A stretch of DNA of 64,000 nucleotides, from NCBI GenBank assembly GCA_010015585.1, contig ML975155.1; one strand, given 5' to 3'. Positions 1 through 64,000 of the stretch are shown in pieces. A program made the translations under genes and the position numbers. Within the stretch, counting starts at the first letter, position 1; the number at the start of each line of letters is the position of its first letter. The stretch is from Eremomyces bilateralis CBS 781.70. Taxonomy: Eukaryota. The notes beneath the pieces are model-generated. The model did not search any database and was not told the DNA's origin. It saw only the letters and a program-made list of their open reading frames with translations.

Positions 1-334
1 CAACGAGGGCATCAATGTATTCATTACCTTTAGTGATTTTTGGCGATCCGTAGCTTGACTCGATCAAGACATTGCGGCCCTTGGGGCCCAGGGTTGTGGC
101 AACGGCTTTTGCGAGGGTGTCGACACCCTTCAGGAGGGCTGCTCGACCTTCAACGCCGAACTTGAGCTCCTATTGATGCCGGTTAGCTGGTTATCATGTA
201 CCAAGCCATCTCGATTGAAAGGCGCGTACCTTGTGAGCAAACCGCTGCTGCTGCAGGCTGAAGCCTGATGGCTTCATGCGAGAAGCGGAGGAAAGAGCCG
301 AAGCCCGCGTTCTTGCCGCGAATGCCCGCTGCAT
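1..334 (-). CDS. HSP60: Mitochondrial chaperonin Hsp60, 5' part (runs off window)
   Basis: Exon 334-230 [10 protein letters not shown]...QQQRFAHK (presequence), GT-AG intron 229-170, exon 169-28 [47 protein letters not shown], then GTAATG donor. Confidence 0.97.
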
Positions 335-500
335 CGTGATGGATTGATCGAGATTTGGTCTGACAAAGACGAGTTCAGTGTTCAAGGATGCTCCGAAACT
401 CCGACCAGCTGCTGAATCCCCAAGAATGAAAAGATGGAAAAGTGTAGAGAGGTGTTGCTAGGTGAAGGGAAGAATTGCTGATGGGGAAGTTTTCGATTCT

Positions 501-513
501 TTCGAGAATCTTC
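501..513. promoter_or_regulatory. Heat shock element
   Basis: TTCgaGAAtcTTC, three inverted nGAAn units about 170 bp upstream of the HSP60 ATG. Confidence 0.75.
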
Positions 514-718
514 AGTTATAGCGCACGGACCACCGCCGGTCTGGAAATTCTCGCGCTTCAACCGAAGCCACCGGATGAACCGATGAGCTTCCTGTAACCC
601 GGCATGTGCACCATGATGAAATACAGATGTGGGCTGGATTTGACAGAATGAGTGCGGAGTAACGTATTAGTCCAATCATCGCACTTTCGCTCCCAGTCCG
701 CGCACAACGAAGCATACA

Positions 719-1252
719 ATGGCTCGCAGCAGTCCAAACATTATTATCACCGGCACGCCGGGCGTCGGGAAGTCCACCCATTGCGAACAACTAGCGGAAG
801 CTACAGGGCTCAAACATATGTCCATCAATCAAATCGTCAAGGACCGAAACTGCGCCGAAGGCTTTGATGACGAATTGAAGAGCTGGATCGTAGACGAGGA
901 CAAGCTGTTGGACGCCATTGAAGACGAGGTTAAAGACGGGGGATATATCATTGACTGGCACGCTTGTGATATCTTTCCTGAGAGCTGGATTGATCTGGTG
1001 GTTGTTCTTCGCTGCGACACCGCGGTACTCTATGATCGCTTAAGCGGTCGAAAGTACAGCCCCAAGAAGCTAGAGGAGAACATGGACGCGGAGATTATGC
1101 AGGTGCTCCTGGACGAGGCGAGAGAAGGATTTGCCGAGGAGATCGTGGTGGAGCTACAGAGCAATACCATCGAGGATGTCGACACCAATGTGGAACGTAT
1201 TAAGACATGGGTTGAGAATTGGACACGAGATACTGCTCCGGCAACAAGTTGA
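719..1252 (+). CDS. FAP7: Adenylate kinase 6 / Fap7 (40S maturation NTPase)
   Basis: P-loop ITGTPGVGKST, IIDWH motif, 177 aa, intronless. Confidence 0.95.
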   Translation: MARSSPNIIITGTPGVGKSTHCEQLAEATGLKHMSINQIVKDRNCAEGFDDELKSWIVDEDKLLDAIEDEVKDGGYIIDWHACDIFPESWIDLVVVLRCDTAVLYDRLSGRKYSPKKLEENMDAEIMQVLLDEAREGFAEEIVVELQSNTIEDVDTNVERIKTWVENWTRDTAPATS

Positions 1253-1371
1253 AAGTGGCACCAGAAAGTACTGTACTGTGCAAGCTCTATATCTCGTGTA
1301 CAGGCGCATTCAGGTATGGTAAGCCAGATCCGTTCCATCTTTACCGGAACCGCCGTTACTGACTCATAAGT

Positions 1372-2129
1372 TCAGACTTGCTCCTTCAACCACTCCTGAA
1401 GCTTCTCTAAAGCCTTCCCACGGTGGGAGACCTTGTTCTTCTCCGACTTCTCCATCTCCGCATACGTCTGACCCTCATACTCAAATGACGAATCCCATCC
1501 TACGAACATCAGTCGACCTTCATCCACGCAGCTGGAGTGAGAAACATACCGAACACAGTGGGACCACGGGATGGTACGATCTTGCCCTGCTCATGGTCAG
1601 CATAGCACAAGCCAAGGAATTAGGGAACATACATCGGTTCTGCCTTGGAAGATAATTGGATCATGGCCCGGGCCCTCGCAATATGCGAAGGTACAAATGG
1701 CTTGAGCGGACTTATCCTCGAAGCCTGCAAGCAGCTTATGGAGGTCCTGTACACCGAGATTGAGCATGAACCATTTTCTGGAGCTGTCAGTGGTCAAGGA
1801 ATGGAGACGGGGGGTTGTAAACGGACATATATGGTCCTGGCAGGCCGTTGAAGGCATTAAAGGCCAAACATGTATCTTCCACAAGGACTGGTCCTCGAAC
1901 CTAATCGAGAGTAGTCAGCGTTCTGATTCCTTCCATCCATATCCACTAGATAATGTACTGTATCAGCTGCTCGTTTGCACTTATCCAGCGTAACTTCTTC
2001 TATTGTCCCTTGGATCTCAACCAAATCTAGAGCCTGGCTTTTTAAATCCACCACGCCGGCCAAGATGGCTTGGACCTCCAGAAGCTTATTTTTATTGCCG
2101 GTGATAAAATTCAATTCTTTCGGCGCCAT
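1372..2129 (-). CDS. HAM1: Inosine triphosphate pyrophosphatase (multi-exon)
   Basis: [24 protein letters not shown] and SHR motifs across exons; ends [10 protein letters not shown]. Confidence 0.95.
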
Positions 2130-2488
2130 TTTCGCCGTTCGTGTAAAATACGGATCTCGATGAAGCAATTGAAAAGAAGAAAAATTAATCCTAACTCTTC
2201 AGAGAGATAAGGTAAGTGGGTGGTATTTTTGGAAGTGCTGTGATTTTACCCTTGAAGATTTGATAGCGGTATCTTCTAGTCCTCAAGCCTCTCACTCAGC
2301 TGAGCCGTTACATCTAACTATTACCATACCGCAATACCTATTGCAACCCATGCCATCTCATCGTGATACGTGCAGACTTACGCGCATAGCATCAACGGTG
2401 GAATTAAGTTGATCACGGTGCCTTCCCTGATGTTGCAATAGTAGAGCTTTTGTCTTCTCGCCATCTGTTCTCAACGATACCCTTAAAC

Positions 2489-4325
2489 ATGGCTGTGTCC
2501 TTATATGCTATAGCTATTTCCGTCATTGCTATTTTGCTGATTACCAGATGGATCACCGGCTCCCGTGTTCTCAAGTCCAATGAAAATAGGCCGCCGTTAG
2601 TCCCGTTCTGGGTGCCGTTTGTTGGAAACGCGGTAGAGCTGATATTGTTTCCGGAACGATTCCTTGACTACGCGAGGTCATTCTACAAAACGGATTATAT
2701 ACGCGGCACCGACTGACGAAAAGCAGGACTGCCACATTCGAGAAGGGATACTTCGCGCTACTCTTGCTTGGTAGAAAACTCAATGTAATCTACCAGCCTG
2801 ACATCGCGTACCACTTGCTTTCCCAAACAACAGATGGACACGACGCTCAGTTCGACTTTAGCAGCGTGTCTGCAACAGTTAGACGGAATGCCTTCGGATT
2901 GCAGAAACTCCCTGATGAGACCATGGAGCGTATTCTTCGGGAGCTACGAAAGGCATATATCCAGAACCTGAAAGGTCACGGCGAAGACACCTTGCTCTCC
3001 AAAACCCTTGGCGAATGGAGTCAGACACTACCAGATCTTATGTCATTCAACGACAGTCTGGTCGATCAAATGCCATGGGAGAGGGCAAGCAAGACCCTTC
3101 CTCTCGTTGAGGGGAAGGAGAATACGGAGTCGGCCGACACGAATCTCTTGTACCTATCTTTCCCCGAATTGGAGTTCCTCTAGCTAACGGGAACAGTGCT
3201 CTCATTCAAAGCTTCGTCATGCACACGGTTCTTCAACATCTATTCGGTGTCTCATTTCCGGAAGCCGTACCGACCCTTCAGGAGGACATCCAAATGTTCA
3301 GCAATGCTTTCCTCCTTCTATCACTTGGGCTTCCCCGGTGGGCACCCATCCCGAGAGTCACGAGCGCCCATATCGCTCGTCATCGTATGTTGAACCAGCT
3401 CACATCCTACCACCTAGCCGTTGCTCGCTATCGTGCAGGAGAGGATGAGCCTTCGTCCTCGGAATGGCGAGACGTCAGCGATGTTTCTGAGCTTGTGGAA
3501 AGTATACACAGGACCATGTTCAACAACGTTTCTCCAAATTCAAGTGGAAATGCGACGCAGCTAGCGGCTAGGGCAGCGGCGTCTGAGTCTCTGCTTCTGA
3601 TATGGTCTATTTCATGCAAGCTTTCCGGGATCATCTACTGGACGCTATTCCGCATTGTGGCGATCGAGGGTCTCGCAGACCGCATTCGCTCTGGCAGTTC
3701 GAAGGTAGTCATCGCCACGCAACCTCCTCCGTTGATGTCAATGTATCCCCCGCCTCGACTGAACTTCATGGTTGATGATGTTTTCCCGACCTCTCCTCTT
3801 CTCGCGTCTTCTATCCTTGAATCTTTCCGCGTCTATGCAAGATCGTGGCTCTTTCGGCAAGTACGGAAAACCACCACCTTCCCCTCTAAAGGCGGCGACA
3901 GAAGCTCTCAGATTTCAACGAGAAGCGGAGAGCTTGTCGCAATTCCTGTGTTCATGTCCAGTCTTGGACATAGCACTTCTACCCCGAAACGTCACTGGGT
4001 TGCGGAGCGGTTTGAAGAAGAGCTCAATGATCCACATCCCCCTCCATTCAACGAGGGGTTCCAACCATCAGGTGAGTCATATGGTTCTATTCAGCAACTT
4101 TTAATTAACCAGACTATAGAAAATGGGAAGTGCCCGGGGATTGACATTGCTCAATCTGGAGTAGCAGCCTTTGTCGCTGGGTTTCTGTCTTTGTGGGACA
4201 TTACGCCAGTTGACAATCAAGGACATCAGTTGCCCAAGCCAACACAAGGACTCTGTATCCCGCGACCACGGGGCGATACACGAGTTCGAATCTCCAAGCG
4301 AAATCTCCCCATTGCGGAATTTTAG
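2489..4325 (+). CDS. Atypical cytochrome P450 (CYP7/CYP8-like type), 3 probable introns
   Basis: N-terminal TM helix plus PPLVPFWVPFVGN, ExxR (ESFR), AERF, heme Cys in GKCPG; introns near 2677-2726, 3149-3195 and 4072-4119. Confidence 0.75.
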
Positions 4326-5816
4326 GCAATCTCCGTTTGTACATGAGCTTGAGAGTTGTTCCACGGCAGGTTGCTAGAATGCGTGAGGTCAGTGTAGCGG
4401 ATGATCTTGTTATCAGAATTCTACCACTCGCACTACTTCTTATGCGTTCATAGCTGGCTGTTGTGCAATTTCCATGCAGTTTAGAGAACTCTGATATCGT
4501 GACATAGACTCCAATCTGCTAGGACGGTCATACCACAATCGCGCCTCGATATTGATGGCCTTGCAGTATATCACCTGGACTTTGAAACTGGTTCATCCTT
4601 CCCCTATATTACCTCTTTTTATTATCTCCGACGACTTGGGGGGATGCTTAGGCCATCAATTACTTCCAGAACTATGCGTTGATATTGATAGCACTGGACG
4701 ACATCAAGGGGAAAATCATTTCATTTTAGTCTACCTTGGATGGAAAATGTCCCCTCATCTTTATATTTAAAATTTTGTAGACTACTTGGTAGCTATCATG
4801 GAAATCATTCGCAAAACAGTTTCAGGCCTCTGTCCACACTAATAGGCTGTCTCACTAAATTTCTAGTTGATAGATTGGATACCTTCCCACTGGCACCCAG
4901 ACTAGTTTTGCTTCCTCTCATTAACTACACCATCTATAGTCGACATGCATAATATTCTATTACCATTCTACTCTTATCTGCGCTTAATTTAATCCGAATG
5001 CGCGGTCCACCGACCCTGTTGACGTCCTTCACTCATACCCGATCCTCGGCATCCTATCTTGCGAGCGGAGGCCATAGGCGGTTGTATCCGCCCAAGTTTT
5101 CACACAATTGCAACACATTAGGTGTCCATCGATATGGCAGATTTCGGTTCCGATCTAGATCGCAGAGCAATAGCTATCCTCTTATCAGTAGTGTCAGTGC
5201 CCTCTCTATAGCATATTGAGCTCATATTCGCATCTATGTGCCCATACGACTGTGAGAGTTGCAAGGAGAGACTACCTACTCTATAGGAACATGTTGGCAA
5301 CATATCCAAACATTGATGCCAAACATGGCTTCGGCGTGGTGCCTTGACAGCCGTGGTCGTCCTGGCTGTTACACTATCCGCAATTTGGTGAGCAATTAGT
5401 TTATTAGTTTATTAGTTGCTGGGTAGAGGATTCCGAGCGGAATCTGGAGAATGGGACATTGAAAATAGGGAAATTCGTTCAGTATAAGCCCCCAGATTAA
5501 GGGACCGTTTTCAAATTCGCACCGTAGGTGTAAAACAGGAGTCATTTCTTCGGAAGTCACTATCTCAAGTGTCACCTATGTGTTCAGGAGTCACCTCAGC
5601 AATCGCCGTCTCAGGAATGAATTTCTAGGGATTATTGTTGGCACTTTGGCACGATTGGAAGCTATAGGTCACAGCTAATATCCAGTATCCATTACAACTT
5701 GTAACAAAGATGGGGATAGGATACCGTACATGGACATGACAGGCTGTCTTGTTAGACTTATGAATTGATGCGCTGCGTATCGCAGCTGGAGATATTGATA
5801 CAGAATTGCAACCATT

Positions 5817-6467
5817 TTAGTCCTCCCCAAAATTGAGCGCTTGCTCTTTTGCCTGCTCGAGTCGCCTGATATTGGTATCGTCCTCTTTTGTCTCAGGAAT
5901 GAACATTCTGATCACCCGATCGATCCACTCTTTCGGAACTCCTTCTTTGAGCGCATCGATCAGTCCGGTGTTCAGTCTAGAAACATACTCGTCTTGTGGT
6001 CTAGCTTCTGTCACTCTTTTACGGTCGACATATGTTAACATCATAACTTTTCGAGGGGCCAAATCCATATTCACTGGTTTCCTCATTCCAGGAGACGGCC
6101 ACAACTCGACTTCATGCGTCTCTTTAGTGTATGCCTGCGGCACACTTTCGATCAAGTCGAGGTTTGCTTCGTCTGATTCGGTAAGGGTGTAGACAAGGCC
6201 ATAGACAGAATTATCTGCAGCATTCGCATCCTTCCCTTCGCGTCCTTGCTTTTGGATGCTCGTGGAATCTGAACGGTTATCCTTGCCCGCTTTTAGTTCC
6301 ACGACATTGGCATAACCTCGTTCGTTGATGATCCATCTCCACCCGTAGAGCCTCCCAACCCCCAAATATACGGAATTTGGACATCGTTGACTCATTTGCC
6401 ACTGCCACATATTGCTTCCGTATCCGAAATAAGCGACTTGATATTGCTTAGAGGGAGCATCCGTCAT
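5817..6467 (-). CDS. Gamma-glutamylcyclotransferase / AIG2-like protein
   Basis: YFGYGSNM, GYANVV, VYGLVY, LDxxE motifs. Confidence 0.85.
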   Translation of the reverse strand: MTDAPSKQYQVAYFGYGSNMWQWQMSQRCPNSVYLGVGRLYGWRWIINERGYANVVELKAGKDNRSDSTSIQKQGREGKDANAADNSVYGLVYTLTESDEANLDLIESVPQAYTKETHEVELWPSPGMRKPVNMDLAPRKVMMLTYVDRKRVTEARPQDEYVSRLNTGLIDALKEGVPKEWIDRVIRMFIPETKEDDTNIRRLEQAKEQALNFGED

Positions 6468-6980
6468 AGCGCGCAGCCTGTTTGTTCGATAGCCGCTGCG
6501 AGAAGTTGGATACACACGAAAGGATTTCGCATTTCTTCGAGATTGTATCAGTTTGAATAAAAGATCTTATCGATTAATGCGTGAAACAAGGTATGAAAAT
6601 CGCTCTGTTGAGTAGTCGTGCACTTGATTTGTTTGCTATCTCTGCTGTTCTTAAGTATGGTAGTTGGCTGTCGCGTATGATCGTCATGCAAGTGCTCCCC
6701 GTTCAATGTACTATGGTCAGCCGTACCGTACTGTAGCGTACCAGTACCAGGCAAATGAAGAATAGAAACATTCACAATCCCGACTTTGGCCTATCGCCGC
6801 CATCAATTGCTGACGGTATAGATACTCAATAAATCCATGTGCGGACGACTGAGAATTGTCTAATTCCCATTACCCAATACGAGATGCTGAAGCAAATGCA
6901 AGAGAACTCCAATGGCGTACACTGCTGTGATAATAGACTAATAGATAGGTATCCATCCACACACCAGTGGCTTCAATGAT

Positions 6981-8105
6981 TCATCCAAATGACCCGAAGA
7001 TTACAGCATTCTTTGCTTGGTTCTCTTGTAACATATTGGACTTTTCAACCGTTTGCAAAAGATGACTGGTCCGGATGAGAATCTCTTCAAAAGCGATGTC
7101 ATAGCTGACGGGAACTTCGTTTACTCCCATAAGGATCGGCAATTGATGTTGCTGCCTCAGATGTCGCTCGCAGACACTGACTCGTATACCAACATTCATA
7201 TCATTATCGACCCATAGCATGCGTTTGTCACCTTGAAGTGCCTGGCAAATGGAATTGAACCGGGTCTCGGCGGTTTCCACGGACTTCCTGCTGCCTGAAC
7301 TATCACGACGTTTTCGATCGTTCAGGATTTGAATCCCAGAATTAAAGCTTCCGGAGGACATCGTGCTGAGCCAGTCCCGCCAGACACGTATGACGCCCTC
7401 TGAGACCTCAACAAAGCTGAGGAAGAGACTTTTCCTTGGACCAACCTTGACAAGGTTGATTGCCGCACAAAGCTGAGTGAATAGCTCGTGGCTGTCCAAG
7501 AATATAGTGTGTGATATCGCTTGGTCTTCTGCTGACGAAACACTTGTGTTTTCCTGCTCTGGGTCGGAGCCAGCTGTACCTGGAGCATCATAGTAAGTCC
7601 TAGAACCAGGAATATCCCCTGCCTGATGTCTGCTCCACCGTGCTGGTGTATCTGCGTCCGGACCCTGCAGATGTGGCCGGAAAGATGAATATAACTTATG
7701 GAAGTTTGCAAAGCTATGAAGTGGGTAACCCGACTCGGCAATATCAGCCAAATATGGATTTCCATGCTCTTCTCCTTCAAGTTCCAGGGCCACATCTAGA
7801 CCAATTGTTCCTTGGTACGAGCAAAACAGTTGTGGTTCGGTCAGCTTGGCACTCGGGTGGTAGCATTCGAAAAGGAGAGTGTGATTGTGGAGGCGGGCTG
7901 CGGAGAGGAGTCTCAGGTGCAGGATCCGAGCAACTAGGCTATGGAACCGGTTCGAAATTCGGTATAAAGGTAACAGCCTCATCGTAGGGAGCAGCATCAG
8001 GATGTGATGGAGCAACTCATTGGGGAGCGTATACAGAGGGCAACCTGACTCGGGGGGTTGAGATGTAACCGACCGGTCGGACGGTGCCGCAAGTGGAGCA
8101 GACAT
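6981..8105 (-). CDS. F-box protein
   Basis: LYTLPNELLHHILMLL...ISNRFHSL near the N-terminus; 374 aa ORF. Confidence 0.8.
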   Translation of the reverse strand: MSAPLAAPSDRSVTSQPPESGCPLYTLPNELLHHILMLLPTMRLLPLYRISNRFHSLVARILHLRLLSAARLHNHTLLFECYHPSAKLTEPQLFCSYQGTIGLDVALELEGEEHGNPYLADIAESGYPLHSFANFHKLYSSFRPHLQGPDADTPARWSRHQAGDIPGSRTYYDAPGTAGSDPEQENTSVSSAEDQAISHTIFLDSHELFTQLCAAINLVKVGPRKSLFLSFVEVSEGVIRVWRDWLSTMSSGSFNSGIQILNDRKRRDSSGSRKSVETAETRFNSICQALQGDKRMLWVDNDMNVGIRVSVCERHLRQQHQLPILMGVNEVPVSYDIAFEEILIRTSHLLQTVEKSNMLQENQAKNAVIFGSFG

Positions 8106-8609
8106 TGGATTATTTGTGAGGACGAATGTCTCTCAAGTGCTCGATAAAACCGGGAAGCACTCCTTTGAAAAGGATATTTGCTCTAACTAGAATATATAAC
8201 GGATAGTTAGTTAACTACACTGATGATAGTTAGATAATTCATAGTTAACTAAGTTAACTAATACCAAATAGATAGAGCGTCGTCGAGGGAGCGATCGGCT
8301 TATCGATATGGTAAGCAGAGCGCCGAACCCCGTGACATCGTGGCTCAGTCGCGTGCCTGCCCTTTCGGGACGCGTCTGCCGAACCACCTCCAAATTCCAA
8401 TTCACACATCACCAACATAAGATGTTTTCCTCGCCTCAATGTTGATTTTGTGTCCATCGATATAATATGACCAAATCTTGCTAGGTCTATCATTCGCTTC
8501 GACTTGATTTCGTTTTCAGCCTCAGACATGTATCCAACCATGCTTGTCGGCTCCCTCACCGATCATTCGCTTTGACTGCAGCTCACATACATTGACATCG
8601 CACTCTATA

Positions 8610-10346
8610 ATGGGAATGCGGCGGAGCATGGGGTCGAGCTGGGGGCCCGTATCCATCTTCGTTGACAAGAAATTGAAGAGGGATAGGTCGAAGAGCCCCA
8701 AGAAATCTACTACCGGTGACAGCATCGCAGCAGGTACCGGAACAGGCACTGCTGGTAGACTTGACCCATCCGAGCTGTATATGAATGTATCAGGTCCTAC
8801 TCCACCGCCGAAGGATTACGAAGAGAATCGAAGTTCAGTTCAAATGGAAAGTACCCAAGAACAGTCAACACGAGCATTGGACACATACGAACCGCCCATG
8901 ACCCAAAACCTTGCGGCTCCTCGATGGGCCTTCGATAAGAACCAGAGTGAAAGCTACACACAGTCGCAGACTAGCAGAAATATTGCCGATCAACCTAGTT
9001 TGCAGCAACAAGACCATCACTATGGAGCATCTCATTCATTGTCCCACATCAATGGCAACCCCCGCTCAGAGTCTGAGCCTCTGTATCACGAAGAGCAGCC
9101 CGATTACGATGAAGATGAGAATGAACTGGAAGCCACCGTCCGATTCAATCCACTTACTAGAACATCAAGCATCCAGGTTGAAGGAAGTCCTGGAAGCCAA
9201 CTCTGGTCAAATGCGGCAGCTGGGGATGATTCCTTCCACGCTCCCTTCGCCAGTGGAGACAAACCAGATCATTACCCTGGATTTCAGCATGAACAATCCG
9301 ACTGTGATGAATCCTTCTACGAGGAGGATGAACCCGTGATAATCACGCATGAAAAACACCCTGGATCAACCGACGAGTCTCTGGTTGATCCCCAATACCT
9401 AGGAGACCGTTACGGCCCTCTCGAGGCGCGTCCGAGCATCGCTAACTTTGCAGAGACTGCACAGAGGCAAAGTCCAAAGCCCGATCCACCCAAGGCGCCT
9501 GAGGTCCATGGCTCAACGCAATCAGCGACGTCAAACAGTGTGTCATCTCTGAAAAATCGGCGACGTTCCTTAAAGCCTGCTCCTCTCAGGATTGGCCACA
9601 AGCGGTCTGGGTCTTGCCCTGCTGTTCAGAACTCCAGTCAAACACGTCCAGCACCGGGTTATCATGGCCTTGCAACCCCTCAGCAATCCAGCGACTCTCA
9701 CGCAACCTCACCGGCGGTACAACAACACCCTTCCGACAGGACAAATTTCAATCAAGCTCGCACGACGCACTCCATAGGCCTTGGGCAGGCCAATGTTCGT
9801 CTCGCTGAGAAGATTCAGAATCTTACTGCACAAGGGTACGCTACTGTCCGGCCTTTGATTCACGTTCCTGAGGAAGAAAACCATGTCAAGAGCGACGCAT
9901 CTGAAGCGAGGGACCTTGATACCCTGGAGTATCCACCAGACGAGCTCCGAGCCCTGTCCTTTGACGCCCTTCGAAAAGCGACATTTGATCCTACCCCATT
10001 CCAGAATCCCATAAGTCCATCGACCGCCGCAATTCCGCTAGACTCACTTTCTACCCAGCTGGCCGCGAAGATCCACTCCTCTCCAGATGAGCAGAGTGAA
10101 CTCCTTGCTTCATTGACCCTTAAACAGTGGGACGAAGCCGGCGACTGGTTCATCCAAAAATTCACCGATGAGATGAAGAAGATGGTGGAGTTGCGGAAGG
10201 AGAAACGGAAGCGGGAAGAGGAAATTGAACTGGAAGTTGCGCAGCGGAACGACAGTGTTGCGAGGAAGAAGAAGCAGATTGAGGAAGCGATTGACAGAAT
10301 GAAGACGGACGGTGTTAAGGTGCTTCGGAAGGGCCAGGCAAAGTGA
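8610..10346 (+). CDS. Disordered protein with C-terminal ECM11-like coiled-coil domain
   Basis: Long ORF; LEYPPDELRALSFDAL...WDEAGDWFIQKF followed by coiled coil; first ATG at 8610. Confidence 0.65.
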   Translation: MGMRRSMGSSWGPVSIFVDKKLKRDRSKSPKKSTTGDSIAAGTGTGTAGRLDPSELYMNVSGPTPPPKDYEENRSSVQMESTQEQSTRALDTYEPPMTQNLAAPRWAFDKNQSESYTQSQTSRNIADQPSLQQQDHHYGASHSLSHINGNPRSESEPLYHEEQPDYDEDENELEATVRFNPLTRTSSIQVEGSPGSQLWSNAAAGDDSFHAPFASGDKPDHYPGFQHEQSDCDESFYEEDEPVIITHEKHPGSTDESLVDPQYLGDRYGPLEARPSIANFAETAQRQSPKPDPPKAPEVHGSTQSATSNSVSSLKNRRRSLKPAPLRIGHKRSGSCPAVQNSSQTRPAPGYHGLATPQQSSDSHATSPAVQQHPSDRTNFNQARTTHSIGLGQANVRLAEKIQNLTAQGYATVRPLIHVPEEENHVKSDASEARDLDTLEYPPDELRALSFDALRKATFDPTPFQNPISPSTAAIPLDSLSTQLAAKIHSSPDEQSELLASLTLKQWDEAGDWFIQKFTDEMKKMVELRKEKRKREEEIELEVAQRNDSVARKKKQIEEAIDRMKTDGVKVLRKGQAK

Positions 10347-10716
10347 GAACCCCGGTACTGGTTCGGGAGGTGGAGGATGGCGAATTGTGACAAAATATGA
10401 GTATGAGTAATGATTGTATGAATTGTCCGTACGTGTACTCAGCGTTGCATCGAGATACCCAGAATACCGGTGTCTAGCATCAGTTCATTATGGTTTCCAG
10501 AATTAGAATCATTTTCATTTAATGATCAGCATCCAAAGATGGCATCATTCTTTCCTATCTCGATATTCCAGGCCAATGCCAACAACAATTACACCCCAAT
10601 ACATATCTTTGTTAAGTAGTGTGGGTATGTCCGCATCCTATTATCTCGCCGTCTGCCCTTCCCATCCATTGCCGTTCCACCATGACTTAGCGATTACCAC
10701 CTTAAGGGCAATCACC

Positions 10717-11765
10717 TCACACTGCAAGCAATGCAATTGTACAATCCGCCAGTTTACGTCTATCTACACCCAACAAACTCAGTTTCGTCATCGCCCTCGA
10801 AAACGCGAAGGCCCAACCTCTCTGATTATCCGCAAAGTTCTTGTATACACGATGGGCAGTGGGAACAGCCGCAAGGTTCTTGTCGGATGGTAGAAGGAAT
10901 GGGGCAGTCTCGTATAATGTTTCGTTGTAGTATTTGACGTCCAAAGTCCCAGGCGTTGAGTCAAGGCCTGGGACGCTCGAAGCGAGGGTAGTTTTGGCCA
11001 CACTGTGTGCACCTTGAATAAGGTTAGAATATGAGAGACACAAGGAGTATGTTTGATAATGCACCAAGTAATGCCACCAGTTCTCGCACATCGAACCCCT
11101 TGTCAGCGAAAAGAGCCACAAGAGCATCGCCGCCAATGTCATCTGGAGGAAGGAGGCCAGGAGGGCTTGGAGTCTTAGCATCAGCACGCCCAACAAAGGT
11201 CTGGATTATGGGACCCATTGGGCATGCCTTGACAGCGACGGCTGCGGTCATGGTCAGATACATCTCATCATCAAGATGTACACAACCGCTTACCGGCTGC
11301 GAACTGGATCATATCTGCCACTCCCACTTTATGCTGCTTTGCAAGTTGTGCTAACTGCGTAACAGAGCTCCTAACCCCTGAGTTCTCCGACCGCGACAGT
11401 TCCTCCGCTAGAGCAAGGGAGCCATCACAGCCGCCGCTGCTGCCCATCGAGCGCTCCCAAGTCCCGCAGTCATGGAATCCTGTCCTTATTGCTGCTCGTG
11501 CGAAGCTATTGCATTGGCCATCAGTCAAAAACTGGTCACGCAACTCCCGGGCAATCCACGACCACTGTGGTGGACATCGGATGACCCCAGGAGGTAGGTT
11601 ATTGAGGATTCCACTATCTGGGACGCCATCTGACCCAGACTGCCGCTTCTCAATTATTGCTTCGAAACTCTTCGGTTCCAGTTGGCCACGGTCATGAGGA
11701 AGTACAGCGACTGCTTCTGCAATCGTGCCTAAAGCAAGTAAAAGGTATAACGATGGGACACGCAT
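10717..11765 (-). CDS. Secreted class II heme peroxidase (generic type), 2 introns
   Basis: Signal peptide; distal RAAIRTGFHDC, GGCDGSL, proximal LVALLGAH joined across an intron, LPSD. Confidence 0.9.
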
Positions 11766-13442
11766 TGCGGCGCATGCTCTGGATGAACGGGTGAAGATAG
11801 GAAATACCGTCGAGAATCACCTTCTCTGATCCTGTGCTTCGAGAATAAAGAGGAGGGTTTCCGAAGGCCGACAGAGGCTCCCATCTCTACTTACGGCGAT
11901 CTAGAAGTTACGGTCAAGCTTTTATAGGCACGGTATTCCATAACCTTGGTCGGCAGAATGCCGTGCGAATGACACATTTCCACTAATAATACAATGCTGA
12001 AAGCAAATCAGAAACACCGGGTTATCTTGATTCGCGATGAGAGGTTAAAAGGGATGACGAATTTAACGATCCACTATCCAGTGATCTCCGGGGTGGATAC
12101 TGGATGCATACTCGTCGCCTCGCTTGGTGATTCCTTCACGCATGTGCCGTACGGCTTCCGTCCGGTACGTCATGGACTTGCGGTGAATAAAAATCGTGAT
12201 AATGAGCCATGCAAGACTTCGAAAAACACAGAATGACTGGAACAGAACAGATTTAGGCCGGGCAGGGACATTACGCCCCTACACACTAGGTGCGTACCGT
12301 GATTCCATCCAACCAACAGACAGGAATAGGTTGGAGGATTTCCAGCTCTTGCAATTGAACACAATATTACCGTTTAGGATACACCAACATCAATAATAGG
12401 CTAGGGTAGAGAAAGCACAAGGCGATGAACGAAGCTCTATATTGGCGATCGCTTCGTGCTTGTGCACGAGCTAGTTGAATGAGTCCCGTCAACGGTTGAC
12501 CCGGTTGCACTATCCATATTGCTGCTCAGAGGGAAAAGCTCAAATCTCAAATGCAATTCGCGGCACCTTCGGTTCTCCAGTACTGTAGAAGACGGTCTTC
12601 GTAAAGCAGAGTCGGTCAGTAGCTGAAAGCAGTGCGCTCGCGAGACAAAGGTTGTGCGAGTCGTTCTCTCGGGTGTCAATCATCTTTGTTCGATTATCGG
12701 GACAACTGTGTTTGCAGTCGGACTAGGACTCAGGTACACCCAGCATCCAAAGTCCAATCGGGCATTTGGAGTATTGAAAGCTATGTTGTTAAGCTGAGGA
12801 TGAGTCTGTTGGAAGCTAAATGGTAGGTATGTAGGGAATTGCCACACCTTCGAAACATGCAAAATGCAGGTGAGCTTGGACGTCGTCGCAGTTAACAGGG
12901 GCTAGTTACGGTATTAAGGAGTCGTGCCGTCCAGCTGAAACAAGGTCGGCCTCTAGAGTTCAGGCTCGATTGACGAAGTTCGAACAGAAACTTGCACTAT
13001 TATTATCGTAACCTGCTATGGATGGCTGCGTCCCCTCAACGACAAACCCAGAATTGGATTGGGAAATCATGAAGACCTGTTTCCGATTGTACGGAGTACT
13101 AGGTACCCATCCAAAGACACTTGGTGTCCGTTCCCGCATGCTGGATACAGCATGAATTGTGAAAAGAAATTCTTGTCCTAAACAAGAGGGTGATAATTAG
13201 GACGCAGATATCCTAAGATCATCTCGAGAGTGAACCATTCATCCAGGATGTAATTCCAAGCAAAGAGAAGGAAAGAAGGTCATCAAATGCATAGAGTATC
13301 CAAGTCTGTTCCGTGATAACTCTGAAGTAATAGGCTTCTCCATATACGAAGGCAACATCGACTCCAACGTCAGACACCAAAGGAGACATGGCCCGTGTTC
13401 CAAATCGGCATTTGGTTGCCACCCGTCGTACATATGATCCCA

Positions 13443-15825
13443 TCAGACGACGACGAAAGTTTCCCGTTGGCTCTGGTCGTGGAGCAGATCCATAAGCCCG
13501 CTCTCGGGGACAAAGCCGCTCCCCTTTCGGTTTTGAGGATCAAAGGAGAATCGAATATACCCTCTTCGCTCGAATGTCCCAGGATGTGTCGTCGAAGAAG
13601 ACACCGCAATGCCACAAAGTCCACTGGTCCCATATCTAGCAAGAGGGAGGAAATATTGTGGAAAGCGCACAGGCGTTGTCGTATCGGCGGTGAAATACGG
13701 ACCTGTGTTCGTGTTCATTGTGGACGTGCTGAATTTTTCTAGTGCGGTCAAAGCGATGGCATAGCAGCCCTTGTTCCCGGTGGACTTATAAATATCGCCA
13801 ATCGTCAGCGGTACGCATCCGACCCGAACTACTTTCCCCGGGGCCTGCGAGATGTTCAACCCGACATGTTGTGAGACTGTCGGAAAGTGTTCCACAACCT
13901 CCACCGTTGCAATCTGCGGTTGAGGCTTCACTTTCCTGTGATTGACGGCAGCATCAATAGAAATCCAAGGCCAGGAAGGCGAGATCCCTGTTTCAACTGA
14001 GTCACTTTCGGGGAGCCTCTCCCAGAGCAGCTCATGAACTAAGTACGGCTCCCAGAGGCCCGCAATGTTTCTCCAACTCATTCGCCGCTCCACGGCAGAT
14101 ATTACGCCAGCGATTGCAAACTCCCTGTCTGACTTCAGCGTCAGAGACGATCTTGTATAGCAGCGAAGGATTTGGCGCCAATGATCGTAAACCTCATCTG
14201 GGCTGGGCTCGAGCGGCCCTAGAAACCTGGAGATGACCGGAATGGGCTTGTTAATGATATATTCGTGAAATTTGGTCTTCATGTCGTTATCACAGACTGT
14301 TTCCAAGACACCAAATTCGTCGCGAACCATTTCATGGCACTCCCATTCTAGGTAAGAGCCGAAAAGCAGCGTTCGGGGTGGTAATAGGCGCTCTTGGAGA
14401 ACCCAACCTCTTCTATGTAACGCCCAGTCGGGATCCACAGCATCCTTCGCAAACCCTCCGTTGAGATTGGTGGTCCAGTGAGGGAGCGCTACCACGCTTT
14501 CTCCCTGATAGTTTCGTGCTACTTGGCAGGGCATATACATCAGGGGATCTCGGCGAGCAAAAACGCCTCCCTCATTGTCAGAGGATCCTAGTGCAGCAAT
14601 GCAAAGAAAACAATTCTTGTAGACTTCAAACATGGAATCGAACTCATTCGACGTGATTTGGTGAGTCTTCTCCTCATTCGAGTTTTGTAAGATGCACAGG
14701 GAGTCAACCCAAAGCCACCTTAACCCAAGGCTGCGAGTCACATGGATTACGTGCTGGATTGTCTTTGGAAGCTTGTGGACCGCAATCCCGGAATTGAGAG
14801 AGGCCGTATTCGCCGATGTCAATCCAATGCAGCTGTTGCTACCCCAGCAGTAACTCAATGCTGCATACTTGAAAGGCAATTTAGCCGGCAAGTGCGCTGT
14901 TGGACCAACTCTAACCATTTGTTCATTTGGGGCCCCGACGTCAATGATTCGCGTGGGTCGGAACCCCTTGTGACTGGAATTGCATCGTTTATGTGACTTG
15001 ATGCATTCGTCCATCCACTTTGGAACGATGCCTGATATGTCGGAAGACGCAGTACTCGCCGGACGAAACCCCTTGAGACTGCTTTGCGGCCCTTGATCGA
15101 ACCATGCACCCTGATCGTTGTCATATTTCGTGTCGATTTTCAGATAGACTCTGGCTCCACGTAAGAGTTCATCAGGCTTGTTCTTGATGCTTGCCGTTAG
15201 GAACATCTCGCGTAGAGATATTTCGGCACCTTCCACATGCACTTCCACAGAAAGGGTTGAGCCGGCCTGGACTGCCGATAAAGCCTTGTTCTTGAACCGT
15301 TCACGGTGCTGTGTGTTAGGGGGGAACTTGCTATTATAGTCAAGGAGACTGAACCAGAACAAAGTACACAGATAGCAACCTCTCTAATACGCATGTTCCA
15401 AACATTCACCGGTTCGATGATGGCTGAACAGTTGGATTCCGCATGGGAGGGGTTTCATCAACTCCTAGGTCAAAAACGACCTCAATCGGACGCAATTCGC
15501 ACAAAACGAGTTGAATTGCACTCGAGATGGGACTGGGAAGTTTTGGTCTGAAATATTTGTAGCCGGAGAGAACTCAGGCCAGGAGACAAGCGGGCGGGAT
15601 GTCCGTTGCGGATAGTGATCTTTGCAGATTTAGCACTATTGTGCAGAAACTTCGCAAGGCTGTACGTAGATGCTTACTGTCTTCGACGGCTCTAACTTCC
15701 CTCCAACCAGATCGTTGCTTGTGGTGGTTCCCATCATCCGCCCTGCACTTCAAATGTGCTGGCAATGGCAGGACCGTGCTGTGGGAACGGCTGTTCAAAA
15801 TTTCACTGCTAGCCCACGACGTCAT
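13443..15825 (-). CDS. HET-domain protein; the 5' region carries two in-frame TAG codons (pseudogene or recoded)
   Basis: PTRIIDV, YAALSYCWG, WLWVDSLCILQ, RGWVLQERLL; predicted exon 1 15825-15678 and intron 15677-15620; TAG at 15467-15465 and 15386-15384. Confidence 0.85.
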
Positions 15826-16957
15826 TTTGTGAGCACCTTGATTCCCGGATCTAGGAAACAAGGCCAACTAAAACCACAGTTTGCAGACAATCAGGAGGTG
15901 ACTCGGAGAAAGGCGGGTAAGAGTAGAAGTATATGGGCTTTGCGCAGCATGGAATAGTAGGATTAGGGCATTGTAGCAAGGGCAACGGACTCAAAAACGG
16001 GGTAGAAAAGGAGAAGACCGGGGGATTGGAAGATAAGAGAATTGGAAAATTGGAAAATTGCACATTAAGAAGAGGATATGGACTGTAAGGAGGTCGACCA
16101 ACAGGCTTGGACGCCATGCTATGCTATCATATGAGTTATCAGAGTTCGCGCATCTATATGGTCAGGATCTTCACACGGAACTGACTAATATCACACGGCT
16201 GAGAGAGGTCGCCGTTTCATGGAGGCGATGATGAAGGATATCAAGGCTCCCATCTCGGAAACTTTTGGAGGTGTAGTGTGAAAAATGTCGGGCTGTGCAT
16301 GCGATTTCGGTTCGATGGAATCGGGCAAAAGACTGCCTTCTCTCGACAGACCCTCCCAACCACCAGGCGGTCAGTTATGATCGTTGGCGAATACCTTGAT
16401 GGTTATCAGGAGATATCATCGCAAGGAAGGCGGAGCATGAAGATGTGTCCATGAATGGACTGCCTCGCCGGACGGTAAACCATTGTAAGGCAAGTTAATG
16501 TCGGGGTGGACCAGCTATTTGATCACCTGAGTTCTGACCCTAATACCAGTAGGTGTATAAATCAAATTCGATGCGAAATGACAGCAAGAATCTCAACCTT
16601 CGGATCTGATCATCAATAAACCGAAAGCTGAGGTGGAACAGAAGTGAAACGGACCTGTCATGGTACTTTCGAAAAGGTTGCATCCCCCTGCTTTTCGGCT
16701 GTAATTACACCTCAGCTGCCATTTGCTGCCATCACGACAAACCACTGTCTGGCACCACATGGCACCAAATGGACGATAGGAACCAAAGGAGTTGCGCTCA
16801 AGATGCATGGTGGCTTGCGCGAAATGATATCTAGTACTCCGTACGTTAGTCTACTCTACCACATGAAAGCCGAAATCTACCAGTCATTGCCTGGACTCTA
16901 TGACGGTATCAGTCATCCAACCGTCTGCGTCGCAAGGCCCTAAAGTCAGGAGGCCAT

Positions 16958-17994
16958 TTATGACTGCGCACCACCAGCCTTCTTTTCATCCATCTCCTCC
17001 CAAGCCTTCTTGACCCGTTCAAGACATCCGCCTTCTCTGGACAACGTCGCATCCTTGAGACCTCTCCAGAACTCCTCTCTTTCCCGAAGCACGGTCTCGG
17101 TCCACTCCCTCATCTCTTTCAATTCGATGCGACATGCGGCATTACAGAACTCGCTGAGATCCACACGTCCATCCCGATATCGCTCGTATTCCACCATTTG
17201 CAGAACCAATTCCACCTTATCCACATCGTGCACGAACACGCTCTCCGGTGTTTGTGAATCCTCGTACTCTTCCCAGAGATCTTTGATCTCCTTTGCTGCG
17301 TGCCCGCTGTCAACATTTCCCAACAGCTCTCCACAGAGCAGCTCCATCGTCTCCCGTTCCCGTCGGGACTTCTCTGGCTTGCTGACCCCGTCCACCGGTG
17401 TGATGTCCCCGACCAGACTTTCCGCCATATCATGCACCAACGCCATCCGCGTACATCTATCGATATCGAGCTTCGATCGGAGTGCTGAAGGCGCGAGCAT
17501 GGTGATGATAGCCATACGGTACATGTGATCGGATACGCTCTCGCCGTGAGTGAATCCGAAGCGGCGCCATCCTTCTCGCTTTGTTGTCTTCAGCTGTTCT
17601 AGTAGGTGAAAGAAGGGTACTGGTGACGCCGAATTCCGTGGAGGCTGGTACTTCAGGGTTGATATGACTATCATGGGTCAGTTACATTCTATTTACGTTA
17701 TGGCTCCACATCGCTAGTGGAAGTCATTTCCGGCGGTATGGGGGAGGAGGGAGAGAAGGGGAGTAGGAGGAGGCACTGCCTACGTTCGGCCAGCTATTGC
17801 TCCAACATCGGGAGTCTGGAGTCTGGACTCATGCGCTCTTCTCACGTACCAGATTCGGGGGTCCAATGCGAGCTCGATGCTTCGGTCGGAGTCATGGTAC
17901 CTGAAGCGGAGTCTCGTAGTCAGCATATAGATTAGAAGACCAAGTACATCAAAGCCTTACCTGGCGCACCGTTGGTCTCTGCTCCATCAGGCAT
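16958..17994 (-). CDS. HD-domain 5'-deoxynucleotidase (HDDC2/YGK1-like), 2 introns
   Basis: KREGW, ESVSDHMYRM, LVHDMAES, DVDK; spliced N-terminus MPDGAETNGAPG-TMTPTEASSSHWTPES-VIST. Confidence 0.92.
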
Positions 17995-18483
17995 AATTGC
18001 AACGTCCTCCTGCTAGACAACGTCGGGGAGATGCTTGGGACAAAGTTCGAAATGCGAGTTCGATGGACCAGGGATAGGACCGGAGATTTTTGTCTCAGTA
18101 GCTGGATGGACCTAAATAAAGAAATAAGAATTGAGGGGTAGAAGTGGAGAGAACGGTGATAAATCAATAATGATACTCCGTACTTAAGGCTACTACGTAA
18201 AGGCACTTGAGGCTTGACTTCTAATGCGCTATTACGGAGTACTATGTAATTACGGAATAGTAATTAGTTATCTTAAGAAAACCAAACTAATGCCATCCCT
18301 GTCAAGGACCCTGTCACAGGGTCTGGAAATTAGATCTAAGACTAAGATCCTCCAACATACATACACCTACAGATACAAGCAAACTCCCTCCTCACTGCTC
18401 ACAAAGCCCAATGGTATACAACAATCCGTGAGAGTGCGCCATAGTCCCTTCTGAATTGGCTGCAGAATGCTACCGTACTCATC

Positions 18484-21054
18484 ATGTCTCGTGCTCCGTC
18501 CGGCCTGAGCTCCAATTCCTCAACACCCGATCAGCTTCCTTCCAAGTCGTCCGCCAACCCCTTGAGCATTATCTTGTTCGTGAGAACCCTAAGGCTGCTG
18601 GATTTGGATCGGTTGGATGATTGGCCGGGAATATCACCTCAGACTTTCTCAACTAAAGATTCCACGCAGAATCAGAAGGCCAGGATCAAGGCTACGGAAT
18701 GGGCTTTGTACCGGTTGTTTGAACTATGGAATCCCGAGGAGACCAGGGAGGTGAGCCATCCTCCAACAACTACGTGAGCAATCCATGGATAAGTGAGCTG
18801 ATTGTTTGGACGTCATCTATAGAAACTTCTCCCGTTCTTTCCTCCGCTCGAACCCCTTCAAAGCCTTAATCTCCGCGCAGCCCTCTTCCGAAGTTTGAAT
18901 GAGCTGAAGAAGAATGGCGTTCTTGGCCGCGATATTATTCTGCGCCGCACGATGCTCGATGATTGTAAAGGGGACAAGTTCAATGACATCCTGATTGGAT
19001 TTTCCTCCGCGGTATTGAAGAAGGAGCTATCTCGCAAACCGACCCGGAAGAGTCATGTGTCTCCGGCCCAGAAGCTGGCTCTATCAAACAGCCTGACTCC
19101 CAAACAACAATCGTCCTTACTACCACTTGCAGTGGCACATAAGGCTGCTTTATCTGCTGTGCTGAAGCGGAAGGCGGAGCAGAAAGCCAGGCTAGAAACA
19201 TTGGCGAGTTTTCTCAACGACAAGAGACAGATGCTTGCCCGTCGCCATGAAAAGGGTCGGTTGGAGATTCGAGAGCTCCAAAACGCGGGTGGTCCACAAG
19301 AGAGCAAAGAGGATGTGAAAAGAGCATTGCAGAATCACTGGCTCGGCGATCTGGCTTGGCTCGACGTGCTAGTCAGTGGAGACCAAGGAGACCCTTCGGA
19401 AAGGGACTTTGAGCGACCCTGGAAAGTCGTTTGGCGCAAACACCTGTACGGAAAGGACCCTGAGGGCGAGGAGCGCCCTGTTGGTCTATTGGAAGACCTT
19501 CAAACTCGTGTTCGTGACCAGCAGGAGCGGCTCGAGCAGTGGAAAATCATCCATGAGCGCACACGACAGCTGATCGACCAGTCCGATACCTTCGCACGAA
19601 AGCTGCATGCTCGCCAAACTACCTCCGCGTCGAGGTTTGACAAGCATCTGGATCTAAATCTGGACAGTATCTCAAAGTCTGGGAGTGGTCGGCTCACCGC
19701 TGGAGCCGCGAGCCCAATGAACCCAGAGGTCCAGGCCGTCCTCGCTGAACTTAATGAAAGTATACAGAAAACCGCAATCAGCCATCGTGGGCAAGGGTCA
19801 CAAGGCTCTCGCAGAGGTCCATCCCAACGGCCAGTCCATGGTCGTCAAAACAGCATCCCCCTAACCCGCATGGCGAATGGGAGGGGCCAGGAATCTACGT
19901 CTCCCAGCGAGGACTCTGGAACATCCCGTGGACATGGATTCAGACCGCTCCCGGTGCGGACAGACAGCGCAACGTCTAGCAGACAGTCAACTAGAGGGCT
20001 ACGTCCGCTGAGTCTGCTTGCTATGTCGCCCGTCAAACTTCCCGGCCAGAGCCAAGGGCCTTCCCCGAACGCTGCGTATGAGCGCGGCTATTCGCCTATG
20101 CGATCATCCAACTTCTCGTCCCCCGCCGAAGGACCCAGTCCAGATTCCAGGAGCCCAGCAAGTGAAGCAGCCGGTGAATACGTAGACGCGCGGAATGGGT
20201 CGACGTTGAGCAACCCATCGCCGAACCCATTAACCCGTGCTCCCACCATGCCTCCACCAAGCCGACCGTATCTCTCCTTAAGCGAACGGACGCGACTTTC
20301 TATGGCACCTGTGGGTCTCGCTCTCTCAGAGTCTGACGAATCACCTCCGGCGGAAACCGACCTTGGTCAAGAGAAGGATAGCTACGAAAAGCGCCATGCA
20401 GAACTGCTGGAACGTACGCGTCAGTCTATGCGGCGAGCAAGCGTGGCACATGAATCGGCGGGGTCCGGTATCGACAATCCCGGCAATGCCCCCACAGGAC
20501 CTAGACATGAACGATCGGTCTCTCGGCCAAAGAGTTCCCACACCGGAAAGCGCGGGAGCGTGTATCATTTCCCTGTGAACGTTTGGGAGGCCGAGAGCCC
20601 AGAAACGGGGAAGAATCAGCCGCTTCCCAGGGTTCTAAATGACTTCGAGCCGACGAATGTTGCCGATGAGCAGGATGACGGCGTGGAACCGCCAAGCAAG
20701 CCACTTCCGGCGCGGCGTACACATACAGTTGACTCTTATATTGGGGTAGAGGCCAATGACGACAAAACCCATGCTCACCCAGCATCAATGGTGTCAGGAG
20801 ACACAATTGTTAAGGGCGATATAAGCGCTTCAACGCTCTCCGATCGAGCTAGCCGAGCGTCTTTGAGTCCCGGAGGAGAAGCATTTGCAGCATTAAGGGG
20901 CAAGACGACGCCGAGGAGGGATGCTACGCCCACGGAGATGCTGTTCAGCCCTGCTGCGGAGTATTCAAGCGTCTTTAAGAGCAGGCCTAAGATTGCAACA
21001 AGTCCTGTTCTCATGCCGGCAGATAATGACGACGATGTAGATGGAGTGGATTAG
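18484..21054 (+). CDS. HAUS6 (augmin subunit 6) N-terminal-domain protein
   Basis: LRLLDLD..DWPGI, EWALYRLF, PFFPPLEPLQSLNLRAALFR, LRRTMLDDCKG; intron near 18751-18821. Confidence 0.8.
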
Positions 21055-21254
21055 CGTCGGGGCTTTCTTTATGTTCGAGCGTTCTTTCATTTTGAAGCGT
21101 TCCTCACTGACACGCGGCAGCGACTGTACGCCCTAACGTTGACGTTTGAGCATTTAGATTTTCGGTACCTATCAACACGAGATATCAAATTTCTAATAGC
21201 GCCTTTGATTACAAAAGTCGTCCCTGATCCCCCAATGGCGATACACGTTTTGCC

Positions 21255-22871
21255 TTACACTTGCTTCGCGACTGTCTCGGCGCACCTCCTAGCTAACGCA
21301 ACTAAGGTCAAGCTCGGATTCCCGGCGGGCGAGCACGGAAACACCGAGTTATCACAGGCATACAAGTTCTCAATTCCCTCGAACTTCAGGTTCTCATCCA
21401 CCACGGCCTTCTGTCCATTGACAGGCATACTCAACGTCCCGATCTCGTGCGCCACGCCTCCCACGTCGGCCTCCTTGAGATTCGGCAGGCCATCCGCTTC
21501 CATCAGAGCGTCTTCACCCAAGATTGACTGAGCGTTGAACCTCTCGAGAATGCCTTTGGCCACGTTTCGTGCCTCTGCTAATAGCGCAGGGGGCACAGGA
21601 GCTCGCTCCATGTAGATGTTAACAGGGGTACCGTAGTCGCCGTTAGGCGCAAGAGTCACGGAGTTTTGCTGCATGAGCGGCGCATAGAATTGGAAGACGA
21701 TCTCGCATAATAGATACCCATTGCGGATATCCATATCGTCCTCGATGTGATCTTTGTCCACGAAACGGCCTTGATTAAACTGAGCGCCCAGCTCGAGGAT
21801 GATGTCGAAGGCATGACTGTCAAGCGTTGCCGCCCGGTGCCGGATCAGGATTTTGGTCGATTGCGGTTCCACTCGAGGAGGCGCAACCCTCGGGACGTCA
21901 GGGGTAAGCCCAAGCATTTTAAGAGTCTCTGGTGGGATAACAAAATGACGGTAGTAGATCGCGTGGTCAACGATCCCGTTGCCAATCATGTCGTTTGGGA
22001 TTTTGGAGTTCAGGGCGATCTTGGCGGACTCGACGGTTCCGGCGCAGAGAATCACCGACTTGGCTTTGTAATGCCGTTCCTTCTTGTCCAAAAGGTCCCA
22101 ACAACGGACTCCATTGACGCGTTTGTTGTTCCCATCTTCGAAAGTTACATCCCACACGGCGTGGTTCACATTGACAGTGATGCCCTGTCTAGTGACCTGC
22201 CCTTCATTCATTCCCTCTGCCAAAGAATCTTCCAGCAGGAGATCCACAGATGAGAATATTCCAGCGGGAACACTCCACTCGGTGGCGCCCGTATATTCCA
22301 CTGCAACTGGGGCCGGGAGAATCTCCCAGTCCTCTCGTAGCAGATCGGAAAGCACCTCAGTCGCTTGGACATGGAAATCCTTCAACTCCGGGACGTCCGC
22401 GTTGAACACTCCTCGTGCCAGGTCGTAACCATTCCCTTCGAGTAGGAACTTTTGGATATCCTTCGGCCATACTTCCAGCTCCCATGCGGCCAACGGGGGG
22501 ATGGAGCTGCCCCAAAATATGCTGCGCCCACCGAGGTTGAAACCTTGTCCGCCGTTGTACATCGATCCCGGTGGAGTATTGTAGTTTTTCACACTGAAAT
22601 ACTCCCAAAGGGACCAAATATGCTTCTGAAACTTGCCAATCATCAATCGGCGAGGGAGATTCCCAACATGGGTGGGGAACAGCAACGAGCCCGCTTCGAG
22701 GACCAGCACCTTCTTCTTCTCGTCCGCGAGGGCGCTAGCGACCACACCTCCGCCCATGCCAGAGCCTACGACGATTACATCGTAGACCTCCTGCTCGTCG
22801 CGGTTGCTTCGGAGGAGCAAGTCGGTCAGAGTTCCAGATTCAGTGATCAGTACATTACGTTGGGGAGCCAT
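21255..22871 (-). CDS. GMC-family FAD oxidoreductase (pyranose/glycoside oxidase-like)
   Basis: DVIVVGSGMGGG, VLVLEAG, LCAGTVES, catalytic HEIGT and NPSLT; intronless 538 aa. Confidence 0.88.
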   Translation of the reverse strand: MAPQRNVLITESGTLTDLLLRSNRDEQEVYDVIVVGSGMGGGVVASALADEKKKVLVLEAGSLLFPTHVGNLPRRLMIGKFQKHIWSLWEYFSVKNYNTPPGSMYNGGQGFNLGGRSIFWGSSIPPLAAWELEVWPKDIQKFLLEGNGYDLARGVFNADVPELKDFHVQATEVLSDLLREDWEILPAPVAVEYTGATEWSVPAGIFSSVDLLLEDSLAEGMNEGQVTRQGITVNVNHAVWDVTFEDGNNKRVNGVRCWDLLDKKERHYKAKSVILCAGTVESAKIALNSKIPNDMIGNGIVDHAIYYRHFVIPPETLKMLGLTPDVPRVAPPRVEPQSTKILIRHRAATLDSHAFDIILELGAQFNQGRFVDKDHIEDDMDIRNGYLLCEIVFQFYAPLMQQNSVTLAPNGDYGTPVNIYMERAPVPPALLAEARNVAKGILERFNAQSILGEDALMEADGLPNLKEADVGGVAHEIGTLSMPVNGQKAVVDENLKFEGIENLYACDNSVFPCSPAGNPSLTLVALARRCAETVAKQV

Positions 22872-23896
22872 GGCAGGTCTTAGTTCCGCACGTTGCTAAC
22901 AGTCGAAATAGTACCAGGATACTTGTATATAGAAGCAAGAGAATGGACCAAAATTAAACTAAGGGCTCACTATTGCTCATGAGGAGAGGAGAGACGACTA
23001 TATGGAATTACCCGTAGACTTGCCTGTAGCATTACCCGTTGTACGGAATATTATCATTTTGCTCAGCCCCACCTGAAGTCTGCATGCATCTTGCATGCAG
23101 ATGCGTCGTACACCTGGTGATATCAATTGACATTAAGATGGGGTCTAGAACCGGGCGTTGAAATAGGAATTGTTGAATGAGGGGGTGGCCCAATGGTGAG
23201 GGATGTGAGGGAGGTGTGTCGGCTGAACAAACCATCTCCTTGCTCACGTCTCCAGTAGAAACTACAATCCATCCACTCTAAGAAGGAAATCTAGTAATGG
23301 TGGTTGAGGATTGTAGTGTTCATGCCGGCAAATATGAAGCTGGAGCAGTGCAGCAATAATTCTGTCGAAGATGGATATTGAGTTGCCATGAATCATGATT
23401 GATCAATCTACAAACCATTGGGATTGTGGCGTTTGGTATCCAGCACTACCACTCACGAGTCATGTCATCCACGACCTAAAGCGGGTGGTAGAAACTTACA
23501 TGACTCATGCAATATCCCCCACATTCCCCGCACGCCGAAGCTGATGAAACTGGGATAGACAGATGTTCGAAAGTAATGAAGAGCCGATACGTGATGTTAA
23601 TGAGGGGATATCTGACTATGTCAGCTGTCGTACCGAACCCAAGGAAATACGACGAATGGCCAAAGCTACACTAATACATGAAACATCAACGACCAAGGGT
23701 CGTGCCTACAGCGGACATCCTAACCCACCTTCACGCCTCGGCTTATCCATCGCCCCGAAAGTTTCAATTCAAGGTTCAAGTCCTCGTTCTCTCCGTTCGT
23801 TTTTGCAGATGTTTGTCAATTGAGCCATCTTATCTAAAGTATTTCTCCTATACCCTCATCGCACTCTCTAAATCTATTGTCGTGTCCTTCGTCACC

Positions 23897-24748
23897 ATGC
23901 CAGTTTGTTCGCTTCACGTCCTAGCTCTTCACACTTCCATCCCATCCTTCCTTTCCGTCCTTGCATCACAGTCTCCTCCTATCAAGCCGCTTCTCGCCTC
24001 CAAACCTCTACGATGGATTGTTCGACCGACGAGCACTTCCACCTCCCTTCTCGGTTCCAATGCGACAACTCAAGACCCGAATCCCCCATCAAACCCGTGG
24101 GATCTCGTCATCGTTCTTCCACTGGACGTGCCGCTCCCCGTAGCAGCGATTCCCTTCATTGCCCAACAATTTAGCGTTACCGTCGGCGTCCCTTCTTCCC
24201 GACTAAAGCAACTCGCGGAAGGGAATGACCAACTCCTACATCCTCCAGGCGGTGTGCCACAGAGCTCAGGAGAACGGACCCGCGGCGCGAACGCCTCATC
24301 CAGCCAGAGCCTAGAATTAAGCAACCCGCTTCAGCAATGGATTGCGAAAGAGGGCAACGGCGACACTCGCGGCGGCGCAGTTAGCATGCTGAACCTCCTA
24401 TCGTTCAACAAGGGAAAGAAGACCAGCTATCAACAATATGGGGCGGCGTTCGCATCGAAGGTCGGAAACCGTCATGGTGGCAATGCGAAGATCGTCGGTA
24501 CCGTGATCAGCATCAATGGTTCCAATGAGAAGAACCGAAGCGACACGGAGGGAGGCATGGAGTGGGATGAAATCGCCATTGCGCATTACCCTTCGCTTAC
24601 CCACTTTGCGGACATGATCAGCAGCAAAGACTATCAAGAAGTGAATCAGAAGCATAGACTAGGTGCGCTACGTGACACCTTTATTCTGTGCACCAGTGAG
24701 TTGAGGGTCGAAGAGGAGTTGAAGAAGGCTGGGGCCGCCCGCCTGTAG
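23897..24748 (+). CDS. Conserved fungal DUF1330-like protein with C-terminal ARL
   Basis: MLNLL, WDEIAIAHYPSLTHFADM, YQEVNQKHR; ATG in CACCATG context. Confidence 0.7.
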   Translation: MPVCSLHVLALHTSIPSFLSVLASQSPPIKPLLASKPLRWIVRPTSTSTSLLGSNATTQDPNPPSNPWDLVIVLPLDVPLPVAAIPFIAQQFSVTVGVPSSRLKQLAEGNDQLLHPPGGVPQSSGERTRGANASSSQSLELSNPLQQWIAKEGNGDTRGGAVSMLNLLSFNKGKKTSYQQYGAAFASKVGNRHGGNAKIVGTVISINGSNEKNRSDTEGGMEWDEIAIAHYPSLTHFADMISSKDYQEVNQKHRLGALRDTFILCTSELRVEEELKKAGAARL

Positions 24749-25339
24749 CCACTTTAACGTGTTGGTTTCGACTGAGATGATGTTCCAAAGTCTGGCGTCT
24801 AGTCATGCCAAAGGGGTTCAAGGGTTCTGGGGCAAGCCTTGGTTGGGCTGTCGGTCCCAAGATTCGTGTATGCATATCCCGTCTATAGGAACATGTCATA
24901 GTGGCCAAATGGCCTGGAGAAGCGGTTTAATGGGCATCAGTCACGGCCTCGCTGCCACATCCAAAAAGAGCCCCAGTACCATTGCTACGCCACAGATGTT
25001 GTCGATGCCTCCCTATTCGGTCGCATTCTGCTCCCATCAACCATCGTCATGGCCTTCACTGGGTGCCAATCGCCCTCGAGATTCCTCTTGGACCAATACA
25101 GGCTCCAGGGTCTGTCACCTAAGGCTACAATTGTCATCGACAAGCCACATAGCCTCCTAAACTGAGCACATTGGACCTCTCCTTTCTGGACACACTAGGA
25201 TGTTGAATCCAGTAGTCCTTGACGACCTAATCAAGTCTACGAAGAGCTTGAACGGCCCTGAAACGCTTTTGGTGATACACTTTGAGTTGATCAAAGCCAC
25301 GACGATTGTTCACAAACGGCCCCAAGAACTCACTCATGC

Positions 25340-27317
25340 CTAGTAAAACACTCTCCATGCGCCGTCGGGGCTATCGTCCAGAACATGCCACAATTTTTCG
25401 ACCCTTTCTACACCGACCCATTCGCCAGAAGACTTTCCACTTCTGCGGCTCGCAGATCCCTCATACTTGGTCGCCACCACCATGACGGTGCTCCACCCAT
25501 CGATCACATCGAGATAGGCCCTGGCACACGCTTCTTTCGAGCTACCGACACGAATCAGCCGATGCACGAGTTGCTGCTGCTTCGCTTTTTCTCTGCCCAC
25601 CGGGCCCGAGAAGGGATGCGGAGGAGGGCCTACACTCCAGGGTCCCAGGGGTGGGCAAGATTGATGCGTGGTCCTCACTGGAGCCATTGCGGGATGGACT
25701 TCAGGAGGTGGCGGCGGTCCAGATGGAGGGTAGGAGCTCGGTGTAGATGATACCGGTGGAGGAGGGATGCCCGGAGGAGGAGGCGGCGGCGGAGGCGGGA
25801 TGGCCATCCAATGAGTTTGAGGTTTGGTGCCGACTGGCAGATAGTCCAGTCGGGTCTGCACCATAGTGTAGACGATGCCTTCGTGTTTCACTTTGTCTCT
25901 GATCCGCGTGCCGCACTTGTTGCAAAATGCAATGGGACGGATGATGGGAATGGGGTCTCCTTGAGTGGGCGGACACTCGCAAGGGAAGCCATAGAGGCGG
26001 TTATCCGCGAAGTTCGGTAGCTCAGTTGTCAGTGCCTCCGTTACGCAGATGCGCACCACTCGGGGTGTAATCTCCGTCCAAGTGGATTCCCGTGGCAGAA
26101 ACTTGTATGGTACCAGCACCGTGGAGGCACTCGCGGCGCCTTTAGATGAGGAGAGTATATCGAGGACGCCGGGATTCGGACGCACATACCAAAACCCCTC
26201 CTCGCCACCACGGAAAAGCCAGAGGTAGCGCTCCAGGTCAACCGGGCTAAGATCATGACGAGTAACATACACACTAGACATGGGGTTGGAAAGGGACGGA
26301 GGGAAGCGGACAAAACAACCCTCGCCCAGCCAATCGGAGAGCTCCTCATGGCTCGTAAGAAGCGTGAGTTTTCCGTCGTCCTCTCTTCCGACGCTGCTTT
26401 CCCGTGAAGAAGAGGAGCGGCTCCTCGACCATGATCTCGATTGAGCTCTTGACCGCCTCCGTGACCGCCGAGGCGGGGGGGATTCGGATACGGACTCCTC
26501 TCGACGAGAACGGTGGGTCCTCCGCGTCCGATCTGGTAATTTCCCCTTTTGCGGGAGAAACACGTGGGGTGGCGGGATTACGGCACCTGGCGGTAGAGCG
26601 CCAACTGGCATGACTGGAGGAAGTGGCATATTAAACGGGAGTCCTACAGCGCTTGTCTTCGACGACTTCGACTTCTTCTTCCACTGAGGGACAGGGGGTG
26701 GTGGGAGCATCATACCAGGCATTCCCGGCATACCAGGCATGCCCGGCATACCAGGTGGAGGAGGTGGAATGGGGAAGGGGGGTGGCATGTCTCCCGGCGG
26801 TGGCGGCGGCGGGATTTTGCGCACAAACGTAGGGCCTGCCGGTTGCTTAAATTGATGGCAGGTCTTCTGATTCGACTGAAGAGTGTAAGGGGTTATCGGA
26901 ACTGGCATGCTACTTTCTCCCGTGGCGGATGGCTCCTTGCTTACGCCTAAGGCGTCCGCATCCTCGGTGATAGGTGCAGCCACACCCTCGGGGCTTGAGT
27001 TGATAGCATCGTTCCCCGCTAATTCCGTCATTGAGACGTCTTGCTGTTGTTTGCTCTCCTGTTGCATTGGTCCGAGTTTCTCTTCCGGCTTGGGGACTGG
27101 TTCATTGCAGTCACAACGCTCTAGCACACCAGTCAGTTTCCATTCAACCTATCAGAACGTTTTTCGCAGCAGTCTCACTGATTTTTGCATCTGCTTCAAC
27201 TTTCCCTTCAGCAATTGTGGCCCTTTGGGCTACCCCTTGGTCCGTACCAGAAGTGGATATTTCTGGGTCTGCGATGGTACAAGTATCAAGCCCATCGATA
27301 ATCTCAAAGTCGGACAT
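25340..27317 (-). CDS. Proline-rich hypothetical protein, 1 intron
   Basis: 595-codon open frame plus upstream exon MSDFEIIDG... joined by a GTGAGA..CTGAC..TAG intron in the correct phase. Confidence 0.7.
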
Positions 27318-28450
27318 TTTGATAGCAGAGTGAAGTTAGGGTCACTGGTGGATTCCTCGACACGGATGACTCTCGACGAGGGAGGTCTAGAACCGTTGGT
27401 GAATTCTAGAATCGGTTGAGCGGTGCGTTGGGACATATATATACCCCTCAACCACTCACTGGCTGTCGCTCCATCTGCAGTGTTCGAATATTACGTGTTT
27501 CTGCACACGATCACTAGCCTTGCACATATCATGCCTGTCCAATGCATTAACGACCCCTCCTTCGTGAATGCAGCTCGATGGAGAGGGCGAACTTCTCCGT
27601 GTTTCCTTATGTCCCACCCTCTGAAAGAGCAGCTGACGCGCAAAATCGACCTAGCGGTGGCTAGATAATCGGGGGGTGGCCCAGTGCTCAAGCGCCGTTG
27701 CAAGTCTCTCCAGACGTTAAACATGTCCAACATTGGTGTTCGAACACTCCCGAGAACTGACTCCAACCGCTTGGTAAAGTGAGGCGCTTGTGTCGCTGCT
27801 TGTGTCGGAAAGCAATGGGGGAGGGGAAAGGCAACCTATAAGGAGTAATACTACGTAGTCGAAATGAAATCATTCTTAGACATTTAACGAAAAATATGTA
27901 GGATGATCATTTCCACATTTCCATGGGGAAGGCGGAAACAATATCCTTTATCTATGAGTGGAGTGGTCAGCTTAAAAATGTAAGTACAGTGATTCCTAAG
28001 TGGAGAATGGGCGATTCCCAATGGCTGCCCGGGTCATAAGCAATGAAACCGGTCAGTATGTTCTTGATCCATCGCACCATCTCCTGATTTGTCTGGTTGC
28101 CTTTCATGCACGACCCTCGTTCATTGGCTTCATGGAAACCCCAGCCGTGACTAGCAGCTGATCTTACGGCCATTCTCGCATGCCTATCTAGATCCACCAC
28201 TTCGAATTTGACCGTCTCGATTCCTAGCGTACATCCAGCAAAGCAATCCATCATCGTGGGGTGTATCTGCCTTTGCTGCGATAGGCAAAGTCCAAACGCC
28301 TGCCAAGATTCCCAAGCTCTTTGCTCCCACGACGCCTCATTCTAGAGCCTTATCAAAACAGTGATCCCAGTCTGGAAAGATGCTAGTCTGCTTGCTTCCT
28401 ATGATGCCACAATCCCAAACCACTCATTACCCGTAAGTCATGATTCCCAT

Positions 28451-29917
28451 TCAACCCGTCTTCAATCCAAGCAATTTCAAGGACCAATTCTTCAATCCAA
28501 CAATCCAATACCAAACCAGACATAGCACCACAACCGGCATGAAAATCTGCACAATCTCCAGTGGGTGCGTCGGCTTGATCTCCGTTTCGATCCACCCCGC
28601 CCTCGTCTTCACCATCTCGCTCTCTTCTCTAGCGCTCCCATTCAGCCCAATGGGTTCCTCACTCGGGGGAAACTTCCCGGTCGTCTGGTAGATCTCCAGT
28701 AAGGCATCCTTCTCTTCCCACCGCTTTGTCAGCCAGTCACCAAACGCCTTTTCATCGTTCAGTGGGATATCTTTGACTTTCCAACCACGCCAGTACATAT
28801 CGATGTATTCCGGAGCCCGCCCTTCACCATAGTTTCGCCAGATGCCGTACATGTCGGCGGCGAAATCGCCGGTGCGCACACCGCTGTAGCCAACCGTGCA
28901 GTCATAGACCCAGTCCACCGTTCCTTGCAATTCTTGCAGACAGTAGAGAAGTCCGGTCGATCGAGGAAGCACCGTATGCTTCAGATCTTCCCGTCCTTGC
29001 TTCGCAGCCCATCGAGCGGAGGTGCGGCGCGCATTTGGGGAAAGATTTGTCCCTTCCGGGAATAACAGCAGCCACATGGGGTCTAGCGTTGTTGAGTCTT
29101 GCTGCTTCAACTCATCAGCAAGCTCGGCACTTGTCTTCGCTTCTGTTACCGACTTCGGCGGGGGTGCAGGTGGAGGGGTTGAGGTGATCGCGGATCTGAG
29201 ATCTTCGAGGACCGTAGAAAGGGCCGTCTTGCGGGGTGAGAATAGCATGCGCGCATTGAGCTTCTGCAATCGGTACCGAAATCGGGGCTTATCCGTCGTC
29301 CATTTTCTGGAGAGAAAGATGAAACTCATAAACATCATCCCAGGTCCGATGATCGGCAGGTACCTAAGGCTCTCCTTCAGGATGATGAAGAAATGCCCCT
29401 GCGTCCCACTGGTATATGCGATCCACCATAAGTATATCCAATCAGTGTAGATCTGATGGTTCGCAATCAGAACCAATCTGGAAGGGAAGTCCGAGCGTAA
29501 GATTCCATCCTTCGAGAGGTGAAGTTGGGGGCTTATGGATGCGGAGGCGGAGATCCGGACTTTCACAGGCGCCCATATCGAGGTGATCTGAGCCAGAAGG
29601 AGGATGAAGTAGGATTTGACAAGGGATTGGAAGGTATAGTAGAGGGGCTTATTCCAGAAGTAGAGCGGCGCGGCGAGGAACTGAACGAAGTGGAGACTGA
29701 CGGATTAATTAGTAGCTAACCTCGCAAGACATATTAAAGCGGCATACCATGAACATGCGATCAATTCATAGAATCCCAGTAGAATCAAGCGGAATAGCTG
29801 CCACCCAAACGAGTTTTGAGCCTGGCCTGTGGATGCATCGACCTCCTCACTCGATTTCCCCGTCACAGGGACGAAAGCTGCCTTCGCAGCTTGACGATGT
29901 CGGACTCGCCCGTCCAT
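28451..29917 (-). CDS. Lysophospholipid acyltransferase (PlsC family, Cst26/Psi1-like)
   Basis: NHQIYTDW, FIFLSRKW, FPEGT, LPRSTG; one intron near 29746-29697. Confidence 0.92.
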
Positions 29918-30789
29918 ATCCCACGTATAATTCGCGAAGATTGCCGGAACATCAATCAAAGGTCTGGCAGTCTCGGAACGCAGCGTGGAAATATATCTGC
30001 GTGGTGGTAAAGACTTCCGCTAGGCAGCCACTGCGAAGAGGTGGGGGTGAAGGCGGTCTGGCTATCAGGAGAGGACAACACAAACGCCGGGTGCTGAGGC
30101 AGTGGCAGTGGAAGGGGTCATGATAGTCCACATCGGGAAATAAACGAATATCCTGGTATGTTCACATATGTGCATGTACTATGTAGATATGAGGTCGATC
30201 ATGTTAGGATCTGAGAGGTAAGAAGAAAGGTGGTGGATTTGCATGTGCTTATTGTGCTAGAGTTATCGATAACTTAGACGTCACTCAGCTACGTCAAGGC
30301 TTTGATTGTGCCATTATCTTGATACGACGCTAACGATTAAGTAAGGAATTGCCTAATAATAACAGGGATGAATACAGTACGCAATGTGTTTTTTAACCTT
30401 TATGGGGTGGTTGGAAGAATGGATATGACCTCTCCATCACTACCACATACAACTCCAAACAATGCTGCAGACCTGCAGTGCCATGCAGAAGTCAGAACAC
30501 CTCAACCCCCAAAAGTCCGTTCGAAATCGTTGCCCCTCAATACCTAGTATATCCCGTGAGCAAGCCATGGCTGGAGAACACGAACATGCCTAGGACATAG
30601 GGCACTGGAGGGGAATCCTGGGTCATCGTCCACTCGCCTCGTAGACGACATGCACGATTAATTAATTGCATCGCACCCGCTCGTCATTGTCCCGCGTACC
30701 GATTCACCTATTTAGTCCTCTACCGGCGCTGTGTAAGTCCAACTTTCCACCAAAGAGTCCTTCGTAGGAGTACAAATGGCGCCGTCATC

Positions 30790-32590
30790 ATGAAGCCTCC
30801 CTCCCCGTCTCGTTGGTTCGCTCGAGCGATCCCGAGTGCTTCCCCCTCCGCGTCCAAATGGACCAGACAATTCACCCAGTCGGCAGCCAAATTGGAAATT
30901 CGAAACGCTACCGAGCTGCCTAGTGGGATCATCCCTAATTACCAAGGCAAGTGATTCTTTTCAAGCTATTGGATTCACGATTGATGGGTTCTGGCTAAGG
31001 CCCTCGTGTTATATGCAACCACAGCTCGTCCTGACGTCTGATGCAGATACTCACAATAGCAGCCTGCTAGCTGTGAAATGGCCTGCGCCGCCTCGGAATA
31101 TTCTTATCGCGAAGAAGTCAGGTAGCGCGACATGCACCAAGAGTCTGATTGCCTTTGCAAAGCATGTGCAGAGCAACTATCCTGGCATCAACATCATTCT
31201 AGAGCCTCACGATGCTGCCGAAGTCCATCGCGACCTGCCGTTCCCGGTGTATACCGCCTATGACCCGTCGCATCCTGATAGCCTCCCGACTACATCGACG
31301 ACGGAATCCCTACCGACCCCGGAAAGTGCAGCCGAGTTTCCAAGCTCATTGTTGAACCACATCTACCAGTCCAAGACCGACCTCATCGCAACGTTGGGTG
31401 GAGATGGCACCATCTTGCATGCCACATCTCTCTTCAGCAGCTCACCACGAGTCCCACCATTGATTCCCTTTAGTATGGGGACGTTGGGTTTCCTTGGGTC
31501 GTGGTCCTTCGACGATCACAAGCGTGCATTCCGCGAAGTCTACGTCTCTGGTTCACATTCACCAGCTCGTCCGGCCCTCGAAGGCGCCGGCGTCTATGGC
31601 AAGCAAGCCGATTCTTCCGGGCCCCGTTCTCACAGTACTCCTTCGGACGAGAGCCACGCCGGTCAGGATGGCCAGGGCGATGAGGGCTGGACTGCAGCAC
31701 CCGGGATGGCGATGGGAGCGCGTCCTGCATACGTGCTCCCCCGAAGCCGCCTTCAAGTCTCTATTCAAACCACCGACACTTCCTTCACTATGCCAGCTGC
31801 GGAGGCGAAAACGTCTCCGACGATGTCCCCACCCTCCCAGCATCCGTCTCTCACCCCATACCTCCGTCCCAGCAACTACACCATCTCTCCATTAACCACC
31901 AAGCCGCCCCTACCCTCCGATTCCCCCCGCAATTTCCCCACCCTCCCCAGCCTGACCCCGTACGCTAAAACCGCCCACCACCTCCCCTGCAACTCCGACT
32001 TCCCGTCCGCGGAGCTCACCTCCACTCCCTCCCATCCCCAAGCCCTCTACGCTCTCAACGAGCTCTCCCTCCACCGTGGCCGCTCCCCTCACCTCGCCGT
32101 CCTCTCCCTCTCCATCCGCACGCCCTCCTCCGCCCGCTCGCAGTTCCTCACCTCCTTCATCGGCGACGGCGTCATCGTGTCCTCGCCCACCGGCTCCACC
32201 GCCTACTCGCTCAGCGCCGGGGGCGCCATCGTGCATCCCGCCGTGCGCAGCCTCCTCATCACCCCTATCTGTCCCCGTAGCCTATCGTTCCGCCCGCTGG
32301 TGCTCCCCGCTAACGCGGAGGTGGAGATCCGGCTGGGCGCGGGCGGGAGGGGTAGCGTGGGGTTGGAGGTGGACGGGGTGCGGAGGGGGAGGCTCGCGGA
32401 GGGGATGGTGGTCAGGGTGAAGGGGGAGGAGTTGGGGAATGGACCTGGAGAGCATGTTGGGACGGCGGGAGGGGTCCCGTGTGTGATTCGCGGGATGGGA
32501 AGGGGTGATGATGGGGAGGGAGCAGAGGAGTATTGGGTGGGTGGGTTGAATGGGTTGTTGAAGTTCAATCATGCTTTTGGCGGCCATTGA
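30790..32590 (+). CDS. POS5: Mitochondrial NAD(H) kinase
   Basis: [40 protein letters not shown]; presequence-like exon 30790-30946 and GC-AG intron. Confidence 0.9.
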
Positions 32591-33759
32591 GCCGGAGAGT
32601 CGGATACCCGATCGATGATGTAAATTGCCATTTAAAATTTCCTCCTGTACAATTGAAAATACATATCCCGGTTTCTAAAATGATCGATCCGCTCCTCGGC
32701 GTTCCGATGCCACTCGATTGGAAACTTGTGCCCGATTGGCACAGCGTTGGAGCTGGATTAGATCCCTGAATTTTATAGGTCATAGTTAATGCCATATGTT
32801 TTTAGTTCGGTAGCTCAACTATAATTAATTGGGCTTAATATCACATGCGACAATCTCTCGAACGAAACCTGGTCCAATTCAAGACCCCGGCCCCTGCTAG
32901 GTCGGGGGAGGAATATTCCAAGCTCAGCCATCATCCCTAAATAATAATGCGCGTAGAGCAAACAGCAACGCAGTTGAAATGTATTTATTTTCGCACAAAC
33001 GAATTATACGCCACTCTTCTCAGCAAAGATCGGAACACTCATGCCTCATGAAAAGAATTAGTAGGGCGGGCGACTTTAACAAGGGGATTGGGAGGTCAGG
33101 AGGCAGGTCCCAATTTCGTTCCGAGGATCACGAGGACTCGGAATCGATTGATATTTCAAGTTTAAACATTGGAGCACGACTCGCGCCTTGCTAAACTGAC
33201 ATGATAGACCCGTGTCCACGCATCGGCCTCCTTTTGGTTTGGACAACACGATCCAAGCCCCATTCCCACAAACCCCAATCCTAAAGAAACATCCGTTCCA
33301 TAACCGATCGCCCTTCTGTAACAGACCGGACGACCTCGTGCAATTGCCAGCAGCACCGGGGGAAGCGTTTTCTCGTTTTGTACGTAATAGATAAGTTGTG
33401 TGAAGATCAACGAGGTTGGTAAATACGACGCGTGCAGGGAGCCGAGATTCCAAGGAGAAGATAGGTGTTGGGAGAGATAGAACATCAAAGATATACAACG
33501 GAATCGCATTGGGCCGTGGGCGGTGAGAGGCCCCCAGCGTCAACCTCGACCGCTAAGTCACGGTCCCGAGATTTTCTCCGCTCTCTGTTAAAGGGATCTT
33601 TCTATATTCTGATGTCACCCCCCGTCCACATTTCATGGTAGAACAGCACAGGGGGCGGATTGAGGTTGCGTGGGAGGTAGCAATGCGTTTGCCGTCCTAG
33701 ATTCGTGACCAAATGACGCGGAGTAGGATAATAATCCTTTCTTTGCATCAGGAGACCAA

Positions 33760-36336
33760 TTATGGTCGAATCTCCGTGTACCTGGAGATATAGACGTTAG
33801 CGACAATGCATGCGATTATACGGGAATTGCAGCGAGAGAAGCGCATCCGGTGGATGGCGATGTGAACGTACCTCCATATCCTTGCACGAAGATCACCACT
33901 TCCGGTGGCGAAAAGACCGCCTTGCGGGCTTGGTGCAACTGAGATGACTAGGAACAGTATTAGCACGACACGAGTCGGTCCAGGGGATATCCTCAACATA
34001 CCAGAGTTCTTGTGACCTTGCAACATGAGTTGTGCAGCGCCGGTGAGTGGATCCCAGAATTGCACTCCTCGGTCCTTGGAGCCTGAGAGCACCCATCGAC
34101 CATCGGGGGTGAGAGCGACGGACAGAACAAAGTCCTACATACCATGCGTCAGTGCGATTTCCATCCAGGACAAGAGATAAACCAACCTTGTGACCCTCGA
34201 AAGTTCGGGTACACTGGCCACGACCAGGGGGGTTTACGCCGCCATGGGGCATCATATGCTGCGGCTGCAGCTCCCACATCTTGATGGTCTTATCCAAGCT
34301 CCCGGACACGATCTCACGTCCGCTGGGGCTGAACGCGACGGAGTACACGCTGTCTTTGTGGCCGACGTTGTCGCCCTCGAGGCGCTCCCGCAACAAGCCG
34401 GTGGCAGTATCCCAGACTCGAACACTCTTGTCAAGGGATCCACCAGCCACGTTTCGGTTGTCCGGAGAGATGGCAACGGTGGTGACGCCGTCATCGATTT
34501 GGAGCGTGAACAGCAATTCATTGCGTTCGACGTCCCACAGCCGGACCGTGCGGTCGCCCGAGCCCGAGGCGATGAGGCGACCGTTCCGTGCAAAGTCTAG
34601 GGAGTAGATGTCTTGTTCGTGGCCGCGGAACTCGTTCTTGATGGTGCGTGACTGAATGTCCCAGACCTAGCAAAGATGTCAGTCACAAACAAAATCCCAC
34701 TGGGGATGCAAACGTACTCGAATGATTTTATCCTCTGCACCGGTCGCAAGGTATCGTCCATCGGGACTGAAACAAACACTGCGGATATAGAGATCCGTGT
34801 CGTCCACCAGTGACTCATCCTTGAGCTCGGCCACCCGTTGCCCGGTTTGCACGTCATAGATGTAGGCCGAGCGATTGCAACCGGTGGCAACGAAGCGGCC
34901 ATCGAGACTGAAGCGAACGCAGCAGACTACGCTATTATGGTCTAGGGTGTGGACAAGATCCACGTCCAACGTGCGTCGGAGACGAGGGTTGAAGACTGCG
35001 TACCAATCGGAGCCTTCTTTCTTATATTCGGGCGGGAGGTCGTTGATCTCCAGGTCGGCCAGCGTGTTCCCCGTCGGACCGGCAGCCATCGACAGGCCAT
35101 TTCGGACCAGAGGCGGGCCTTGAGCGGGAGGAGGAGTCGGACGAGGAACTTGGGGTGATCCGGGGTAAGGGGCAGCGGAGTTTTGCTGCGGAGTGGCAGG
35201 GCCTGGTGGACCACGGGGATTACGACCTCCTCGTGGTCCCGGAGATGCGACCGGTTGAGGAACGCCAGGTGCGTAACCTGGAAAAGGCGTTAGTAGATGG
35301 TTCCGAGTGAGGCGTTCCACGGTCGAGCAGTGGCTTACCATTCGGTGCTGGTCCCGGTGGATAAAAGGGAGGCGGTGGTGGGCCTTGTGCATTCATTCCC
35401 GCTGGTCCCTGGGCAAGATGGACGGGAACATTGGCCTGCTGACCTGGATCTTGTGGCTGGGGAGGAGCGAGAGCTTGCCCTCCTTGCTGACCACCTCCGG
35501 CCATGATTCCGCCAAACAGATTTCCTGGTCCATGTCCAATGCTTGGAGGCGGCGGTTGTGACGGTCCGGCATGGGGAGGCTGGTTGGGACCTTGACGTTC
35601 CAGCTCATGTCGCAGGCGGGCGATCTCATCTTCATACCTGTTCTAGTTAGTGAGCTGCGACGGTCGGGCTGGCGGGGAGGCACTCACTTCTGCTTGACCT
35701 GATGATGGGTCTGTTCTAGAGAGTAGAGCTTGGCGCGAAGCATGTCCAATTCATGAATTTGGTTTGCCACTAGTCCATGGACGTCAGTAAAGGCTTGCGC
35801 GCAGTGCGTGTCCATGGTGGAAAAGGATCCCAGCGATCGTTTGTCGCAACAAGGACGAATATGCACCAGTCTAATAGAGTTCTGGCAGTAAATATTCTGC
35901 AGATGCATCGGCATATGCAGGAACATACATCAGAAGGAGAAAAATGACGGTGGAAATATTGGAAGAAATATAAGGGACGCTACACGGAGAAATCGGGTGG
36001 GTGACAGGAATGATGAATGGACCATTGACGCGGAAACGGTGAATTCGGCTCGAAGCCGATTGTCATACGGTCACCCATCTCCGGTCACCCATCTCCGACG
36101 GGTGAAGACCATTTAATGAAGGGATCGAGTGGGTTTGCTCTTCACAAACGCGGCATGGAGCTGGGACAGGAGGGGCACCAGCAGCGACGAGCGAAAGAAG
36201 ACTTACCAGACTGTTCAAAATCGCCGGCGCGATTGGCCTGGAGATCGAATTCCTGGCGAACTTGTTCCAGCAGCTCGGTCAGGCGATTGTTCGGGCCTGG
36301 CGCACCCGGCACCATTGCCCGATGGGAGTTGTACAT
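33760..36336 (-). CDS. TUP1: Transcriptional corepressor Tup1/RCO-1 (multi-exon)
   Basis: [15 protein letters not shown]-terminal domain; WD40 repeats [36 protein letters not shown]. Confidence 0.97.
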
Positions 36337-38857
36337 GGTCGAAGGCGATGCGCGCGACGTGGGACTGCCGGTCGATAGAGGTCGTAAAATTCGATGAGCG
36401 ATTTCCGAGTTGTGAGGGTCCCGAAGATGACACTATACGATGAGGGCACCGACAGTCTAGGGTTGCAACAAAGGTACAAATCCGATGGAATCGTCCCTGG
36501 CGACCGTAGTGGTCGGATCTTCTGGTTTTGCGATGTGATGGCTGGGTTGCCAACCAGGGCTGGCGGCTGAATACTCTTGGTGTCGGCGCCTCGGCGGGCG
36601 GGAAGAGAGGAGAGCGAGCAGCAGAGGATGGATTTTGCAGACCACGGCGACAGATGACGATGGAGGCGACTATGAAGCGGGTGGAGAGCAGAGCGGCAAA
36701 GGCAATGCGGGAGATGGAGATGGGGATGGTAAGATCAGGATGGATGGGAGCACGAGGTTAAGGATTCTTGGAGATCGGGGAGAGGAGAGGTGAGAGGAAT
36801 TATGAGCGACTCAGTCGGAGAAGGCGAGGATCTGACCGTAGCGGCGGTTGCATTGTGTTTGGTTGCTAACCAGCTCAGCAGCTAACCAGTAACCACTATT
36901 AACCAGCCCACTAATAAGCGCCTAATAAGGGAAGTTGGAGTCTGGTATTATTCCGCATCCTGTACCCATCGGCCACCACCCAGGGCTGTCCCCGGCGGTG
37001 GTGGTGCCCATGTCCCGGCTATACTGTAGTGTTCGTGCCCCTGCCTGGCGCCTCCCTGTGCAACGTGCATGTGGCGTTAATCGGGCCCTTATCTTGGCTT
37101 AGCTTGGTGCTGGTGGGGACTGGCGTTGCGGCTGCCGCCTCCAGAGTGCAGCACAGAGCACTGCAGCAGGTGCATGCAGCATGCAGCACAGTGTGGTCTG
37201 TGTAACATGAAGACATGGGGTGCGATAGAGTGGAACAACGCATGGGCCAGTGGGGTTCTCATGCAGTTCATCTTTCCTGTACGGAACAGAAGCTACAAGG
37301 GGGGCCCTGCTGTGCCTTAGCCATGGGCCTGTTACGCTTCTCGTTGCTGCCCTGGCACATGCAAAGGAACACTGCAGCACTGAAACCGACATGGGACTGA
37401 TGGGACTGAACTCTGCTGCAGCTTAAAGTAAAGACGGGAAAGTGGCCGAGTGGGGCCAAGGTAGGAAACTGAATTGTGAATAAAAAGCAACGGAGCAACG
37501 AACTGCAGACTGGGAGATGGGAGACTGCTGTCATGTGTGGAGATAACCCAGCGTTAGCGCCAGTGGGACTGCCGACAAGCGAGAGACACAACGGAGAGCT
37601 GCAGCAGGGAGGGGGAAGAGCGGAGGTGCATCGAGCAGGGCCTCTACTATGTAGTCGCCTAACGCTCCAGCCACCCTGCCCGGCCTGGCCAGCATCAGTG
37701 AATAATAAAATAATCACCTTACGGAAGTATTCCCGTCCTTACTTTGCTTTAACGGATAATATATAGGTAGATACACTGCATATATGCAGTTCCTGCTCAA
37801 GCAGACCTGATCTATCATCCCATGCTCCCATGCGAGTTGCCATCCGAACACCCACTCTGAGATCCCTATCCTCAGCCCATTGCTTACATTACGTGCAGAT
37901 AAGAGCCAGACGCGTGGATGCTGATAGAAGGTTCGGGACAGGATCATCTAGTCCTCACTTAACTCAAATTCGTCAGCTTGCTATTTCCCTGTTGAAATCG
38001 ATCCACCAGGTTTGCGATCTTCTCGTGCTCGAATTACATCCCTGGGATGGACAAAGGATGCTCCTCCGAGGCGTGATATGGTGATTGCATGCTGCTACCC
38101 GCAAGCCGTTGTGAAGCGATCAAGCGGTGCAACCCGAGTCCATCCATCTCACACGCGAACTGCCGGAATAACTGGTGCTTCCCACGTCTCTTTGGGAAAT
38201 GCGGATTATAATATGGAATATAATAAGCGTCAGACGCTACAATCCCCAAGGTCCCCGCCCGATTTAGGTTGCTCGCCTCCTGGTTGCCACCAGACCAGCC
38301 CTGCCGTGCAACCATTATTGTCATTGGCCTCGAATCATCCGAAACTCGACAGGAAACTTTTGGCCCCGTTACACCGCATCGCTGGCTGATGAAGCATGCA
38401 AATCGGACCGTTGCCAGCAATCAGCCACGCCCGATTCCAACCAATCGAGAATTTGTTGGGCTCTGATTCACTAGGGATGGGAGTACAAGGGGCATAATAA
38501 GAGATATTACCTATTGCTGTCCACCTACGAAGTCCGATGTTCTCAAGGTGTGTCACTTACAACTTCTGACCTCTAAGTCACAGTCCGGTATCATATCATG
38601 CTGTGATATCAATTGATGTGGTTGGCAGCCCTGGGAGCCTGGCGTAGCGAGGGACGGGGATAGCTCGACGCTAGCTCGGCTGGTACCGGATGGCTGGTAC
38701 CCCTGATTGGTATAATTCCAGCACTCTAACCCCCCGACCAACGCTCCTCCAAAGTCCACCTCACTTGCTGCACCTAGAAAGTAGAAAGTCACGATCTGAT
38801 ATTGCGATGGATTAGGAAATCCCATTCAAATTATAACGGCAGGTAGAGGATTCTTCC

Positions 38858-38950
38858 ACGTCATCATTTCCTTTGCCGTTTCTTCGTCATGAACTTGTCG
38901 GCTACCACATGTGTCCAGCAAGAGCTCGGATTGGTTGAACGGTGACGTAA
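38858..38950. promoter_or_regulatory. Two CRE/ATF-type sites upstream of trehalose synthase
   Basis: ACGTCAT 38858-38864 and TGACGTAA 38943-38950. Confidence 0.4.
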
Positions 38951-39397
38951 TTCCTCATCAGGTTCACAAACAGGGAGGGAGCAAACGAGAATGCAAGCAA
39001 GAACGGAGTACAGAAGTCTGAAGACGTATACCAGCAAACCAACGATGAATGATCTTAAATCTCCCCATTGTCACAACTGGACTGAACTCATCTATAACTC
39101 CATCTTCCAGCTTCCACTCCCAGGCAGTGTCCAATTGCCCTTGACTGCAGTGTGATATCACCATCTAAATATCCTGGCTGGTGATGTCACGATTCTCTTG
39201 ATATTCCAAGCACATTCCTCACTACGTAACTGACCAAGTAACTGACCAGGTGCGAGGTACCTCACTTTCGTTCGGAAATTCGGATTGTTGTCATACTGCC
39301 TCCTTACTTACCAGAGGATATCCAGTTTACATCAGGGCCAAGTTGCAACGGATCGTTCCAGTGACTGTAATACCATCCTACCTCTGCCTGAGTAATC

Positions 39398-41974
39398 ATG
39401 GACTCAAAGCATGCATTCCACTTTGCAGAGGATGCATTGCATCGTGCCGAAGAGACAGTTCATCACCCCCAATCGGCGGCGGCGCGTTTGCGGCACCATT
39501 CCTGGCCCATCACTGCAGCCATCAGTCTGAAGAAGGGGGCCACTCGCCACCACTTTCAGGCAGTGACGTCGGTCAAAACACGCGAAAGACAGCTCCAAGC
39601 GGTGCGAGAGGAGAAAGATTGGGGGTACGAGCTTCATGTAATTCCCCACCCAGTCTATGCCACCCTCTTCAGAGTCAATGAGACTTACGTGTCTGCCAGC
39701 CACTCTACCTCGGTCTCGCTGCGGCATACACGGAGAATGGCCAGCTCGAGCTTGGTGTTGCCATGCACGATGGAACCTACAGCATCGATTTCTCCGTGCA
39801 GACGGTCTCGGTCGGGAGCGGGGAGCTATCGATCGAGCATGACAAACAGAATGACAAGCAGAATGACAAGCAGAATGACAAGCAGAATGACAAGCAGAAT
39901 GACAAGCAGAATGGCTCTGCAACCCCGGTCCTAGAAAAAGTCAATATCAACCATGCATTGGGCGACTACATCGTTAGTATCGTCCAGGAATACATGGAAA
40001 AACATACCGCGAAATTCATCGGAGCGGGAATCACTCGCAAGTTGGCCGTCATTTGTCCCCAACTGTCCGCACGCCTGTGGGCGGAGCTGGACACGGTTCC
40101 TATGGTGTTCCGCCGTGGTGTCGACCAACCCTACCAGGAGATGGAAGAATCCCAGGATATTTTCACCGTCGACGAGGAGGCCGACTCCATGGCGAGGAAA
40201 TGCCTAATGTACGTCCCATCCGCCAGGCTGGCATTCATGCTGATCGACGCGTAGGTTCTTTGGCCCCAACCTCCAACCGCGAGTGCAAGTCGGCTTCAGG
40301 AACCGGGTTTTGGTCGATGTCGGCGGCGATGCGCAAATCTCGCGACTGGGGGAATATGAAACCGGTGTGGGTGATCGTACGTGGCAGACGCTCATGCACT
40401 ACGTTCGCTCGCTGCAATCGCGCTCGGTCAAGATCGCGTTCTTCAACAGCACCCCCCAAGGAGGTGGAGTTGCTTTGATGAGGCATGCTCTCGTTCGGTT
40501 CTTCCGCGTGATTGGAGTGCAATGCGATTGGTAAGTTCCGTCCGCTACCGCTCGACCGTACTGATTGCTGCGCAGGTATGTCCCGAAGCCAAAGCCAGAA
40601 GTCTTTCGGATTACGAAGACCAACCATAACGTAGGTAGAGGATACTTCCATGCCAATGTAATCTACTGACTCGGTTTGCCATAGATCCTCCAAGGCGTTG
40701 CTGACCCTCACGAACGCCTCACAAGGGAACAAATCGCAATGTTGGATGAGTGGACGGGAACCAATGCGGAAAGATACTGGATGGGTCCCGACCGACCGTT
40801 AGCCGCTCGGTCTGCCGGTGGTGCGGATGTGATCGTGGTCGACGATCCGCAAATGCCCAGCCTTGTGGATTTGTCGAAGGCGATTGATCCCGATCGTCCT
40901 GTCATCTTCCGCAGCCACATCCAAGTCCGGGCGGACCTCGCGGACACGCGGGGAACCCCCACTTCCGAGGTGTGGAATTGGGTCTGGAACCACGCCAAGA
41001 AGGCGGACGTTTTCATCAGCCATCCGGTACGGCAGTTTGTGCCTGCGTCCGTCCCGATCCATAAGGTTGGGTACATGCCCGCCACGACCGACTGGCTCGA
41101 TGGCCTGAACAAGCACATGAACGTGTTCCACTCACGATACTACATCCATGAGTTCAACACGGAGTGCTATCGTCAACGGATGAACAAACTCGACTACCCC
41201 TCCCGGCCATACATCGCGCAAATTGCGCGCTTCGATCCGTCCAAAGGCATCCCCGATGTGCTCGCATCGTATGCTCTCGTCCGACGGAAGTACCTCCCGG
41301 AAGACTTTCCGGCAAACAAGGTCCCTCAACTCGTCATCGCTGGCCATGGCGCGGTCGACGACCCCGATGCCACACGCATCTACGACGAGACCCTCTCCGC
41401 GCTTGACAAGGATTACCCCGACCTCAAGAAGGACGTCGTGGTGCTCCGCGTCCCCCCGGTCGACCAGCTGCTGAACACCGTCATGGCGCATGCATCCATC
41501 GCGTTGCAGCTGTCCACACGTGAGGGCTTTGAGGTGAAGGTGTCGGAGGCGCTGCACCACGAAGTACCGATCATCGCCACGCGGGCCGGCGGCATCCCGC
41601 TGCAGGTGGAGGATGGGAAGTCAGGATATCTCGTCGAGACGGGCGACGTCGAGGCGGTGGCCAAGCACCTGGCGCGGCTGATCACCCACGATCAAAGGCG
41701 CCAGGAGATGAGCGAGTACGCGGCGAAGAGCGTGAGCGATGAAGTCGGAACGGTGGGGAATGCGCTCTCATGGGCGTATCTGGCGGATACCTTGAGCAAG
41801 GGCGAAAAGATCGAACCGAATCTGCGATGGATCAACGATATGGCGCGGGAGAAGGCCGGGTTCCCCTATGAGGAAGGAGAGAAGCGGCTGCCGAGAATGG
41901 AGAGCTTGAAGGCGAAGAATCCATTCGGTGACCAGGCGAATTGCGTGGAGTGCGGGAAGTCGGATTGTGAGTGA
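39398..41974 (+). CDS. Trehalose synthase/phosphorylase (GT4, ccg-9-like), multi-exon
   Basis: [49 protein letters not shown]. Confidence 0.93.
39841..39912 (+). repeat. Coding 12-bp tandem repeat (GACAAGCAGAAT)x6 encoding (DKQN)6
   Basis: Read directly; the first unit has one substitution. Confidence 0.97.
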
Positions 41975-42591
41975 ACGAGGACGGGAAAACTCGGTTTCGA
42001 GTTCTCGGTTTGAGGGTTGCGCACTGCAGTCTTATCCATGGTAGAACTAGATCCTCGCAGCCATAACCAAGGTCGTGGATATGCCACCGAGCTAGCTTAC
42101 AGCACAGCAGTCAATAATATTACAGCACTAGCCTATATCCGATTGATATTTTGAATGCCTGTGCATGCCGTCTGAGTTGAAGAGACCCGGCTGTTCATGA
42201 TGGGTAGAAGTGCATGGTGGCCAACTCTGTCGCAGTAGAGGCGGATGTCGTCGGAGTGAGGGTCGGAGTCCCCGCCGCATTTCTCTCCGTCGTTCGGAGA
42301 GAGAGCGAAAGTGGTCGGGTGAGTTTGAAGGTTGATTGACGATTCCAACGATTGATTCTAGTCATGACACAGATCGGATGACTTCTGGCAGATCAAGCAA
42401 GAATGCCTAGTATTGGTAACCATCTTCCAGGCTGACAATATCTCCACTTGATAAGCCCGGTATGGTGGTTGGGTAGATTTATGTACGACAGGAAAGGAAA
42501 ATGACAAGAGTGATCGCGGGATGAATCCCACCAACCACTAGTACTTAATATATCTCATAGTTAGCGCATAGAGTACAAGATATAGCGTACA

Positions 42592-42725
42592 AGATACAGA
42601 CTATGAGATACAGACTATGAGATACAGACTATGAGATACAGACTATGAGATACAAACTATGAGATACAGACTATGAGATACAGACTATGAGATACAGACT
42701 ATGAGATACAGACTTGAGATACAAA
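42592..42725. repeat. 14-bp minisatellite (AGATACAGACTATG) about 9.5 copies
   Basis: Read directly; one substituted unit, one 13-bp unit, degenerate 14-mers just upstream. Confidence 0.97.
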
Positions 42726-43569
42726 GTACTCAGTATAGGATGCAAATGCAAATCCATGCACAGCAATGTGAAATTGCAACAAGATTAATAATATTAAGGC
42801 CGCGTCTCACCGCCCACCTTTCAACCAGAGTCCTTTCCGGACTCCGATCCCATCACTCCATTTCCGATTTATCAGATCATCTCGGCGCGATCTCCTTTCT
42901 TTCCCCCATCGAACGTTAAGGGTTGGTCCACGCTAAGAAAGTTGTGTCCAATGTCTATCCAGGTGCACCAATCACAATCTGAACTGTGCGAGGGCAGGGC
43001 AGTGATTGGCAGTCATATTCATGCAAAGGGCGAACTAGGGAAAAAACCACGCACGGCAATCGAGATTCCGAGATGGCAATAGTCACATCATATCTACATA
43101 GTAAACCTCCTCCGCCGCATCTCCTCTCTCCAGTCTACCGTCGACACTCGACACTCGACACTCACGTTCCTTTGCAGTCAGAGATCAGTGGGACAGGCCA
43201 GTGAGCCAGTGACAGTGAGTGACGACCCGCATTTCCATTTGCCGCTCTCCGGCCTTGCTTCTTAAATCCGTCTTCAATACTTCGGACCGGTACTTACTTG
43301 GAGTTCCGTTTAGTACTTCGTCTCTGTGACGCTCTAGGACTTAAGCAGAGGATACTCGACCGATTGGTTTCATCCTCGACCCTCCCTCTCTCCCATCTCC
43401 AACTTCTATCTAGGAGTCCCGATTGTCGGAACCGACGGAATCTAAGGGATCCACGAGGGAATTGAGAAATTCCGCGATATCCCGTTACGAATCTGAACAC
43501 CGCCCACTAGAGAGCGTCCACCCATCGCCCACGGCGATCGAAATCGACCAATTGGTCCTCTAAGCCATC

Positions 43570-44771
43570 ATGGATATCGTCCTCGAGTTCTTCGACCGCT
43601 ACGTCCTCGACCGAGTCTACGCCGCGTGCCTACCCGCACCCCCCGAAGTGCTCGCCCATCATTCTCTCTCCGGAGTTGGCTACAATGCCTCCCTCGGTGC
43701 CGACGGCGCATCGTCTCCGTACAATTATCAATTCACCCCCGCCAGCAAGTACATATCGTTCGAGCCGACCCCGTGGGCATATATGAGTCGGTGGCCGAGA
43801 GACAATGTTTGGCGGCAGGCGTTGAGCCTGTTTATGATCACATGGTAAGGTTTCTCGGGCTTCGTCGTCCTATTGTACATTGGGATGCTGCAGAAATCCT
43901 AGAGCTTCAATGCTAACCCAATCCTTCGCAGGATATTCGGTTACGTCCTCTACTTCGGCTTCGCCTCCTTTTCCTATTACTTCATCTTCGACAAAGCGAC
44001 GTTCAAGCACCCAAAATACCTTAAACACCAAATTTCCCTGGAGATCAAGCAAGCGCTCACGGCCATCCCTTTCATGGTTCTCCTCACCTGCCCCTGCTTC
44101 CTCGGCGAAGTGCGCGGCTATTCAAAAATGTACGACACCAACGCCGACGGGCCGGGAACGTGGTACAACATCCTTCAATTCCCCCTCTTCATCCTGTTCA
44201 CCGACTTTTTCATCTACTGGATCCACCGCGGGCTCCACCATCCGTTGGTGTACAAGCGCTTGCACAAGCCGCATCACAAGTGGATCATGCCGACGCCGTA
44301 CGCCAGCCACGCCTTCAACCCGCTCGATGGCTTCGCGCAGAGCATCCCGTACCATGTGTATCCGTACATCTTCCCGTTGCAGAAGTGGGCGTACGTAGTG
44401 CTGTTCGTGTTCATCAACATCTGGACTATCATGATCCACGATGGAGAGTACGCGACCAATTCGCCCGTCATCAACGGCGCGGCGTGCCACACCGTAAGTT
44501 TGGAACGTTCTTTGATCAGGCAAGGCCACTAACCGGTCGTCAGATGCACCACCTCTACTTCAACTACAACTACGGCCAGTTCACCACCCTGTGGGATCGC
44601 CTCGGCAACTCGTACCGCAAGCCCAACATCGAGCTCTTCTACCGCGAGACGAAGTTCGGCAAGGCAGAGTGGACGCGCCAGACCAAGGAGATGGAGACCA
44701 TCGTCAAGGAGGTGGAGGGCGAGGACGATCGGAGTTACGAGGAGAAGGTCAAGGAGAAGAAGGTCAAATGA
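43570..44771 (+). CDS. ERG3: C-5 sterol desaturase, 2 introns
   Basis: MDIVLE start; His boxes [30 protein letters not shown]. Confidence 0.97.
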
Positions 44772-45487
44772 ACTGCCTACCAGAGAGGAGATCTTATGCA
44801 AGGCGGATTGAGCGCGTGAATTGAATGAAGATGTACGAAAGCGCGTGGTGGAAACAGCCGGGGCATTGGGCCGAGAAACATGGGTTGGTATTTGTCGCAG
44901 AGCTGCAGCGGTTCACTAGTGTCTGTCCAGATGTCCAGGCTGGCTTGCATGCGTCGTGGGTGCGGATATCAGATCGACCCACCTCACCTGTGTTGAGCAA
45001 GTGTTGAGTAAGTGTTGAATGTCGGACGGCGTCCTTGTGATAAAAAAATTATAATGTGTAATTGATATCAGGGCTTCGCGGCTCGGCAAAACATACCCCT
45101 CTCCGCAATCAACCTGTACACGCATAATGATCAAACACATGACGATCTCCATGCTGTAGATGGTTCTATTAGTTCGAACCCTTGTAGCTGTACCAATATT
45201 CTTATGTACAGCGCATGAACTCCCGTCATGAAGCGTCCCCCTGAAGCCGCAACTTGGTTCCCGTGGACCGATGAATCCCGCGCCGTCGCTATGATGAATC
45301 CTATAACAAGTCCCGTAGGATATAGACCCGAAAGAACCGACCGAACGCCCCGTCAAATTTGCAGGCCGTTGAACCCCGCACACCCCGCCATCGTCAGTCG
45401 TGTTATTGGCCCCTGACGTTCTTAACAAACCCCCTATATGAAATCTACCTCCGTCCTTCCTGGAAGCAACGACGTATGCTACCGTCT

Positions 45488-47590
45488 CTACCGCAGAGAA
45501 TCCAGGCCCCCCAAACTTCGAATAAATTCTTGCTGCTCCTCTATCGAAGGCCGGCGGGGTATGGTGTGCCCGTAGCGCCCGCGATCCGGACTCATCGAAT
45601 TCCCCAGCGCGTCGGAGGTGCCGGATCCGCCGTAGCCATTCGATCGTCCCGACCCGGAAGCGTGTGGGGCAGGACGATACGCAGACGGGTTGGTCTGGCT
45701 AGTCGACGAACCATATGCGGGTCTCGGACCGGCGTTGAAGTTGAAAGCCGCGGACGAAGGGCTGAAGCTGGAGTTGGCTGCAGCGCCTCCGGGCGGCGTG
45801 GTGGGCCTAGGAATCGAGAACGAGAAATTGGATGGGAGAGTCTGCCGGCTCGACTTGGAGTTGCTGCTGCTTAAGAAGAGAGGGTTAGAGAGAAAGTTGG
45901 TAGGCCCAGAGTTGCTCCCTACTGCATCGGTTTGCCTTCGTTTCCGCGGCCTTTCCCCTTCCTCATCGGAGCTCAGTGTGAGATCGACCACATCGCGCCT
46001 CTTGCTTGCCGAGCTGGTGGTCCCGTTCGCCCGTGATGTTCCCCTGATTGCCGGAGCGTTGGGTGTGGTGGCGGACCCAGATCGAGGCGAGAACGGTGGA
46101 GTTCGGAAGACGGACATGGGAGTCGACGTCGTCTCGGACTTGAGGTTGCTGATTGCTCGCGAAGGTACGACTTCGATGTCGCTGTCATTATCGCTGTAGC
46201 CATCATCGTACCCGTTCAACTTGCGGAGGCCCGGAGACTCCTGCTGCGAGTGGTTCTGGGCGTCAGCGGAACGGGATGACCATTCTCCGTTCGGCTCGAT
46301 GGTGACTTGGTCCAGGGATTTTGGAGTGTCCTTCAGAATCTCTTGAACATATTGATCGACAGCAAGATCGTCGAACTTGATGTTCTTGGAACAGATGGGG
46401 CAACTCCACGTCGGAGCCTGTTCTTGCAGCTGCAGAAACGACGTTATATCGAAGCATCGGAAGTGGGAACAGACCGTCGACCGGCAAGGAGTTTGGATCC
46501 GGAGCGTCGAGATCGGGTCTTTGAGAGACATGACGGATGACGTGAAGTTGATATCGGGGTCCTTCGCCTTGGCGTTCATCTCTTTCAGCGTTTGCTGTTT
46601 CGAGATGATTGCGCGAGCTTTGATGATGCTCGCAAGGTCGGTAGCCGAATAGGCTTTGACCAGATAGGGGAACAACACGAATTTCTTCGTCAGGTCAGCA
46701 GCCGTGAGATTGGGTCGGATTTGTCCGCTTACTTTGTGAGTGGTCGCGTACGTGACATCGATGGTGTTTCGATATGCGGGCATCTTGCGAACGAAGCGAG
46801 TGATGTCGGCTGGTTTGGTGGTCCCCGGCTTGCCCTTAATTCCCTTGAAGTTTCCCTTGACCTCATCATGATTGATGCGAACTTCAAACGAACTGGGAAA
46901 AGCAACGTCGGTCGCCATGAACACATCGGGATTGGCCGCCCCAAACAGCATGATTCGGTATTGGTCCTCGTTGGTCTTCATTTTATCAAGGGTTTGACTC
47001 GTGAGGACTAGCGTGGAGCTGACCGTCCTCTTGTATTCGGGCAGAGTTGGCAGCTCTATGGGGACACCGATTTGTTCGATAATGTCAAAAAACGGGCTGG
47101 GTTTGAAGCTGTAGAGCATCTGCCGGAAACTCATGGCTCCGTTATCGGTTGAAGGATATGCGATCGGTCGACCGGTGGAAGTGGAAGTCTGGTGAGGCCT
47201 CGACGGGAAGGCGGTGCTGCCGTTGGATTGATTCAACGTATCGCCGTTGCCAAAGTCGACGGTATATGGAGGCGATTGCCCGCGATGTAACAAGCGATAG
47301 CGGATCCGCTCGAACATGGCCGTATCATGGCGATTGATGGCGGTTTGGAGGGCTAAGACAATAAAAGATCCATATTCAGCTGTGTTCTTCAGGCTTAAAT
47401 CGTCAAGTTATAACCTACCCTTCGTCACTCGGGCCTGCAGGATGGGCTTGGTTCCTGACACCAGCTCCTTCTCTGCCCGGCAAATGGCCTTGAGCTCATT
47501 ATTCGTAAGCGTGCCCATACGATTGTAGAGCTGTTCGACCTCCGCGGAGGAAGCAGGCGGTGGAAGTTGATTCCTCATGGTTCCGCTCAT
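45488..47590 (-). CDS. SIZ1: PIAS/Siz SUMO E3 ligase (SAP, PINIT, SP-RING)
   Basis: SAP LTNNELKAIC..VSGTKPIL; KGKPGTTKPADIT; SLKDP...PCRSTVCSHFRCFD...WSCPIC; SIM VVDLT. Confidence 0.92.
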
Positions 47591-48436
47591 CGGGCAGAGA
47601 GAAGTGCGCGGGCGGTTCAGTCGAGTTGTGGTGGATGGTGGGAGGCGGGATGGCGAAATGAGGATAAAGACATGAGCAAAGGAGCGAATGCGTTCGAGTG
47701 GAGATATGAGTTATGGGTTACTCCGATGGATGGAGAGCTGGGTGGTTGGACAGCGAAGTGAAGGGCAGAAGGCTAGTAGTAGGACGAGTGTGGGAGGATG
47801 GTGAGAGTGAAAGTGAAGCCTGAAGGGTGGGAAGTCGATGATGCGTGGGACGAGTAATGCCGGGTATTAAAGGCTTGCAATTACTAGCAATGCCGGAAAT
47901 TCCAAGGACATGGCTTATTATAATCCAACGCCTGGGCCTACCCTTCTTTCACTTTATCTTGTAATGCCTTTTATGATTCCTACTGCAGCCTTCATGACGG
48001 GAATGAATGCCGGTGGTTCGTGGCTTAAGTAGCAAACCCTATCCGGATGCGATTAGTACCTACGGGACTCACCTCATTGGGTTCGTTCAGTACAAGAATG
48101 ACCAGAGGCATTGGAATCCTTTCGAGTAGAATGTGACAATTGAATCCGAGATCATTACGGAGTAATCTTCGTAATATTCCAAGCCTCTATGCTGCGGTTC
48201 AACCCACTGTGCACATCAGACGATACTTTAGTGAGAGACATTTGGCCTTGACGCCTGATTTATGAGGCACCAACGCATTTTTTTGGAGAGCACCAGCAGG
48301 GCGCTCACTGAGTGAATGGAATGAAAAATCCATCCATCAAATCGTATCAACTGAATATCGAAAAGTCAATCACATCCAAAAAATCCCCCATATAGCTAAC
48401 ACCCTTATTATTCAACTGGTCCCCTCATAATTCATC

Positions 48437-49015
48437 ATGGCCAAATCTCTACGCTCACGTTCCGCCAAGGCCCAGAAAACACAGTTGAGGAGAAGGGTTT
48501 TCGGTCCGGTGGAAGAAGAGCGAATTGCTCGTTTGTCGGCGGCTCAACAGGAACTGGCGGGCCAGAAGATCGAATCCCCGAAAATGGATATCGACGAGGA
48601 GAAGGAATCCGAACAGTCTGCTGCCGCAGAGGTCGCCGCAGACCCCGATGCAGAAGGTACGTGATCACTCCCAGTTCGTGCTTTTTCTCTCCAAGGGCCT
48701 GATGTCACGAATCCGTTGCCCTTGGAAGATTCTGATATTACATTCGGCTTTCAAAATGGCCTACGGATCGCTATATCATAATCTTTGCACGGTCTTTTGA
48801 GCGCTATCCCCTGATTATTCCGAGCCATCCTTTCATGGTGCTGATTGTGATCGATTTTAGTTATGGATGTGGACGAAGACTCTTCAAAACCAACGAAGAA
48901 GTCTCAACGGAAAACATCCAGGATTTCGAAGCCTCACAAAAAGAGGAGGTCGAAGTCGGCCATTCGCTTTCCATCCATGAAGAAGTCCAAGAATGACAGG
49001 ATTGGCCGAGCATGA
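48437..49015 (+). CDS. DUF2423 / YBL028C-like basic nucleolar protein, 1 intron (48657-48860)
   Basis: MAKSLRS...LRRRVFGPVEEERIARLS; Lys/Arg-rich second exon. Confidence 0.8.
48699..48814 (+). ncRNA. Candidate intronic box C/D snoRNA
   Basis: CTGATGT (imperfect C), CTGA 48732-48735 (D'), CTGA 48811-48814 (D) preceded by TTGAGCGCTATCC, complementary to LSU rRNA GGAUGGCGCUCAA (recalled). Confidence 0.4.
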
Positions 49016-49646
49016 TGATGCCAACGACTTCAGGAGTTCAGAAGACCCGATTACCGCCTATCAACCAGCGTGATGGTTAGTACTACTTCTCCACGTTGAA
49101 GTTATGAGATAGCACGGTGTCGCTCGTTGGCAGGGATGACTATGGCTAGCATCGAAGGAACTGCGACGCTGAAGTTTTATGATGTGGATGCGATTCACCA
49201 GCTATGATCGGGGCCAAATACGAATCATGCTGTCACAGCAAGAGACCAATGCCCGGCATCGACCTGTCAAACTTCGGTCTTTAGAGGCAGGCTCGGACAG
49301 AATCAACCAACTTGGGACGTAGAGTCTCGTGTGTCAAACATATATGAACGGAATGGTCACCAGGCTGGATGCATGACGGATTGTGATGGGACGACACGCG
49401 ATGGGATTTCATAGTCGACACAATGTAGACCACACCATATCGAACAAGTCTTACAGTTCTACTATGTAAACTAGAATTTTAATGACGTTGTCCCAAGGTT
49501 CACATAGCGCATCAAATATCTTAAAAGTTAAAACAATACCGCGACATTTGGACCACAAAATGCTCCTCATAGCTAACCAAATCAGGCAGCTTCAACATCG
49601 GGATCATACCCACCAGGTTGCAAAATAATCGTACCCTTCTCTCGTC

Positions 49647-51222
49647 ATGCCAAATTCATCTCCGCATCGTTTCATGTCTTTCCGAGTCTCTAGCCTAAAT
49701 TTTTCAAACATTTCAAACATTCTCCTCCGCACACGTCCGGTATATCAGAAATTCTCTATGCGAGTCTACACGGGACCATCCACGAAAATGGGAGATATCC
49801 TGAAGGGAAAATACCCGGCAAAGGCGCACGCCAAGCGCGTGGCCGATCTCATCATCGAAAAGGGAGGAGATCCCAAGGGCGTGCTGTACCTGGAGGGAAA
49901 AAAAACCCAGATATACGAAGACAGTGACCAACCCGTGCTCTTCCGTCAACGTCGACACTTCTACTACCTTTCCGGCTGTGATGTTCCGGACTGTTACCTG
50001 ACCTATAGCATGGGCGATGGCATCCTCAAACTATACATCCCACCGATCCATGCGGATGAGGTGATCTGGTCCGGGCTACCGTTGAGCGTAGAGGAGGCGA
50101 CCGAAACCTATGATATTGACGGTTGCGGCTACACCGACGCGTTGAACACCGATCTTGCAGATGCGCAGAAGAGCTCAGGAAGAACGGTCTACGTGATCCC
50201 AGGACAGGTTTCCGACCATGTGGACCTCTCGGCCTTCTCGTCGAAGGACACGAAATCGGTAAAGGGAGCCATCGAGACGTCCCGAGTGCGAAAGGATGAA
50301 TATGAGGTCGCCATGATCCGTCATGCCAACGCCATCAGCTCGGACGCTCATGCTGCCTTGATGAAAGCCGCACCATCCGCGAAAACGGAGCAGGAACTCG
50401 AGGCCGTCTTCCTGAAAGCATGCATCGAGCGCGGAGGTCGCTATCAAGCGTACGACAGCATTGTTGCTGCCGGAACTGCGGGCGCAACACTTCACTACAA
50501 CAAGAACAATGCACCTCTTAAAGGAAAGATGAACCTTTTGATCGACGCGGGTGCGGAGTACCGAACGTATGCGTCGGATATCACACGGTCGTTCCCGATC
50601 AACGGCAGCTACTCCCCCGAGAGCCGGGCCATCTACGACATCGTGCTCGAGATGCAGAACCGGAGCTTCGATGCCATCAAGGCGGGAATGATCTGGGACG
50701 ATGTCCATGCCATTGCCCATCGCGTTGCCATCAAGGGACTGCTGGACATCGGCATCCTCACCGGTGGGACCGTGGACGAGATCTTCGCAGCGAAGACGTC
50801 GGTTGCGTTCTTTCCCCATGGATTAGGCCACCACCTGGGGATGGACACGCATGACTGTGGCGGGAATCCCAACCCCAATGACCCCGACCCGATGTTCCGC
50901 TACCTGCGACTGCGCGGTCATGTGCCGGAAGATGCCGTCGTGACCGTCGAGCCGGGCATCTATTTCTGTCGCTTCATCATCGAACCCTATCTGAAAGATG
51001 AGAAGCACAAGAAGTACATCGATGCCAATGTCCTGGAGAAATACTGGGTCGTTGGGGGAATCCGGATCGAAGGTAGGGCCTCGCCCTGGTGTCAATGTTG
51101 GGAGAGATGGAAATGCTAATATACGAGCAGACAATGTCCTGGTCACCAAGGACGGCCACGTCAACCTCACGACGGCTCCGAAGACGGCTGACGCAGTAGA
51201 AGCCCTTATAAAGGGGGCCTAG
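49647..51222 (+). CDS. pepP: Xaa-Pro aminopeptidase / prolidase (M24B), 1 intron near the 3' end
   Basis: KYPAKAHA, LHY, DAG, SDITR, PHGLGH, TVEPGIYF, GGIRIE-DN; the start may be 49788. Confidence 0.93.
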
Positions 51223-51503
51223 GCTTTCGTGAGATATTGGCGTTTCATAAGTACCAGAAGCCTATTGTACTCAGAGGCTGTTGGCCGAGACAATTCAGCA
51301 CTTGATGGCAGGTGCGGGAACTCCTGCTAAAATATGGCTATAAGACTTCGAGCAAATATCGCTCATTGCAATAATGATTGCGCTCTAACAATCCAAACCA
51401 CGCCTGTGCGGCTACAGACCCCAACTCCACTATGCATCGAATCCAACGGTATGGGTAGGCCGGCCTCAAAAAGCGAACAACGTGACATTACAGATATCCA
51501 ACA

Positions 51504-53447
51504 TCAGTCACCTTTGGCACCTTTTCCATCCCCTTTGCCTTGAAACCGTCCCCGGACCCCTTCATTGTCCCGTAATCCAACGCCTGTCGTCCCACTCGGG
51601 CCATCTGCCGTCCCGTGCTCATCGTTGTCGCCAATCTCAAATGAGTCCATTAACTCGATCAGATCTCCACCACCCCCGTCTCTTAAGCCTTTTCCATCGA
51701 GACCGGCATCTGTGTTTTTGCCCGTTGCCGAGGACTCATTGAGGGCATTCGCGGCCCGTGCCGCCATCTTCCGTAACCATCGCTCCACGTGAACCGGGAC
51801 ATCCTCCAAGTTGGGCCCGCTGGATTGCAGCCCCCCTTGCGCATTGAGTGCCGCGAACTGGCGGTGCCACTCCGCGCCCTTGCCCAGCCCATCCGCGGCG
51901 TCCGATGACCATGTCTGAGGAGGGAAGAACGCCCCGTTTTCGGAGTACCCGCCCGCGTTCCCGCCAAAAGGGTCCTCCGGCGGATGGACATTCGGTAGTC
52001 GATGTCCAAAGAAGCGATTCAGAGGGTCGTCGGCGGGACCGGGCAGACATACGGTATGGTCAAGCGTGCCGACTCCCGGGGTAGTGAAGAAGCGAGGTTT
52101 CGGGCGGGTCGTTGATGTGCTTGTCGACGATAATCGAGACAAGGCGCGGGGTCTAGTGGAGCTTTGTAACGAGGGTCGGGGAGTCCCTGGAGGCGATGAT
52201 GGGGACGCCACATGCGACCCTCGAGATAGTAGATCCGCAATACCTGAGGATCCTTTACCAGCGCCCGCCCGGCCGACGTCCATCGAGCGGCGTGGCGTCC
52301 CCGGCATGCTGGCGTCGGTATAGCTCTGCGATTTTCTTCGCGGCGGGGGGAAGAATCCCATTGATCTTCGTGGAAGGCGCACAATTTCAATGGTCTTCTT
52401 GCCATTGGGTAAGAGAACCCATGATTCGTGTTTCCATGGCGGTTCGGCACTCTCGGTGGGTACAGGCTCCGGAATGTTTCCGTTCTCCGACAGGTGCCAC
52501 CCGTTCGTTTTGGGGGGGATTTCTTGGATGGATGGTGTGCTCCGTCTGGTCGAAGGCAACTCATCGCCTTCTAAGAGCAAGTCCTCTTCAGTCGTGTCGT
52601 GCGGCTCTACGACCCGCTGTCCCTTCACATTCGAGGACTCTACGGGGACTAAGATATGTTTGCGGGTCTGAATCGAGTCGTTGATCCACATCCGGTTCGC
52701 CCGTCGTAGCGTCGACAAATCGCAGCCATACTTGATGCTGAGGCCGGGTAACGTATCGCGAGGTTGAACCAGGTGCAAGTACACCAGCGCGGCTTGGCCT
52801 GCCTGCTCCTCGGTCCCGGGAGTGTCTGTGCTTTGATCGTCTGAGTTCCTCCGCTTGAACCGTCCCATGGTATCTGGTTGCGCGCTGCCGTATAATAGAT
52901 CGCGTTTCTTCAGTGCCCGGGCCTTCGCATCCATGTCCTCCCGTATACCAGGCGAACTCTGCGATCGGCTGGAGGGACCCCATTTAAGCGGAGTGTCTCT
53001 GCTCCGGGAAATGTGAGGTTGTTCCGGCCGTTTCCTTCGCTGAGGTGGTGTGGGAGGGTTAGGCGAATCGCTGCCAAGCATAGTCGATGCCAGGCCTTGG
53101 ATGGACCCCCATGAGGTGCTCCAAAGTGACGAGAGCGCCCCTGAAGAGACCTGGCGACGCCCGGGAGTGAAACCTTCGTCCACCTCCAACAGAGGCGAGG
53201 GCCGGAGGTTACGGTTTGCGGCGGTACGGGACGGATGTGTACTGGGAATGGGAGAGGCGGATCGGGAGTGGAAAGGCGAGTGTGGACTTCGTCCCGGTGA
53301 TGGAACACGGCTGGAGGGACTGGTGACCAGTTCTTCATCCAAGCCGGAGATCAATCTTCGTGTCCTCGGCCGGAGGGAAGAGGCAGACTCCATTGCGCCT
53401 GCCTCCCATTGCGAGCTGGGTTTCGTAGCATGACTGTTAGAAGTCAT
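51504..53447 (-). CDS. Intracellular single-LysM-domain protein
   Basis: YLHLVQPRDTLPGLSIKYGC...LRRANRMWINDSIQTRKHILVP; no signal peptide. Confidence 0.8.
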   Translation of the reverse strand: MTSNSHATKPSSQWEAGAMESASSLRPRTRRLISGLDEELVTSPSSRVPSPGRSPHSPFHSRSASPIPSTHPSRTAANRNLRPSPLLEVDEGFTPGRRQVSSGALSSLWSTSWGSIQGLASTMLGSDSPNPPTPPQRRKRPEQPHISRSRDTPLKWGPSSRSQSSPGIREDMDAKARALKKRDLLYGSAQPDTMGRFKRRNSDDQSTDTPGTEEQAGQAALVYLHLVQPRDTLPGLSIKYGCDLSTLRRANRMWINDSIQTRKHILVPVESSNVKGQRVVEPHDTTEEDLLLEGDELPSTRRSTPSIQEIPPKTNGWHLSENGNIPEPVPTESAEPPWKHESWVLLPNGKKTIEIVRLPRRSMGFFPPPRRKSQSYTDASMPGTPRRSMDVGRAGAGKGSSGIADLLSRGSHVASPSSPPGTPRPSLQSSTRPRALSRLSSTSTSTTRPKPRFFTTPGVGTLDHTVCLPGPADDPLNRFFGHRLPNVHPPEDPFGGNAGGYSENGAFFPPQTWSSDAADGLGKGAEWHRQFAALNAQGGLQSSGPNLEDVPVHVERWLRKMAARAANALNESSATGKNTDAGLDGKGLRDGGGGDLIELMDSFEIGDNDEHGTADGPSGTTGVGLRDNEGVRGRFQGKGDGKGAKGD

Positions 53448-54044
53448 GTTGGCTGCGGTGAGCCACGCGGCCACAAGCGAGAGTCGTCTCGAGGCATAGA
53501 GATGCTGCGGAAATCCAGGATTGGGGTCCGATTATGGGATGGAAGAATCAATCAGAAACAAAAGCAGAATCATTCGGACATTGGGGCCATATAGCAATTG
53601 TAGGTTGGGGTCTGGGGGATGAGAAGATGCGACGTGGGAGGCGGACGGAAGTGGTGAAGCCCAGACATTATCGCCGTTGCAACGTCATTGGCTGCGTGAT
53701 CCCCGCCGAGGCTCCCACGTACTAATTCAACGAAGAGAACGAAGGGAATGAAGGGAATGAAGGGAGTAAATGGAATGGTTCGAAGCATTGAGTGGATTTC
53801 TTCAATTCTAGAACTACATTAAGCTACGTAATTGAAAATCCGGTCGACAATGCATTACTGTTCCTCATGTTTTCTGGGGAACTTTGAACCTGTCGTCGGG
53901 ATATATCTGTCAGATGCGTCAATCCCTTTTCGCATAATATACAAACCTGGCGTCTGCTACATGGTACGGCCAGTTCAGAACCCCAGATCTGGACGTCTCC
54001 TACATCTACCGATACCATGCCCTAACTCCGCCCAACCGGTGCTA

Positions 54045-55520
54045 TCAGAATCGACCAGATTCCCTTCTGCCCTCATCTCCGCCTCCCAGTCGTGAAAGAG
54101 CGGAAGGGGTGCTCATCCTCTTAAAGGGGCTCCTTTCACGGCCTGTGCGCGCATCGCCTCTCCCGGTATGCTCGTTCGCGTTCCTCAGATAATTGGCGGA
54201 CGCGGCTTTCCGCAGTGGGCTGGCCGCATGGGTGTAGACTCCAAGACTCCCCCCTTCTCCTCCGCCATCGTGAGCTTTCCTCGGACTAGGATGCAGCGGC
54301 TGGAATGATTGCAAAATGGGTTGAGCTCGAGGATTCGGAGGCGGTCGAATCGGTGATGAGAAATCGGGTCCGGTGGAGTATGTGCTGGTCTGCGTGCTAG
54401 TTCCCGTAGGATGCATATAACCGTTCATTGGTGTTCTCAATACGGGTGTAGCCAACGGCCGTGGCGCGTTCTGTCGCTCGCTCCGACCTTTCAGAACATG
54501 ATCTGGGTCATACTGCTGGGCATACGCGGGATTCGGATGGATGTGGAATCCCCGATTGATGATGGTAGTCGGTGTATAAGTGTCCACTTCTGAACGTGCT
54601 TGCCCCTTTTTCCGCTCCGGCTCGTCACCACTCCGGTCCGGTGTTTGAATTCCAACATCCCTGACCGGCCGGTTGAGGTTAGGCCGGACAAACTTAAGAT
54701 CGTATTCATTCATCACCGCCTTGTGGATAAATGCACTATCTTTGGATTGTTCTGCAAAGAACACTCGAACGAGAGTGAGCTGAGTTGATAGCAACCCGGA
54801 AAGCAGCATGGTTGTGAAGACTGTGACGCTCGGTCGGGGGTCCAAGGGAGTAGTAGGGAGGAATAGATAATAGACGAGCACATGTCCTGGACTGAACAGA
54901 CAGAAGAGACGCAGGCAAATCGGCGTTGGGTCCCATACCGCTACTTGCCACACCTCTTTTTCGGGGTCAGGGTGGGCTCGGCCCTGAGCTGTTGTAGGCC
55001 CGATAATGTTCGATAGGAATCGTAATGGTGAAGATACAGGACTGGAGTCCACGCGTACTCGCTGAGCGGACGGAGTTGCGGGGATCTCGTTGATAGGATT
55101 CTCGAACAGTCGATAGTGTCGACGGCGGTAGAAGGTGTAGAAGGCGTTGGCTGCTGAGAAGACGACTAGGACCAGAACTAAAAACTCGCACTGGACAGAA
55201 GCCGTCAGTAAGATCGTCCTTGGCTTCTCGTAGGTAGGCAAACTGAAAGGAATTGCCAGACCACATACCAACCAAGCACCAAGTCCACCCCCCGAATCGT
55301 ATTCTCCAAAGACATCGTCACGACCTCCGTTAGAAGAATTTGCCTTCGCAACCATGAAGACAAGATTGAGAACAACGCCAATCGGTAGCGCCCATCGCTT
55401 CTGGTGTTCATCCCAGTCATTACTGTTCAGCTCTTCTAGTAACCATAGCAGGAAATCCCACGGATTAAGGTAAGCCTGGAGCCGCTCCATAAGCGGTGCG
55501 CGTCGAACAAGTCGCGGCAT
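54045..55520 (-). CDS. Nuclear rim protein Nur1/Mug154 family
   Basis: MPRLVRR..LNPWDFLLW, two TM segments, RRRHYRLFE, VWDP, LFSPGH; intron 55268-55191. Confidence 0.85.
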   Translation of the reverse strand: MPRLVRRAPLMERLQAYLNPWDFLLWLLEELNSNDWDEHQKRWALPIGVVLNLVFMVAKANSSNGGRDDVFGEYDSGGGLGAWLVCGLAIPFSLPTYEKPRTILLTASVQCEFLVLVLVVFSAANAFYTFYRRRHYRLFENPINEIPATPSAQRVRVDSSPVSSPLRFLSNIIGPTTAQGRAHPDPEKEVWQVAVWDPTPICLRLFCLFSPGHVLVYYLFLPTTPLDPRPSVTVFTTMLLSGLLSTQLTLVRVFFAEQSKDSAFIHKAVMNEYDLKFVRPNLNRPVRDVGIQTPDRSGDEPERKKGQARSEVDTYTPTTIINRGFHIHPNPAYAQQYDPDHVLKGRSERQNAPRPLATPVLRTPMNGYMHPTGTSTQTSTYSTGPDFSSPIRPPPNPRAQPILQSFQPLHPSPRKAHDGGGEGGSLGVYTHAASPLRKAASANYLRNANEHTGRGDARTGRERSPFKRMSTPSALSRLGGGDEGRRESGRF

Positions 55521-55917
55521 GATGGAGGTTGGAGAACGTGGGGATTTCAAGGGTTCGCTCCTGTTCCATAGTTTGGTAAATGTGGTTCATGGAGGAAGTC
55601 CATGTTCAGATATCAGGGTCAACATTCTCTGGCCGCATCGTTGTGAACGTGTTGATGGGAGCATCCAATGTTGTTTACGGGCAATTTGGCGGACGACAAC
55701 CTGATAGCTTCATCTGCAGTTCACTAGGAAGCTCTCCAGCCAATCACGTGCTGAGGCCCATGATACAGGTATGAAAGCGCCACCCTTCTCTCTACTATTC
55801 AGTTGCTCACATTTACAGTTACATCAAGTTCCTTTCTCGACGATTTCAGACTTCTAATTGGAGAAGAATCCATTGTCGAAACAGTTCGGCCAGATTTAAG
55901 CTCCGAACCCTTCATCG

Positions 55918-56453
55918 ATGGCGTCAAACGCCGAATATAAAGACCGGCAGTTCCTCGCTGTAATAGGGGACGAGGTAATCCCTCTCTCCTCTTTTCCGTT
56001 GATATTACTCTAGACTCACTTTCTTCAGGATTCTGTGACCGGCCTGCTTTTGGCAGGCGTTGGTGTACGTATAATTTGTTCGAGGAAAAGCATAGGACCG
56101 TACTAAAGAGGATCAAGCATGTCACCCAAGGAGCCGATGCGCAGAAGAACTTCCTCGTTGTCGATGCCAAAACGGAGAGTGCCGTGATCGAAGCCGCCTT
56201 CGACAGATTTACGCAGGAGAGGAAAGACATTGCGATCTTGTTGATCAATCAACATGTATGATATACGCATCCCATTGCCGAGATGTGCCCAGGTGCTGAT
56301 CGGCGTTCTCAGATTGCCGATAAGATACGACACCGTGTGGACACATACACGGCGGCTTTCCCATCATTGTTGGAAATTCCGGCAAAGGACCATCCGTACG
56401 ATCCTGAGAAGGACAGTGTCCTGAAGCGAGTGCGGCGTCTGTTTGGAGAGTAG
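55918..56453 (+). CDS. VMA7: V-ATPase subunit F, 3 introns
   Basis: FLAVIGDE / [12 protein letters not shown] / [13 protein letters not shown] / [28 protein letters not shown]. Confidence 0.97.
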
Positions 56454-56945
56454 ATTTGGTGGATCTACTCCCGATTTCTATTATAAGCGTTGGCTTTGTC
56501 TACATGAGCTCAGAGAGGATGAACAACAGCCTCTAAAGGTCAGATGCCATTTCTTGTAGTACAGTGATACCGTGGTGTGCTCCCACGGGGTTTGAGCGGG
56601 GTCTGATTAACAGGATTTGGTATGGCTACGGACTACGCTAAGGCGTGCTATCATCCCCACGAATATTAGATGGAACTTGAACGTCATATGTAATGCGAAC
56701 CTCAAATTATTCGCCCAGGGACAGAAGAACAATCGCTATTCGTGACAAATGTTGTGGAACAGTAGTTGAAAGGCCGCTCGCAAACCAATACAAGAAACAT
56801 GAGCAGCCAGTGATGCTGCTGGCACAAGATCGATCCACAATGCACGTCCCAGTCTACAGTAATGCGTAATTGCGTATGCTATCGGTATGACGGAATCTTC
56901 CAAGGTTTCCCAGATATGGAAAGGAATACAGACAACAACATCTTA

Positions 56946-57656
56946 TCAGCCACGGGTGAAATTGACTTTGGCCGTCAGGCATGTGATCTTCTTGCCGTCC
57001 TTACTCAAGACATCGGCAAGCACAGTATAATGGCCCTACGGACGATGTGAGTTAGCAGGGTGTCGGTGAGGGATTTGACGGAAGGCCATGATGTTCGGAC
57101 ATAGTTTCCGAGGTGGCGGGGAAGACTCACCGGAGGAATCTCTCGCGGAAGATTGACATCTTTGGTGAATGTAAGAGCTCCAGCTTTGAGGGGACATTGG
57201 AGGTCGACATTCTTGATCTGCTCGCAGAGATTGGCGTCTTGGTTTATGAGGGTGATGAGGCCGTATTTGACTCGAAGGTGGACTTTGGCACCATCTTCGA
57301 CGTCCTGCTTCAAAGTCCCGCTCGCAGCGATGGTCAATGTCGCGCCCCTTGAGGAAAAGTAGTGTTAGCCAGAAGGTAGGTATTCGTTGGTCCCTTTGTG
57401 AATGGGCGGTGGCAGGGTGATCTGAAGGAACAACGTACGGTTGGGGAGGATTGGGGAACAAATCCACCTGGTCTATCTTCAGGATATCCCGCGACGGATC
57501 ATCGCAGAAGCACAGCGGATTGTCGCCTGGAACCTCGATATCCTCATTCAAATGAACCTGGCTTGAGCTTCCTCCAAGTCCCAAGCCTAGGAATGGCTGG
57601 TTGGCGGCAACGGCACTGGCAAGAACCAGGGAGACAAGAGGTGTTGTGAACCTCAT
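56946..57656 (-). CDS. NPC2: PG/PI transfer protein (ML domain), 2 introns
   Basis: Signal peptide, VPGDNPL, PNPP, VKYGLITL, CP, LPREIPP-GHY, ITCL. Confidence 0.93.
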
Positions 57657-59317
57657 TGTTCCTGAGGAGACGAGAGTAAGGAAGGATTCAAGATGACAAT
57701 GGGATGTAGATAGTAAGTCCTGTAGGGATAACTGAAAGTACGTGTACAGTGTAGACTATGATATGAGACAATCAGATATCACATCAAGAGTAGTTGACGG
57801 TTGAATAGAGAGAGCGGAGTATAGTTGGGGGAGGCAATGTCGCGATGATGCCCGGCCGATGCAGGGATCATGACACTGGTTCTTCATTGGTTAATCAACG
57901 GTCACAGCCATTGGTTACCGTACACTTTGTGTTACTAAACCATGTACGGAAATTTTTGATACCGACTGCTATTAGCCATTAGGTAATCTGCCCCGCACGT
58001 GCTGAGCTGCCTGGGTTTATGAATGCCTTCATGCCTGTGGTACTCGAATGCCTGTCCAGCAGCGAATCTGACTTCGAAATTCTAACGTCCACTGTCTCCC
58101 ACGGCCGTCCAGGAAAGGGGAGGACCTGAAATTTGTTTCATTTACAACTTCGTATTGGGACGTACGCAACTAGTGAGCTATTTTATTTCTACAGGAATTC
58201 CCTATTTCAACCGTAACTGTATAGAGGCTAATCGTCAAGCGTGGATATCTCTGTCTTGAAATGGGGCTCGGCCGAGATAACCCATTGAACCCCTTCTGGG
58301 CGCAATTATGCAGCAAGCCAGTCATTGGAGGAATCAATCAGGAGTAAATATCTTCTGAGGTTCTATTCAACAAGCTGATCTTGATCCCAAAAGCTGTTGT
58401 ATCCTTTGATGGCTCATTGCTGTAAGCGTCGGCATTCAGTTGTTCTTGTTTCCTGACAGGGGTGTCCAAACATTGTAGATGTTTGGTGTCGTGATACAGC
58501 ACTTCAAAACGATTTCTTTTTTGTGATTTCACTAGAAAGAGTCAATTTGAACAAGCTAACAGTGTCCCTGATTTCTTATTCGTTTTCATTGTAATATTGG
58601 CGAATTTCAGTACTATGGGTCACTATCTGTCATCATCAATCAAAGTCGAAATCATGAACATCTAGATCCGTAGTTCCGTTCTCAGCATGTTTTTTAAGAA
58701 TCACCCTGCAGGTCATTTCACAATGAATTCAGAGCATTTATGGGGCCGATCCCATGATATGTCAGAGGCTACAGCCTGATACTGGAATGTCTGTCGCGGC
58801 TGTAGAGTTCCATCATCGGTCTAACTACTGCTGCCTACATCGTTACTGACCCCCAAGTGGATGTACATTCCAACCCTTGCTTCACTTCTAACCTCATACT
58901 ATATAGTACGATGACCAGCAAGTGCTGCTGGGACTTCACTGACTTGTGAACTGTGCTGAACGTCGGATTCGGATTCGATACTGAATAGCATCCGAGGTCT
59001 GGCCGTATCAAGTCACGTGGTACAGATCCCAGCAACCAACCAATCAGCGCCGACATTCTTTGTATTATGGGACCAACCTTTCCCGATTCTCTCATTCAAA
59101 CCACAACAACCCTCCCGTCACTTGCCTCTTCAACCTTCCACATCCAACCACCCGACTTCCCGCCGCTTGTCATTTCTGAATCGCAACAACTCACATCATC
59201 GACCACCACCACCCATCAGAACATCGTCTGTCCCTGCGACCGGACTCCGCCGATCCATCATCGATAAGCTTATTCTTTGAAAAGAATTCATTCTCCGTTT
59301 CCGGAAAATCGTCCATC

Positions 59318-60062
59318 ATGCCGGGTGGAAAAGGTACGCGCATCTCACAACTGGGTGTATTACTACATGCTCCAGCAATCAGCTTCAGCTCCTTCATTTA
59401 GTTTGCGCTCTCTCTGACGCTCGTTTCTGCATAATATAGGCAAAACTGGTGGCAAGACGGGCGGAAAGGCCGACTCGAACTCCAAGACACCCAAATCTCA
59501 CTCCGCAAAAGCTGGTCTTCAGGTATGTACCATGATTTCTATTTTATATGCGACTGCCATGGAGGCATCTTTTACACGTGGCGATTTCATCGATGACTTC
59601 GAGCGCCGTCAAAAGTGGACGCGTCGAACGCGTCAAAAGATGGTGCAACCAAAATATCGCTGTCGCGGGGCACTTGAAGTCCACGTTCGCATCATCAATA
59701 CGCGTCCAGACTATATGACTAACATCTCGCTTTCCCTCCAGTTCCCATGCGGTCGTATCAAGCGTCACCTGCGCAACATCACGCGTCAGAAGACCCGCAT
59801 CGGCGCCAAGGCGGCCATCTACCTCACCGCGGTCCTCGAGTACCTCACGGCCGAAGTGCTTGAGCTGGCAGGCAACGCGGCCAAGGATCTCAAGGTCAAG
59901 CGCATCACGCCGCGCCACCTGCAGCTCGCCATCCGCGGCGACGAGGAGCTCGACACCCTCATCCGCGCCACCATTGCATTCGGTGGTGTTCTTCCGCACA
60001 TCAACCGCGCCCTGCTGCTCAAGGTCGAGCAGAGGAAGAAGACCAAGGCGGTGGACGCGTAA
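59318..60062 (+). CDS. HTZ1: Histone H2A.Z, 2 introns
   Basis: MPGGKG / SHSAKAGLQ / FPCGR...[36 protein letters not shown]. Confidence 0.98.
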
Positions 60063-61602
60063 ATCGTATTACTGGATGGTCACCGAGAGACTCATCACAG
60101 CGCGAGTCGGAAATGGACGCGTTTTCGTGTGGTGAGGGATAAGCGACCAGCTCGGGATGGGGATACGCGTTGTATGATTTTCTCATGGGCGCTGCCGGCG
60201 CGAGGAGTACATGGGGGGCCTGGGTGTGGAAAACTCACGGGACGCGCTGCGAGTGCGAGTTAGTGGATCTTTACCCCGTTGTTGCTTTGCTGTTTGTTTG
60301 TTTATTCTTTACGTGCTTTCGTTCCTCTCCTGCCCGGTCGTCTACCGGCTGGGATGCGTGGGACATGTAGTGTCTATGAAATCCGGTTCATCACACCCAT
60401 TGAATTTGGTTCACATTAGTGGCGGATGCAAGCTTGTGACGACGATGACCGAGACCCTATACTGGCATGCGGGACGCTGTCATAGATGTCACCACCCTCA
60501 AGGTCAATAATGTGGATTGATAAAACTTATTCATTAAACGATCTGGATATAATGAATTCCCACTGCCTACTTCGCCCTGAGGACGACGCCTCAGGATTCA
60601 GTAGGGAGGAAGAATCGGTATGAGTAACGTACAACTGCCAGCGACGGGCCGCAAGAAACAGAAAGGATTGGATGAGCGGCGCACATGCGAATGTATCGTA
60701 CGGCGAGGAAGATCCGCGGGACCGATGTTTAAAACTCAAATACAAAATCACAATGCGCCGCTCCGATGAAGAAAAAGCGAACACACCATCGGCTTACCAT
60801 GCCCTGAACAAAAAGGCAGCACCATGGATACATGCAATGCGTGATAACTGAAGCGAAATAAATCCCATGGCCGTTCAGATCCGACCCCACATCCAGAGTC
60901 AGGCGGGTGTACATGGTAAGAATCAGAATCAGATTCCATGGCTGATGGTTCAGATAACACGGTGCAAAATGGAGAAAAAAAGTTTTGAGTGTAAACAACC
61001 AGCAAGCTCTGGGAGACCCGAACCCGCATGGCAAAGCAGGAAGCAGTAGCAAACAAACAAAGTGCGTATTGAATTCATGTCCGGCTCCGAACCGCCCGTC
61101 CTCGTCTTTCCACCTATCGATTTCAAGAGATTAAAGGAGGCGCGAGCCTATTCTTTGTTATCTTTCCCATGTCTTCTACCGTTGCACATGTCCCCGAATT
61201 TTGGAAAGGGGGGTGTCAATCGCCCAATGCTGTCGTCATGGGGAATTGGTTTTTTCGGTCGTAGCATCGTCGTTCGTATTCTTCGTGAGAGGGAGGATCC
61301 ACCTCCACAGCTTCGTGTCAGGAACCATTGAGGATGGCGGCAAAGGTCCGTTCCATGCGAACCGTCGACGCGGTTCGGATGAAACGGACGGTTTGCAACC
61401 ATTTGTTGTCGTACTTCCTTGATTCATTCGTCATTGCGTCCCCAACGCCTGTGCCGTCGTTCGTTATCAAGAGAGTTCTAATCACGGGTCCATCATCCAC
61501 ACGAGGGACGATGGGCGTGGGAAGGGGTATCAATAGATATCGAGTCATCGCTTTGAAGGTCGAAATCACGTCCTCAGATCAGAAAGCGGCCGTCGAGTCC
61601 CC

Positions 61603-63508
61603 TTACTCCACGGCAATCTCCTTTCCGCTCTGGTTCGAGAGCTCATCGCTGCCGCGTCCGACATGACCGTTCTGTCGCGGACGGTTGCCGTAGCCTGAGC
61701 CACGTTCCGGGACCGGTCCACGTGGTTGTCGGGCCGGGATCATCGCCCCACGGTCCCGGGGGCCCTCGCTGGCGTCAAAGTTCGTGCTGAACGCTCGGTG
61801 TCCGCCGATCGGTCCCGGGTTGGCTCCATCGTTGTTCCACCCCAGAATGCCTCGGCGAGGGCTTCCACTGGGAGCCAGGGTCGACGAGGTCAGCGTCATG
61901 CTTCCCATGCCGTTGACCAGGTCGTCGCGACCCCCGGCCGTAGGCGTCATGGAGGTCTGGCTGTTGACCGCCGATGTGAATGGATCATTGGAAAATCGCG
62001 GGAGGTTGGTGTTCAGATTGATCGGGAAGCTCGCTGTGGACGGAACGGGGGATGGGGTGTAGGATCGCAAGTCCGCATACGACTTGGCCGGTCGCAGGTT
62101 GGGACCGGGTCCGAGGCCGGCAGGAGAGTCGGGATATCCACCGAGGAGTCCCGATGACTGGCGGCCGATGGTGTTGTAGAATCCTTCCCCGGCGCGCACA
62201 TCGGTGAAGTCGGTCGTTGCCGCTCGGTTCAGCGTGCGGCGCGGGTCGACGGAATGACGTCCTGGAGGGCTCATGTTGCCTCGATTCATGTTTTCCAATG
62301 CAACCCGAGTGACGACCACCCGGCGGCTGTCCCCTTCACCCTGGGAGTTATGCGAAAGCCCCATGTGGTGGGCAAGGGTGTGAACCACACGTCGTTCGGT
62401 CGGAGCTAGTTGAGGGGAGAATGAGATTGTGTCTCGGCTGAGGTCCTCTTTGAACAGCAAAATTTGTGAGTAGTATCGAAGCACGGTAGGGTCATTCATA
62501 TCCACGTCTGGTAACGCATGGTCAGTATGTTTACTGATAATGGATGCCGCGTCTGATATACCATGCACGAGATTTCGTTGGTTCACAGGTGATGGAGATG
62601 TGGTCGGCAGGTGTCCTCCTCCGAGAGAGGACAAGGAGGATTGGTTATGGAGTTGCCCAGCGGGCAAGGGGCGATGCTGTTCTTCCAGCTGGCCTCTCCG
62701 TTCTCGCTTCTCGCGCTCGATCCGTTCGCGTTCCGCAATGGGAAGCATTTTCTTATACTCGACCCGCAACTTTCGCCCCTGGAGTTCATAATGATTCAGG
62801 TGCTGAATCACCGCCGCCGTCTCGTGGGGGTTCGTGAAGTTGGCAAACGCCAGTCCACGGAACACTCCGTTGTCGAAGTGGTAGTTGAACGCATACGGAA
62901 GCGGCAAGCCAAGGTCGGTCATCAGCTGCACGAGCTGTTCCTTTTTCACGGCAAACGGAATGTTCTTGATGACGATGGCGGTGGGAATGAGTTCATCGTC
63001 ATTGGAACCGAGATTCATGTCGCTATTCGGGCGTTGAGCCATCGAGAGCGGTGGATTTCCAACACCGCCAAAATTGGGAATGGGTGCTCCGATGCCCGAT
63101 CCTTCCATCCATGTCTGCAGCGTTATATCAGTGAAATGTTCATGCCGAATCTCCTCGATCCTCAAGGTGCAAACATACTGTTGGAAGTCCGGCTCGGCCG
63201 CCTCGATGCATGGGGGGGTTTCTTCGCGAGTTGATCGCAGGCATGGAACCGGACGAAGGAAAGACTCCGTTCCAGGTCTGGTTGTCCACCAGGTCGTAAT
63301 AACCGGGCTGCATCGTGGGATTCATCCGCTCATTGAACCGGTGCGCAAAGGGTTGCGCATTCATGTCTTCGGGGATATACGTGGCCGCGGCTTGGCCGTA
63401 CGCATCAAACTGACGAGATGGTTGCCGATGAAGAGTCTGATTCGGATGGCGGAGCGAACCAGGGGAACGCGAGGCCGGGTTGTCAAAATAATCGTTGGGA
63501 TTATTCAT
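61603..63508 (-). CDS. RRM plus R3H RNA-binding protein (Pin4/Cip-like), 2 introns
   Basis: IVIKNIPF, FRGLAFANF, RKLRVEYKK; R3H ERRVVHTLAHH; introns 63178-63115 and 62561-62508. Confidence 0.92.
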
Positions 63509-64000
63509 GGTGACGCGATGGGGAAGGGAGGTCGAGTGCAGGACGATGGAGGGTAAGAATGGGGGATTCTTGACCTGTCGTCCTTCTTCACTTCAACGAG
63601 GGAAAGAGCTTGGATCCCAATGGACAAAAGCCGTTCAAAACGAGCAGTCGGGCTGCAGCATGAGCGGACTCGCTTCCGACCGAAGTGGTGGGTGCAGTGG
63701 AGGGTTAGGGAGGGTAGAGAGCAGAGAAAGAAAAATGCCGGGTAGAAAAGCGGCAGCAAGAACAAAGGAGGAGGAAAATGAGGGAGTGGACCACCAACAG
63801 GCGACCTGTGCCGTGCTCCCTGCAGCGGTGCGGCGAGGAACGACACACCTGGGGCTAATCAGGAGTGCAGTTAGGTAGAACCACGGAACTGCAGGATCGG
63901 ATGGAGGGAAGTGGAGTGAGTGGTGCAGGTGTCGAGACTCTCGAGGGAGGGATAAGGGGGAGGAGGAGGGAGGAGGAGGAGGAAATAATGAGGTTGTGAA

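Follow-up and report, generated by a model that had tools for sequence, protein, structure and literature searches.

Two in-frame TAG codons in the N-terminal Cys/His module of a HET gene from Eremomyces bilateralis are probably ordinary nonsense mutations

The window analyzed here is a stretch of 64,000 nucleotides from contig ML975155.1 of Eremomyces bilateralis CBS 781.70 (assembly GCA_010015585.1). It is gene-dense and otherwise ordinary, and its genes include ECM11, HAUS6-like, GMC oxidoreductase, NAD kinase and SP-RING genes. A nearby aminopeptidase P ORF shows 100% identity to a named E. bilateralis CBS 781.70 protein, with 62% for the next best match, and an HD-domain gene is situated at 16958-17677. 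On the minus strand, a single frame extends from 15629 to 13446 and is broken solely by two TAG codons. A first-pass annotation had placed two in-frame TAGs at exactly these positions, and these codons as well as the peptide string that it had read upstream of the open frame were reproduced exactly. The approximately 645 stop-free codons it had counted downstream are 646 codons followed by TGA. The residue numbers used below refer to P0001, the 728-residue translation of the locus with an X at both stops (X55 and X82). The features of the locus are as follows:

15678-15825, minus strand: putative exon 1, with the ATG at 15825-15823 and comprising 49 codons plus 1 nt (148 nt)
15620-15677, minus strand: putative 58-nt intron GTAAGC...TGCTAAA...AAG, with the donor at 15677 and the AAG at 15620, joining the flanking parts in phase
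15468-15619, minus strand: start of the N-terminal module up to the first stop, YPQRTSRP ... FCANC, the latter containing C43 and C46, both invariant in the alignments
15465-15467, minus strand: first in-frame TAG, X55, in the context CC-UAG-GAG
15387-15464, minus strand: stretch of 26 codons between the stops with the conserved HH.TG..LE..Y, alignable with 25 homologs without a change of frame
15384-15386, minus strand: second in-frame TAG, X82, in the context UU-UAG-AGA, with the invariant GC..C two residues further on
13443-15383, minus strand: open stretch of 646 codons plus TGA, encoding GCYLC, a linker, W205-C209-H213-C216, the HET domain and the C-terminal part
15204-15206, minus strand: first ATG past both stops, M142, opening a 587-codon ORF and serving as the start of the database gene model P0243
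14391-14867, minus strand: HET domain PF06985, residues 255-413 (Pfam E = 9.9e-27)
13956-15206, minus strand: span of P0243, which leaves out two in-frame stretches and ends at residue 558

Some further observations were made in the surroundings of this gene. At 8508-10346 on the plus strand, 3 kb from the HET gene, there is an ORF that carries an ECM11 domain at its C-terminus. The HAUS6-like ORF of 743 codons is followed, beyond its TAG and in the same frame, by another 158 open codons (21052-21528, plus strand). Since these extra codons overlap the 3' end of an antisense GMC-oxidoreductase ORF, the open extension is probably an effect of the antisense ORF. The HET locus itself is flanked by a 17-nt inverted repeat (16 of 17 positions complementary) at 13089-13105 and 16828-16844, with the two arms 3722 nt apart. 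As the flanks carry no target-site duplication, this repeat is probably due to chance.

The affiliation of the gene to the HET family is clear from the match to PF06985, which reaches 94.5 bits at a cutoff of 22.5 and covers the profile from position 1 to position 146 of 146. The C-terminus of the ORF (...ETFVVV) is typical of the family according to the homolog alignment. Ahead of the HET domain, the residues C43, C46, G84, C85, C88, C209, H213 and C216 are invariant across 26 aligned sequences (the window gene and 25 homologs), and the frame of the window gene aligns with the homologs ahead of, between and beyond both stops. The succession CxxC ... HH.TG..LE ... GC(H)LC upstream of W...C...H..C, by which the subfamily is recognized, is present in the window gene, with a tyrosine in place of the histidine of GCHLC that is shared by 22 of the 25 homologs. 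The earlier remark that a CxxC..HH..GCxxC motif often precedes HET domains is a fair one for this subfamily; a strict CxxC...GCxxC occurs upstream of HET in 29 of the 120 matches of the first search.

The HET family is very large (36,125 representatives at E ≤ 0.001 in the exhaustive search). The word-indexed and the exhaustive protein searches returned no close ortholog above 38% identity. The best match of residues 1-330 in the word-indexed search was 29% identical, and the best foreign full-length relatives in the exhaustive search of representatives showed 34-38% identity. In the alignment column of the first stop, the homologs have Glu (six), Val and Leu (three each), Ala, Ser, Asp and Lys (two each) and Thr, Gly, Asn, Ile and His (one each). 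The column of the second stop is occupied by Leu (seven), Lys (five), Arg and Gln (three each), Glu (two) and Ala, Met, Val, Ser and Ile (one each). An AlphaFold2 model based on a 35-sequence alignment had a mean pLDDT of 69.9 and a pTM of 0.79, with block means of 55-85 in the N-terminal module. A Foldseek comparison with the PDB gave 0 matches at E ≤ 0.001, and a faint similarity to nucleoside 2'-deoxyribosyltransferase (probability 0.30) was not significant. The structure predictions carry no weight for the verdict on the stops.

The unspliced HET frame cannot start at an ATG here, since the ATC at 15629-15627 is closely preceded by an in-frame TAA. The first-pass annotation had proposed an ATG exon at 15825, joined by the 58-nt intron. 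Both elements are indeed present and in phase, and among 10 phase-compatible ATG/GT combinations this solution is the only one with a consensus donor. Moreover, homology to the family starts directly after the proposed acceptor. However, when the upstream 600 nt were shuffled, an equally good exon/donor solution arose in 486 of 3000 cases, and the putative exon 1 has neither a Pfam match nor support from the family. As far as can be judged from the sequence, an exon 1 at 15825 is plausible. Alternatively, one could speculate that an ancestral ATG near 15629 has been lost. The ATC right after the in-frame TAA (15627-15632, minus strand) opens the HET frame 11 codons ahead of the conserved 'RP', and in approximately 10 of the 25 homologs the initiator Met, as read off the alignment, is found at most 13 residues from that conserved column.

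An uninterrupted frame from start to stop is not present in the HET gene, since it contains the two TAGs and no intron with a consensus donor removes them. Between 15617 and 15300 there is no GTAAG, GTGAG or GTRNGT donor anywhere, from which it follows that the stops are not removable by splicing. A strict enumeration of solutions with one or two introns and consensus donors yielded none that bypasses the stops. A permissive enumeration yielded 612 GT/GC-AG pairs overlapping a TAG, and many pairs of this type preserve the frame; we rejected the idea that the stops are spliced out, because the donor of every one of these pairs is non-consensus. The two enumerations together also exclude that the TAGs are parts of splice acceptors, which the first-pass annotation had named as an observation that would speak against its own proposal.

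The existing gene model does not reveal the stops. P0243, a protein of 376 amino acids, matches the locus with 100% identity, but it starts at M142 (ATG 15206), after both of them. The two stretches it omits, 14564-14505 (60 nt) and 14309-14247 (63 nt), both encode residues conserved in the family, and the ORF runs on beyond the end of the model to the family-typical C-terminus. Because conserved stretches are left out and the end comes early, P0243 is likely mis-modelled. When the unmodified 587-aa ORF was looked up in the protein collection, no exact match was obtained. This calls for some caution with annotations, since a model with 100% identity silently begins past the stops and appears to be mis-spliced elsewhere.

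The first question is then whether the UAG codons could be passed during translation or could be explained by their origin. Readthrough of both codons would give a little full-length protein. The frame is open past both stops, as this would demand, but nothing else points specifically to it. With two events in succession, the small efficiencies of both would have to be multiplied, UAG-G and UAG-A are not known as 3' contexts that promote readthrough, no Rfam element is present in 15000-16200, and the window is devoid of tRNA genes and thereby of a suppressor. We thus regard readthrough as extremely unlikely. Concerning the origin of the stops, the first-pass annotation had offered two CAG to TAG hits of the RIP type, and had considered Gln to fit the motif at least as well as Trp. 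RIP changes CpA to TpA. Both TAGs could have arisen from a CpA through a same-strand C-to-T change, and three of the 25 homologs have Gln in the column of the second stop. At the first stop, however, none of the 25 does, so that Gln is not an obvious ancestral residue. The RIP signature is missing. With thresholds of 0.89 for TpA/ApT and 1.03 for (CpA+TpG)/(ApC+GpT) as the background, the gene has values of 0.54 and 1.29, both normal, and the 246-nt segment preceding the second stop has 0.33 and 1.35, normal as well. TpA/ApT does not exceed 0.73 in any of the 32 2-kb windows, AT-rich tracts are missing from the vicinity (GC content 0.50), and a repeated copy is absent within 12000-17000. On the grounds of normal indices, GC content and the missing repeat we rejected the locus as a RIP-mutated sequence, and RIP as the source of the two stops is very unlikely. 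A sequencing or assembly error, or mutations limited to the sequenced culture, would be a further explanation, but two independent substitutions 81 nt apart, both leading to TAG and situated in clean sequence, would be hard to obtain in this way. The genome set that includes E. bilateralis is described in PMC7082219 as consisting of AllPaths-LG Illumina or polished PacBio assemblies. We consider this explanation highly improbable.

The most elaborate proposal was a stage-specific switch, in which sexual-stage A-to-I editing recodes both UAG codons to UGG (Trp) and a full-length HET protein arises in ascomata only. Several points fit this. Both stops are UAG, and in F. graminearum an edited A is preferentially surrounded by C or U at -2, U at -1, A or G at +1, G at +2, and again A or G at both +3 and +4, as given in PMC9600606. 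The first stop (CC-U-A-G-GAG) agrees with this preference at 6 of 6 positions from -2 to +4 and the second (UU-U-A-G-AGA) at 5 of 6, and the single mismatch of the latter concerns +2, the least important position. Taken over 16 long ORFs of the window, the in-frame baselines are 407 of 8600 (4.7%) for a match at all four free positions and 1002 of 8600 (11.7%) for -2, +3 and +4, and the corresponding baselines for TAGs in any frame of the window are 2 of 107 and 14 of 107. The joint chance of both flank matches is thus about 0.5-1%. The N-terminal module has not decayed. Genes with two premature stop codon (PSC) sites are known from Fusarium (6 of 71 PSC genes), where TAGs according to PMC10776026 'often' derive from codons other than TGG. 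Finally, E. bilateralis, an isolated, dung-growing Dothideomycete, produces cleistothecia, whereas no asexual morph is known for it, as described in PMC4150071 and PMC7082219. The species fruits readily when cultured. On the other hand, folding of ±30 nt places both adenosines in stems of the MFE structures, with probabilities of being unpaired of 0.46 and 0.05, and a hairpin loop at the A was found in 0 of 1000 and 1 of 1000 sampled structures. In Fusarium, 62% of the editing sites are in hairpin loops, which is a preference and no absolute rule, and 33 of the 107 control TAGs of the window fall in such loops. None of the 25 homologs has Trp at either stop column, although these homologs are just 23-35% identical. 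There is also no reason why editing should have both its sites within the first 11% of the gene. As summarized in PMC11156358, editing is reported from Sordariomycetes and Pyronema only and was not found in cleistothecia of Aspergillus nidulans or in Botrytis cinerea apothecia; a Dothideomycete is therefore outside the lineages with demonstrated mRNA editing (see also PMC11087585). The interaction of Ame1 with Tad3, which enables editing, is presented in PMC11087585 as an innovation that arose in Sordariomycetes. Among the papers searched, those that name both A-to-I editing and the Dothideomycetes do not deal with editing in this class, to judge by titles and abstract openings; in PMC10041177 the class merely serves for comparison. 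The main text of PMC10776026 mentions no HET gene as one of the Fusarium PSC genes. Editing of both codons is thus very unlikely, and that a Dothideomycete edits two UAGs in the canonical YUAGRR context in its ascomata, so that the HET protein is complete in sexual tissue only and headless or absent in hyphae, appears distinctly improbable to us. The switch proposed in the first-pass annotation retains a degree of support from the agreement of the flanks with the Fusarium preference, and it is weakened by the stem placement, the host and the lack of Trp in the homologs.

We therefore return to ordinary nonsense mutations, which have probably turned this locus into an N-truncated gene or a young pseudogene. 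In weighing truncation or pseudogene against editing, the first-pass annotation had left the matter undecided, and the truncation reading is the better supported of the two, although not with the RIP mechanism it had been coupled to. All likelihoods given here are our own rough weighing and were not computed; they include a low prior for editing of the Sordariomycete type in Dothideomycetes. Under the preferred reading of nonsense mutations, a HET gene of the CxxC...HH...GCHLC subfamily would have had its module cut off by two single-codon nonsense substitutions. These stops would not be bypassed by splicing and would most likely not be recoded. The remnant would be the intact 587-codon ORF from ATG 15206, which retains W..C...H..C together with both the HET and the C-terminal domains and from which a headless product could still be made. 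While the stops, the continuous frame, the homology on either side of them and the lack of consensus donors and of a RIP signature are evident from the sequence, we infer that the stops are of recent origin and that the stump may be expressed.

The distribution of the two stops is informative in this regard. Approximately 4% of random substitutions in the HET ORF would be nonsense and TAG would account for 39% of these, so that the chance of both stops being TAG is about 0.15. Under uniform placement, two stops within the first 78 of 724 codons have a p-value of 0.012. Such N-terminal clustering fits a useful downstream part and a dispensable head. At the same time, the module is as similar to three homologs (26-30% identity) as these are among each other (23-32%), and it matches 16 of 20 conserved columns (rank 10 of 26), compared to 71 of 86 and 17 of 20 in the downstream regions. 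The lack of extra decay in the module suggests either that the lesions are young or that such tests lack power below approximately 10% divergence. If drift alone were at work, it would be somewhat surprising to see two nonsense hits but neither a frameshift nor visible decay in the module. Between a headless gene still under constraint and a young pseudogene we have only a slight leaning, which is towards the constrained stump.

If nonsense mutations are indeed the explanation, the locus represents a further case of turnover in a very large and fast-evolving HET family. If, in contrast, editing took place, sexual-stage A-to-I recoding would be extended to the Dothideomycetes and tied to a cell-death gene. 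This would bear on the question posed in PMC11156358, namely which classes of the Pezizomycotina edit their mRNA.

It is instructive to compare the locus with known systems. The Fusarium graminearum and Neurospora pseudogenes whose PSCs are repaired by sexual-stage A-to-I editing (PUK1 and AMD1; 71 genes in PMC10776026) resemble it in having an in-frame UAG, sometimes two, within an otherwise intact ORF. The window gene differs from them in belonging to another class and in having neither hairpin-loop placement nor any Trp in the stop columns of its homologs. Among the HET proteins, those with CxxC...HH...GCHLC (e.g. P0244, P0245, P0003 and P0004, as well as named HET-domain-containing proteins of Leptodontidium sp. 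and Lepidopterella palustris) are the closest in architecture, and the window gene has the module, the core of the HET domain and the ...V.LV at the C-terminal end in common with them. Unlike in these relatives, the module of the window gene is interrupted by two in-frame TAGs, and there is no in-frame ATG when unspliced.

There are also HET proteins that are naturally short-headed. For 114 of the 120 matches of the first search a HET start motif was found by a regular expression (the remaining six were dropped), and 41 of these 114 start with a Met, show fewer than 120 residues between the N-terminus and the HET motif, and have no strict module. The ORF from 15206 would be like such proteins (e.g. 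P0007 and P0029), as its HET motif would lie at a distance of 112-113 residues from the Met, and it keeps W..C...H..C, as do 24 matches without a strict module. However, the short form in the window is a truncated long form, in which it differs from the natural short-headed proteins, and among the short-headed forms in the databases, too, some may be truncated models. Inactive (null) het alleles occur in populations of Podospora and Neurospora, and the loss of incompatibility genes is tolerated or favored there. The loss at the locus described here may be of a comparable kind.
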